From Rhizodiscina lignyota (taxonomy: Eukaryota), in the NCBI GenBank assembly GCA_010015805.1, contig ML978133.1, positions 124,001-188,000 of the forward strand: a DNA stretch of 64,000 nt, read 5' to 3'. Below, in pieces: positions 1-64,000 of this stretch; position 1 is the stretch's first letter, and each line of letters starts with the position of its first letter. The notes beneath the pieces are model-generated. The model was not told the DNA's origin. It saw only the letters and a program-made list of their open reading frames with translations, and made no database searches. Both the position numbers and the translations under genes were made by a program.

Positions 1-957
1 CCGGCTAAAAAGTTTTGGCGAACTTGGAGCTTCCCGTTTCATATGTGTAGCAAGCATTGTGAGGGCACAGAGAGGGATCGACGGTTGCCCGATATGGTTC
101 GTGAAGGCACAAATTGACCAGGTCCAATAAACCGACGACGGGGAGGCTTCATTCAACATCTCTGCGTGGCGGTCATGACCAGCTTGCTGGCTAGCCAGTC
201 ATCATGGCGGACTATCAATGGAACAATGGCTGGAGTACTGTGACGGCGCATGTACGTTTCGTAGTCAACGCACGTCGACTAGATAAGATTTTTATTGTTA
301 GTCATTTCACCATACGACGTGCATTTCATCCTGCAAAATTTTCTCCAAGCTACCTATTCCTACCTACCTCTACCGTTCCAATGGCGCGTTGGGGGTTTCT
401 GTCGCCTTTGGCGGCTCCGTCCTGATCATGGCCTACCTCTCAACAACTTTACACACAAACTTCACTTGCACTGGATTGAACGATCATGTTTTCATAGCTC
501 CTTCTTCCAAGTACCAAAAAACAACAAAAGGAATTTATCATACACCGTAAGTGTTGCATGCAGCTCACCACCAGTCAAGAAAGCAAAATGACAAAAGAAC
601 ATGAGGGATCTCGGATTGCCCATGATGCGGTTTTCTCGTCAGTCCGGTCCAGCAGCCATGAGCATGAATATGAACGAACCATGTATGCTATGTGATTTGT
701 GCGAATACGAGAGCCATAACACAAGAGAGAAATTGAAAGAATAAGATTCAGCTTGCTTTAGCTTCGCTCATGTGCTTGCGCTTCAACTCAACTGATCCCG
801 TATCAAGAAAAGAATCCACCAGCAGCGCCTCTGGAAAACCGCCGCTGATGAATAAGTTTCAAAACTCTCTTCCTGCCATTAGCCGGCCCGATTCCATCAT
901 CGTTTTTCTTCCAGGTCAACCTCACCGCTTCGGCTTCCAAACGTCCAACAACCCCCC

Positions 958-3900
958 TCAAAGTCTCAACCCCTTCAAAATCTCCTGCGCCATATTCTTA
1001 TACACTATCACATTCCCCTCCATTTTCTTAAACTGAATCCCATGCAGACTCAACAACGGGACCTTGACAATGAAGATCTCAAACCTCAGCACCATGCTCT
1101 CTCCAATATCATTCTGCACATGGGTCATCGTCTCGCCCGCTGGCCTCGCTCTCGGCCCGCGTTCGCGCTCTGTAGGTGTCGGTGGCACCGGCTTGCTCGC
1201 AGGATCACGATCGCTCGCGTCTGATTCGTCGGTGTTGGTATAGCTCAAGTCGTGCGCGCCGTTCGACGGACCGCTGGTGCTACCACCATGACGATTACGC
1301 TGGGAGCGCGGGGTATGCGGCGTCATGGGTGTCGTAGGGCTCCTTACAGCGTCACGGAACTCATCGCGGTCCTTGTGTCCCACGCCGAACGAGATCTTCC
1401 GTCGGTGTCCATGCCCCAGTCCCGCGCTCTCCGGGCTGCGCGGACTCGCGATGTCAGAGAGCGGGCCTCTCTTCTCGTTCTCTTTGAGGTTGATGGAGGG
1501 CGCGTGGCGGCATGAGAAGCCCCCTTTGATCTCCCAGTACTCGACACCGAGTTGTCTCAGGACCCTAATGATCTCCGCGCGGATTTCGGGGAGCGGCCTG
1601 TTGCTCGTGGTGCTGACGCTGAATAGACCCTTCAAGTATACTGGCTTCATGCTGTCCATGCCGCGGATGTCATCTGTGTCGCGCCGTCTTCCCGTCTCGG
1701 CATGCTGTTCGGCGTCTGTTTCGGTTGTGGTGTGGGCGTGGCCGAGGTCAGTATCTTGATTGCGCGTGCCGTGACGCTGCAGACGGCGAGTTTGGATAGA
1801 CTCCCTTCTTGCGTGTCCTAAGCTCTTCGTCCGGCTTGCAGGAGCGCCGCTAGTGCGCTGCTTTGAGTTGACTTCATCACCAGTTGCATCGCCGGGTCCA
1901 GCACCCTGTACAGCAACGCTGCTTCCATCACTGCCGCTGGTAGGGGGAACTTCACTCTGCCCGCTTGTACTAGCTTCTGCAAGCGCGGCTGTCCCATCTG
2001 AAGCACCACGCTGCCGCCCCATACGCCGTCGCAATTCTGCAGAATTAACTGAAGTGGATCGGCCAAGGCCACGAAGTTTGCGACCAAAGCCTTCACCGGT
2101 TGCTGGCGGGGACAGTAGGTTATCTTGTTGCTGCTGATGGCTCGTTGCTTGCAAAGATGCTGAAGAAGGCTGATCCCGATCCCTTGATCTACGAACGCTG
2201 AAGCTGCGGCGCACTGGACCTGAACTATGAGTGTCCGCTGGTGCTGAGATTGCAACGGTTGGAGGATGAGTCCTATCTGGTCGTTCCGGTCGCTCACGAG
2301 TTCTGCGGGTGCTGAGACGTCGGAGCAAGCCTGCAGCAGTACTTTCTTTCTTCGCGGAAGGCGGAGGGTCTGCAGGTGGCGTGACAATGGAAGGTGGAAC
2401 GGGTCCTTGTGGGACATTGAGCTGCAGCTCTTGTACTCCATCTGCAATCTCGTCTTCTCCATGAGTTCTTGCTCTTGGCCTCGTCCTACCACCGGTTGGT
2501 TTCTCCCCTGCCATTTCCGGCGTTGCAGCATTGGTATAGGCTGCTTCGGGAGGCTGCACATCTGGCATCTTGAAAATCTTCTCCGAACTTGTAGGTGCTG
2601 GGATGGATAAAGCGCCCGGATTCGCCTCCTGTCTTTCCCGCTCCTGCTTCTCACGGACGAGAAAATATACGCTGACAAGCGGGCTGAACGCATTGATAGG
2701 ATCTGTACCCAATGCTATTGCTTCGCTCGAAGGTATGCTGAGTGCGTCTTTGCTTGTCGTGCTGTTCCTCCTCTTATAAAAATCAAAAACACCTCGTTTC
2801 CTCTCCTCTCCAGGTGTCTGACTGATGCTCCTGCGTGCTGCGGCCCGCACCGCACGCTGGTATTCCTCGCTATCGAGAATCCTAGTGAGCTCCTTCATGA
2901 TGTAATCCGCAGAACCAAAATCGAACCCCTCCATTTTCTCAACAACGGCTGTATCGAGGGGTAGTTGTAAAGGTTCTCGGTGAGGAAGGAAATTCTCGGG
3001 AGGACCGCCAAATCCTTTTGTCATCCACGGATGATTCATTATCTCCTGTAAGCTTGCTCGCTGCTTTGGGTCCGTAACCAGCATGCGACTGATGAGGTTC
3101 TTGCATTCTAGCCACTCTTTAGTACGTCGAACAAATGCTCTTGAAGAACAATATAAATGGCTTACCCTGTGATAGCCAGGGAGGATACTCCACATGGCCC
3201 TTTTTGATTTTAGCATGCAACTGCGGCATGCTCTGATCATCAAATGGCACTTTCCCACAAACAAGCACATAAAGTACAATGCCAAAACTCCAAACGTCAA
3301 CTTCTGGACCCGTGTATTGCTTTGCTTGCAGCAGCTCCGGTGCTGCAAAATACAAGCTGCCGCAGAATGTTTTCAGGTGGCTTTGGGGACTGAAGAGATT
3401 GCTCAGCCCAAAGTCAATGATCTTGATATCACCAGTTTTGCTGATTAAAATGTTCTCAATCTTCAAATCACGATGGACAATGCTATTCCGGTGGCAGTAA
3501 TCCAGAGCAGAGGCGATTTGACGGCCGAATTTACGAGCCTGCTTCTCCTTCAGACGACCATGGCTGATGATATAATCGAGCATTTGTCCTCCGTTCACAT
3601 ATTCGAAGAGCATGTACCAGTGGTAATTGGTACGAACAACGTCGCGCATGCCGCAGATGTAAGGGTGGTTTACGAGGGAAACAATGGCAGCTTCACGGGC
3701 CGTGCGAATCTCCTTGGAATGATCTGCGCGTTCGCGTTCCTGGGGAGTCCTGTGTTCGTCGGTTGACACTCTGGGGACAATCTTGACGGCGACCTGGTCA
3801 CACGACGAATCAACATCTCGCAGAATATCGAGCAATCAGAGGCAACATACCTGTTCTCCCGTTTCCGTGTTCTTCGCCAACTTCACCTTGCCCATACTCC

Positions 3901-4426
3901 CAGCACCAATGGTCTTGCCCAGCGACCAAGTTCCCGTACTCGCAGTTATGGTAGTCCTCCGACGCGGCTGAGCGCCAGTGGCAGCAGCCATCGACCTCGT
4001 CGCCGCATCTATAGGCATGGCAGCAGTTGGTTGAGCTATAGGTTGGCCGTCATTCTGTGCCGATCCCCCTCTCGTGGGCTTGCGCAGCGAGTCAGTGCGC
4101 ACGGGAAATTGCTGCGTTGCAGAGTGGTGCCGGTCGTGAGAAGAGCTTCGTCTAGAAGAGCTAGACTGCCTTGCTACGTTTGAGTTCTCAAAGTCGCGAC
4201 GTGCGACATTCGTCAGCTCGGCGGCGCGTTGTGAAGCTGATGGTGTGCGGGAATGCCCTTGCGGCTGATTCGAGGGCCGGTGGGCAGTACCGCTGCTGGG
4301 CCTCACGCTCGTTGACTGCGAGCGGTGCGGGCGGTCATTCGGCGTTGTCGTAGGATATGTAGGCTGGCGACGTGACGTCGAGGAGCTTCGTGCGAGGGTG
4401 GGAGAGGCAGAGGCGGCGGTAGACAT
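958..4426 (-). CDS. kin1: Kin1/Par-1/MARK-family Ser/Thr kinase with C-terminal KA1 domain (3 exons; introns 3794-3850, 3108-3165)
   Basis: GAGSMGKV P-loop, [30 protein letters not shown]-terminal [15 protein letters not shown]...[22 protein letters not shown] (KA1). The introns GTATGT..CAG and GTAAGC..TAG join the three ORFs in frame. Confidence 0.96.
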
Positions 4427-5201
4427 GTTTGCTTTGCTTTGACCGCCCGGGGTTTGTAAGATGAATCAGGGATGGCCGAACGCGCAAGCCTGGCTCATGG
4501 AGAGTGCAGAGCCTTTCTCAGTCGCGTTGCAGACGGGGAGGAAGTGATTCCTGATGTCGATGTGTGTGATCGAGGCCTGATTCGGTGATGTTTCTCCCAC
4601 GGCGTGAGGGATATCACGTACGCGGGATGCGGTCGATCTTGAGGTACCTGAGCCTTGCCAGTCGGCACGCGCGATAAGGCAGCGAGCGCTAGCTGGGCGA
4701 GACTCGAGGGCACGGAATGGAAGCAGCCCTTTGTCGTGCGTGTGGCATCTGGAAATGTCGTTGTCGAGAGAATTCGGGACGAGTGTGCTCTGGCCGGTCA
4801 GCAGTTGCGAGGGCTTTCTGAGGCGGGTTAGTAACTGTCTGCAACTGCCTCGCTCTCGTTAGTCTAGCGATGGATGCCAGCCCACTCGCGCCAAGAGCCG
4901 CGTCTGCGTCGGCTCGTCCCTTTGGAGCTTTACGCGCGCATAGGCAAGCACTACCACGTCCGCGCGCGAACTCGGCGGCCGGCCGGGGAAACACCGGCAA
5001 CCGCCCACTTGCCGATGTCGGCCTACGCGCCATAATTATTTCTCGCGTCTCGCGGGGAAGCTCTCTTTCCCACACAACAACAGCGTAAACACCACGCAAC
5101 ATCAACCTTTCCAAACTTCTCTGCATGCAAGCACTGCTGTTCCTACAATTCCTCAATCTGCCTCTCGTGGGCGTGTAGAGAAAGTACACTGCAATCTCAT
5201 C

Positions 5202-7349
5202 ATGGCTCACGACTCCTCCAAGCGGCGTCGCTCGGCGTTCGAGCAGGACGATTTCGACGAGCTCGACACCCGGCCTTATCTTTTCCTTCGCCCACTCACC
5301 GACCCCAAGCTCGAAACGAACAATGAGTTCAACGAATTAGCACTCCGGAGGCCAAAGGGCGAGCAGCGCGTGCTGGACGAGCGTGGCCAGCCTAAGAGGT
5401 TTCACGGAGCCTTCGAAGGAGGATTCTCAGCTGGGTGAGACTAACCTTCGATCTCAGCTTAAACGCAGTAGGAAGCTCGCTAATACCTATATTCCAGCTA
5501 CTATGGCACTGTCGGCTCCAAAGAAGGATTCCAACCTGCTTCCTTCGTTTCCTCCCGCGATGCACGCGCTAAAGGCCTGAACACTTCCCTCCTAAAGCCG
5601 ACAGACTACATGGATGAGGAAGATCTACAAGAACACAATCGCGACATTGACAAGCGACCTCTCAAGTTTGTCCATGGAGCCGGTTTCGCTGCTCCTGCTG
5701 AGCCTGTGGACCTTGGACCAGCCAAGAAGGACAAGTACATAAAGAGCATGGCTATTGCTGCGAAGGTGTTGGTGCCGCTAGGTTTGGAGCTAGAAGGAGG
5801 CGTCGCCTCAGGGAAGATCGAGCTCCCACCTGATCCAGTAGAGTTTTATTCAGGGGATGATGATGAGGGTATGTCAGTGCGAGCTCGTGCACAAGCAGCC
5901 CTCCCTTATCGTATCCCACTCCACCCAGCAAATACTCCTTACGTGAAGACAGAATCTTATGGCCTTGGTTACACTCCCCTCACTGGCGTCAAGAAGGAGT
6001 TGAAAGGCCCTGCGAAGGACCTGTTGACAGCGAGGGTCGAACAAGAAAACAGCGACACCGAAAGACGCAACATGCGCCGACTCAACTACGAGCGAAGTAA
6101 GACGGGGAAGAAACGGAAGAAGATAAGCCTTGGTCTTGAAGCCAGTGATAAGGACCGCGTTGGCAAGGAAGGCATCGACAAGGGAGGCGTTGGCAAAGGA
6201 GGAATTGGCATGGAGAAGCTGCCCAAGGGAGGCATTGGTGTGGGTGTTCTCAACTCCGACGATGAAGAAGATGAGGACGAATCGCGTCGAAAACTCACAT
6301 TCGACACGGTCATGAAGGACGATGAGGACGAATCTCGCCCAAAGCTCTTGTCCTACAAACCCCTGGAGACGGGTGAGGAGACTAAGGCCATCGAGGACAA
6401 GGCTGCAAGGCGACAGAAAGTTATTCCTAGTATGGAAGAGGAAGAAGAGGAAGGATTCCAGATCAACGTGTCCAAGATCCTTCAGGAAAAGCAGAAGAAG
6501 GAGAAGGAGCGCAAACGCCGTCTTCGGCTCCAACAGACAGACGACCCTGTCCAGGACACCTCAACAGTCGCCGCGGCAAGTAACAACTATGTTCCTGTCA
6601 ACTTCGTAGTACAAAAGCTCTTCGGCAGCGCATGGACACCCCTTTCCGACGGCGAGCTGAAGTCCATGTATCTCAATGCCCCCAAAGTCTTCGAGATTCC
6701 CAAGGACGAGATCACATGGTCTCATACTGCCGAGGCCGACACCAGAGCTGCCCCAGCAGCAGCTGAAGCAGAGAAGCCGGCGAACGTTCCCTCCAACTTC
6801 CCGGCCTTGTCAAAGGAGTGGGCTCACGAAGCCATGACCAACCACTTCCAACCATACCGCGGCGACGACGACCGGGATGACGAGAAGTCCGAACGCTACC
6901 AGATCTTCCTGCGCCTGTATGCCGGCTACAGCGCTGAGCTGCCGAAGAAGCCGGACCGCATGGACGACGAGGAATACGGCATGGAGCTGGAGGAGTTCGC
7001 GGCGTGCGCCCGCATGTTCCGCCCCGCCAAGGGACAGCTCGCGCAGAAGTTTATGCCCCTGGGCGTCCTGCCGACCGAGTCGGCATGGATGAAGCGTGAC
7101 CTCCGCGAGGAGGCCGCTGAGGCAGGCGCGTTCGGTCCCTTGACGAGGGACATGCGGGAGCTCGACCTGAGCCGCCTGCTGCTGAAGCGGTGGGGTGAGG
7201 AGGGGACGGAGCGCGTCAAGCCTCCGCCCCGCTCCAAGAAGGAGAAGGAGGCGATGGGTGTGAAGGAGATGGGCCCTCGTGCCCACGACCCGGTGGTGCT
7301 GGCCCGCTGGGCCCCGGCGGCCGTTTACTCGGCCAATTTCGACAACTGA
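5202..7349 (+). CDS. DUF1604 / GPATCH1 (TGH-like) RNA-processing protein (intron 5435-5497)
   Basis: Spliced sequence gives [40 protein letters not shown]...PTDYMDEED, the DUF1604 signature; GLGY and KGGIGVG motifs follow; C-terminal EAAEAGAFGPLTR. Confidence 0.85.
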
Positions 7350-8099
7350 CCGCGGCGGCGGTGAACAAGCAGATGAAGTAGAAAATGAAGACGATTGACC
7401 GATGCACTCTATTCTGACTGAACATATCTGATAAATCACGTGAAATTCCCCAGGTACGCGTAAATTACATAATCTAAGCCCAGAAGTGATGCAATACACC
7501 TTTAGTCAATAAGGGACCTCCGTAACTTTGCTGAAGCACTTAGTAATTTTCACATGTTTCGGGATAGAACGAGCACCTGAGTTTTATTAACTACATATTC
7601 AAACCATTAGGGCGGAATTGAAGGAGCCTTGCCTGAGTTGTGTGCAATACCACGAAGAGGTCGTGATAATCAGCCAACGCATGCTGGAATTACACACGCA
7701 AATAATGTATACCAGAGCACGACTCGAATCTGGGTACGACCTCAGCAGAGTAAAGGAATGAATTCTAGTATCCCACGGAAATTACGTAGGCGGTGGCATT
7801 AATGTTTAGAAATGTCGATTGCAAAAGCTATGGCCAGTGCGGCGGCTCTCGGTTCAGCCGTAAAGCCCGTACGATATCGAGGCACACCCTGTCATTTGCC
7901 CGGCTTTTCTCTAACTTATGGCACGGACAAACCCCTGCCGAGCCGAGCGTATCAAGATACCTTATGGGCTTCAAGCCTCTCTAAACAGGGTAGGAGATCC
8001 GACGGTCACGTGCAACAGATCACTAAATGCAACACCATCCTAAAATTTAACTACGAATTTCAAAGTACGATTTCTTAATAACTATAAGAGATAAACTTC

Positions 8100-10228
8100 A
8101 AATTAAAACTGGTAATAGATTATATTATTACGTATAAGTTTTATTAAGAAAACCTTTCTAGAAAGTGCCTTGTTGGTTTTGTTTTGCGCCCTAATCGTGT
8201 TTGGGTTGCTTTAGGTACTAGAATAGTATTTGCTTTATGAAAAATCTTAACCTCTTCTAGAATCTGCTAATACTTATTCTTCTACTTCCTTAGCTTCTTA
8301 TTAGCTGCTTTAGCTTTAGATTAAAGCTATTTATTAGCCTATTTTTCTATACGAGCCTTCTAAAGTTGTATCTTTTTCTAAGCCGCCTCTTCCGCCTTTT
8401 GCAACCTCGCTACCGCTAGTTATTCTCGCCTTTAATTGGCTAAGCGCTCTTTTTCTTGTTTAGCTTCTTATTTACGCTTCTTTTCCTCCTGTTTCTATAC
8501 TTCCTATTGTCGTTAATCTTTCTCTTCCTATGCAATTCGCTCTTATACTAGTTAAACCTTTAAAGGTAAGTATATAATCGCTTTATAGTTAGATTTATCG
8601 CGAAGTCGATTAAATAGTAGCTTGCCTTAGTAGCCTTTAAGCTTTTCTACGCCTAGTACCTGTTTTAAACTATCTCTTTTAATTCTAAGCTAGTAGTTTT
8701 TAAAGACTAGATACTTAATATAGTTAGTAATCTTTATAATTGTCATGGATCGCCCATTCAGGTCGGGTTCACCTCGGATAAACCTCGGCCCGATCACGTG
8801 ACGCTTGGCATTCCTGTATATACTCTCAACTTCTGCGAACCTTCTAAAGGTTCGCCTAATATTAACGTTACAACTTACCTGCTTGCTCGCTACGCTCGTG
8901 CAGCCGTGACAATAATATTCTCTTAAATTAATTTATTAATAGTCTCTTTTAGAACTATACGAACCTTCCTCTAATTAGATACTAAGAGTACTAAACTATT
9001 TAAAGTACTTAAGGCTAGCTAGGATGTAGGTCTAACTTATAAGAGTACTATTTTAGGATTAAAGGGCTAGATACTAGCCTGTTAAAACCCTAATTTAATA
9101 ATATTTTCAGTAAATACTAATTAAAAAGCCGGCTAGAAGAGTAAGAAGAACTACTACTTACTAAGGAAGGTTAGTCCTTAAGTCTTTATCTACTAGGTAT
9201 CTAGATTTATACTATAATAATGCCTAATACTTAGAAAGTAGGTAAGATCTAGTAGCTAGAGTCTATAGGTTGAATAAGGTAGAAATACTACTATAAGCAC
9301 TTTATACTTATTATACTAATCTAGAAAGCGTATATTAATATAGCTATTATAGCTATTAACGATTAGAAGCCGATAATTACGACTATTACGTGCTTTCTTC
9401 TTACTAGCTAGGTCGAAAACTATTATTAGCTACTATATTATAAGGTCCTTATTAGTCTAGCCGCTTAGCGTCGCTATAAAGTAGTAGTTATACTCTTTAG
9501 GATTAAAATCGTAAAGCTAGCTATCTAGAATATTACCTAGAGCGCCTAAGTAGATTAGAGTTAGTCGTAATATAGTACTATCTGTATAGTAGCTAGTAAT
9601 AAGAGTAATCTAGTTACGAGAGCTATCTTAGCCTATACTAATAAGTCGACGTTTCTAAGCTTCTTTTTAGGTGAAAATACGCTTTATCTTATGTAAGATA
9701 CCTAGTAGAAAGCCCTTTTCATCTATATTATAACAGTTTTCGGCTCTAATATTATATTACTAGATTTTCGATTATAGCTATTAAGTTAGTAACGAAGTAA
9801 GGTAGTATAGTAATACTTACTAGGTTAAAATATAGCTTATACTTATACGTATTATCTACCTTCTTTCGGCTTTAATCCGCGCCTACTAGGTAGCTTAATA
9901 GTAACTCTTTTTCATGCTGTTAAATAAAGCGAGAAGCCTACTTCTTTCCTAGCTCTTTCTTAGCTAAATTACTAGTAAAGCGCTAGATTATTAGCTATAT
10001 AGGAGGTATGCCTCGCTTAATAAGTATATCGATATAGTTTATAAGGTCTTTTTCTTATTAATACGAGAGTAATGACTAGTGTTCTTGTAAACGGCCTTTC
10101 GGCTTCGATATGCCTTTATGGCGGCGTAGAAGTATACTAGGTACAACCCTATACTTTTCAGCTATTGCCCTATAAAGAGGAGGATCTTAGCTTTTCAAAT
10201 CTTCAAGCGCGAGCTCAATTGCGCTCAT
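8100..10228 (-). pseudogene. DDE_1 (pogo/Fot1) transposase pseudogene with many stops; 3' end approximate
   Basis: Starts MSAIELALEDLKS*DPPLYRAIAEKYRVVPSILLRRHKG (HTH). YNIDEKGFLLGI (~9700-9735) matches YNMDEKGF. RLLIVNSYNSY...FLPYSTYRL*LLDL matches RLLIxDGHGSH...PPHSTHRLQPLD after C>T/G>A changes. Confidence 0.9.
8741..8911. mobile_element. Solo LTR (171 bp) of an LTR retrotransposon inserted in the transposase
   Basis: Ends TGTCATGG...CCGTGACA (TG..CA, short inverted ends); 5-bp target duplication ATAAT at 8736-8740 and 8912-8916; normal GC content inside RIPed DNA; internal TATATA. Confidence 0.85.
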
Positions 10229-11895
10229 ATTAGTGGAGTTATTGAATTTTGAAATTCATTGATTTCCGGTGCGTGGTGTTGCATTAGGTGATCTGTTGCA
10301 CGTGACCGTCGGATCTCCTAAAGCACTTGCGCTAAGGTGCGCCATTCTTACTTCCAACGTCAGTTGATACCTCTGCCATCGGGTGTCGGGTCGATTATAT
10401 TCTGAATAGCCGCACACCACAATCCTCTTTAAAGTCTTACACGAATGGTTTATCTTTGATTCGTCTGTTTTATTTGTTCGCATGGCAGTAACAGCCGACA
10501 TCTATTCGTCGTGTTACTTGCAGCGATCTCCCGTGCGCCGTCATCCACGGGCAATAGAGAATTAGGCCGATTGGCAGAAATTAACGAGAGTAATGAGATT
10601 GCAGACAACGCCTACGCTTCCTCATTCTAGACCTACAATTCCATTCTGGTTGTTGAAATATGGTCGAGAAACGTGAATGCCCTTTCTTTATGATTTTATG
10701 CCCCCGTTGCATCGCTATTAGGAATTATTTCAGCGCAGATAAGCCTGCGGCCAATGTGCAAAGACGTTCACGGAGCTGGAGCGGTTCCGCTACATCGTAT
10801 GAAGAACTAATGTACAACTGAGGTCGAATCAACTATCAAGCGCAAGCCGCGAACGGGCATTGCACTAACAAGGTTAACGTTATCTTTGCGGGGGCGCCTG
10901 GCAAGGAGTGGTGCTGTTCGTCATCCGAGTCGGAACTTTTAAAGTGTTTTAGGTAGGTCGGTCTTAGTGTCAAACCCGCTTTTCCGGACACTTTTGCTTA
11001 GGGACTCCGTAGATGTGGTTAGATACTGTAGATGTGGCTTAAATTCTTTCCTAGGTCATAGGGGCGAATCGACATTGGTTACATGTAGCATCCCTTCAAC
11101 ATCGAACCTTGAGGAGTTACGGGAGTACATAAGGAAAATTCCTGTCCACTAACTATCCAAAAGGCATTCGCCGGGAATAAGATCAATGTATAGAAAATCG
11201 TGATGACAGATAAAGGCAAGGGGAAAGCAGTTTACTTTAAGGCTGGGGTTGTGTTGAACCACAGGGCAAGCTCGAAAGTTGACCAGGGTTAGGATTCCAG
11301 ATTCGTCATGCAAGACTGCAGTTTTCAGGTAAGAGTTATTTCCTTCTTAGGTTTCTCACAAAGGGGAATTTTTATTTGTGGTCTCCTAGAACGCAACAGT
11401 TCTAGGGAGGGGGCTAGAGTACACGAGACGGACTAAATTTGGGTAAGATGTCAGAAGTTACCAAGATATACCAAGCATATCGGTACCTGAATCAATAGCC
11501 TATCGAGAAATATGCTCCAAGGGGACAAACCGCTTTGCTAGTATATCTGGGGGTGAATGAAATGCTCCGATCGGCTTCAAAACTGGATTGGATCAGTCGT
11601 TAATGTACCGTACGGGTGTTGCATCAGAACAGTGAGACGGATGCGATAGCGAAATTGCCCTTGAAAGCGGCCGTCGCGATCGCCTTTACATTATTCACTG
11701 CCTTTTCCTTCACGCCGTTGCAAACACAAGCCACAGCCGCCGCGCGTATAATTTCTTCCGCTCACTAGGCTGCGTCCTTATCAACTTCTTCTTTTAAACA
11801 TCAACCTTGCAACCTTCAACTTTCCCAACTCAACACCCACGCCCATTCAATAACAGTAGTACCAGCCTGGACTCAGGCGAACTACGCGTGTCGCA

Positions 11896-13559
11896 ATGTC
11901 TTCGCAAGAAGATCTCCAAGGCTCTGGCTCGAACTTCCTCGATGAAATGTTTCCAGACGGACCCCCACAACACCTTCTTGGAGGAGGAGCAGCAACAACT
12001 CCTCCTACAGCTCCACCATCGCCTGACGTGCCATCGAACTGGATCTTGCATACTGTCGACAACCCGCTGTTTCCTCCCTTAAGTGCCATCCCAGATGCTA
12101 TCCGTCAAGTGCGCGACATGTCGATTGACGTCTCCGACGCTGTGGAGCATCACGCCAAGATGCTTCAAGATATCCTATCAGCGCAGCAGAAGAGCGGGAG
12201 CACCACGCGCTCGTCCTCTGCTGATTCCTCGACGGATCTGACTGCTGAAGGTGTTCGACTTGAAGCGAAAGAAGATGGAGAGATCATGGCGGACGTCCAG
12301 TCCGCCCGACCAGTCTCGGCAGATTCAGCTCTCGCAAGCCTGAACAAGTCTGTCGAGAAGCTCCTGCGCAACCAGGTGCTTATGCTGAACGATATGAAGA
12401 AGCTCCAGTCTCGCCAGGAAGCGTTCGAGAAGAACGTGACGACTACGAAGAACAAGCTCGAACAGAAGACCCGCCAACTCGAGATCAAGCTAGACTTCCT
12501 GGGCAGAGACCACAATGACCGCTACCTCAAGAACATTCACGAAGTCGTCATGGGCCATGTCAACTTTGCCGGCCATTCGGCCGACATTGCCGCGCTGTGG
12601 GAGGGCCTTGCGAAGCTCGAGCAAGCACAAGGCATCAAAGTTGGTAACCTCAATAACCCGCTTGCGTCGCAGAACAAGCGTCTTTTGAATGTATTTCACC
12701 CTGCATTTCTACTTTCCCATCGAGTCTTTTCTCGCTAATGAATGCGCAGATCAACCTCAACCACGCGCACTGGTGGCGCTCGAAGATCCTAAACACGACA
12801 CATTTCCAGTCTTACTTCCAAGAACAGCATGTTAGACAGGCGCTCGTTTCTCTCGATGGTATTGCCGCTGCCCTTGGGGGCGTCCAGCCCAAGCGCGATC
12901 CGAATGGCCAAGAAGCCGACCACCCGGTCGGAGGACTCTTGCGCGACAGCCTCTACAAGTGCGCCAGTATTGTCTCGCGCGGCCTCCATGCCGTGCTTAG
13001 CACAAGCAACTTCGGCTTCCTACGTGGTGACCAAGGTCTCTCTAGAGGCCGATCTGCTTCTGCAGAGCGCTCTACTCGTATGGACGTGGAGCCTCAGCCA
13101 GGCACCAAGCGTACTTCCGATACGGCGTCGCGTGATGTGTTCGAGCGCGAGGCGTTTGGCCGTCAGATGACGCTGGTGAAGCGCCCGCGCATCACCCCTA
13201 CTCCGGAGAGCAGTCGTGAGCGCACCATGCATGGTGCGCGTCTTAGCGCCGTCCGCGCTGCACCTCGCCGTCACGAAGCTGGCGAGGGAGACTACTATCG
13301 GCCACGAATCGGCGATCGAATCGATCGAAATGCTCGTGTGGAGAGGGAGCCTCGAAATGCACCCCCTCCCCCGACGACGCGTCCGTCGCGTGAGCTTCCG
13401 GCTACGAAGCCCGAAAGCTCTGGTGGTAGTGGTGAGAGGAGGCCGAGGTCGCGCACTCCTCGTGGAGTGACTGGATCGACGAAACCAGTGGTCAAGTTCC
13501 CGCCACAGGCGTACCCTGAACCTCAGGCGACATTCGAGAAGACGAATTTGATGAAGTGA
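11896..13559 (+). CDS. Hypothetical protein (~534 aa), central coiled coil and basic disordered C-terminus (intron 12691-12749)
   Basis: Two long ORFs joined in phase 0 by GTATTT...GCTAAT...GCAG; coding-like codon usage; no recognised domain. Confidence 0.7.
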
Positions 13560-14104
13560 GAGGTGATAGTCTATCATCCACGATTAACGGCGTTCTGGTT
13601 TGCATCTATGCTTCTGAGGGGAATTTGCGAACGATCGCATGGAAGATAAGAGCAGTGAAGAGATGAGTTACCACGACGGAATGGGAAAACATGGCATATC
13701 CATTGCTCTATTTGAACCTTCGTAGGTTCATCTCGAGTGGTGGTTTCAATTTTGCTCCAAAAACTGGGAGATGCTTTCGGACGGAGTTATTTCATCAATG
13801 ATACACCTGTATCATTACAACGGGTAGCCCAGAAGATCGATTTTGTTACAAAAAGTTTGCTTCGCTCCTCGAAGCCTCAAAACATCGACTCTTCTACTCA
13901 TTCTCTCTCTCATCGTTCGCTCTTAGGAGCACAAGAACACATCTGGCGCCGTTGTTGAGTTCCTCAGCCTCGGCGCCCAACCGCTCTACTCCGTCACGAG
14001 GAGTAGGCAAACTCCTGCCAAAGGAGCAGTCCCACGAGACAAAGTCCTTCTAGGAGGGGAAGTTCTTGGGCGACATGGCCACATCGAACATGCTCAACGC
14101 TCCA

Positions 14105-15498
14105 TTACAATCGCTTCAAGCCCTTCCTCGCGCCAAAAGCGCCGCTGTTATACCGCTTCAAACAACCTCCAGCAGCCTTGAACCTCCTCTCCTCCAGCTT
14201 CATCCTCTTTGCACGCTCCGGCGTCTTTTCTGAACCTCCGGCCTCGTGCGAGGGCGAGACCTGCCAGCTCAGCCAGGAGGGCGATGAGCATCTCTGCCTC
14301 TGAGCCTCAGGCTGGATGTGCGCATGCGTATGCACTGGTGACCTCTCGGGCATTCCAGCCTTGGAGACAGGGATGTTAAATTGGATCGTTGATGTCAGAC
14401 TCGTCAGCGCGCAATTCGTACCGATTTCCTGTGGCGACGATTGGCCGAGCTGAGAAGCGATTGCTGCGTTGGACGTGCCAAAATTGCGTACCGGGGCTGC
14501 GAACGTAGTGGACGGATCGGCTGATCCAGCGGCCGATCCAGCGGCCGGATTGTCCGGTAAAGCTGTGAGTAGAGACGGTTTCTGCCCAGCTGCGGCAGGC
14601 GCATTGATTGCACTCTTTCCTGCTGCTGCGCTGGTGAGATTGAGTTCCGGCTCGTGGATTGTGATGCCCAGGATGTTGTCTGTGCTTGTGGCAAGTGGTG
14701 CAGGCGTTTTCGGCCGAGTTGACGAATCGTCGTCGATCTTGCTAATAGTAGGCTTGCTTTGTGCCTGATTGCTATTTTCGGATGCCTCTGCCTGCTCCAA
14801 TGCTTCGACTTCATGGAGTAGTCTTCGCTTGCCTCTGGTTCGGCGTTCAGTTATGGTAGCTCCTACATCTGTAGGCGAAGGTTTGTCCGGATCTGCGGCG
14901 TCTTGCCGTGCCTCTCCTCTCCGTCTCGCCTCCTCAACTGCACTCGCAAGATCCCTTGAGCAGCGTGCGTGGATGTTTACCAACGTCCGCGCCCTCTTCT
15001 CGAAAGCCGCGAAGTCGCCTTCGCACAATCTGCCGGCCTCTGCATTTAGAGCGCTGGCTGGATTAGGACTGATTAACAGGCAGCTGATGACCACTAATAT
15101 GTCCCTAAGCCGCAGATCCGACTTCCAGTCCCGCTTCAGTGTGTCTACGCACACTGATCCCGTGCCGGGATCGACGTTGGGGTGGAATATCTTGGTTTTG
15201 AAGGTAGCGGTAGGTGGAGCGCTGGGATAGGTAGGTGGAATGGACAGTGTGAGCGTGAAGACGCCAGACGAGAATGGTGTGCCCTCTGGGCCTGCCAGTA
15301 GCACTGAGAGGGAGGTAAGGTCATCGCAGCACGACGAATTGCTCGAATTCGATGGTGGCCATAGGAAATTGGGCGGTAAACCGGCTGTGTGGAGGTTGGA
15401 GTGGTCCGCTGCTAAACGGCGCAAGGACTTAGAGTTCTAGAAATTACTCGAAATGTAAGTGAATTTTCCTCTAGTCTTCAGATTCTCAGATGTACCAT
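14105..15498 (-). CDS. Ubiquitin-conjugating enzyme E2, UBE2S-like (ATG-only first coding exon; intron 15437-15495)
   Basis: M|NSKSLRRLAADH; GPEGTPF..G.F; HPNVDPGTGSVCVDTLKRDW with catalytic Cys; PNPASALNAEAG; basic C-terminus ..RKGLKRL as in UBE2S. Confidence 0.9.
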
Positions 15499-15596
15499 TT
15501 TTTGTGTGCAATGCTCGAAAAATCATGAATAGTGCAGTAGTTTGTGGAGAATTGCGTCTACAAACAGTGGCAAAGTTAGCGCTTGTGGGAGACGTG

Positions 15597-15642
15597 ACGC
15601 GACTGCCACGCGACGCGACGCGACGCGTTTTTAGTGACGTCA
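15597..15642. promoter_or_regulatory. MCB-like ACGCG array plus palindromic TGACGTCA site upstream of the UBE2S-like gene
   Basis: (ACGCG)4 at 15608-15627 ending in ACGCGT, another ACGCG at 15597, TGACGTCA at 15635-15642; about 100-145 bp upstream of the ATG. Confidence 0.6.
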
Positions 15643-16641
15643 AACCTCGGCGTCGACCCTCAACATTCCGTTCTCAAAATCACCTGCAACCTCTTCAGGT
15701 ACTTGACCATAACTCGAACTGGAATTTGCTACTGCTTCTGGGTTAGGAAGAATCCTAACGACGTCGCGTGATTTTCCGTCAGTGATTACTCAAGACTTCG
15801 CAATTGGACAAATTAGTCTACAAGGTACAAACATGGCATTTCTTTATTTGGCTGGCTGTAGTACAATCAAGTTTGGATTAAAAATCAGGTAATTGGTAAA
15901 ATGCACCCATGGAACTTCGTTATTTGGTTTGTTATAGCTAATGTAAATTAGGGTTTTGCAATGGTTAAGCACGGTAATGATGCCGTGGGATTGAACCAAA
16001 AAGTTACACGGAGACCTCAGAGGCTTCCGAACTAAAATCTTATTCTGGAATATGGTTTAGTCTTATTACAATATCTTCTTCTAGTCGTAGCTTCTGCCAG
16101 GTTGACAACTCATCATTACTAGCAGAGACTTCCCAAAACAGCACTATTTGACACCGCCGTACTGTAGAAATTGGCTCAGTAGGTACTGCGCTGAGGTGTA
16201 AAACTACTCTAGATTTTGGTATTATCTTGCCTACGCTGCCATTCATAGCTAGATACTCGTCGCGGGGATAGCGAGCCCGAAGATCTCAGCGGTGCTAAGT
16301 ATGTAAATACTGACTGAATTCAGGTAAGTGCTTATGTATATTGCGCACGCTATAGCCTACGCCACTCTCAGCACAGTACCTTCTGGGCCAAGTCCAGCGG
16401 TATTGTAAGCTTGGCATGTATCGCAACCCCCATTAATTCAATTTTCGCTTGTATCTAAAGACACTGCTGGATGTGTCTTCCAGCGGGTCCGAGTAATACG
16501 CCATTGCCTTTGCCCTGCGTTAACTATTCCAGGTTGTTGTTCTTTCGAGTCAGATAAACATCATCAGCACCATCAGCCCGACTCTCCGGTCCTCCATCAA
16601 GTCAACCCCAATTCTCCGTTCAACGATCAGAAATCTACATC

Positions 16642-17586
16642 TTAGAACAGACGCATCAGGGTCGCTGTGTAACTGCTCTCAATCTGTCCAAGCGGCCGTA
16701 TCGTTTCCTCCATCTTGTCCAACAGGTGAGCCGTTGCTAATACATAGGGACGCAAGGATTCGGAATCTCTTACAGTCTGCAATCGCGCGTGTGCAAGTGC
16801 TCCGTTCGTAAACCCACAATATAGAACCACTGTTTCCGGATCTTCTCTCGACGGAGCGGCAGCGGCGAATGTAACATCGGCATCACCGAGACGCATTGAT
16901 GAAAAGACAGAATACAACTCAGCTTGCTTGTCAACCGGCGTTTTGACGACGATCACAGCATATACGGCTGCGGCTGGAGTTCGCTCTGCTCCTCCGTCGA
17001 GGATGATGTGATGACTGGGCTCGTCAGAATGCAATACTTTGACAAGTTCGCAGCTCTTGCCTAAAGACTACGTACCAGGTGAATTTTGGATCTTTCTCGT
17101 CTATCAGTTCTGCAAATGCCGGCTTGACAGACTGGTATTGCTCTCCTAAGCCAAGTATCAGCGTCTCATCAGGAAGTTTAAGCCTGCAGCCATGGCCTTG
17201 AGGCGTCTTCCAGAACAATGCATACCGGGCTCAAACTCATCCTTCTCTTCGGCAGATGTCCAGTCCCCAACCAGGACGCTGATATCTGCCTCCCCAGCTT
17301 TCGAGCCTATCAGGAGCTGTCTCGAAACTGGGAACTTGAAAATGATTCCCGCGATGGATTCAAATACTTCGTTATACTGTAATGCATCTGCTTGAGCGTA
17401 TGTTCACATACTGTTCAAGCCATTGGCAGACAGCCGAAATGTGAAAGGCTATCGGTAGACTCATAGGAAGTGAAGACGACGGGCACTTACCCGTTCGGTC
17501 GTGATTGCACTCCGCTTGAATGTGGCCACTTCAGTCAACCGTCCTGGGCCATGATCTGCTGTATGCAGAAACGGAAAAGTCATCAT
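16642..17586 (-). CDS. Multi-exon hypothetical protein, possibly dimeric alpha+beta barrel (ABM-like)
   Basis: Manual splicing: MMTFPF...LTEVATFKRSAITTER|YNEVFESIAG...LVGDWTSAEEKDEF..|EQYQSVKPAF...|HIILDGG...; donors GTAAGT (17490), GTATGC, GTACGT. TEVAxF and WxSxE..F patterns resemble fungal ABM-like proteins. Confidence 0.5.
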
Positions 17587-18443
17587 CTAGTTTCTTAAGT
17601 GAAAGGAGTAGAGCTTTGTATCTGTCAAATGAATGGGACATCGCGACCATGAGAAGTCGGTCGTCCCATTTAGGAAAAGCTCGGTCAGGAATTCTGAGAT
17701 ACTTTTGCAGACCTCCCAGCAGCCATAGTTCGCATTTCGCAATGCAATAGAGCTGTAGGATTCAAAATCCACCTATGAACAATCCAGACGAGCATTCTAA
17801 TCCCGGGAGAGCTTCCAAGCCCCTGTAGAGACCCCTTGGGCAGTCGGCATCTCGGAAGGCCTCGGCGCGGGTCGGACCGCATGTTATGTAGTGATGTCAC
17901 GCACAAATCGGACCGTTTATCGAGTCAGTCAGATCTCAAGCATCACGCTAATCTCCACGCTATTTTGATTGCCCTGTAGCTTCGTGCAAGTGCGGGAGCG
18001 CGGGAAGAAAGTCTGGGGTAGCGCAGAAAGTTTATTTGGATCACATTTTCCCCAGAGCAGCAGTGGTGATACGTAGGGCAAGGATTGTGGGGTATTATCC
18101 AGGAGCCCGGTCGCTCGGATTGCGGGATATCTCTTCTCATGTTTGGGACGCTGGGATCAGGAAAAGCTTTCCCAGTGAAGAAGAGAGGTCGAAGAAGGGA
18201 ATGGAGGAGATGATGTATCGTAGTTTCCGGGACAGAGCGGAGTGAGCCAGTGTAAATATGTACGATAAAGAATGAATTGTATTAATATTCTTGCACGGAA
18301 TGTGTGTCTTCGTGCTTCAGAACCTCAAACTCGGAAAGGATATCACTAAAAAAAACATTGATAGAGAATCCAAGCCACCAATAATCGCTTCAGAAGGAAG
18401 CTTTCGTTTAATCCATGGCGTCTGTGAAACTCAGACCCGCAAT

Positions 18444-20488
18444 CTACACAGTAGCGCCCTTCCATTCGTCCGAATTGGTGCTAACCTGTTCGGCAGTCGC
18501 AGTCGTCTCGCCTTTCACAATGCTGGTCTCCCCCTTCACGATTTCTCCCCCAACTTCAACCTCGAGCACATTGCCTGCCGCGGCTCTGCGCGCCTTGATC
18601 GCGCTCTGGAAGTGCCTGCAGCTCGTATGATTGTTGAACAGATAATCCATCTCCTCGAAGCTCAAGCCCTTCGTCTCGGGGATGTAGAAGTAGAACAGAA
18701 CACACAGCGGTACGCCCATGCCGAAGAAGACGAAGCCGACCTTGGCCCCGAGGTTGCCAGCGTCGGGGTTGATCATGTAGGGTGAGATGAAGCCGATGAC
18801 CCAACCGACAATAAGTTGAGCGAGGAGGACAACAGTTTGCGCGGCCGGGCGGAGGGGAAGTGTAGAAATTTCTGAGGCGAGGGCAAAACCACAGGCGCCG
18901 ACTGTGAGTTGGTATGCGATTGCCCTGATGTCATGTCAGTTAATTGACGCTCGATGATTCGATCAGAATGTGACAATGAAAGGAGTCTTTCATACCAGAG
19001 GAAGATGCAGACCAGGATGACCCAGATGGCAGCTGAGCTTGTAAGGCAGCCCATGATACCCATAACAAGTAAGGTAACGGTGAGACAGAAAATGCCAGGG
19101 ACAAGGAGCGTGCGGCGGCCGACGCTCTCAGCAAAGACGAAGGCGCTAAGGTTGGAGAGAAGCATGATAATGTATAGGACAACAGACACAGTGAAGTAGT
19201 CGTTGACTTTGAGGAGAGAAAGGAAGTACGTGATGTATCCTGACATGATGGTTAGCGTGATGTCTCGTCAGTAATACTCGGAGAATTACTCACCGAGCAC
19301 GAATGCAGCTCCAATAAATTGTTGGCCTGCAACTGGAAGGACGGCAATCATTGTACGTTTCTGCATCAGAATTAGTATGACGCAAACAACATGCCCGAAT
19401 ATATACTAACGAGATTAGTGCCCTGGAACACTTGTAATAATGGAGGTCCCTTTGCCATTGCTGCTCGCTGAAGCTCCTCGCTAAACTCGACTTGTGCCGC
19501 GAGCCTCTTCATCTCTGCATCAATCAAAGACTGATCATGCCCGCCATGAACGTGAATCAGTGCCTTGCGCGCCGCATCGTCTTTTCCTATCTTGATCAGA
19601 TAGTAAGGTGACTCTGGGAAGAATGGATAGATGACAAGCAAAATGGCTACGTGTTTTGTCAGCTCGAGTCCAATTTTGCAATTCTCAGGCTCATAGTTTT
19701 GTCTCGCATACCGCAGAATACGAATTGCAGAACAAGTATTAGCTCATAAGACCATTTCCCTTGGATCTTCGATGTTCCTTGCGCAACACATCTGTAAACA
19801 AGTTAATGTCATATCTGCGACGGTCTCAGGAAACGCAACTTACGAAAGGAGGAATTGAGCGAAGACAATTGAACCATTCATAAGGCAGAGAAAGAAGCCA
19901 CGCAGCTCCGGCCGGACATTCTCACCAATCCAAATTGGCGAAGTGAGAAATACGAGGAAAAAGCCGCAACCTGCAAATCATTAGCTTGGATCAAAGCAAT
20001 GTTGACCTCATTTGCCTCACCATTGACAATGCGTCCACCCAAGAACAGCTTCCATTCGTGGCTCCCGACTTGCATAGCAATGCCAACAGCCGTAACAACC
20101 GCACCACCCCCGAAGAGATGTTTACGGCCGATTTTCTCAACAAGCCAGCCGGCAAGCAGAGCACCTACAAGTCCTCCGGCGCTCGTTGCTGCAGACCAAC
20201 CAGATTGCCAGCGAGCAGGAACCAAGTAGCCTGAAGGAGCAGAAGGCCAAGGAATTCCGAATTGTTCCTGGAAGGCTGGATATGCCGTTGCAGTGCCCGC
20301 AGTACCATAATCGAACCCTACAGACACTTGGTAAGTTTGTATTGGCTATGGAATTGCAATTTCCGCGTACCCAGCATCATCGAGCCCACCGAGCTATACA
20401 GAGCCCAGAGGGCGAAGCGGCTCTGCTTCAACAGGATCCGCCATTTGTTCTGAGGCTGCACCTCCTCCCAATTCGGAGTGAATCCCAT
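18444..20488 (-). CDS. MFS sugar porter (alpha-glucoside/maltose permease-like), multi-exon
   Basis: [59 protein letters not shown] motifs; multiple hydrophobic segments; canonical introns. Confidence 0.93.
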
Positions 20489-21689
20489 GCTAATGCACTC
20501 AGCCGCTCTAGCAAGCAGCGTTGGTGAAGATGAGTCGCGGGAGCGATTGACAGCAACTCAAGGAGCTGAAGAAGAGAATTCGGCTACAGGACAAAGTGGA
20601 GATAAGGAATTACCGCGCTGTTAATGAAATAAACAACTCCTCTCCTACCTGACAGGTATATCTGCAAGGGCGGTAGCCTACGGAGTCGAGGTGAGAGAAC
20701 GTGTGTATCCTGACCCTAACTCGCCGGCATTGCAGGAGGAGTGCGGCGTTGGAGGCGTGCTGGACATGGCTCGCGAGGAGCGGGCCGATTGGTCTGTTGC
20801 GGGGGAGTTCCGGGGGCGTGGTCACGGTGAAGAGAAGGCGTTCGCGGACGAGGTTGTTGGGCACGGGTGGGCTCCGGCGGCTCCAGTGGGAGGCGGCTTG
20901 AGGGCAATTGCTGCCACGCCCGGAGGGGATGATCGCTGCAAGTCAGATGGGACGGGTCTTGGCGCGATTGCTTTCATGTGCTGCTGCTAGGCCAGAACAG
21001 CGCGCGCAGAGCCAGATTCACGCGCGCTCTGCAAGTGCCGGCCAGCTTGGGACGCAAGGAGTCGACCAACCGGGCGAGGCGCGGCGCCAGGGCTTGAACT
21101 ACAGGCGGCGGGGAAGTCGGGAAGACAATGCACGGGCACGCGCTTAGCGGTATCGGGCCAGCGCGCTAGCCGCATACGGCTGGGATCCGCTGGCGCCCCA
21201 TGCATCGGGCCTGGGCTGCCGTCTGCTGGGCACCGCAGACGTCGTCGCATCGAGCTCTCTTCCACCCACTCCCCTCCATCTCGCACCGCAGCCTAACTCT
21301 TTCTAATTCTCTGCTCCCCGTCCGCTGTCAAATAATCTCTTGATAACACGGAGTGTCGGTGCTGGTCGGCTACAAAAGCTGCTCTCCCTCCCATTCCGTT
21401 CACTCCCAGCTTGGACCTCGTTATTGCTTGCCCCATTGTTCTAGGATGCGCTGCCGCGAATTGAGCGCTGCAAAGGCTGGGCTAGAAGTGATCTGGTAAC
21501 GCTCTTTCCACTTTCTGCTAAATTCCTCCTTCCAATCCTCGGCATTGTCGACCCGGCGCTTACTTCGGCTAGACGCACACCATCGAGACCGCCATCATCA
21601 ATAGGCTCTCCACGAGCCATTGAGGAGCAGGACCTGGAGGGTGACGATGCTGATTCGAATTTCGAGCACGCAGCACCTCGCCACCCCTC

Positions 21690-23925
21690 ATGGATCCTCA
21701 TGCCGGTGACACCGCAAGCGGCAATAAACGACGGCGCACGGAAGAGACGCTCCCTGTAGAAGAGCCGCAGCCGCAAGCAGCCAGCCCGGATCCGGCCAAT
21801 TACCCGCGAAAGCGCGTTTCGGTGGCATGCGAAATCTGTCGTGTACGCAAAACTCGCTGCGATGCGAAGCGGCCAAGTTGCTCGTTCTGCGAGAGTGTTG
21901 GTGGGGTTTGCACATACCGCAAGCCCAGCGGGGTCATTGCCAATCTCATGACAAGGTGAGCGCCTAGGTTATGTGCCCTTTCAACATCCCAGTTTCTCAT
22001 GCAGTGCGGACGTCTAATTCCTATGCATGACGGGAACACATCCGCTTTGACATGGGCTCTCCGACTCGACCAATCGCGCGGTTGACGGGTAAACTTCACC
22101 GTCTCCATGCTGCTGGTTCTTGGGACGTCCCTTGGACGGGCCGAGCCTGTGGCGTGCTTCTCGCTTCAATTCTGTGCTTGTCTGCAGCTTCCTCATGTTC
22201 ACAGTGCAATCTGACGTGTGCAAAGAGCGAAACAGGGAGAGAAGTTTCAAAACCTGCAATCTCGAATCGATCAACTCGAGCATGCACTTTCAACCTCTAA
22301 AATCGTACCGTCGCCCACTCTCGATGGAGCCGCCACTAGTGTTGCGTCCTCCACTCCACGCTCTCCAGGAACAATCCAAGGATATAGTCCTCCAGTGGCC
22401 CAATCAATCGAGGTCCCTCCAAGAAAGTCCTCTGTAGTCGCAGAGGTTCGAAATGTCAACGTGTCGTTACCAACAATTGGCCTGTCTCTTTCCATATCTC
22501 ATCTCGGGCACCTGGCTGGACAACCTTCCCCTCTGGCATTCAGGTCACTCGAATACGATGACAGCGAGGAGTTTATTGAGTCTGAGCTGCACCAAGAGGA
22601 GCTGATCTACAGCTGTGGCGATCCGACGCGTGTCGATCTGTCAATAAGATCGTGCTGGGCCTACCAGCAAGCCTTTGTCAAGAACATATTACCGTGGTTC
22701 CCTCTCTTTAGCCAAGATGTATGTGCCCACCATGTTACTGTAGCCCAAGAGAACCACTTCAGTCCTGCTTGTCCTAGCACTTCCCTTGCACTCTACATAC
22801 TCGCTTTAGGTGCGTTTTCGAGAGCGGACCAGATATATGGCGATGATCCCCGGGAGTTTCCAGGCTTGGACTATTTTGCGGCGGCGAGGAACATACCGGA
22901 GCGGAGCGGAATTAAGCACGCAATTGAAATGGTCCAAACCCAGATTCTGCGCACGTGAGTTGTCCAGCGTTCAGCTAGCTTGTGATCCCACTCTAACGTC
23001 ATTCAGAATGTATTTATGCCTCTGCATGAGACCGCTAGCCGCCGCAAACTCCATTATGTCGGCAAGTCGGTTGATGGTGTCGTTACTGCACCTGAAGAGG
23101 CATCTGCACAATGATCCTTATTTCAAGGCCGCATGCCACCGAGCATATTGGACCTGCTTCATACTAGAAAAGGAGCTTCTGCCGTACTCAGGAGGCTGCA
23201 CGGCCGGCTTCGTGGAGCTTCATGAGATTATCTCGCTCCCCCGGCCCGGCCATGATGAGCCGGGCATGCTATGGATGCTGAGCGCGATCGCGCTCCGCCG
23301 CATCTTCGCCAACATCTCCGGAACCGAATCGGATCCTGACTGGCAGCCAATCATTATGAACGAGCTGAACGCACAATTAGCGAAGTGGTACGATGCCCTT
23401 CCACCAGCCATCAGATTCACTTTGGGCTCTAGTGCACCAGTTCTCGATCCACAGAAAGCGTTCCTGAGGGCCCAGTACTACTCTGTTTGTTTTGTCTCCT
23501 ACTGGTCTCCAGTTGTGCGGTTCTTTTCAGCACCACCCGAAAACGAGGAACAAAGCAAATATCTCATTGAAAGCTCCACGAAGTGCTTGCAACTCGCCAT
23601 GATGTACATTAATGCCATGGAAAGCTCCATACTCGACCGGCATGTCTTGCTCTTTGCAAACTTGATAGGGTACTCGCTTTCTCTTTTTATCAAGATGCCT
23701 GGGCGCAGAGAGACTGATTCTTGAGATAGGACATTTGCCGTAACGTCGGTGCTGGTATGCGTTTATGGAACCCCGGAAGTAGCTCTGCTTGGCATAGACC
23801 TCACGGAGACGATTCAGAAGGCTTATAGACTCATGTCTCTGTGGGCTGCGAACCCGAACGTAGGAGCAAAAATACGCAGGATGGAGCTATTGATGAACGA
23901 GAAAGGCATCCCTCGCATGCACTAA
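21690..23925 (+). CDS. Zn(II)2Cys6 transcription factor (introns ~21956-22225, ~22956-23007, ~23670-23729)
   Basis: YPRKRVSVACEICRVRKTRCDAKRPSCSFCESVGGVC; middle homology region HRAYWTCFILEKEL, QLAKWYDALP, FLRAQYY. Confidence 0.9.
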
Positions 23926-23952
23926 GATGGTTCGAAGATGCACGGATATTGA

Positions 23953-26723
23953 CTAAAGTTCCCAGTCGTTCAAGAATCTGATCTGGACGGCTCGATCATG
24001 ACGCTCTTTCACCCGGACTATTAGCCTTTCACCAGGCATGAGATCGAGCATGTTGTCTTCCCAGATTGGTTCCAAAGCATCTGCACCATCCTGGGTATGG
24101 TCCAAAGACAGAAAACAACCCTTGACAGGAAAATTGGCCTCCAGGGTCACGGCATCCCAATCCGGCTCATCCTTGGAGACATTCACTTGAACCTTCGTAT
24201 CCTTTGGCCATCGTAAATACCGGTATGGCTCGGGCCAGTTCACAATCCGAGAGAGAACCTTGCCATCTGAATCCAGCAACTTAGCACACAACACGACGAG
24301 CGATTCCTCGGTCAAGGACTCCGGGTTCCCGAGTTCGCCGAGCTCCGTATTGCAGCCAGCCGTCAAGATTATATCCCTTCCACCTTCAGCGAAGTCGATC
24401 TTCTTCTGCGTATGCATGTCCCAAGCCTCAATCTTCAGCTTTGCTTTTACTTCCTCAACCGAAGTGTTGTGCGCGAAGAGCTTGAAATGGGGAATCTCGC
24501 CCTCGCGGGGCTTGTCTTCGTCGATCCATCTCGACCATGGCTTGCGTTCGATCCCAATGGACACAGGAGCAAAAGCTCTTGCAATGGTGTAGAAAGCGGG
24601 CTTAGGACGCAGATAATAATCGATAAACGCCCAACTGGTGACCGGATACACGTCGTTGAACTGCCATATTATGGCTCCTGCGCATTCCTCTTTCCCCTTG
24701 CCGCCAAACTTCCGCTTCCAGTCGCGTAGCGCATATCCGTATGCTTCGCTCTGCAGAAGCTGACTGCAGTAGACGAAGTCCTCGAGCTTATTACTGTATC
24801 GGAAATTCTCAGCTAAATACCGAGCGATGCGGATCTCAGCGCCATGACCTTTGTTGTGGCAGTCAATTGCTTTGCTCTGCGGATGCCGGTCTTCCTCGTT
24901 CGGCGCGAAGATGAGGACAGTTCGCATGTCCGGGTAGCCGTGCATTCCGAACTCGGACACGAAGCGGCTGGAGAGGTTCTTGTACTGCTGGTAAGGCAGC
25001 TGCTTCAGGTGCCATACTTCCCACATGTGGGTGTCGCCGATCGTGGGATCGTTCGCGGTTTCGGAGCCTCCCCATGGAGAATTAGGCCAGTATGGGATAG
25101 AAGGAGCGAGATATTTGGCCACCTTTGGCAGAATCTTCAGGTAGATCTCGCGCTGAGGAAAGTCCGTGTCCAGAAACGGGCCCTCGGTGTCATCGTGATC
25201 GTACTCGATCTTCTTGCGTCCGAACTCGTGCGCCCAGTCCGCAAGCATAAAATCCTCATTGCCGCCGCATAGCAGCGCGAGACTCGCCCTGTTCCGCAGC
25301 CTGCGTGTCTGCGCCTCGGCCTCTTCGTGCACATTTTCTAAGAACGACGGATGCGTGGGATAGTCGCCGCACGCGAACGCGTAGTCGTGCCACACCAGAA
25401 TACCCAGCTCGTCGCACGCATCGAAGAAGTCCTCACTCTCATAGATCCCGCCGCCCCAGATGCGCAGCATGTTGAGGTTACAGCGCTGTGCAAGCCGGAT
25501 CCAAGAGTAATAGCGCGAACGACTGATGCTTGGTAGCAGCATATCGCACGGGATCCAGTCGCCGCCTTGGATAAAAATGTCCCGCCCGTTGACGTTGAAG
25601 AGGAATGTGCGGCCTGGGGCGGAGTCGAGTGGACGTTGGATTAGAGTGATGGTACGGATGCCGAAGCGCGTAGAGTGCGTGTCAAGAACGGTGGAGCTGG
25701 AGATGAGCAGACGCGCGGTTGCGGTGTAGAGGTGCTGCGCGCCTTGGAGATGGGGCCACCAGAGCTTGGGAGAGGCAACGGTGATGGGCGTGGGAAGCTT
25801 GATCGTCGACGAAGCAGAGATGGGGAATGTCGTCTGCGATACAGTGCTGCCGGCTTGGTCGATGAGGCTAAGCTCGAGTGAAGCATCCCGAACTGGCGAG
25901 CCCGACAGAGTAACTTCGCAGTTGATTTCCGCGTATGAGTGGTCGTCTGCCAGTTTGGTGATGACATGAAGGTCGGAAATCCGAGAGGTGTACGTTTCCA
26001 GGTAGACCGGCATGTACGGCCCGCTGGTCACCATAACCGGGCCCCAGTCCCATCCCCAATGGTACTGGATAACGAAGTTAGGATATGTATTGGACGAATT
26101 AGACATAGAGGTTAGGGATAGAAAACCTGTGCTTTCCGCATATGCATTCTCTTCTTGTCTCGCATCATTGAAAACCTCGCTCCATACTCTTGCTCTAGTT
26201 GTTCTCCCTTCTTCACTGCGCTTTCGAATATGATAATTAGCTCGTTCTCCTGCTCTGCTGCGCGGAGATGTGATTTCACATCGACACGGTACGGAATGAA
26301 CATGTTATCGCTTTGAAGAATTTGCTGTCCGTTTAGCGTAGCCGTCGCGAATGTGTCCAATCCCTCACACACGAGCTCGATATGTTCCGATGCGAGTGCG
26401 GGATCGGGAGTGGTGAACGTGCAGCAGTATTCCCAATCGCACTTCCCGACCCACTGGATAAGCCGCTCATTTTCGCCGACATTCGCGTCGGGGATAAGGC
26501 TGAGGTGAAGCAATTCTTGATGTATGACAGATGGAAATGCATGGCAAGCATGCCAGTCCTCGAGTTTACTTTCCAATCCACCGGGAATAACACTGCTGTT
26601 TGAGGATGAGAGACGCCATTTCCAGGAGGATTGAGGAAAGAAATGACTTCTGCGTGAAACGGACATGATAGGATCAGTAGGCTGTGACATATGATGCAGT
26701 AGCGACGTCAAACGAGATGCCAT
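23953..26723 (-). CDS. GH2 beta-mannosidase-like glycoside hydrolase, no signal peptide (intron ~26066-26126)
   Basis: EGLDTFA, SDNMF, RKAQ|YHWGWDWGP, NMLRIWGGGIYE, CDELGILVW, GGNE (acid/base), FVSEFGMHG (nucleophile), IWQFNDVYP. Confidence 0.93.
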
Positions 26724-27614
26724 TGTTTGAGAGAACGAAAAGTGAGGAAGGGGGGTAGGTACGGAGTGCAGTGAGTTCCTGATAGAAGTACGTCCTCGTG
26801 CTCCGGTAGGCTCGAAGGTCCTGCATATTGGTCCACTTAAGGAAGTAGCTGCAGGACCACCAGAACGACGAGCCTCTTCGGAACTAACGGCAGAGCGACA
26901 CAAAGCATGAAGAAGAAATGTTAAATCCGAACCGAATCGAGACCTGCAAAGCATTTCTGAGGCTTCGACTCCTGATATAGCATAGCTTACATGACTCACG
27001 CCTCCCGACGAGCCGAGATTCCATGACCTTTCTCCGACGCCGCTCAACCCAGCTTCAACGCCGTTGACACAGACAGACAGTCTAGACCCTCTCATGGCTT
27101 GCTTGCAACTTGAGCCTCAATTCGCTTCTGACGCTGGTGCTCGCTTAGAGATGATGGAATTTGCATTTTACCGACTTGGACATCGACTTTTCGCTTGCAC
27201 GAAGGTCACAATTGCGCCAGAAGTAACTCTCTGAGATTCCAACTGATGCATGCTCCCGAGATGCAAAGTCGATCTCTACTCTTACCAGTTATCACTTCCG
27301 TACACGCCGGGCCAAAAAGAGTGGATCACAGCCAGCATCCTCAAACTCCACGAGGAGATCGGCAGCAGCGCTTAAGGGGACATGTCCTGCCCTGAACGGA
27401 GAGTTCCGTGGAGAAGTTGGGGTGCAGCGGGATATCCGAGAATGTCTCATCAGACCGCCAATGGTTAAATTCAGCTGTGTATAAGACGCCATTAGAGCAC
27501 TACAACCAGAAGTACCCCAAGCTTAGGAGGAACAGGCAAAGTTTACGATCCTACAGCACAAGAGCAAGGGGGAATGAGGAGCTAGCCAAGAGGCCAAGAG
27601 GCGATCTCTGGTCG

Positions 27615-28753
27615 CTAAAACGTCTTCAATGCACCGCCCTCTTCCCCAGACTTAAGCATCGACTCCATCAGAACTAGATCGCCAAGGCCTTCCTCTGGGA
27701 TTTGTCTCGCGTCAGGTTTGCCCTCTTGGATACTTCGTGCAAAGGCATCGAATTCTGCTACAACACCGGAATCGGCTTCGGTCTCCTGCTTGACCTCAAT
27801 AGACTTCCCGTCAGGGCCTTTCGTTGAGACTGTAACGTTGGTCGGAGTCACTGTCACGCGGCCTTTGGTAGTGACAATCTCGAGCTCCAAGCCAGATTTG
27901 TGCTCTGTGCTCCAAGAGCAGACGAATGTGCCGGCATTCCCGGACTCCAGACGCCAAACGCTGTGTAGAGTATCGACAGGCACCATCTTCTCCTGCAGTA
28001 AAGCCGAGAACGCGCTAAGAGCGCACACCTTCTCGCCTGCTGCCTGAAGCAAGGAACGCATGCCAGCAACAAAATGTATACCGCCATCGAGCAAGAATCC
28101 GCCTTGGTAATCGGGGACTTTTCGCCTACGGCCAGTGAGCAAGGTCCAATCCGCATCCGCACTGTCATGCTTACCATTCAGTGTTGAGATACTTGTTATC
28201 GTCCTCCATGAAAGTATTTAACTTCGTATGGAAGGTGACTACTTTGCCGCCAAGCTCTTTTACTTTCTGAACCCCAGTCAGGATAGAATTCATGAACCGC
28301 ATGTTCTCTGCTATTCCCCAAATCAACGACGGAGGAAGACTATCGTAATAGTCCATCAGGCTCTTGGCAGTTACGAGATCTTTCGCAATTGGCTTCTCGC
28401 TCAAGACATGCTTTCCAGCAGCCAGCGACTTCCTAATGTAGTCAGGCTGAGAGTTGATTGGCAACGCGATAGTCACCACGTGGATGTCATCCCGTTTTAA
28501 TAGGGCATCCAAAGATCGCTCTTCAGCTGCTGGAGACTCAAAGTAGGCGTCTACGTTTTGATCTTTCCCGAGTTTCTCTGCCGATGACTGAGACCGACTA
28601 TACACAGCCTTTAGGGAAAGGAGACTGCACTTCTCGACTGCAGGTACATGTTCTGGACGATGGTGTTATTCAGCCTCCTTTTTCAGTCATGTGGAGTCAG
28701 GTACCTTCTGTGGCATAGAGCCCGGCGCCGAGAATAGCAACACCAATGGCCAT
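27615..28753 (-). CDS. Gfo/Idh/MocA-family NAD(P)-dependent oxidoreductase (2 introns)
   Basis: MAIGVAILGAGLYA..EH Rossmann start; AAGKHVLSEKPIA; GIAEN.RF; YQGGFLLDGGIHFVAGMR. Confidence 0.92.
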
Positions 28754-29820
28754 GGTGCTCCGTACAACGTCAGTCAATTTAAAGACTCTGATGCAGTATT
28801 GCAAATCAAGAAGTACAGTATGTCATTCGGACTTGTTTCCGTTAACTATCGGAACTGGGAAGGAAGACGCCACCTTTAGATAATCAGGTCCCAAGGGAAT
28901 GGAAGAAGCGAGATTTTCATGCACAACTATGCGAGCAATGACTGAGAGATCCTGCACCCTTCCGAATCCCCGTGCGATACGTATCAAACTACCGATTTCC
29001 CCGGCGCAAGACAGCCAACCATCGAAAACATGAGCAGAGGGGGAAAAGACGCTCTGGGCGACGGACGCCACTATCGTACAACTACCCGTGACCCTTGTCC
29101 CTGCACGACACGGGAGCTAAGGCTGAGTCCCACAGCTCCACACCTCTCTCGAGTCTCGTCGGCAGTCATCAACCACACTCATGTCAGCGTCTTTTACCAG
29201 CCGCGCCTGACTCGTGCTAGACTTCATTGTCTCCGTAGTACGACACGAACCGATGCACCCCGACCTCCCGCGGGAGAGTGGCAGTAGCAGCTGACGGCGT
29301 GTAATCCAGCGAGTTGAAGGGCCAGCGAGCTACGGGACGGTCGACAGCGAATCGCGGGGCTGCCAATAACCATTCTCGCGCGCGAGCGAAGGGGCGCCTG
29401 TCACAAAACGGCGCGAACTGGCAGAGGCACTTTTATCCGGGCTGACCAGGGTGAAGCTCTCTTTTTGCACCGAGGGACGTTTTGACGTGCACCCTCTACC
29501 CACCTTCAACCAACCCCCATCCCGCGGATGTGCTGCAGGACCCATATTGGCTCCTTTGACCTCGTGCGGCTACGAGCGCTAGAGATGAATGGAACGCCAG
29601 TAACATGCCCAGAATCCGCACCAGGAGCTAGGGTGTTCAGTGATGCAACCGAATAGGGCTTTACTCGAGGCTTGCTAATTGTACTTATGCCCATCTCACG
29701 TCTGTTCGACACCGGACGTGTCCGTCTCATATAATTCCATCCTTGGCATATAATTCCATCATCAGGAGTTTTCGACTTATTTTTATACGCTCTGACTTCT
29801 CGTTTTCGCTCTCTGTAAAC

Positions 29821-30920
29821 ATGGCTGCCGAAGCAATGCCACTTCAACATCAACAGATCACGACCGTTCACCTCTCGGACAAAGAACGGACGTTAGGCTC
29901 GCTGACCGATGAGAATCTGGGCATCGCTGTGTCTGCCATACATAGAGATGGCATTGTTGTCCTCGAGAATGCAGTACCTGCTGAGCACTGCGACACGTTG
30001 AACAACATCCTCATGCGCGAGGCTGAGAGCATGGCAAAGCTGCCCACCACCCACTTCAACGAGGTACGTACGCTTCTTTATACGCCGGGATTGGGCTATT
30101 AAGCTATTCGCAGAACTCTATCGATGGTAAATCCACGGGCAACATGTCTCAAGGCCCGCCTCTCGACCCTGCTCTCATGTATACCTCGATCTGGGCTAAT
30201 CAACCCGCCGCACACGTCCTCTCGTACGTCCTAGGTCCAAATCCACGCGTTAACTTCGTCAATGGCAACACCGCACTCGGTGGCTTCAATGGCGCTCGGC
30301 AGCGCGTGCACGCAGACCTCAGCTTCAACCACGCGCGGCTCCCGTGGGGCATCGTCACAAACTACTACCTCATGGACGTCAGCCCGGCCAACGGCAGCAC
30401 GGAGATATGGCTCGCTTCGCATCAGGGGTCGTTCGCAGACCACCGCAACTGCTTTGTGGATGATGTCGACGAGGACTCGAGCGAGGAGGCGAAGATCGCC
30501 GTTTTCGGCATCAAGGAAGAATTATACGAGGCCAGGCGCAAGTGGGCGCCGCCCATCCAACCAGTGGTGAAGAAGGGTAGCGTCATCCTGCGCGACTTGA
30601 AACTATGGCACGCGGGCCTCTGCAACCCCAGCCCGGATCCGAGGATCATGCTGGCTTTCGTACATACTTCGAGCTGGTACCATTGTCCAACGAAGGTGGT
30701 TCTGCCAGAGTCGGCAAGGGAGTTGGTAGAGCAATGGGCAAAGCAGGAACATCCGATTATGTATCATGCGCATTTCGTGCCCAAGGAGCTCGATCATAAG
30801 AAAGTCAAGTTCAATCCGAACTTCAGCAGTAAGAATAAGGGGTACATATCTATGCTACCAGACCTGCCTCGGGGCTTCATTTTCGGGGAGGATGATGAGG
30901 CAGATGCCGTGACGAGCTGA
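29821..30920 (+). CDS. Fe(II)/2-oxoglutarate dioxygenase, PhyH family (KanJ-like) (intron 30064-30113)
   Basis: HRDGIVVLENAV, GNMSQGPPL, RQRVHADL (HxD), NGSTEIWLASH, KKGSVILRDLKLWHAGLCN..PRIMLA (distal His, 2OG-binding Arg). Confidence 0.9.
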
Positions 30921-31176
30921 GACATGCTGAGCAATGTACGCTAGAAGAGACAGACCAAATTTGTAGTCTGGGTTGGGTTAGTTGCTGGCGTCGTGCGGTC
31001 GGGTTTAATGATACCTTGATACGTCTGGGGTCTTTCATTCACTTTTGCAATCACCAATGGACTCATCACAACGAAGATCTCATGCTTATCATGACAACGA
31101 TTCTGTACCTATGCCCCTCGAAGAAGTCCTCATATAGACGAGTCTATCCAATAGTATTGATGGCCCTTGTACGACA

Positions 31177-34100
31177 TTACAATATCTCTTTCATGACGTC
31201 TTGCAAAATGGGGCGTTGATTGAACAGTCCTTTCTGCCCTATCCTCCCCCTCTTTTCTGCTGTCTTCGCCCCGGTCCGCATACTCTGCGGACTTACATTA
31301 GCACCTTCAATGTCTGCTAGGGCTTTTCTCTTCTGAGAACTCCTTGCAGCCAACGGGCTTCTGGTTGGCGAGTCCCCACGCGCTCTTTTCCTTCTCACCT
31401 CTGGACTCATTGACGGCTCGGCCACTTTCCCTGTCGTCGCTTGCGTCTGACTCCCACCACCATCGATGCACACGTGTCCGTCCAGTGCTTCAGCCTTGAG
31501 ATCCACCATCCAGCCCTTCTCGTCACAAATTCTCACCAAGCCCTTCAGGACTTCGTTGCCGCCCCCGGACAGTGTCTTCCTGCTTCCAATTAGGATAAGC
31601 TTGCTCCGAGCTCGCGTCACGGCGACGTTCACTCTGCGCCAATCCTTTAACAAGTCGCCGACATTGCATGTGTCGTTGGACCGCACAAATGACACAACAA
31701 TAGCTTCTTTATCGCGGCCTTGAAACTTGTCTGCCGTGTGCGTCTCTACGCCCGCTGCATCAGCCACATAGTTTCCCTGCCTAGCGCCTTTGACTGGCGA
31801 AAGGGGAGAGCTGCTTGAGAGGTGACGGAGAGACTGCTTTAGCAGCGCAAGTTGACTGCGATAGAACGTTATGACGCCGACTTCCGAAGGGGAGACACCA
31901 CACAGCAAGAAGGAACAAACTGCTTGTACGGTAAGGCGAGCTTCGAGATTGTTGATGATGCGCGGGCCGGAGAGAGTCTCCAAGGATTGGGGAAGATTAT
32001 CGGTGTTGAGGAAGAGGACTTTGCGACCCGGTGAGAGAATAGCCGATAGATGGCAGGATGGTGATGATGGCGCACGGCAGAATGGCGTCACTTGAAGTCG
32101 CATAGATAGAGAGTCGAGATGAAGTGAGGAGAGAGCTGTAAGCTGGGGAACTTGCAGCTCTCGCATTGCGACGTCTTCATTTCCGCACTTCAGTCTTCCG
32201 CTGTAAATGAGCTCGTTCGAGAGAAGCATTACATCTGCGGCCATGCGGTATTGGTGCTCCAGGCTGGTCACTGCTTCGGGGTGATGTTCTGATAGCAGAC
32301 GGAAGAGACTCATATCCAAGCCTCCTTCGAGTGCTTCCTTGTTCTGCACAAGAGGAGGGAGCTGGAAGTGATCGCCAACTAGGACGAACGTCTTCGCCAT
32401 CCGAATCGGACCAAGGCATACTGGCAGTGTGATCTGCGATGCTTCGTCCACGATACAATAGTCGAACCTCCTTTGTGAGAACAATGGATGATTAATTCCT
32501 AGACAGGTGGTTGCGACCACGGGAGGTCTGTGCCACGAGTTGACGACTTCCTCAAGTGAGTCTTTCGGCTGCGCGGCCAAGATGGCGAACTCTTGAACAT
32601 CAGGATGGACCTTTGCAGCAGCACCTAGTCTAAGCACAGAAAAGCCGCCGTCTCTTATCTTCAGCAGAATATTGTCGACAGCGGTGTGAGTGTACGAAGT
32701 AAGCAAAACACTCTTCCCTTGTGATACAAGAGCTCGAATGATGTGCGCAATTGTGGTCGTCTTGCCTGTTCCCGGCATTCCAAGAACGAGAGCATAGTCC
32801 TGTGCTGCCATGACCTTGGCGACTGCTGCTTGTTGATCATGATTCATTTGCATAGACGTGGATGAATCAATTACGTTGCTAGAGGGAGCGTTCTTGAATT
32901 GCGGAGTGCGGTCTTCGATGATAAGCGCGCGGAGGTCTGCAGCCTTGAAGACATCGTCGTCCATGATAGAGATGAGATTATTCCGAACGGTTGCCATGCC
33001 ATTGCTGAATTCGTCCTTGTCTAATCTGTAGACAATAGGCGTTTCGTCCGCAGATTGAGAGGCGACGGTTGGGAAGGAGTCCTTCGATACCTCCATAATT
33101 CCGACAAAATCCTGATTGGAATCCGCGTCGAATCCGGGACGTCGGGTTCGCGCATTGTGTAGACGCCGATCGACAGCGACAGTTATGCGCTTTCTCCTGA
33201 CATTAGTCACATAGCCGTTGGCAAGAGCAAAGTGTCCCTCTTCGTCTGATATTACAATTGGCTCTCCAACTGTAATTTGTGACTCGTTAAAAGAGAATCC
33301 AGGACGGGTCTTCTGTTTAACCATCGTATACTGGAAGCGATTGATCTTTCCGCCCTCTTTCTGTTCAAGTGCAGAGCCAGGTTCGATGATAACGTGCGAG
33401 AAGCATCTACCCAGTCTTTCGCGTTCGTGGCTCAACATCGTCCACAGTTCACGTCGGAACTTCATCATTTCCGATTCCTCCTTTGTTAGAAGTCGATCCC
33501 ACTTGATGAAGAAGTCTCGATGAACTGGCTTAAGATGACCCACGAGATTGTCGAACTTCTCTTTGTCTTTGAACTCATTGCCGTTGCCGTCCTCAGATAA
33601 TCTGTGGTACAGGAAGCACGTCGTCTGAGCGTAGCACTTTCCACACAGGTGAGAACCATTAAGAACAGGCGGAAGCTGTAGTCGCTCTCGCACATAACAT
33701 GCGAGCTCGTTACGCTTCATGACCATGTGCAAAAGCTCGTGTCGTATGGCAGGGATGCGTCTCATTTCCGAAGTCTCGAGATAGTAAAGCACGCCGTAGA
33801 AGACATCCAGGTCATATCGGTCACCCAGGAGCAGAGTGTACAGTGTCGTCTGCGCCTGATGAGCCTCGCTAGCTCGCTTGCCGGTTTTGACTTCCAGTGG
33901 CACAGTAAGTTTCCTCTCTCCGTCTTTGTCAGACATGTGAACCTGTACTGTGGCATCAATGTTGCCTTTCAATCCATATTTCGGTGACCAGATGTGCTCT
34001 TCGATATCCAAGAGCTTGTTAATGCTCATGGTAACCTGCAAGCCGTTGCGATCGTTGACGGTGGATTCGGCAGTGGGTCGAGCCTGAACGAAGGTTGCAG

Positions 34101-36536
34101 CCCAAGATTGCATTTCAGGTAGCTTACTCTTCAAATGCTCCATCACTTGGTTCTCGTTCAACCCAATCTCGGCCATTGTTTCGAAGTGCCTTGGTAGGAG
34201 AGAACCGATAAGCGCTTCCAGCGCTTCCGTTTCCCAACTGTTGGACTTCATCGCCTCCTGGAAGAGCTCATGAAGCAGATGGCCATACAGCTGCGGCGGA
34301 CTGGCTTGCCCCGTTGACTTTACACGATCTTGGAGAACAGCTCGTCTCAGACATTGAAATGAGTCTGCGACGACTGTTGCCGAGACCAAGTGGTCTGGAT
34401 GCAAGATCAACAGATTCTGAGAGTTGTTGATCAAGCATTCACCACTAGGAGAAAATTCCCCGATAACGTGGACGTACGAGCCTTCTATACAAGGAGTATC
34501 GTACCATGCTTGCCGTAGAGTGATGGCCTTGACAGTCTTTCTCTTCTCATCTTCGACGAGGAGCACCTAACGTGTTTGTCAATAAGATGCTATCGATGTC
34601 GAAGAGGACTTCTTACCTTCTCAAATTGTGAGCGACCTCGATCATCTTGATAATGACCCTCGGCTACCTTAGTCACGAGATAACGTTGAATGGCGCGAGA
34701 ATTTTGTTCACTCTTTAGTTTCTTAGTAAATGACTTTCATATCTACAATGGAAAGCGGCCTACTTGAGCTTGACTGGCAGCAGTCCCGTTAGTGTGCTGT
34801 GTAGCAACAGCTTCAGCTGCGACGAATTGTTCGACATCGATGTCATCACCTCCAAAGTCCTCATCCGAATCGAGGTCAATCACATCGGGGTCATTGGCAG
34901 CACCAACAACGTTGGGTGCCTCTTGACCTATATTTCGTTGATTTCCTGGGGGAGCTAGCTGTTTAGATAATCCAGCTGGATGTTGATGCTGAGATGGTTC
35001 TGCTGGTGGTCTCGCATCGTACATGGACGCGACGATTTCCAAATCTGCAGCAAATTCCTCTCCATCATCCTCGAACTCATCAGAATCTTCTTCTTCTTCG
35101 TGTTTCTGAGGACGGTCTGGTTGCTGATGAATTCTGGTTTCGCCGGAATGCCGAACAGGAGACTGTCGGCTATCCTGATTTTCAAGCATTCCATGCTCCT
35201 GCACAATAGGAGGTCTTTGAGCTGCGGCAAGTGCTCCTTGTGATTCAACTGCCTCAATCATGTCGATGTCGATGTCGCCATCTCCAAACTCAGACGAGCT
35301 GGATCGTTCCGATCCTCGATCAGCAGCAGCAATAGCACCAGTCTCCACATGAGCAGCATCTAAATCTGTAGGGGGACTAGATGCGGTTTCTGGTCGCTCA
35401 ACTACTGGGTCTAAACGCTGTAGGGGAGAGCCGTAATCGCCAATACCTAGTCCGCCGGTTTCGGGAAGCGGTGATGAGCTCGAAGGGCCTCGTGGTGAGC
35501 CCGTTGGAGCAGGCTTCGCAAGCGTTTCCTGGATCCTTTCGACGAGTCTTCCGATCCTCGACTCATTAGCTCCAGGTAGATCAACTTCATCAGACGCATC
35601 GTTCGCTGTCGAGACTTTCCCATCACGGAAGGTTCCTGCAGTTCTTCGCCTTTTTGGCTTCGTTGCGCTAGGCCATTCAACTCCGCAGCTGGCCCATCTT
35701 CGCAATCCACTGACGCTTCCAGCTGTTGCTGATGAGTGTGGAGATGATTTCTCTATGAGATGTGCGAATGCGGCCGTTTTTGCACCACCCGGTGTTTCTT
35801 TCAAATCCGCGTCGACGCCGTACCGATTCCACAAGTCCGCAGCTGGATCAGCTTGGGGAGTTCTGAGTGATTTGTGAAGGTTCTGGAGATCGAATGTCTC
35901 ATTGTTGCCGGTGAAAAAAGCTGAAGTCTCGTTCTGTGAGCAAGGTGCTGGTGATGAACTTCGCGCCCTCTTTCTCTTTCGAGCTGGACGATTATCGGGT
36001 GTCGTATTATTGCCACCATGCTGCCAAATCACGCGCTCTTCGGGAGATATTGCGTTCGTGGGGTTTTGATTTGCTGCTTCATCCATCCCTCCTATCAGAT
36101 CAGCGAGCGGTAGCCTCGCTGCAGGAGTTGATGGAGGTATAGCCTTCGCTGCAGGTGCTACGTTGAGACTCTTTGGAGCTTCTTGCACCCGTGACTGCTC
36201 TAATGTCTTCGATATATCATTCGCAGCCTCCTTTTCGTTCTCCTTGTTGGCTTCATCCGCATTCGGCGTCTGAGACGGTTTTCCCTCCATAAATTGAAAA
36301 GCTTTCAGTTTTGTTTTAGTTTGGGTCGAAGGGTCAATTGCCGGTCTAGGCATGACATTATTCGTCTTGTCAGCCTTTGGCTGCAAAACATTGTCGGCGC
36401 TTTTCGTGCGATTCCAGGTTGGTCTCGGCTGTTCAAATTAGCAAGCTACAAGCGTGGCCGGAGAAGGGAAACGGACGCGTGAATTTGTTTTCGCCTTATG
36501 ACTCTGCTCAAAGAAGGATTTCTGGCGAGTCGACAT
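31177..36536 (-). CDS. DNA2: DNA replication helicase/nuclease Dna2 (introns 36429-36476, ~34714-34763, ~34567-34616)
   Basis: LILHPDHLVSAT, CLRRAVL, EEHIWSPKYGLKGNIDAT, PLEVKTG, CxxCxxxxxC Fe-S Cys, GMPGTGKT, DEASQ, VGDHFQLPP, QYRM, DKFQGRDK, RRVNVAVTRAR. Confidence 0.97.
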
Positions 36537-36609
36537 GTGGAATAGAGGATGTGGGTGATGGGATGTTTGTTGTGGAGCATTGCGGGGAGCACGCTGAACA
36601 GACGAGAGG

Positions 36610-36625
36610 ACGCGTCGAGACGCGT
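36610..36625. promoter_or_regulatory. Two tandem MCB elements (ACGCGT) in the DNA2 promoter
   Basis: ACGCGT at 36610-36615 and 36620-36625, about 75-90 bp upstream of the DNA2 ATG. Confidence 0.7.
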
Positions 36626-36997
36626 CGAGCTTTCGGCGCCTTCGGCACACAAACCTCCGTCTCATCCCCCGATTCGGCCATGCCGCGCCAGATAGCCGGC
36701 GCAAAGAAAGTTGGAGCTTCGCGGATGCTCTGCGACGTCGGACCTTCACACGACCTCATCCTCACTTCAGAGAAACGTCTGCAAGTCGGGCTCTGCCATT
36801 GTCAAGCTCTTGAGCAGCCCTGAACGCTTCCTTACTCTCGTTGTCCTCGATTTCCGTGGCAGAACTTTGAAGTTGTGGCGCGAGCTCTGACCCTCTTTTT
36901 AAAGCCTTTATACCTCCCGCGGGATCTCCTCTTTCCTCCGCGACTTCGTTCCTTTTGAGTTCCATCTTCTCTACTACATCCATCTGCACCAGACGTC

Positions 36998-38177
36998 ATG
37001 GCTTCGGATAAGCCTCTACCCTTCATATACCAGTTCGCGGCCGGTGAGTACATCAATTGGCGACAGGAGGAGCTCTCAAGCTGACAACTGCAGGTGCCGT
37101 GGCTGGTGTTTCCGAAGTGAGATATTCTGGCCTACGCTACTCATGTTGACAGTCGCTGATTGCAATAACATCTGTAGATTCTTGTCATGTAAGAAATCGC
37201 AATCTATATTTTCATCTGCAATTACTGATCAAATCCATAGGTACCCCTTAGATGTCGTGAAAACTAGAGTGTGAGTGGAAGAAGCAATTCGCAGCCAATG
37301 CCAAACGAAGAAGCTTATGCTCCGCCAGGCAACTGCAAACAGGCAAAGGCGTGGGAGAGGATTCATACACTGGCATGGTAGATTGCTTCCGGAAGATTAT
37401 TCGGAACGAAGGCTTCTCAAGGTTGTATCGTGGCATATCGGCGCCAATCCTCATGGAAGCGCCCAAGAGGTACGTCTTCAGCCATCAAACAACGATGCTT
37501 GTATACGGGTCTAACGCACATGTGGTAGGGCAACCAAGTTCGCGGCAAACGATGAATGGGGCAAAGTCTACCGCAATCTGTTCGGTGTCCCCAAAATGAC
37601 CCAATCCCTCTCCATCCTCACGGGTGCTACCGCCGGTGCCACCGAAGCCTTCGTCGTCGTCCCCTTCGAGCTCGTCAAGATCCGAATGCAAGACAAAGCG
37701 CAAGCGCACAAGTATAAGAGTGGAATCGATTGCCTGCAGCAGGTTATTCGCCAGGAAGGTGTGCTGGCGATGTACCAAGGACTTGAAAGTACAATCTGGA
37801 GACACGTATTGTGGAACTCAGGTTATTTTGGCTGCATATTCCAGGTCAAGAGCTTGATGCCTGTGGCTACCGATAGGTCTCAGAGGGTCCGAAATGATTT
37901 GATCTCAGGTGCAATTGGTGGCACTGTAGGTACGATCCTTAACACGCCAATGGACGTCGTCAAGTCGCGCATACAGAACTCGCCGAGGGTGGCCGGCGGT
38001 GTACCGAAGTACGGCTGGGCATGGCCTGCGCTTGGTATAGTGCTGAGGGAAGAAGGTTTCGGAGCTCTGTACAAGGGTTTCTTGCCAAAAGTTCTGCGTC
38101 TCGGACCGGGCGGTGGTATTCTGCTTGTGGTCTTCACCGGTGTCATGGACTTCTTCAGAAAATGGAAGGGCGACTAG
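36998..38177 (+). CDS. Mitochondrial 2-oxodicarboxylate carrier (ODC1/ODC2-like), multi-exon
   Basis: MASDKPLPFIYQFAAG, YPLDVVKTR, LYRGISAPILMEAPKR, PFELVKIR, PMDVVKSR, LYKGFLPKVLRLGPGGG. Confidence 0.95.
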
Positions 38178-38743
38178 ATTTGGGATTGGGTGAGCTTGTA
38201 GGTTACACATCGAGTCATAGACTGCCTTTGTATAGCATTCGGCGAATACCTCAGTGGCTTTTGCAACAAAAAGCAGAATGGATTGTGTTCACAAACTTTC
38301 GTCTCATCATTCAACATATTCATATCTTGTTTCAGAGACAATTCTCTGCGATTGACCGAACTCAGACGACGCTACTGCGTAGCACGAATTAGAAGACAAT
38401 GCTCATTTGGAGCACAGTTACTAACAGAACAACCGGATGTGGTGTTGATGCACCAATACCATTGCAGTCTTTGGGAAACTGTCATATTGCGTTAAATTTG
38501 ATGGCCCCGCTCATGCGGCATGGCACACATACAGGTACGTCTAGAAGCCTCAATAAGTCCAGTATCATCCCAGGCAATCTCACACGAGCACATTGAAAAG
38601 AGGCACTATAACAGCTACTATCCTCCTGTGGCTTTTCGCAAACGAATCATCAGCACGCATTGGAACTGGGTACTTTAAACCCTTCATTCATTTTATTGGG
38701 TGATTGCAATGCACATGATATACTATTTGAACACATCCAGGTC

Positions 38744-40532
38744 TCATGCAAGCTTCATCGTCGCGTACCCACTCTGTGCTACGTCCCGACATCTTTGTCT
38801 ATACTCTGGCGCCGTGCCGTTGTATCTCGCAACAATTCGCTTCTGCTTTCCTGGTACATTCTTATTGACACCAGTCTAATGCGCATGTCAGTGTATTATT
38901 ATTAGGTAATGTTTGTGGGCCTCTTACCATCCAGCTGTCGACCTCTTGACTGAGCAACCCCTTTGAACAATCGTGGAGATGCGCTGTCCATTGCTCAGCA
39001 CCTTCGGGCTTCGCTTCAATCCAGGTTTTGCCATGCGATTCAAGATACTCTATGCAATCTGCAACCCAATCGACTCCGAATTCGATACTTCGGGGGAAGT
39101 TGCCGAAACAGCTATGTGGACCCTGTTCATTTATTAGCGTATTGAACATGCATCTCTGATCAAATCTCCCCATACCATTATCATAAGGAGGTTAGGGAAC
39201 TGTGGAACAGTAATGCCAAGATAAGTTTTGGGTCCCCCGCTCCATGCGTCCTTCAATTTAATTCCATTGATACCTCTAATATCGAGGACATCGTATGCTC
39301 CAGTTACCTAGATTGTGTGGAGCAAATTAGCACAGCCCTGGAATTCAAGTTTGCACCACAAGATCACTTACCATGTCGAAGCCGGTAGCATAGATGAGCA
39401 TGTCGAACTCGAAATCTTCAGCAGAAGTTTTCAGGCCTTTGCTCGTAATTTTCTCAATCGGAGTTTCGTTGATATCAACTAAGCGAACATTCGGCTGATT
39501 GAAGGCTTCGTAATAATTCGTTTCCATCGGGACTCTCCTCGTTCCAAAGCCGTGGTGCTTCGGAATCAATTTCTCTGCTGTCGCCGGGTCATGGACTCGC
39601 TGTCTTATTTTGTTCGCCACGAAGTCGCTGACTAGCTTATTTGCTTCTCTGTCCCGCCCCATATCCCGAAAATTGCTCAACCAAAGCCCAAATCCTGGCT
39701 GTCCATATAGATGCTCCCACAGTGCCTCACGCTCTTCCTGGGTCACTTCCCACGTCCCCCGCGGCTCGGCTGGATGAATAAAATTCATGTTCGTCTCCGA
39801 GCACAGCTTGAAAAGCTCCTTGTAACCTTGCCTTATCTTTTCCATCTCTTCCTTTGAGATCTTCCCGTTATGCAGCGGAATCGCCCAATTTGGCGTTCGT
39901 TGGAATACTGTCAGATGCCCGACAGTTTTGGCTATCTCTGGAATGGCTTGGATGCTGGTCGCTCCGGTCCCAATGATGCCAACTCTTTTGCCTTCAAAGC
40001 TGACACTCTCTTTCGGCCAGCGGCCAGTGTGGTATGCAACCCCCTTGTAGTCGTCGACACCAGGTATATTCGGTAGCGTTGGTGTACTCAAAATACCCAT
40101 AGCTGTCACGAGAAAGCGGCACGTGAAGAATTCACCACCTTCAGTGCCGACTTTCCAAGTCCTGCTCTCTTCCTGGAAATGTGCACTACGCACCCGTGTG
40201 TGGAACTGCATATCCTTTCTCAAATCAAATTTGTCACAAATGAAGTTGGCATACGCCTCTGTCTCGCGCGCTGGTGCAAAGTGCTCGGTCCAATCCCATT
40301 GGTCCAGGAGCTCCTGGCTCCAGGAAAAGCTGTATGAGTAACTTTCTGAGTCGAAACGGGCTCCTGGGTAACGATTCCAGTACCAAGTGCCACCAACTCC
40401 GGAGCCAGCCTCCAGCAGTTTGACGCGGAGGTTCAGTTTGCGGAGCTTGTAAAGGGAGTAGATACCCGACAAGCCTCCACCAATGATTAGAGCATCCCAA
40501 TCAGGCTGGGAAGCATCGCCGAGGGAACCCAT
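38744..40532 (-). CDS. Type I Baeyer-Villiger monooxygenase (cyclohexanone/phenylacetone monooxygenase family), 3 introns
   Basis: GGGLSG, GGTWYWNRYPGARFDSE, fingerprint YKGVAYHTGRWP, GTGATSIQ, FQRTPNW, ATGFD, FPNL, DSWM.GVNKNVPGK. Confidence 0.95.
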
Positions 40533-41339
40533 GATGTACTATGAAGTGAATAAAATTAAAAGAATACACGTTGTATGGTATCAAGTCAAAGATTGAACAA
40601 AGCGTCCGCAAATGCGTTGACAAAATGTAGTGATACAGGAGGTGGGGAAAGATTGTGGTCTTATCCTATCGGAGCTCCTTTCAACCTCAGCTCAGCAGCA
40701 AAGGATAACCGATATGGTTCAAGAAGCGGATACATATCTTCCATAATGATGCAATCACAACAATACGAAGCTGTACAAAGGTACTCTCTAAAGTGGAGTA
40801 AAGTCAACTAAGAGGTGGATTACCGAGGACGGCCGACACGGGTATCTCGGAAGGCCCGTGGTTCCTGGAGTCAGGAGACGTTCATTGGCTTTCATTCGGG
40901 CCGATGGAGAACTCATCGATGTCGTTTTAAAGCTGGTTTCAGTTCAACATCAAAGTTCATGAGCGGAAAAGGCCAGCTTACTAAAAGGGTATAAGGGTAG
41001 TAAGTGGAGACTTGCGGATCGACACCAAAATTTCCGACCGGGGCCAGTCGTGTGCTCTGCCGCAACGGCACACGTGCACCAAACGCCTTCGGCGTAACAG
41101 ATCAAGTGCTCTCTATTCTTCCCTTTGTATAGTTGTTTCACCAACATGTCCACGCGAGCTCTCTACGGCTTCTCTCACCTCCCTTTTGCTGCTCAGACAC
41201 TTGGCAGAGTGGCGCAGTTACCAACCAGTGTTCATCGACCACATTGCAGTGTGGCAGTGTAGGTTCAGCTGAAACCTTTATATTCAATCTCAACCGCCCA
41301 CTCTCTGTCGAAACATTTTGTAATCTAGTTACTGTCTTC

Positions 41340-42443
41340 ATGGCTGAAGTGATTGGCGCTATAGCCAGTGGTATTACTCTCGCTACCCTATTCAAATCAT
41401 GCCTTGATGCGTTTGACCTCTTCCAGACCGGCAGGAATATTGATACAGATCTTAAACGCCTCGTCGTCCGGCTGAATATCGAAAAATGTCGACTGTATAC
41501 CTGGGGAGAGGCGATGGGCCTCATAGTGACACCACCAACTGGACAAGTACGACTACCCGATTCCTCACCACATCAGGACTTAGTCAAAGAAGCTTTGGAG
41601 GAGATACTACAACTATTGAGCGACTCCTCCAAAATAAAGTCTCGTTACGGTTGCGAAACTGTTCTCGTCAGTTCTAAAGATGACGAGGTTGGTCCAGTCG
41701 TAGACTTGGCTGCCTCGTTCGCACGGTTTACTGTCTCTGGCCAGTCTCAACAGTCCTCCACTAAAAGACTGGTAGCAAAGACACGATGGGCAATATCAGA
41801 CCGTAAAAAGTTCGCCGAACTCATTATCGAAGTTAGATCGTTTGTCGATGGGTTACAAGAGATTACAAAATCCATTTTCACGGTGGCCAGACAAGAAGGC
41901 ATGTTGAGATTTGGCATTCAGCAAATTACCAGCTTGGACACGCTTGAAATTGTCGCGGAAGCGTGTGAGGCAGATTATCCTGACATTTCCGACGCTGCTT
42001 CCGTCAAGATTGACGTCCTAACTATCGCGACCGGTAGAAGACGTGAAATCGAAGGATGGGTTGACGATGTGGACGATGAGGATGAAACCACCGTCTCTTC
42101 TCAGGCACACGACGAGGCTGGTGTTGAAAATACTCTTGTTAATCCCAATGGATTTCCCTCACTACCATCAATGTTATCACCAGAGACGGAACTGGAGTTA
42201 TCTCGAGAAGCTCAGCGCATGGCGACAGAGCTAGAAAGGGCACGAGAGGAAAGCGCCAAAGCAGAGCGTGACCGTGCCAAAGCTGAACGTAACAGGAAGA
42301 ATATGGAGGAGGAGCTAGAAGCACTGACTGCTAGTCTATTTGAAGAAGCTAATACTATGGTTGCTGCCGCTCGGAAAGAGAAGGAGGATTTGGAAGTGCG
42401 ATATGAGCAACTCGCGAAAAACTTCGAAGGAATTACGGAGTAA
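41340..42443 (+). CDS. HeLo (prion-inhibition and propagation) domain protein with C-terminal Sec2-like coiled coil
   Basis: MAEVIGAIASGITLATLFKSCLDAFDLFQTGR...RLNIEKCRLYTWGEAMGL and KTRWAISDRKKFAELI..V..FVDGL resemble HET-S HeLo; C-terminal ELEALTASLFEEANTMVAAARKEK resembles the Sec2 GEF core. Confidence 0.88.
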   Translation: MAEVIGAIASGITLATLFKSCLDAFDLFQTGRNIDTDLKRLVVRLNIEKCRLYTWGEAMGLIVTPPTGQVRLPDSSPHQDLVKEALEEILQLLSDSSKIKSRYGCETVLVSSKDDEVGPVVDLAASFARFTVSGQSQQSSTKRLVAKTRWAISDRKKFAELIIEVRSFVDGLQEITKSIFTVARQEGMLRFGIQQITSLDTLEIVAEACEADYPDISDAASVKIDVLTIATGRRREIEGWVDDVDDEDETTVSSQAHDEAGVENTLVNPNGFPSLPSMLSPETELELSREAQRMATELERAREESAKAERDRAKAERNRKNMEEELEALTASLFEEANTMVAAARKEKEDLEVRYEQLAKNFEGITE

Positions 42444-43310
42444 ATAATGTTCGTTATTCCCTCTATCAATGAAGTCTTACTCCAAGTTCATATCGTACAG
42501 ATAAGATGGGTGACATGCTCATTTCAGTGCCATGATGCCTACGCTAGATTAGGGCATTGTAGGACAGAATCTGTTTCAGGCTCTGGAACACCTGTGGATA
42601 TACACCGCTAGAGAGACGGGATAATGAGAGAAAGTCAGCAACAAAGCCCATTTCCTATCAAGCCTGAGTTTGCCCTGAACAAGTATGAGTACTAACCACA
42701 TTCTCTTCAACTGGTCCTTTACCGCTCGTGATAGCCATTTTCATCGTATTGACCAGGATCGGATGGTGGAGGTTACAGAGGTACCCAACTGGTGTGGCGC
42801 CGAGCGTGCCCTGGGCTTCGCCTAATTTCGGTACGGCCAACCGGAAATTGGGTACGTCTGTGCCCCGCCTGGACGCGAGTCGTAACATTTCGCCCTCACA
42901 GTCAACTTCCACGATCTTTTAAATTTATGCCCCTTGCATGCTCTAGCCATTTCGATCTCAGAGCTTGTGTCATCCAAGATGGACTTTCACGGCTCCACCT
43001 CTCCAATCACAAGATGATGGATGGCGTCTGCCTTGTCATGGTTTTTTCTGTCCTGTGCCGCTGGTGCCTACGTTGGCGTGGCGTTAGGCAGTCACCGAGA
43101 TGTACCCTACACGATATATTTCTATCCCGAGACTCGCCTGACTGACTTTGAAGGTGAAGGGGTTTCAATTTGGGATATCATTCATGCTAGTATGAGCGAT
43201 AAGTTGCTTTAGTAATGCTTCTCTAAAGTGTGTTTTACATCGCAATCTTTCGCAGAACACGGACAACACAGCAGCTTAAAAGATACAGAAGCCAGCAGCA
43301 TTACTGCATT

Positions 43311-44618
43311 ATGAGGGGAGCGGTACAGCAGAACTCGCGAAGAAGCCTCCGGTCCAACGGTCGTCTAGGAGTCCGGAAAGCAGTGAGTAAGATTGGTCCG
43401 CAAAACCACCAACTACGGAGAAGCTCCTTACAGCATGTCAAGAGCTCTGGGCAAAGCACGGCGGCCTCTCGCTTGAAATGCCTCGTGCATTCCCTTCTCC
43501 AACAATATCACGATCAGACTGCCATTGATGTTAATCGAAATACTCCGCTATTCAGTCTACCCGTCGAGCTTATCCACGAGGTAGCGGGGCACTTGTCCCC
43601 GGAGGCTGCTATATGTCTTACTTTGACATGCAGATATAGTCTCGATATTCTAAGGACTTCTTCGTGGGCCGAGCCAAGCATCAAGAAATGTCGATACATC
43701 TCTGAAGGAACTGGTATAGAGCACCGCCAGGTTTTGCTGTTGCTCCTCGAGCGCGATACGGCAGAGTTGGCATACTGTCCTCGATGTAACACGCTACATC
43801 CGTCGCTCAAAGCACCAAGAGAACACAGACAAACCAAGTTAACTAAGAGTTGCCTTGGCCAGGATGCTGTCATCGACTACTTGTCGCAAGGGAGTTCAGA
43901 CGGTTACAGTCTGGTCTTCCCACATATCGAAAAGGCACTGAAGTCATACCCGGAGGATGATGTCGTACCTGAGATCTTAGGCCCACCGATCGAATTGCTT
44001 GCCGGCAGATTCACTATTCAGCACGATCGCATCAGCTACACTTTGGCTTCTTCTGCAAGGCGTGTCGGACGAAATATCATCATCAACCATGAGCACATTC
44101 TCAGGGCCACTACATCGAAGTCTCGGCTTCGAGCAAGCGATGTGCTTTCATTGCCGTTGCGCCTCTGCCCACATCAGACCACTGCAACTTCGCCTCCACC
44201 ACCATCCCGCTACACTCCCCCGCTCCGTCTCAATGGACCACTGCTCACGCATGCCATTGTAGCAGCCCTTCCGGTTACCTCGAAGGCGGGAGTGCTTGAG
44301 TCCAATACGTTTCGCGTCCCAACACCCCTCGAACGCGAGCAGATGACCGCCGCAGATGCTGGAGGCGATGTTTTGTGGCGATGCCGGAACTGCCCCACGA
44401 AATTCCGTGTGCAGTATCGGAACACGGATGGGCCAAGCTCAGACAATGGAGAGTTAATTATCACAACTTGGCATTGCTTTGGGCACGACATGTATACTGC
44501 CCAAAAGTATTGGAAAATGCTTGTTAGACGTGAGGGTGGGCTCCTTGGACGCAGCACGCGCAATAGCGAGTTCTGGAGCTCTCCCGTTCGTAGCATCCCG
44601 GACTTTCGGTGCGAGTAA
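43311..44618 (+). CDS. F-box-like protein, single long ORF; start codon uncertain
   Basis: LFSLPVELIHEVAGHLSPEAAICLTLTCR (F-box-like); LLERD..YCPRCNTLH; LRLCPH; CRNCPTKF; ITTWHCFG, typical of expanded fungal F-box families. Confidence 0.75.
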   Translation: MRGAVQQNSRRSLRSNGRLGVRKAVSKIGPQNHQLRRSSLQHVKSSGQSTAASRLKCLVHSLLQQYHDQTAIDVNRNTPLFSLPVELIHEVAGHLSPEAAICLTLTCRYSLDILRTSSWAEPSIKKCRYISEGTGIEHRQVLLLLLERDTAELAYCPRCNTLHPSLKAPREHRQTKLTKSCLGQDAVIDYLSQGSSDGYSLVFPHIEKALKSYPEDDVVPEILGPPIELLAGRFTIQHDRISYTLASSARRVGRNIIINHEHILRATTSKSRLRASDVLSLPLRLCPHQTTATSPPPPSRYTPPLRLNGPLLTHAIVAALPVTSKAGVLESNTFRVPTPLEREQMTAADAGGDVLWRCRNCPTKFRVQYRNTDGPSSDNGELIITTWHCFGHDMYTAQKYWKMLVRREGGLLGRSTRNSEFWSSPVRSIPDFRCE

Positions 44619-44706
44619 TAAAGCAGCTAATATGCAATATCCAGTATGAGGCATCTTTTCATTTGTCATCCCAGTATTCGTTATTCTGACCTCCGCAATA
44701 GAATGT

Positions 44707-45672
44707 CTACATGTAACTGACAAAAAAAGCTCCAAGCGCTATCCCGATTATGCCTACGTGTATGATTGATTGCACGTTGGCGCTCGCTACAGATGTTGAT
44801 GTTGTCGTCGACGATGAAGTGGTGGGCACGCCGAAACTTGGAGTAGCCTCTGCGGTTGCAGGCGCTTCAGTTATCGGACCAGTCGTTCGACTCGTTGTAC
44901 TCGCTGTCGTCGTCTGCTACCGCTCCGTTCAGCATCCGGAGAAGCACAATTCAGGAGAGGCCCACTTACTGTCGGAAGGAGTGTCTCAGCACCGGCGCAA
45001 TTATTATATTCCCACAAGTCTGTTATCTCCGCTGACTCGCCTGCGCATGTTTTCATTCCGTCGTAAAAGCACACTGATGCAAATGAGATAATTGACGGCT
45101 GGCAGCTGCAACTTGTCAGGTCAGCGGCCCTAGTGAACGAGCTCCTGCAGACTTCTGCTTCTGAGCTCCAGCGATTGCAGCCTGATTCTATTGAGAGACA
45201 TGCGGGCACGTTAGCAGTGGTAATAGCGGCAGTCGCTACCGTTGTTGTCGTCGTCACTGGGTTCTGAAGCTTATTATCACAAGCTTGATGCCAGCTGCTG
45301 ATGTCGTCGTCAAGTTGAGCGTCAAAGTTGGTCGAACGAGTGCATTCACGAATCTCTTGACGGCAGCTTTAGCACCAACGTTAGAAACTCTTGTTGAGTG
45401 CAGTGGAAGGGCCTCAGTTCGGATATGATTACTCACTCAATATACAGCGTGAACATATCCTGTGTACAGACACAGTCAATCAACGCTGTTTGATCATCAG
45501 GACTGATCTCGCCACACTTGGTTGATCTCTCGTTCATCTGGTCGCAGTTAAAAAGCTGATCGCGCGCATCAACGCATACGATCCCAGACAGGTCAATATC
45601 CGCAGCCACATTGCCCATCAAACACACGAGCACCAAGAGGAATGAGATGATCATTGTGCCTGTCAATTCCAT
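44707..45672 (-). CDS. Secreted Cys-rich, Ser/Thr-rich protein with probable GPI signal (2 introns)
   Basis: Signal peptide MIISFLLVLVCLMGNVAA; two Cys-rich blocks (CVC..., CSC...); Thr/Ser tail; hydrophobic end IIHVGIIGIALGAFFVSYM*. Donors GTGAGT (~45436) and GTAAGT (~44969). Confidence 0.75.
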
Positions 45673-46296
45673 GATGAAATGAAAAAAACACAAACAATAC
45701 TCGCGATGCCATTACCATGCGATTCAGTTCAAGGCGCCCGCCTTATATATTATGTGGAGACGCTCATTGTATCCCCTCACGATTTCTGCCTCGTCCTCCT
45801 CCATCTTGCCAAGCTGATTCATTCTTAGCGGCGGAAATTCCCATCTGCTTCTTTGGAATCAAAAGCAGCCTGGAACGGATGATGATTGTCGTATGGATCG
45901 TTTGCGGGGCACTGGTGAAAGTTTGGTCGCCAGGTCGTTGGGCTATGTTCGCTTCTAAACTTGGCATGCAGCGAAATGGCGTTCTTTGCCCTCGTTTGGC
46001 TCTCTTTCTTTCTGAGGCTGGAATCAGCTCTGAGCAAGCACTCAATCCTATCCAACAGCTGTATTGGCATGCGTGCTCCGCGATAGATGCCAAGGACATA
46101 TCAAGGCGCTATGATAGAAAGCAACTCTCGGCATCATAGCCCTTTCACATGAACAGACCTCTCGAATCACTCAGCCTTGTGGCTTGGAAGGCAAAACAAT
46201 GTTAAGGGTGTCAAAATTCAACGTAAGGTTAATTTACTTTCATCTTTCGGTTTTCCACGGTCGTTTGCACTGGTAGCATTGGTCTTCCGCGTCAGA

Positions 46297-48069
46297 ATGA
46301 ATTCTCGTTATCAGTACAAAACAGTGCGACAGCGAGCGAAAGGGTGGATATCCAAAGCTCTTCACCCGGCTACTCTGTCTCTGTATCTCTTTCTTGCCTC
46401 AGCATTGGCTGTGACGGCCATCATTCTCACAGTTCTGTCATCACGTCATGCAGGTTTCATATTAGTTGAAGGAGAAGAATTCACTGCACTTGGATCTTCC
46501 TGGGACCTCGCACTCCTCTGGACCTCGTTGCCAAATTTGGTATTCGCTATAATGGCGTCCTACTGGGGTGTCATAGCGGCAGCAGTTGCAGATCGCGAGC
46601 CATTCGTCGAACTGTCTAAGCCGCATCCAAGTGGCGGAGTTCATCGGAAGAAATCAATCATGCTCGACTATCGCGTCAAGATGCAGCTCTCGAAATGGGT
46701 AGTTGCTTTTCGAAATGGGCACTTCGTAGTCGGCCTGGCGTCTCTTCTGGTATTGGTCAACACGTTACTCATCGTGCCTCTTTCCGCACATCTCATCACT
46801 CCACGAACTGTGCTATTCAACTCTTCAGCGATCTTGGCTATGGATACTGCTTACAATGGAGAAGGCCTCAATTCTACTACAGACTGGAAGCCAGTGTTTG
46901 ACAAGGTCGCCGCTACGAAGCTCTACCGCGGTAGTCCGTATCCTTGGACCGATAACGAGTTTGCCTTCGCGTCTTTTTCAAGCCAACAAAAGAGCGATGC
47001 GGCAAATTTCACCGTCTCTACACAAGGCTACTCGGCATATTTGGATTGTCAGGAAGCCGAGGGCGTCACATCTTCCATCTCCGACAAAGGAACAAATCCC
47101 CTGCACGGAAAATTCTCCATTAGAGGTGTGGACCGCGGATGTTCTATTGCACAAGAATTTGATGTCTCAAACGCTTCGTCGATGTACCTCCAAACGACAT
47201 CGGAGGCGTCGTGCTCTGTTGCCGCCTTCGAAAGCCGATTGGTATTCACTGGTAGCATGTTCAATGAAAGTTCGGCCGACATGCTTGAGAACGTCACTTT
47301 CATATCTTGCATCCCAAGCTACGCTATTACACCGGGGTTGTTGAGATTCTCGCCCAAGGACCCAGAACATGTGTCGTTTCAGCCCACGGGCCAACCGAAT
47401 ATCACTCGGCATCTCTATTGGAGAGTGATTGAGCAAAATATATTCTCGTCGACCGCATTCAATCTCAATTCTCCTTGGATGACGACAGACTTTGGAAGCC
47501 TCATACTTTATCTCTCTCAGCAGTCGAATCCGAGCTCTTTTCTGTCAGCTCCAACCCTAAAAGACTCGATCAAAACAGTGTTCACTTCAGTGTATCTGAC
47601 CGCGACCGCTATGAATGCCTTTGAAAGAGATAGCAGCCCTGCCTCGACAGTTGCCATAGCGTCTGTCGATCAGACGCGACTGTTCATGGTTCGCTGGGTT
47701 AGCGGAGTAATCGACGCTTTTCTACTTCTTTGCATTATCTGTGCTGTTGCTGTCTGGTATCATGTCCATCGGAACTCAACTATTCTCACCGAGGAACCTG
47801 AAGGCCTTCTGTCGGCCGCCGATATTCTTCATAGAAGTAACCTGTTTGAGACCATCATCGAAGACACCCAGAGCTCGGAAGCATATGAGGGTAAGCTCAT
47901 CGAAGCTGTCAAAAACAGGGATGATTTCAACAGGCTCGAGTGCGTTTTAAGGCAGAAAAGCGGCTACATGCATCCGGTAGTTGATCTGGTGGGGTTCGGA
48001 CCGAAGCAACAGGTAGAAGAGAATCGGAATTTAGTATCTGGAGCAAGACAGGAAACTAGTGCCCAATGA
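46297..48069 (+). CDS. DUF3433-like membrane protein
   Basis: TM helices, WTSLP, EPFVELS, KSIMLDY, AFRNGHF..V, large N-glycosylated luminal region with SC.PSY, RLF before the last TM, EPEGLLSAA. Confidence 0.75.
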   Translation: MNSRYQYKTVRQRAKGWISKALHPATLSLYLFLASALAVTAIILTVLSSRHAGFILVEGEEFTALGSSWDLALLWTSLPNLVFAIMASYWGVIAAAVADREPFVELSKPHPSGGVHRKKSIMLDYRVKMQLSKWVVAFRNGHFVVGLASLLVLVNTLLIVPLSAHLITPRTVLFNSSAILAMDTAYNGEGLNSTTDWKPVFDKVAATKLYRGSPYPWTDNEFAFASFSSQQKSDAANFTVSTQGYSAYLDCQEAEGVTSSISDKGTNPLHGKFSIRGVDRGCSIAQEFDVSNASSMYLQTTSEASCSVAAFESRLVFTGSMFNESSADMLENVTFISCIPSYAITPGLLRFSPKDPEHVSFQPTGQPNITRHLYWRVIEQNIFSSTAFNLNSPWMTTDFGSLILYLSQQSNPSSFLSAPTLKDSIKTVFTSVYLTATAMNAFERDSSPASTVAIASVDQTRLFMVRWVSGVIDAFLLLCIICAVAVWYHVHRNSTILTEEPEGLLSAADILHRSNLFETIIEDTQSSEAYEGKLIEAVKNRDDFNRLECVLRQKSGYMHPVVDLVGFGPKQQVEENRNLVSGARQETSAQ

Positions 48070-48329
48070 TGGAAGCTGGATCTTTCTACTTTTGAAATTT
48101 GGTCTCATATTGACACCTTTAGTATGCGGGATGAGAGCGCCGTAGCTTTTCCTAAATTTTGTGGCGCAAAGAAGAGTATGGCAAGGTAGACAGCAGAGTT
48201 GTCATTCGAAATATGAGTAATGAAAAGGAGTCTAATATACAGAGTAGGTGTGGGTTTGAAGTATCTACATGCAAATGTCTTAAGAACTTTCATATCTCGT
48301 TCACCGTTGCTTGTATCGTCCAATCGATA

Positions 48330-50438
48330 TTATATCATATAATGGCTCCTACTCTTCCTTCCATTTATGCAAAGAGGCCCGCCGACCTTCCAATCTTCGT
48401 GTGTGCGATTGGGGTACGGGTAGCCCATGTAATCAATGAGGTCTTGCAGTGGTGCAATTCCACCATGAGCTGCGGTCACCCTTTGAACGGTTAGCACCAA
48501 AATCCCATGCAGGTCAAGCGCGCGTCGATGTACTTACAAAGCTCGTGGGTCAAGTCCATCTTCCACCAAAGAGTTCAACCAAGCTCGATTGAACGCTGGA
48601 TCCGTCGTTGAAATGTCAAATCCTGGATTCCACACATCTGCCTGTAGCACAGCTATCGGGTCGTTGTTGCTGGGACATGCTCCTGTAATAATCGCATACC
48701 CCCAATCTTCGGCATGAGGAGCATCTGGGTGCCAAATAAATCGGACTTGCATCGAGCTGTCAGAGTGGATATAAGGTTCATCCTCCCTAATTGATAAGGG
48801 CCATTAGAATCAAGCAATGGACTTCTATAATGGGCCGACTTACGTGTAAGAGATCACTTTCGCTCCCGGCAAAGATGACCAGAAGCCCTCGGAGATCTCC
48901 GGGACAATAAGTGGTGTACCGACCGAGATGAAGTCTTGTATCCCATACGTGTGATCGTGGTGATGATGCGAGGGCTGTAGAGGTTAGCCGAGATCTCTGA
49001 TCGCAAGAATGGTACGTACCCAAATGTGTGTGATTGGCCTCCCAATGTTCTGTTGGACCCAATCCGCAATAAGCTGTGACTGGTGGGGAGGCGCATCTGA
49101 TACAATGACCGCATCTTCGAATGCCAGAACCACTTGTCTGTATGTAGGGGCATCGTTGAACATGATGTACCAGAAGTTCGGCAGAGATTCGATCGGATTC
49201 ACGGCGGTGACATTGGATAACTTTCCTGCGTACGGTCCACCCCACATCATGTTCGCAAAATAACTTCCGATCTCCGCGTGGCTGTAATTCGCATTTGCTA
49301 CGGGCGCCGCGTCCACCGCAGCGCTGCTATTTGCAGTAGCATCGACAAAGAAACCATTGTCGAATGTGGGATTGACATCTATTGATGCAACGTCGTATTC
49401 CTCGATGGTGGCGCCATTGTATACTGTCATGAATTTGCGCGGAAACATGATGTTGTTCTCCGGAGCGTAGTCCAACAGATAGAGATCTTTTGTGGAGTTT
49501 CCAAATAGCGCATGGCTCTCCAATGTTCGAACGACGTATGGCAGGGAGGATGAAGCGTTGAAAGCGACAGCGATATTCAGAGCGGAATCAAATACTAGTG
49601 CTATAAGTAGAGGCCTGAGACTCTGAGTTTATGAACAAACCTGCTGGCAGTGTCATATCGCCGATTGTCATTGGCGATATGGTGCTTGAGTTGGGCGAGA
49701 ACTAACCAAGAGGTCAATAGAAGCTATGTCTCCCGATATGGAATATCATACCTGTAGCAAAAGTGCAGGGGACATTTTGAGCATCTCCTGGACCAGGTAC
49801 TCTGCAAGTGGGCCTGCATCTCAATCAGCGGTAGTCGGACGTATAGTAGACATGCGACTCACCATCGGCGAGTCCTTTTGTGATATTGGGCGCTTCTGAG
49901 ACAATATTGTTTCCGTTCATGAAGGAGGCGTAGCCGTCTTGACCGTTCCGTACGACAAGGGAGTAATCTCGCGGAAGGATATGCGCATCCGCCCAGAAGA
50001 AGTCGTCTATGATCCATTTAGCTTTACTTCACTTTTGAGCGAACAATAAGCTACCTGATACAGTCCATGCTCTATCAATTCGCTGGCGGAGACTTGTGTT
50101 GCTGGTAAATTGGAAGGAGACATTCTGAGTTCCAGTTGTCGCGATTACAATATCAGGAGTCTTGAAGCCATAGTTCTCCATAAGACTCCAGGTTCGGTAA
50201 AGACTAGAAACCCGTTAGCAATTGCCATCTTCAATAAACAGTACCAAAATTCATACTTTGTGGTATGATATGTAACCCCACCCAGTGCACGGAGGGAGCT
50301 TTCGCCTCCAAGTGCACTCAGAGATTGATCGATAAGACTGGCTGATGATAGTGGCCTGGAGCTGACTGGAGTAATAACAGGTATCGACAAGGAAATAAGA
50401 GACATGAGCAAAACTTGCTCGGAAAGTCGAGAGAGCAT
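48330..50438 (-). CDS. Secreted metallo-beta-lactamase-fold protein, multi-exon
   Basis: Hydrophobic N-terminus; IDQSLSALGG..L; VSDAPPHQS..W...ITHIW|PSHHHHDHTYG (HxHxDH at ~48951-48968); PHAEDW; ADVWNPG; AAHG. Confidence 0.75.
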
Positions 50439-51610
50439 CTTGAAAAGGTTTGTTGGAGAAGCAATTGCCGTATAATGCTAGGAACCAGACGATTGTTGGG
50501 TGTCTTCCTTTACCATGTGCATTGGACTTTCCTTTATATATGCTATGTCTCTCCACCGGTCTACATCCTCTCAGGTCTCTTAATTCCGCAATTGGCGATG
50601 AATTCATCAGCATACTTCAAAGTCAAGACAACGTATGCTCACTCCACCGACCACGCGCATAAAGCAACCGTAGACGCGTCAGTAGAGGGTCCACGGCCAA
50701 CCGTGACAGCAACATGCCTTCAGAGCTTTCGGCAGGAGAGGCCGTGCCGAGATTTTGTCAGCGTCCATACTACAGAGGATGTAGACGGAAGTGGCTTGCT
50801 TGCGGGTCAGGAGAGAAAACCAAGAAGTTGTCGTAATGAGATTTGGAAACATGTGCTTGACAATAACGAAAGGGAGAGGTTGATGTGATGTCACTCGTCC
50901 GCCATTCTTCCTAGCGCGCTCTTCAGCATTGTGTGATCTGAGACATTCGTCGAAATGCGTGCGCTACTGTTACCGCTGCCAGGCGACGGAATAGTGGCTG
51001 TGGACACGGATATCCTGTGGGGGCCTTGGTCATTATTAAGATGGCTCTGCGATGTGAGGTTGATGATGAGCCCCTTTGCATTTAAAGACGGATAACTAGC
51101 ACTTGATTGGACAATCTAGAGCTTTGACTGCAGAAAATTACTTTGCGGAAACTGTCCGCGGTGGGGCCCGAAATAAGAGCCGCGCGGCGAAGCCTCGTGG
51201 TAGAGATCGGAGATCATCATCGCTGGTACTTACCCGGACACCGAACCCGCGGTTGGATCTAAGTAAACATGAAGATATCAAAAGATCAAGATCGGCTCAC
51301 GGCGCCTATATGCCCTTTAGCGCGTGCTCCTTGCGATTGCAGGTTCTGGAAGGTAAATTGGTAAAGTAAGATAGATACGGTTGAACATCCATAGCCTCGC
51401 TGCTGCTAGATGCCTGAGTATCTTGAATCGAGCATTCAGTCAATTGCCGCATAGTATGCCGGGCCAGATAAGGTAATATATGGTCATTTTGATTAGTTAT
51501 AATCATCGAAACGAATTTCCTCGAATCGTTCGCAGGCAATCGCTATCAAATGTCGTTGCCCATCGGTTCCTACAACTCCACGCTCAATCCGCAATATGCA
51601 AGAAGTAGAC

Positions 51611-54110
51611 CTAAAACAGGTCCTTCAAAATTCTGCTCAACTCATCCTCGTTCCCAAATATGCTTGGAAGCGCTTCTGGACCCGCGCCGACTTCCGCCGG
51701 GGTCGGCATAACGAACCCATTAGGCAGCATATTGCCATATCCGCCGGCGGCCTCAAAGAGACTCGTTAGATCATTCGCCATGCCGTTAGGACTATCATTC
51801 AACTGGCCAGCCGCACCCGTGCTAGCACTCCCCGAACGACCCATATGCCCATTTCCGCCATTGCCGAACAGGGCCAACTCGTCGACTTGATGTCCTGCGA
51901 GCCCAGCCATTGCGACTGCTGCGGTTGAGTGGGCGTCGGCCTGATCGACGGAGATACCAGCGTTATTTATCCCATTTTGAGTCGGTCGCAAATTCAGACC
52001 CAGCTTTGGCCCAACCTCCTTAAGCACCTTGACAGTTTTCCAGAGACGCTTGCTGACGTACGAGTCTGCGCTTAGCCCACGTACGAGCTCGATTCCCATG
52101 TAGAACTCGTCTCTGCAGCGTTCAGCGAAGTGTGCGGGCGCGTGGCACACGGCGAGGAACAGAACTGCGAGAGCGGAAATTAGGAAGTAATTGAACATGA
52201 CCTGCTGTGTCCGGTACAAGTCTGTGCGTTGGTTCATGGCATGCAAGACTCGGATACTATCCTTTGCGACATCGACGACTGTGTGTGCATGATTTAGGTT
52301 ATCCATGATGCAGCCTGCGGTGTGAAGTACGGGCCTGTAGATCAACACGCGCATCTGGTTCGCGCGGAGGTAGAGCAGGATCCGCAGACGGTGGTTGGCA
52401 CGGCTCTTGCTGTCGCCATCGAGTTCTGCAGCAGTGGCCACACCATGGAATTGGAGCGAGGGCGGAATGGACTGTAGCCACTGTTGGATCTGGTAGTCTA
52501 GATAGCCGATTTCCTCGTCGCTGATCTTCGAGTTCGCGCTGTCCGCCAGGGCTACAGAGCGCCACACTTTTGAACCGATGGTGCTATAGGCTATCATCGC
52601 GTTGAGATAGGGAGTTGACTCATCCTGTAACAGATGATTAGCAGGAAACTTATAAATCAATGCGACCAAGGGAACGTACTGGTCTGGGAACGGTGGGATC
52701 AATATCCGAGTCTTGCATCGCAAATGGCATACCCGTTCCCAACGACCAACGACGATCCAGGACGTAAAGAGACCAGAATAGTCGAATTCCCATAGTCCGT
52801 TCTTCTTCGTTTGCGAACAAGGTGTTGTATGTCTCTCTTCTGTGCAGCCCAATCTCCATTACGAGCCTGCAAGCCAAGCCAACCATTCTCCAGGCTACCT
52901 GTTCCTCGTCTTTATGGAAGTAATACATGGCCTGGATCTTGTTAGCGCAAATTCAGCACTACGTTCTGCCAAGACACCAGGCTCACTGTAAGTATGATCA
53001 TCTGAACCCCTTTACAGTCTGGCGTAGACAGCAGTTGCGCATCCACAGTTGGCTTGACGAATTCGAACATCCTTTTACCCAGCTCGCTGTTCCCACTCGT
53101 CTCTAGTACTAACGCACAGGCAAGCACGAGCTTCAAAATATTCGTCTGGTCATCCTGGATCGAATCGCCTCCGGGCAGCGCAATCTGCATGAGTCCAGAG
53201 CGATTTGCGGCCTCAAGAAACGTGTACAGCATATTCGCATGCTGCAGGAACTTGTCAATATCAAGCATCGGATACATCAGGCCTATCTCATCCTGGTACT
53301 CGTTCACGAGCCGTATTGTCTCCTCTTTGGTCAATAACCATATCGGGTCCTTGGTCATATGCGCCCCTGTGGGCTTTTGATATAGTCCGCTCGGCGCAAA
53401 AGGTATGCCTGTTGGATGCGTCTTGGGACTGCCGGTGGGTGTGCCGTCGTTCGTCTCCATGCCCTCATTGTTATCTTCTGTCGCTGTTATCCCCATATTT
53501 TGCAGACTTGATTTCGCGACTCCAATGTTGAACGCTGCGCTCGTCGGACCTTGAAAGCGCGGATGCTTCGGGGTAGATTTCGGTCGTGGAACTGGAATTG
53601 AGGTGCCGCCTGGAGTTTCAGGGATTGAGCTGGAGCGTCCAAATGGCGGTTGGTTATACATCGCAGACTGATTCTGCGCAATTGCTACAGCATCGACCTG
53701 ATTCCGAAGTGAACTGAGGTTCGAGTATAGGCTATCGACCTGCTGCTGCAGCGTCGCGATATGCGCATTCATCCGTTTGAAGTCACTACAACGCCGCTCG
53801 TTAGCCTATCACCCTCGACCAAACGCGCAAGAAATGCGCTCTAAAAGCTGACATACTCTGTGTCCTTGAAATTGCTGCAGCAATTCGGCGCATACAGACA
53901 CTCCAAGCCCAGGTTCCCACACCGCTGACACGGCGTCTCGCCATTGCATTTTATCTTCCTCCTCTTGCACTCGTTGCAGGCAATACTGATATATCGATTC
54001 CGCTTGCTGCGCTGCTGCGGCGTGCCATCGGCCTTGCGCTTCGTGCCTGCGCCGCCGGTGGTGGCGGTCTCGCTGGCCGGACTTGTGCTGTCTACCGTCG
54101 CGCCGTTCAT
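51611..54110 (-). CDS. Zn(II)2Cys6 transcription factor with fungal-specific TF domain (3 introns)
   Basis: RYISIACNECKRRKIKCNGETPCQRCGNLGLEC; EIGLHRRE; RLFWSLYVLDRRWSLGTGMPF; LYLRANQMR. Confidence 0.95.
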
Positions 54111-54868
54111 GGTGGTAGGCGTGGGCAATTGCGAGTTGTCACGGTGGAAGAGAGAGGAGTCGTGGACGAAGCTGGACTCAAAGTCGAGGTGCATCGAGTG
54201 TCGTTCGGGGTCGTTACACTCTGCTTTGCTGGGGTCGGTTGTGCCCGGCGCGGGGTGTGGAGATCGGACGGGGTGGTGTGGAATAAGGGAAGCACGTGAG
54301 GGAGCTTCGCAACCTGCCAATCGAAGAGGTTGGTGGCTTTTGTGAAGCTCCGAGAAATCTCCCGCTCTATATTTCAGGACTCTGATTTCTTCAAAACCTC
54401 CTGGAGCTGATATGAAATAAACTCAAGGCGGTGTTCGCGAACGCCGAGAGTATGAGTAAGCTGGCCATGGCCAATCCATGGATACGGAATTCTCACCGCA
54501 ACATTTCTCAGCAAACGTAATCTCCATGTAGCGTAGGTTCAGCGATATCACTCCCCTCGAAACCCAGTTTCCTGTGAGCTAAGATTCAGACTGTCGTGTC
54601 ACCACCTTTCATTTTCGTAGAACACGAGCTCCCATTTCTACAAAGTGTGGCTTTGAGTAGCTTCTTACGTAGCCGTTCGTCGGCACGGAGGTAGATGAAC
54701 CATGAACCCCTCATTCTGAGGTCGGCGACCAGTGGTCTCGTCCGTAGGAGTGACCTCGTAGATGTCTTGTCAATCTCTGTATTTATCGTATTTCGCTTTA
54801 CGTTTAGATATCTTCCATTTCTTCAGTCCAGAAAATCAGACTTCTCTTTTCGTCGTTTCGTTCTCCCA

Positions 54869-55543
54869 ATGTCTAAACCAAGTATAACCCTCTTCTTCCT
54901 CCAGGCCTCTCGGTCCATCCGCACAGCATGGCTCTTGGAGGCGCTCAGTCTCCCATACGATGTCAAATTCTATAATCGCCTTAATGGCAAGGCTCCCCCG
55001 GAGTTCAAGCAGACATGTGGAAATCCGTTAGGCAAATCGCCAACAATGAAAGACGGCGACTTGACTCTATGGGAATCCGGAGCGATAGCAGAATACATCT
55101 GTGAGAAGTACGACAAAGCTGGGAAGATGATTCCAACGCAACAACCGGAGAGAAGCAGAGTGCAGATGTGGACGCACGCGGCCGAAGGCACGTTTCTGCT
55201 GCACTCCCTTGCAATTGCATACGCAGTAGGAAATACGCCAAGCTCAGTTTCAGATGAGGCGAAGGGTGAAATGGTAAAGGGCATGAGCGTTGCTGTGCAG
55301 AATGATTTGGACTGGCTAGAGAAGGAACTCGGTGACGAGGGTACGGGCTGGCTGGCTGGGAAGGACTTGACGGCTGCGGATGTCATGGTACATTTCAGTG
55401 CACAGTTCATCTTTGCGAGAGACTTGGGAACGAAGGGTGTGGATAAGGGAAGCCGGTGGAAGAACATCACTGGATGGTTACAGAGGTGTGAAGGGAGTGA
55501 GAGTTACAAGAGAGCGGTGCAGAAGACTGGATATACGCTCTAA
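54869..55543 (+). CDS. Glutathione S-transferase (Gtt1-like)
   Basis: LQASRSIRTAWLLEAL, PLGKSP, LWESGAIAEY, WLAGKDLTAADVM. Confidence 0.92.
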   Translation: MSKPSITLFFLQASRSIRTAWLLEALSLPYDVKFYNRLNGKAPPEFKQTCGNPLGKSPTMKDGDLTLWESGAIAEYICEKYDKAGKMIPTQQPERSRVQMWTHAAEGTFLLHSLAIAYAVGNTPSSVSDEAKGEMVKGMSVAVQNDLDWLEKELGDEGTGWLAGKDLTAADVMVHFSAQFIFARDLGTKGVDKGSRWKNITGWLQRCEGSESYKRAVQKTGYTL

Positions 55544-55620
55544 AACTATGTAGATATTGGAAACATAGAATCAATGAGATCTGATGTTGCGCACATGGTA
55601 TACTTCCAGCATAGAAATAG

Positions 55621-58269
55621 TTACGAGGCTCGGTAAAGCGCAATCGTATCCACGAACTTAGCAACGTTATCCTTCGCAGCTGCCTGGCACTTCCCGTCCC
55701 TCGCGATCATGCATGCCGTGCCAACAGTGCTCAGACCGTAGACGTTGACGTTCGCCACGGAGCCCTCAACACTCAGAATACGATACTGACACTGGTTCAG
55801 CTGGTTCTGGGAACAGGCTGTGCGAAGCACACGTTAGCTTCAATCTTGGGAGAACCGGTTCTGATAAAGCGCGGGGAAATGGAGACACGCACCTGCGCTG
55901 TAGTTGTCGAAGAAAGAGTACAGCCCTGCTCCATACACCAATATATTCTTGCTGTCAGTGATCCTTAGGCCCCATCCGTTTGCCGTATTGGTTGTTGAAG
56001 AAACATTAAATGTCGGGTCATTGATCGACGCCAAAGCCGTGAAGGGCGACAGTGCATCAGGATTCGGCTGATAATATGCAGATTCTGTTTGTATTTGGCC
56101 CATGAAAACATTCGCCGTGTTAGTGAATTGGTATTGGTACAGTGAGTGGTGCTCCACAGCAGTCCCAACAAGCCAAATATTCCCAGCCGAGCTATCGACG
56201 AGCAATCCGCGGCCCGAGTAGACAGTGATTTGGGTCGAGTTGGGGTCGTCGATATCGTGGTCAGCAGTCCAGATCCAGCAGTTCTCCATGTAGAGCCCTG
56301 AGGCGGAGGTTGTGATGTGCATTGATAGGAAGTCGGAGATGCAGCTCGCCTTTGGTGTAGCAGGTGGAGTTGCAGTTCCAGGAGTCGTAGGGCATTGCGA
56401 GACTTGCAACTGAGAACCTGTGAAGCCGCCAACGCGAACGTGGACATCCCACATGCCTGACGGAGCTGACGATGATGCAGCGAGGTTCCACTGTATCAGT
56501 GACGCACCTGCTTGCGCCCCTTGGGTGCTGACGATCATATCGGACCATTCTACGCTGCCTGTCTCTCCAACATTACCCACTTGTACAACTGCCTTGGGGG
56601 ATTTCATGTTCGCAAAGAAGGAACCGGAGGACATGATGACTGGGTAGCTCTCGCCAGTGATGCGGCTGCCGGAAGGGATATACAGTGTCTTGGTGACTTT
56701 GTAATATCCTGCGTCGAAGAAGACAACCTTTCCAGCAGCAGACGCTGAGTTGATGACTGCCTGGAGTGCTTTCGTATCATCTGTCGCACCGTCGCCTTTT
56801 GCACCCTCCGTGCGGACGCTAAGAAAGCTGGCTGCTGAAAGGGTCTCATATTGCGGCTTCGAGCGCGAGTAATATTTGTTGGAAGTCGTGATGAGCGAGG
56901 ATGGCCGAGAGTTGGCACCGATGCTGCGTTCAAATGAGTTTGGACCTGTCGGCGAGTAGTAATGTCCTTCGCCCCAAGCGGCGACGGTCAAGGATCCACT
57001 CGTCCCAGCAAACACTGTGCGACCAGTTATTTCCTTTACAATCGTCGAAACATTTGTGATTTGGATATTCTCCATGATGATGCTGCCACCAGCAGTGGGC
57101 GAAGAAGTCGAGTCGTGCGAAGTCAAGATTCCGACAGGGGTGTTAGAAATGGTGCTGTCAATCAAGGTAACAGACATGACCTCTTGAGACGTCCTGTTAT
57201 CAGCGCTCATGTTCAGTGCAAGCTGGCAGTTTGAAATGGAGATCCCGGAGTACGTCCATCCCCAGTCCCACAGCTGGTTGATGGCAGTCACCGCGTTCGT
57301 GATGGTTATGTTACGCATTGTAAACTGCTGGTTGCCAACATTTAAAGCGTATAACCCGCCGGAGAACCGCAGATCACCTACATAGCCGCCTGATCCTTCC
57401 TCGATGAAGAGACCCTGGTGCTGTGTACCGGAAGCAGCAGACATTCTGAATTCAACATTCTGAATGCTCGTTGCTTGAGCTGTGGGCCAGTGGATCCCAG
57501 TCATGCTTGAGGCAGCAGGTACTCCAGTTGTGTCAATGATGAAGTTGCGGATCTGGCGATAGAACGTGTTGGTTGAGCCAAAGCCTAGAACTCCACCAGC
57601 CTGATACTGGTTTCCATCAATAACCCCGAGACCGGTAAATCCCGATGTCGCCTTTAGAACTGGCAAGCAAACGGGATGACCGATCAAGTTGGTGTAGTAG
57701 TAGTCGATGATTGATGAAGAGACCACGTATGTGCCAGGAGGAAAATAGACAGTTGCCGGAGTCGTGGTAGAAGACTGGCATGCTCCTGGGGCACACCTAT
57801 TGCCACTGCTAATTGCAGAATTGATTGCTGCGGTATCGTCCGTCACGCCATCGCCTAAGCAGAGTCAGGGATGATTGAGCAAACCAGAATAATCTCAGCT
57901 GGGAAACCATTGTCCTTCCTTTATCGCGGAATTTCTCCTAATGGACATACCTTTAGCACCGAAATCTTTCACACTCCTCCACACTTGATATGTCGAGTTT
58001 GAGTTGAACGAAGCTTTTCCTTGATGTTGCATTTGCTCGAACCAATACGCACTACACGATGTAGTTGCGGCTGCTGCTGCTGCCGTCGTAGTTGCAGGCA
58101 CGGCCTCACGCTTTTGAGAATCACCTCCATCGAGCTGAATGTAATCTGTGAATCGGGCTTTCACTGAGCTCACAATGCTCGCCACCTCTGGAGGCGTAAA
58201 GTCAACATGTTGAGTCAACGCTTGAGAAAATAGTAATCCGAAGCAAACAAAAGTACGAACGGCCCACAT
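55621..58269 (-). CDS. GH55 exo-beta-1,3-glucanase, secreted (2 introns)
   Basis: Signal peptide, KR site, YQVWRSVKDFGAKG|DGVTDDTAAIN, VYFPPGTY, FYRQIRNF, IHWPTAQATS, second GAKGDGATDDT repeat, WIWTADHD, EHHSLYQY, QTESAYYQP. Confidence 0.95.
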
Positions 58270-59511
58270 CACGGCTGTGGGGTAAACGAATGTGAGAATG
58301 ACAGAAAGCAATGGAGCGAGGGTGGTGAAGGAGTGACGAAACGAAGGCGAAAAATCGACATTCAGTAATGACCGTGATTTGTGCGCAAGTTACTCATACG
58401 ATCGCAACGGTGGCAGGCGCGACTCGCCCTTATTACTAGTAGTCATTTTGAGCAGGCGACGAGCTTAAGGCCGGGGGTGAACCAGGGCAGTTGCGGAGCC
58501 CGTGATGTAAAAGATCTGGACCGTATTCATATATTGTGGCTTTGAAGGTCTCAGGGGCGCTAAAAATCACTGAAAATCTAATGGCTGTTGTGGTGTCTTA
58601 GGTGCTGTTGGCGGCTCGTTGAATCGTGGGCTAAGAGGCCCCCTTTTCAAGCGAGTCGAAATGGCGCGTGGCGTCGACGCTGGTTCCGAGGTTCACGTCG
58701 CGCTGTCCATTAACGCGTCAAACGGAACTGAGATCAAAGCCTTCTCTTCTCCAGCTCATTGTCAATCGAATTCAATGGACTTGATCCTCCCGGATAATGG
58801 ACTGAAGCTCGTTGCATCTTGGCCCAGCGATGCTGCCCGCTACGCGCTGCTGGATTCGGAGATTTGTCGGTCGGTCCAATGTCGGATGAGGACAGACCGT
58901 CCGACTTCGGTGCCGCGCTTCGGTGGGAAAGATGCCAGTCAATATATTCAGCAAAGCTAAAGTAGAACATCTTTTCTGCAGCCCAATGCTCACTTACAAT
59001 GTTGGGCTCTCTCAGACGCGACTCGCTGATGTTTAGGACAGAAGCGGTGATGGAACCGCTCAGAGGCGAAGTAAGAATCGAAAGCTGTGCACCGAACTCA
59101 ACTTGAGTAGATCCAGCATCACAGTCTCCTATCGCCTCGTATCCTTTGTCTCCTTTCTGTACTCTATGGGTTCATATTCAGTTCTTTACTTGCGTTGCAA
59201 TATTTCCCAAACTCAATAACTTCCTCCTCTTGTCCCCTATCATGTGGTAACAGCAGTCGGAGCTCGTTGAAGGGCATGAATGCACGGCAATAGACTCAAG
59301 TCACGATCGCATCATAGAAGCCACACGTGAGTAATCCATCTACGCTGGGCATTCTTTCACGAGAGCCACCTACTTTTACGCATCAATTGGGTTGCCATTG
59401 TACTCTCTCACGTTACCACTCTGACAGTGCTGCATATCACCTCAAAAAAGGCACATGAAAAGTATATATATCCTCAAACCAAAGCCACCTCGTTCCTGTT
59501 GGCGCGCCTGT

Positions 59512-61548
59512 TTAATAGAACACAGGCTGTAGCTTACCTGCAACCCTTTCCGCAATCCGCACTGGCATCAGAACGGTATAAACGTGCTTCACCCATGTCG
59601 TAAGCAAATGTCTGGTATCTGCAGGGTCAATAATCTCTTCGACTCCGAAATGGTTCGCCGTTCTAACTGGATTCATGAGACGTCTACATCCCGATGGTTA
59701 GCAGGATCGGAGGCACGGCCGTCAGCCGTATGATGGCCTGACTGACCTATATTCTTCGTCAAGCTCATTGTAACGAGCCTTGCGAGCTTCTATGCCCTCG
59801 TTCTTTTCCAGCTCTTTGAGCTCGAACGAGTGGCCTACATCAATGCCACCTGCAAGCGGAAGGCTACCCCATTCACCACTGTTCACAGGGAAATTAGTAT
59901 ATCACGACCAATCAAGGCGAAGAAGCTTACCTTGGCCATGCCACGAGTGTACGTGGTTCACGACACGCTATCATTATTTGCCCTGCAACACCATACGCCC
60001 TTCTCGTGAGGACTGAGAAGACAGGCATTGTCGTAGCGGCATACGTTGCCGCCAAGGCAACGCCGTGTCTCATTGTTGCCGTGCGCTCCGCAACGGTCCC
60101 GATCGCAAACCCCGGGACATCGATAAATTGCACCAAGGGGATGTTGAACACATCTAAGAACTTAAGATGCTTGTTTACTTTCTGTGAGCCTGCGGCATCG
60201 ATCGCACCGGCGTTCACCTCACAGTCCAGTGAGACAATTCCTACGGACATTCCGCCGATCCGGGCAAGTCCGACGATCGCAGTTCGACCCCAAAGAGCAC
60301 CTATCTCGAACCATGAACCTTGGTCGACGAGAGTAGTGATAATCTTTCGAGCGTCATACATTCGTTCTCGGCGTCTCGGAATGATACTACGGAGATCTGG
60401 ACATGCTCGGTCAATTGGATCCTCACATGAAATCACCGGGGGAGCTTCAAGTCCGTGATTTGGAAGGTATGACAGAACAGTCCGGAGTTGCTCGAAACAT
60501 TGCTCTTCATTTGCTGCCAGGTTGTCAATGGTTCCGTTTGTGCAATGCATTGTCGGGCCACCCAGCTCGGTGAAGCTGAGACCTTCCTCGAATGTCGCAT
60601 CTTTTTAGCGATAAGCAACTGCACATCGAAAGGGACACGGACGGAGTATAAGCTTACTGGCGACAACATTTGGCCCTGCATTAAAGAGACTACCAATATC
60701 ACCAGCCATGACGGTGAAGTGACAGGCAACCACTCGTGCTGCCCCGAGGCCTATCGCGGGTCCCAGCACAGCACCCAGGTTGGGGATTCCTTGATTCAGT
60801 TGCTTTATAACGATGTTGAAATTACGAATAGCGGGAAGATACGAAAAGCCTGTGGTTTTGATTGTGGTCACGGAACCGCCGCCGGAAGATCCATCAACTA
60901 GTTTGAGGATCGGTAGTTTCAGGGCGACGGCAAGTTCTTCAATATAAAGCTGTGGCATTATCAGTGGTCGTACCTCCACTATTGTAAGGAGAGTCAAGAC
61001 GTACAGTCTTAGCCATCAAGGCACCGTCTGCATGTCCCGCTCTTAACGAGAAATCATCAGCGGTAAAGAGGATTGTTCGCCCACGAAGCTTTCCGAAGCC
61101 TTGGACATTGTTTGATGGGACATCTGGTTCAGTCAGTTGTTTTGCTGGATATAGTCGGAATGATCTGGGTCAATAAGCTCGTACATTCAACAGGCTCTTC
61201 TCGTGCTTCGCCAATCTTCCGCCATTTCACGGTTCCGCTCACAGATCCCACTTCTTGAAAGCTTCCCGGATCCAGAAGGGCATCTACTCGTTCCCGAACC
61301 CACAATTTGCCTGCTTTCTTCTGCCGTACGTAGCCTCGAGCAGTTTTGTCTGGATTCGCTGCAATTGCCTTCAATGTTGCAATTTGACCGAGGATGTCTG
61401 AATAGTCGGCGGGCAGCGTATCGTCAACGCTTTTCTTTCGTCTCTGAGAGCCTTTTGCGGCCGAGGGAGCAACATGTTGGCCTATTTGAGTGAGGCGTGC
61501 TTTTGCGGAATTGCCAGCTTTTGCTGCTGCATCATCGCCGTCGCCCAT
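59512..61548 (-). CDS. Acyl-CoA carboxylase carboxyltransferase (beta-subunit-like), multi-exon
   Basis: GKLWVRERVDALLD, DDFSLRAGHADG, LVDGSSGGGSV, LFNAGP, ELGGP..HCTNG, DVPGFAIG, RRAYGVAG, GSLPLAGG, FGVEEIIDPADTR. Confidence 0.92.
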
Positions 61549-62507
61549 GTTCAACAAAAACTACCAATAATCTCATACATTGAGCAAAGCACTGGTGGCA
61601 TGATGTTATAACATGAACAGAGGGATACCTTAGTCAATCCCGGTTGACGACCTCGGTATGGCGGATGTCAACCCCACACAGGGTTTATACCGAAAATTGG
61701 ACAGAAACATTAATCGAACCACATAATTTTTCATTTTGAAAAATATGTTGAGTCAATTTAATTGGAGCACTGTATCCACATCGATGCGTTAGACGACAGC
61801 GCACTCGACTCGAAGATGGCATACCTCGAAGGAGTATGCCGTCCTAATTAGGACTAGTGCGAAAGAGTACTTGAAATTTCACTCCACGGCGCTTACATTT
61901 GTTCAAAAATCTTCTTTTTGTGCTCATTGTGATCACAGTGCCTTGGGAGACCTCACATAGCAAAGTAAAAATGCCGGTCACGCCAATCACGCCTCCAACA
62001 ACATCTCCGATGGGCAACGCAAACACCTCAACAGTCAACTCCCTCGGAAGAGGTTGTGCTGAGCAGATATGCGACAGGCAAGACTCACGTTTTGTAGACT
62101 ATAAAGGTAGGTACGGAAGAGAGAGGCACATCAAGGACGAAAAGAGACGGCAACAGCACAGGAGGCTGAACGATAGATGATAATAGCCACCAGTATCGCA
62201 CGGTATCACCGTATCAGGCTCTTGCCGAGTCAAAGAAATTGAATAGTTCCCCTTCTTGCTCTATACAGCAATAAGAGTCATAAACACATGGGTAGAAACT
62301 AGAAAGCGAATGTGGATTTATCTAAAGAAGGTTATCGTCAACAACAAGTATCCTAGTCTCAGTACTTTTTTCCCTTTCTTCTTTTTAATATCATTCTGTT
62401 TCGACATCCAGCTTGTGTTGAAGAGTTACTATTCCAAATCATGATCCAAAAATGTATCTCGATTCGCCCGATGAGCGCATGATAGTATGGTAACATAACA
62501 TGCTGAT

Positions 62508-62897
62508 TTAGCCAGGCTGTGGTCCGATTAGAGATTGCCTTCTTTGAGCTTAAAGGATGGCATACGCAGCTGGCCCCAGGGCCATTGTTAGAATGACAGC
62601 TTTGACCATTGCTGCAAACAGAACCGGACGTGCACTAAATAAGGGAGATGTAAAGTTAGCTTATGGTGTTTAACTGGAGAAAAGATAGTTATAGCATCTT
62701 GAAGCTGAATGACGTACGCATTGTCCTAGACCTGGATCGCCATTGACTTGACACAATATTGGGGCGAAACCGCTGCCGCCACACTCCGAGTCGGCCACAC
62801 AGCTGCTGGCAAGTTGGCGCTCGAGGACTTGAGCTGAACCAAGGACTTGGGCTGAACCGAGGGCAGCGAGGAGGACTAAATGAAATACAGAACGCAT
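62508..62897 (-). CDS. Small secreted cysteine-rich protein (~86 aa, 8 Cys; 2 predicted introns)
   Basis: MRSVFHLVLLAALGSAQ signal; CVADSEC...LC...GQC|CTSGSVCSNGQSCHSNNGPGASC|PG*; introns GTACGT..TTTAG and GTATGC..CTAAT..ACAG. Confidence 0.7.
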
Positions 62898-64000
62898 TTT
62901 TAGCTGCTTTGGTGGGAGTCGTGCGGATGCAATCGCTGTGGTATGGAATGCTTCTGAGAATGTCTCGCCATAGGGAAGTATCCCTTTTTATACCGGGAGA
63001 CCACGGCTGAATGTTTGAACCATCTCTCAACTCAGAGGGATATCTCCCCAGAAACTGGAAGTAACCTTCGAAGTTCCTTTAGCCGCTTTGCGAAAAGTCG
63101 ACTTGCATATGAGTCTAACGTAAGACTTCGCATGCTCTTACTAAGCGTTGACATTGAACTTTGATCTCGTAGATCGATAACTCTTTAAGGAGGAGATAAT
63201 TCTACAATATCCAGGCGTTGTTGTTTCCCTTACAGATTTTTCCTGACCCTGCAGTCATCCCCATATGCGGAGGCGGGGCGGGCCGGACATGATTTTGCCT
63301 AATTGCAGCATTACCTTACAATTGTATCTGGCCCCTATATGTCCTATAAGGCACCTTCATCCCTTTTCTTAAACAGCATTCAGCCGAAGAAACAGGCAGG
63401 CCGCCCTGGAACCCCTAGCATCCAAACCGAGTCAACCGAATCTATAAATGCCATTCAGTCTTTGGCCGGCCAACGTCCTTCCCAAACAAGTACACTCTTC
63501 AGACATAGGACACAAGATGACGCGGGGAAGCTGGATGTAGATCTAAATACACGAGGAAAGCTGCATTTGACGGACGTTAAAAAGATGGAAGAGTATAGGC
63601 TAAGAGACCGTAGACGAATTTGGACTGAGAAGTAACTTGAAGATGCAAACGAGGATTCCAACCGAGCCCAAAAACCGAAAGAAATTCATCACCCCTGTTC
63701 GGCTGCCCGTGGGCCGGGGAATCGAACATAAGCGAATTAACATGTCCGCCGCATCGGAACAGGTCCAATCCTAAGGACAGGAAAACACAGAGCGATACTG
63801 AGCCCCCAAGCAACGTCCAACATTACTCGGCCTCTTCTCAAATTGTTCCAGGTTGAGGGAATCCTTCCATCAGCGTCATGACGACACGGAGTAGGGATCC
63901 TGGCGATCGGGCTCCTGATCCTGTCCACTGGTTAGACCGTTCCAAGGTCAGCTAACATGTCATTCGATTCAATTCGATTTCCCCGGCATGTCGTCTATGA

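Follow-up and report, generated by a model that had tools for sequence, protein, structure and literature searches.

A rare fungal HeLo protein ending in a Sec2-derived helix: a candidate death executioner with a putative Rab-binding control element

The HET-S protein of Podospora anserina combines a HeLo domain with a HET-s-type prion-forming domain, and its activation comes either from the NLR NWD2, encoded next to it, or from the [Het-s] prion. The locus described here raises the question of what could control a HET-S-type HeLo domain when a fragment of the Rab GEF Sec2 occupies the C-terminal end of the protein. The answer proposed is a tentative one, judged to have slightly less than an even chance of being correct, namely a HET-S-type HeLo executioner in which control by amyloid and NLR would have been replaced by a captured Sec2 helix, serving as a Rab-binding bait or as a recruitment element.

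Within the window, i.e. the whole stretch of 64,000 nucleotides that was analysed, the gene consisted of a single unbroken frame from ATG to stop, encoding 367 amino acids, according to the ORF list and its translation (Table 1). The original prediction of a single ORF fusing HeLo and Sec2 domains was upheld, as the frame is open through both domains at exactly the coordinates given in Table 1. Also, the motifs quoted with it were retrieved from the translation (F18..C21.D23.F25, R51L..WG.A58, R149WAI.D..KF158, and the ELEALTASLFEEANTMVAAARKEK stretch). Both domain calls were borne out by Pfam, the HeLo domain (PF14479) with a score far over the cut-off (E 8.8e-39; 133.9 bits, cut-off 23.2; profile positions 4-203 of 205) and the Sec2p domain (PF06428) with an E of 1.7e-15 (57.2 bits, cut-off 28.5; profile positions 3-59 of 92). 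Similarly, the yeast Sec2 motif cited in the prediction agreed with the motif in the PDB alignment of the tail. The coiled coil that had been proposed was present, but its estimated length of about 70 amino acids was too short, the helix in the structural model comprising residues 281-365. A hidden 3' exon lengthening the Sec2 domain was ruled out, because three homologues terminate nearby, their ends differing by no more than about 14 residues.

Table 1. Position of the gene and its parts in the window
Feature	Coordinates	Strand	Remarks
Complete CDS	41340..42443	+	367 codons followed by TAA; intron unnecessary (ORF list, translation)
N-terminal hydrophobic HeLo helix, presumed membrane-inserting	41340..41417	+	Residues 1-26; helix 2-26 in the model
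Pfam HeLo match	41364..41948	+	PF14479, residues 9-203; the structural domain reaches about residue 247 (window position 42080)
Linker, acidic, poorly conserved, predicted to be disordered	42081..42164	+	Residues 248-275
Block A, conserved beginning of the tail helix, 5' of the Pfam Sec2p match	42165..42254	+	Residues 276-305
Pfam Sec2p match, inside the long helix 281-365	42255..42425	+	PF06428, residues 306-362
Block B, Sec4p-contact core	42312..42374	+	Residues 325-345, equivalent to yeast Sec2p 100-120; F334 corresponds to F109

The N-terminal domains of HET-s and HET-S were the top matches in a sequence search of the PDB (E 3.4e-21 to 4.8e-18), with residue 1 of the protein pairing with residue 3 of HET-s chain 2wvn. 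The AlphaFold2 model (mean pLDDT 82.3) consisted of a helical domain (residues 1-247), a disordered linker, and one long helix. When this model was compared with the PDB by Foldseek, four HET-s/HET-S chains alone (2wvn, 2wvq, and 2wvo) were retrieved at E <= 0.001, with E values of 2.3e-6 to 2.5e-5 and TM scores of 0.63-0.67 by target. Membership of the HeLo family, with a HET-s-like fold as modelled, is confirmed for the N-terminal part. In the alignment with HET-s, the protein has N at position 33 and D at position 23; the inactivating P33, given in PMC3321046 as the position-33 residue of non-toxic HET-s, is absent. The HeLo part is a putative pore-forming executioner of the HET-S type and presumably toxic. 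In addition, the ESM Atlas returned one cluster, which was HeLo-only (score 0.75).

No prion-forming family was listed by Pfam for the protein even at E values up to 10, none other than the two families mentioned above scored over its cut-off, and the HeLo domain of the AlphaFold2 model was followed by an acidic disordered linker and an alpha-helix in place of an amyloid motif. Domain scanning covered 30 ORFs (12 and 18), comprising those of at least 180 amino acids throughout the window and some shorter ones near the locus, and revealed no NLR or HET-domain gene among them, neither NACHT nor NB-ARC being found. The only STAND-type signal in the window was a P-loop match below the cut-off, located inside Dna2. 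Besides Dna2, the neighbouring genes were those of a mitochondrial carrier, an FMO-like protein, and a DUF3433 protein. With no prion-forming domain in the protein and no NLR among the 30 ORFs, a pair of the HET-S/NWD2 type was ruled out; the lack of a prion-forming domain, NACHT, and NB-ARC had been noted beforehand and was sustained by the Pfam listing to E 10. A second Sec2-like gene was not found elsewhere in the window among the same 30 ORFs.

The linker had pLDDT values below 50 at residues 251-259, 261-267, and 271-273, and the three full-length fused proteins agreed at only 3 of its 28 positions. Downstream of it, the tail was modelled as one 85-residue helix with block-mean pLDDT values of 91-98. 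It starts with a conserved block (block A), in which 19 of the 30 positions were identical among the fused proteins P0001, P0002, and P0003, versus 4 of the 41 positions in the variable parts of the helix (Fisher p 2.3e-6). When searched alone against the PDB, the tail matched the yeast Sec2 coiled coil (2eqb, 4zdw, 2ocy, and 2e7s; E 4.8e-10 to 2.8e-8), aligning without gaps over 75 residues with Sec2p residues 61-135, whereas GRAB and Rabin8 gave weaker matches (E 1.1e-4 to 1.4e-3). By residue mapping, the tail is the equivalent of yeast Sec2p residues 51-142 approximately. A chance match to a generic coiled coil was ruled out, because the alignment was gapless and at motif level and the Pfam score was twice the cut-off. 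By homology, the tail is expected to dimerise as a parallel coiled coil; a two-copy complex prediction for residues 272-367, performed without an alignment, gave no answer (score 0.00, mark 0.32). Sequence searches traced the integrated tail to a host-type protein, as its greatest similarity was to the canonical Sec2 proteins of Dothideomycetes, namely those of Diplodia seriata (59% identity over 49% of the tail), Piedraia hortae (52%), and Neodothiora populina (52%). A search of the 90% database with the tail region retrieved the query and one canonical Sec2, the query being short relative to the size of that database; for this region, the exhaustive search of representatives was more informative.

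Conservation of the Rab-contact surface was assessed at 19 Sec4p-contact positions of Sec2p (about 96-124), taken from Table 1 of PMC9508438. Fourteen of these were identical between the tail and yeast, including L104, T105, L108, F109, N113, M115, and K121, and the five differences were K96N, N98E, V101L, D103A, and Y124E. Although D103 and Y124 are listed as salt-bridge or contact residues with Sec4p (PMC9508438), position 103 is variable in canonical fungal Sec2 proteins too, its commonest residue accounting for 27%. By contrast, E100, E102, L104, T105, L108, F109, E111, A112, N113, M115, and V116 were each at least 95% conserved among 37 canonical Sec2 proteins, and all of these positions were identical in the four fused tails. 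In block B as a whole, the three full-length fused proteins agreed at 14 of the 21 positions, versus 4 of the 41 in the helix on either side (p 6.7e-6), and all four fused tails agreed at 13 of the 21, these statistics being based on four related sequences and hence on few independent comparisons. Several of the conserved residues are polar, E100, E102, T105, E111, and N113 being polar Sec4p contacts according to Table 1 of PMC9508438, and the conservation was counted in favour of a kept Rab surface. Conservation of the hydrophobic residues L104, L108, M115, and V116 is explicable by coiled-coil packing alone. Outside the contact block, R87, A90, and E91 were not conserved among the fused tails; R87, which is 97% conserved in canonical Sec2 and forms a cross-helix pair when Sec4 is bound (PMC9508438), was lost from three of the four.

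The Rab GEF core that had been predicted was not complete, as the tail does not extend beyond the position matching Sec2p residue 142 and the 142-160 segment is absent. The fused tails cover the Pfam profile from position 2 or 3 to position 58 or 62 of 92, versus about 2 to 85-91 for most canonical proteins. As reported in PMC4531439, the complex of Sec2p 51-142 with Sec4p is stable, yet exchange by this construct is 20-fold slower, near the level of F109A, and residues 142-160 are needed for full exchange activity. Since this segment is missing, the tail is probably a putative Rab binder and a poor GEF rather than an enzyme. The idea that the captured fragment senses a Rab or directs the protein to one stands in part: it fits the conservation of the contacts, the constraint on block B, and the modules of the sister proteins described below, but not as a full GEF core, and the proposed guard, decoy, heterodimer, and targeting roles are conceivable alike.

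Only four sequences with the HeLo+Sec2p layout were found in the databases searched, in line with the rarity that had been expected for this architecture, and each of them was a singleton at 90% clustering. The other three were 57-62% identical to the present protein and located on separate contigs. P0002 (62%) and P0003 (59%) had the complete layout and matched along 99% of the length, and P0014 was an N-truncated copy; the length difference within the coil was exactly seven residues, i.e. one heptad. The closest named relative, P0004 of Zopfia rhizophila, was a partial model ending at the linker. In a tree based on the HeLo domain only, the three Sec2p-tailed proteins and the truncated Zopfia protein formed a clade (SH-aLRT 99), and in a tree of the tails the four fused tails were on the same side of a 98/98 branch. 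A single origin of the fusion is shown by these trees. No description of a HeLo/Sec2 architecture was found among the papers listed, as judged by title or by the opening of the abstract, although supplementary tables of NLR surveys could contain such proteins; within this scope, the combination of a HeLo domain with a captured Sec2 fragment is rare and has not been described before. Concerning the gene itself, the whole stretch was present without differences on a contig of the probable source DNA run. Three RNA-library contigs of 151 nt from a soil metatranscriptome with 6% of the sampled words mapped to the locus, two of which, about 96-98% alike, spanned positions 41788-42088; all three were within the HeLo and linker part, none extending to the Sec2 tail. 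The locus is probably a true, lineage-restricted fungal gene, the source of which is probably a Dothideomycete.

Among 55 related HeLo proteins scanned, 14 carried a further domain above the cut-off, mostly at the same C-terminal place, such as LisH, chromo, SH3, REC, SHD1, a PAN3 zinc finger, a taxilin-type coiled coil, or a Vts1-like domain. LisH is a dimerisation motif, and its occurrence at this place, like that of the taxilin-type coiled coil, would suit a generic dimerising or oligomerising coil, comparable to the brace of MLKL, for which the Sec2 ancestry and the Rab surface would be irrelevant. Such a coil would also agree with the single long helix of the AlphaFold2 model, with the one-heptad length difference, which keeps the coiled-coil register, and with the hydrophobic part of the conserved block, possibly reflecting core packing. 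This explanation is nevertheless considered unlikely, as conservation was focused in the contact block (14/21) and block A (19/30) versus 4/41 elsewhere, as the polar contacts were identical in all four fused tails, and as the chromo, SH3, SHD1, PAN3 zinc finger, and REC tails are presumably ligand-binding or signalling modules and not oligomerisers. If the tail were only a dimeriser, the gene would still be a modest new architecture in a known family.

Alternatively, the protein may be a regulator of trafficking, i.e. a GEF-poor paralogue of Sec2 that tunes polarised secretion by sequestering Sec4 or by pairing with Sec2 as a heterodimer, and that uses its HeLo domain as a membrane anchor. 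Keeping the Rab-contact residues while missing the segment for full exchange is the make-up of a competitive binder, and LopB, which together with HET-S founded the HeLo family, is tied to pathogenicity and not to incompatibility in PMC1325252. However, the HeLo domain is close to that of HET-S (E 3.4e-21), with an intact N-terminal helix and without P33, and the chromo, REC, and PAN3 zinc finger modules of the sister proteins have no link with trafficking, so that the constant HeLo domain can be read as the output and the variable tail as the input, which makes a trafficking role distinctly improbable. Finally, a young chimera without function or an artefact of annotation or assembly, to which the small number of sequences (all singletons), the restriction of the RNA-library contigs to the HeLo and linker part, and the partial Zopfia model could be ascribed, is very improbable in view of the open frame, the recurrence of the layout in three sequences on separate contigs, the similar stops, the whole-heptad difference, the selective conservation of two tail blocks, and the contig of the probable source run that spans the stretch without differences.

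As an executioner under the control of a captured Sec2 fragment, the protein would have exchanged the amyloid prion-forming C-terminal element, matched to a neighbouring NLR, for that fragment. The dimeric tail would connect a pair of HeLo domains, via the flexible linker, with the Rab machinery of exocytosis on secretory vesicles, its surface gripping a GTPase of the Sec4/Rab8 type as a bait or recruiter rather than as an enzyme. An abnormal state of this machinery would then lead to membrane attack by the HeLo domain, candidate triggers being a Rab that is stalled in the nucleotide-free or GDP-bound form, a Sec2 or Sec4 that is foreign or has been modified, or an effector of a competitor that engages the bait. 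For this sequence of events, we infer dimerisation, Rab binding, poor GEF activity, and toxicity, as well as the nature of the trigger. A constitutively dimeric HeLo protein would need another brake, and none was identified. The routes of HeLo and HELL activation described in PMC12881547, PMC3321046, and PMC9815663 are amyloid templating by an NLR, fusion to an NLR, and, in the case of certain HELL proteins, a domain resembling a kinase; control of a HeLo domain by a captured Rab GEF fragment would add one more input route. Moreover, regulated cell death would be physically coupled to the exocytic Rab cycle, the pathway of the SNARE SEC-9 that is surveyed by PLP-1. The hypothesis is directly testable, as the tail matches a biochemically well-characterised Sec2p fragment with Sec4p binding but poor GEF activity.

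Compared with HET-S, the protein shares the family and fold of the N-terminal part (2wvn, E 3.4e-21; 2wvo, E 5.1e-19; TM 0.63-0.67), the hydrophobic helix at the extreme N-terminus, and the combination of an executioner with a C-terminal control element. However, it possesses neither an amyloid motif nor an adjacent NLR, the control element being an alpha-helical Rab GEF fragment. Whereas the beta-solenoid motif of HET-S overlaps with the HeLo fold, a disordered linker separates the HeLo domain and the tail here. With Sec2p, Rabin8, and GRAB (PF06428), the gapless coil and 14 of the 19 contacts, including F109, are shared. Yet, only a fragment is present (about 51-142), and it is located C-terminally, whereas canonical Sec2 has its coil near the N-terminus, with a regulatory region behind it. 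The 142-160 segment is absent, as is PF25555, the Rabin8-like C-terminal domain carried by 22 of 36 canonical Sec2 matches.

MLKL and the fungal HELL-kinase proteins consist of a four-helix-bundle executioner, brace helices, and a regulatory domain. Their logic is similar, in that an N-terminal helical bundle that attacks membranes is under the control of a C-terminal interaction domain on the same chain without the involvement of an NLR (PMC12881547), but their regulator is a kinase or pseudokinase, whereas the present one is a Rab GEF coiled coil, and no phosphorylation switch is evident. A precedent for fungal death machinery watching a core component of exocytosis is PLP-1/SEC-9 (HET-Z) of Neurospora, Podospora, Cryphonectria, and Botrytis, a death system surveying an exocytosis SNARE for which PMC12881547 gives a 'guard' model as proposed. 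PLP-1 is an NLR sensor with a patatin effector and guards a separate, full-length SNARE, whereas in the present case the exocytic fragment is inside the executioner, without an NLR. Plant NLRs with integrated decoys, such as RGA5-HMA and RRS1-WRKY, are a further parallel, by analogy only, as they too harbour a fragment of a host protein in an immune or death protein, varied among family members; they have an NLR scaffold, whereas Pfam revealed neither NB-ARC nor NACHT in the present protein, and the papers cited here name no effector directed at fungal Sec2.

A broader interpretation, regarded as rather doubtful, is that these proteins belong to a class of fungal death proteins not recognised so far, all-in-one and independent of NLRs, in which an integrated bait, a small fragment captured from a hub protein of the host cell, replaces the amyloid motif next to the HeLo domain. 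The Sec2 coil here and, in sister proteins, the Sla1 SHD1, the PAN3 zinc finger, the chromodomain, SH3, the response-regulator receiver, LisH, the Vts1-like domain, and taxilin would be such baits, each watching over an essential pathway of its own and reporting when that pathway is tampered with or present as a non-self variant. For the Sec2 bait, nucleotide-free or GDP-bound Sec4 trapped on vesicles, or a competitor's effector on the bait, would cause clustering of HeLo domains on membranes and death. If correct, this would represent HeLo activation independent of both amyloid and NLR, guarding exocytosis. The swapping of modules on one HeLo clade suggests a wider repertoire of integrated baits in Dothideomycetes and lichen-forming fungi. 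The tail types were grouped by HeLo subclade, as their mapping on the tree required 16 changes versus a mean of 19.6 after shuffling, a value as low as 16 being reached in none of 200 shuffles.

The unbroken ORF encodes a protein (P0001, the query) with a HeLo and a Sec2p domain, both above the Pfam cut-off; the nine remaining Pfam families listed for it were all under cut-off. Compared with PDB sequences, the tail alone gave a gapless 75-residue match to the yeast Sec2 coiled coil (2eqb, 4.8e-10; 4zdw, 2ocy, and 2e7s), the matches to GRAB and Rabin8 being weaker. Pfam and PDB matches agreed on the single-ORF fusion of the original prediction, and the yeast Sec2 motif that it had given is indeed the motif in the alignment of the tail with yeast Sec2. 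As anticipated, the Pfam scan of the protein revealed no prion-forming domain (PFD), NACHT, or NB-ARC. An AlphaFold2 model (43 aligned relatives as input; mean pLDDT 82.3, pTM 0.60) consisted of a helical domain, a linker, and a tail helix. Foldseek against the PDB (E <= 0.001) retrieved solely four chains of the HET-s/HET-S N-terminal domain (target-normalised TM 0.63-0.67). Helix 1 of the HeLo model starts at residue 2, and the protein start aligns with that of HET-s. Position 33, marked out as decisive in HET-s/HET-S in PMC3321046, is asparagine here, where non-toxic HET-s has proline and toxic HET-S has histidine.

Location of the HeLo-Sec2p gene, nearby genes, and segments of the encoded protein (genes in window coordinates, segments in residues; identities count P0001 and its full-length fused homologues P0002 and P0003)
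Feature	Position	Strand	Detail
Protein kinase with C-terminal KA1 domain (MARK/Kin1-like)	958-3835	-	~38 kb from the HeLo-Sec2p gene
Dna2	31177-34566	-	neighbour
Mitochondrial carrier			neighbour
FMO-like monooxygenase	39345-40538	-	neighbour
HeLo-Sec2p gene	41340-42443	+	ATG to TAA, 367 codons
ORF without Pfam match	43227-44618	+	neighbour
DUF3433 protein			neighbour
HeLo, PF14479	residues 9-203		E 8.8e-39, 133.9 bits, cut-off 23.2
Sec2p, PF06428	residues 306-362		E 1.7e-15, 57.2 bits, cut-off 28.5; profile 3-59 of 92
Helical domain	residues 2-247		AlphaFold2 model
Linker	residues ~248-280		AlphaFold2 model, pLDDT <50 over most of its length
Tail helix, uninterrupted	residues 281-365		AlphaFold2 model, block-mean pLDDT 91-98
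HeLo	residues 1-227		129/227 identical
Linker	residues 248-275		3/28 identical
Block A	residues 276-305 (window 42165-42254)		19/30 identical
Middle of helix	residues 306-324		2/19 identical
Block B (Sec2p 100-120)	residues 325-345		14/21 identical
C-terminal end	residues 346-367		2/22 identical

The fusion is rare. A word-indexed search with the whole protein, covering ~5.8 billion 90%-clusters, yielded 64 proteins including the query, and Pfam confirmed the same layout in three others, each a singleton cluster, namely P0002 (378 aa; 62% identical, 99% coverage), P0003 (355 aa; 59% identical; a JGI model), and P0014 (an N-truncated model of 250 aa). An exhaustive phmmer search with 97 tail residues against 1.84 billion 50%-representatives (E <= 0.001) gave 38 hits, with HeLo in P0002 and P0014 only. 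The other 36 all carried Sec2p, accompanied in 22 by the Rabin8-like C-terminal domain, and at E <= 1e-4 none contained HeLo or any further domain linked to death or immunity. One Sec2p-only protein, P0065 (249 aa), carries the Sec2 core motif twice, as two Pfam Sec2p stretches, which may reflect internal duplication or mis-assembly. Since the nearest named canonical Sec2 proteins were all of Dothideomycete origin (Diplodia, Piedraia, Neodothiora, Aplosporella, Cryoendolithus, and Saccharata), the window probably stems from a Dothideomycete as well, and the likely source of the tail is the SEC2 gene of that lineage. In a tree of the coiled-coil segment (41 rows), the four fused tails fell on one side of a 98/98 branch, together with the long-branch fragment P0099, and the AU test did not reject them as one clade (p 0.48). 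Similarly, a HeLo-only tree (56 rows, quick method, omitting P0014, P0035, P0042, P0046, P0059, P0060, P0062, and the non-HeLo P0064) united P0001, P0002, and P0003 with a Zopfia rhizophila protein (SH-aLRT 99). The latter, P0004, is the nearest HeLo relative (81% identical); it is annotated as partial and ends at the linker start, and a Sec2-type tail may simply have been lost from its gene model. One capture event is the simplest reading of these sequences.

Residue F334 maps to yeast F109, an offset of +225 from yeast numbering, so that the tail helix corresponds to Sec2p ~51-142, the last residue of the protein matching residue 142. Of the 19 Sec2p residues that Table 1 of PMC9508438 gives as stably linked to Sec4p, 14 are the same here (E100, E102, L104, T105, A106, S107, L108, F109, E111, A112, N113, M115, V116, and K121); V101L is conservative, and four differ (K96N, N98E, D103A, and Y124E). 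According to PMC4531439, Sec2p 51-142 retains a stable Sec4p complex but, lacking the required 142-160 coiled-coil segment, stimulates nucleotide release 20-fold more slowly than Sec2p 1-160, at about the level of the F109A mutant. Furthermore, the fused tails cover the Pfam Sec2p profile from position 2 or 3 to 58 or 62 of 92, versus ~2 to 85-91 in most canonical proteins. Given this shorter coverage, the end at Sec2p 142, and the yeast data, the captured piece appears to be a Rab-binding fragment that retains little catalytic capacity.

Conservation among the full-length fused proteins was concentrated in two blocks of the tail helix, compared with its variable parts (Fisher's exact test, p 2.3e-6 for block A and 6.7e-6 for block B, the Sec4p-contact core). 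Block A lies at the start of the helix, upstream of the Pfam Sec2p match, and might act as a coiled-coil trigger site or dock the HeLo domain. In an alignment of 37 canonical Sec2 coiled coils and the four fused tails, from which the broken fragment P0096 had first been removed, all contact-stretch positions at least 95% conserved in canonical Sec2 were identical in the four tails. Upstream, R87 (97% in canonical proteins), A90, and E91 (86% each) were not retained; when Sec4 is bound, R87 of one helix pairs with D83 of the other (PMC9508438). Within the coil, one pair (P0001 and P0002) and the other (P0003 and P0014) are exactly seven residues, or one heptad, apart in length; the difference falls in the stretch separating block A from the Sec4-contact block (alignment columns ~315-321) and keeps the coiled-coil register. 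The conserved blocks, the retained contact positions, and this one-heptad difference argue for a functional coiled coil with a maintained Rab-facing surface, as far as four related sequences offering few independent comparisons allow.

A proposed mechanism builds on the parts seen in the protein, which are a HeLo domain of HET-S type whose N-terminal helix is intact, a flexible linker, and a Sec2-derived helix; no PFD was found in the protein and no NLR among the window ORFs scanned. The helix would dimerise in parallel, as Sec2p does, and tether two HeLo domains; the dimer would grip a Sec4-type Rab, preferring the nucleotide-free or GDP-bound form in the manner of GEF coils, and release it poorly. 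Rab binding at vesicles or the plasma membrane, or engagement of the bait by a partner that is foreign or altered, could be the trigger, whereby HeLo domains would be concentrated on the membrane and their N-terminal helices insert. A Rab-directed bait or recruitment module of this kind is favoured tentatively, at slightly less than an even chance. Alternatively, the tail may be purely a structural dimeriser, to which the kept register and uninterrupted helix conform; with the Sec4p-contact positions retained as well, this is considered unlikely. A non-lethal trafficking regulator, combining the same Rab-facing surface with a HET-S-type HeLo domain and a tail cut at Sec2p 142, seems improbable. 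A functionless chimera is very hard to credit beside two conserved blocks. Some of the probability is assigned to none of these readings. A sensor-type interpretation of the HeLo-Sec2p protein is plausible and partly supported by conservation, its function being putative.

Comparable tails occur elsewhere in the HeLo family. The Pfam scan took 56 of the 63 non-self whole-protein hits and found HeLo in 55, 14 of which had a second domain above cut-off: Sec2p (three proteins), Chromo and response-regulator receiver (two each), LisH (one, plus five just under cut-off), Vts1-like (one, plus three under cut-off), and SH3, PAN3 CCCH zinc finger, Sla1 SHD1, taxilin (marginal), and an N-terminal HET (one each). 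Except for HET, these modules lie ~60-140 residues past HeLo, in the same place as the Sec2 tail. Tail types grouped by HeLo subclade (16 changes needed, where shuffling averaged 19.6; 0 of 200 shuffles as low). Judged by domain content, the executioner is constant in this family, and what varies is a small module taken from a conserved cellular protein. By source names, many of the HeLo relatives (among P0005-P0057) come from lichen-forming fungi.

The available portions of PMC3321046, PMC9815663, PMC12881547, and PMC1325252 describe HeLo-PFD proteins with an NLR partner, Goodbye-HeLo, HeLo-NLR fusions, and HELL-kinase proteins, and mention neither a Sec2p tail nor the other sister modules. 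Likewise, no description of the HeLo-Sec2p architecture was found in the literature among the matches listed, as judged by title or abstract opening, where supplementary tables might list such layouts. JGI automatically named P0003 after both domains, so public annotation already shows the fusion, yet it is uncharacterised. As far as the searches reached, this is a rare and unreported predicted HeLo cell-death protein whose putative control module is new and neither amyloid nor NLR. Surveillance of exocytosis by fungal death systems has a precedent in PLP-1, an NLR that kills upon incompatible SEC-9, an exocytic t-SNARE, and for which a guard model is mentioned (PMC12881547). The significance of the fusion grows if an integrated-bait reading is true family-wide.

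Elsewhere in the window, ordinary genes were present, including those for the KA1 kinase, a ubiquitin-conjugating enzyme, a GH2 hydrolase, a GST, and a Zn2Cys6 factor, and no NLR or HET-domain gene was found among the 30 window ORFs scanned. Yeast Kin1 and Kin2 have a role in exocytosis; the proximity of the KA1 kinase to the HeLo-Sec2p gene is probably a coincidence. Positions 8001-10000 have a GC fraction of 0.33, against ~0.5 in the rest of the window, and may be an AT-rich repeat relic. Finally, a soil metatranscriptome library contained two 151-nt contigs matching positions 41788-42088, which stop short of the Sec2 tail; they are ~96-98% alike (3 and 6 differing letters) and may stem from RNA or from carried-over DNA, and the fungus itself or a close relative was therefore present in that soil sample.
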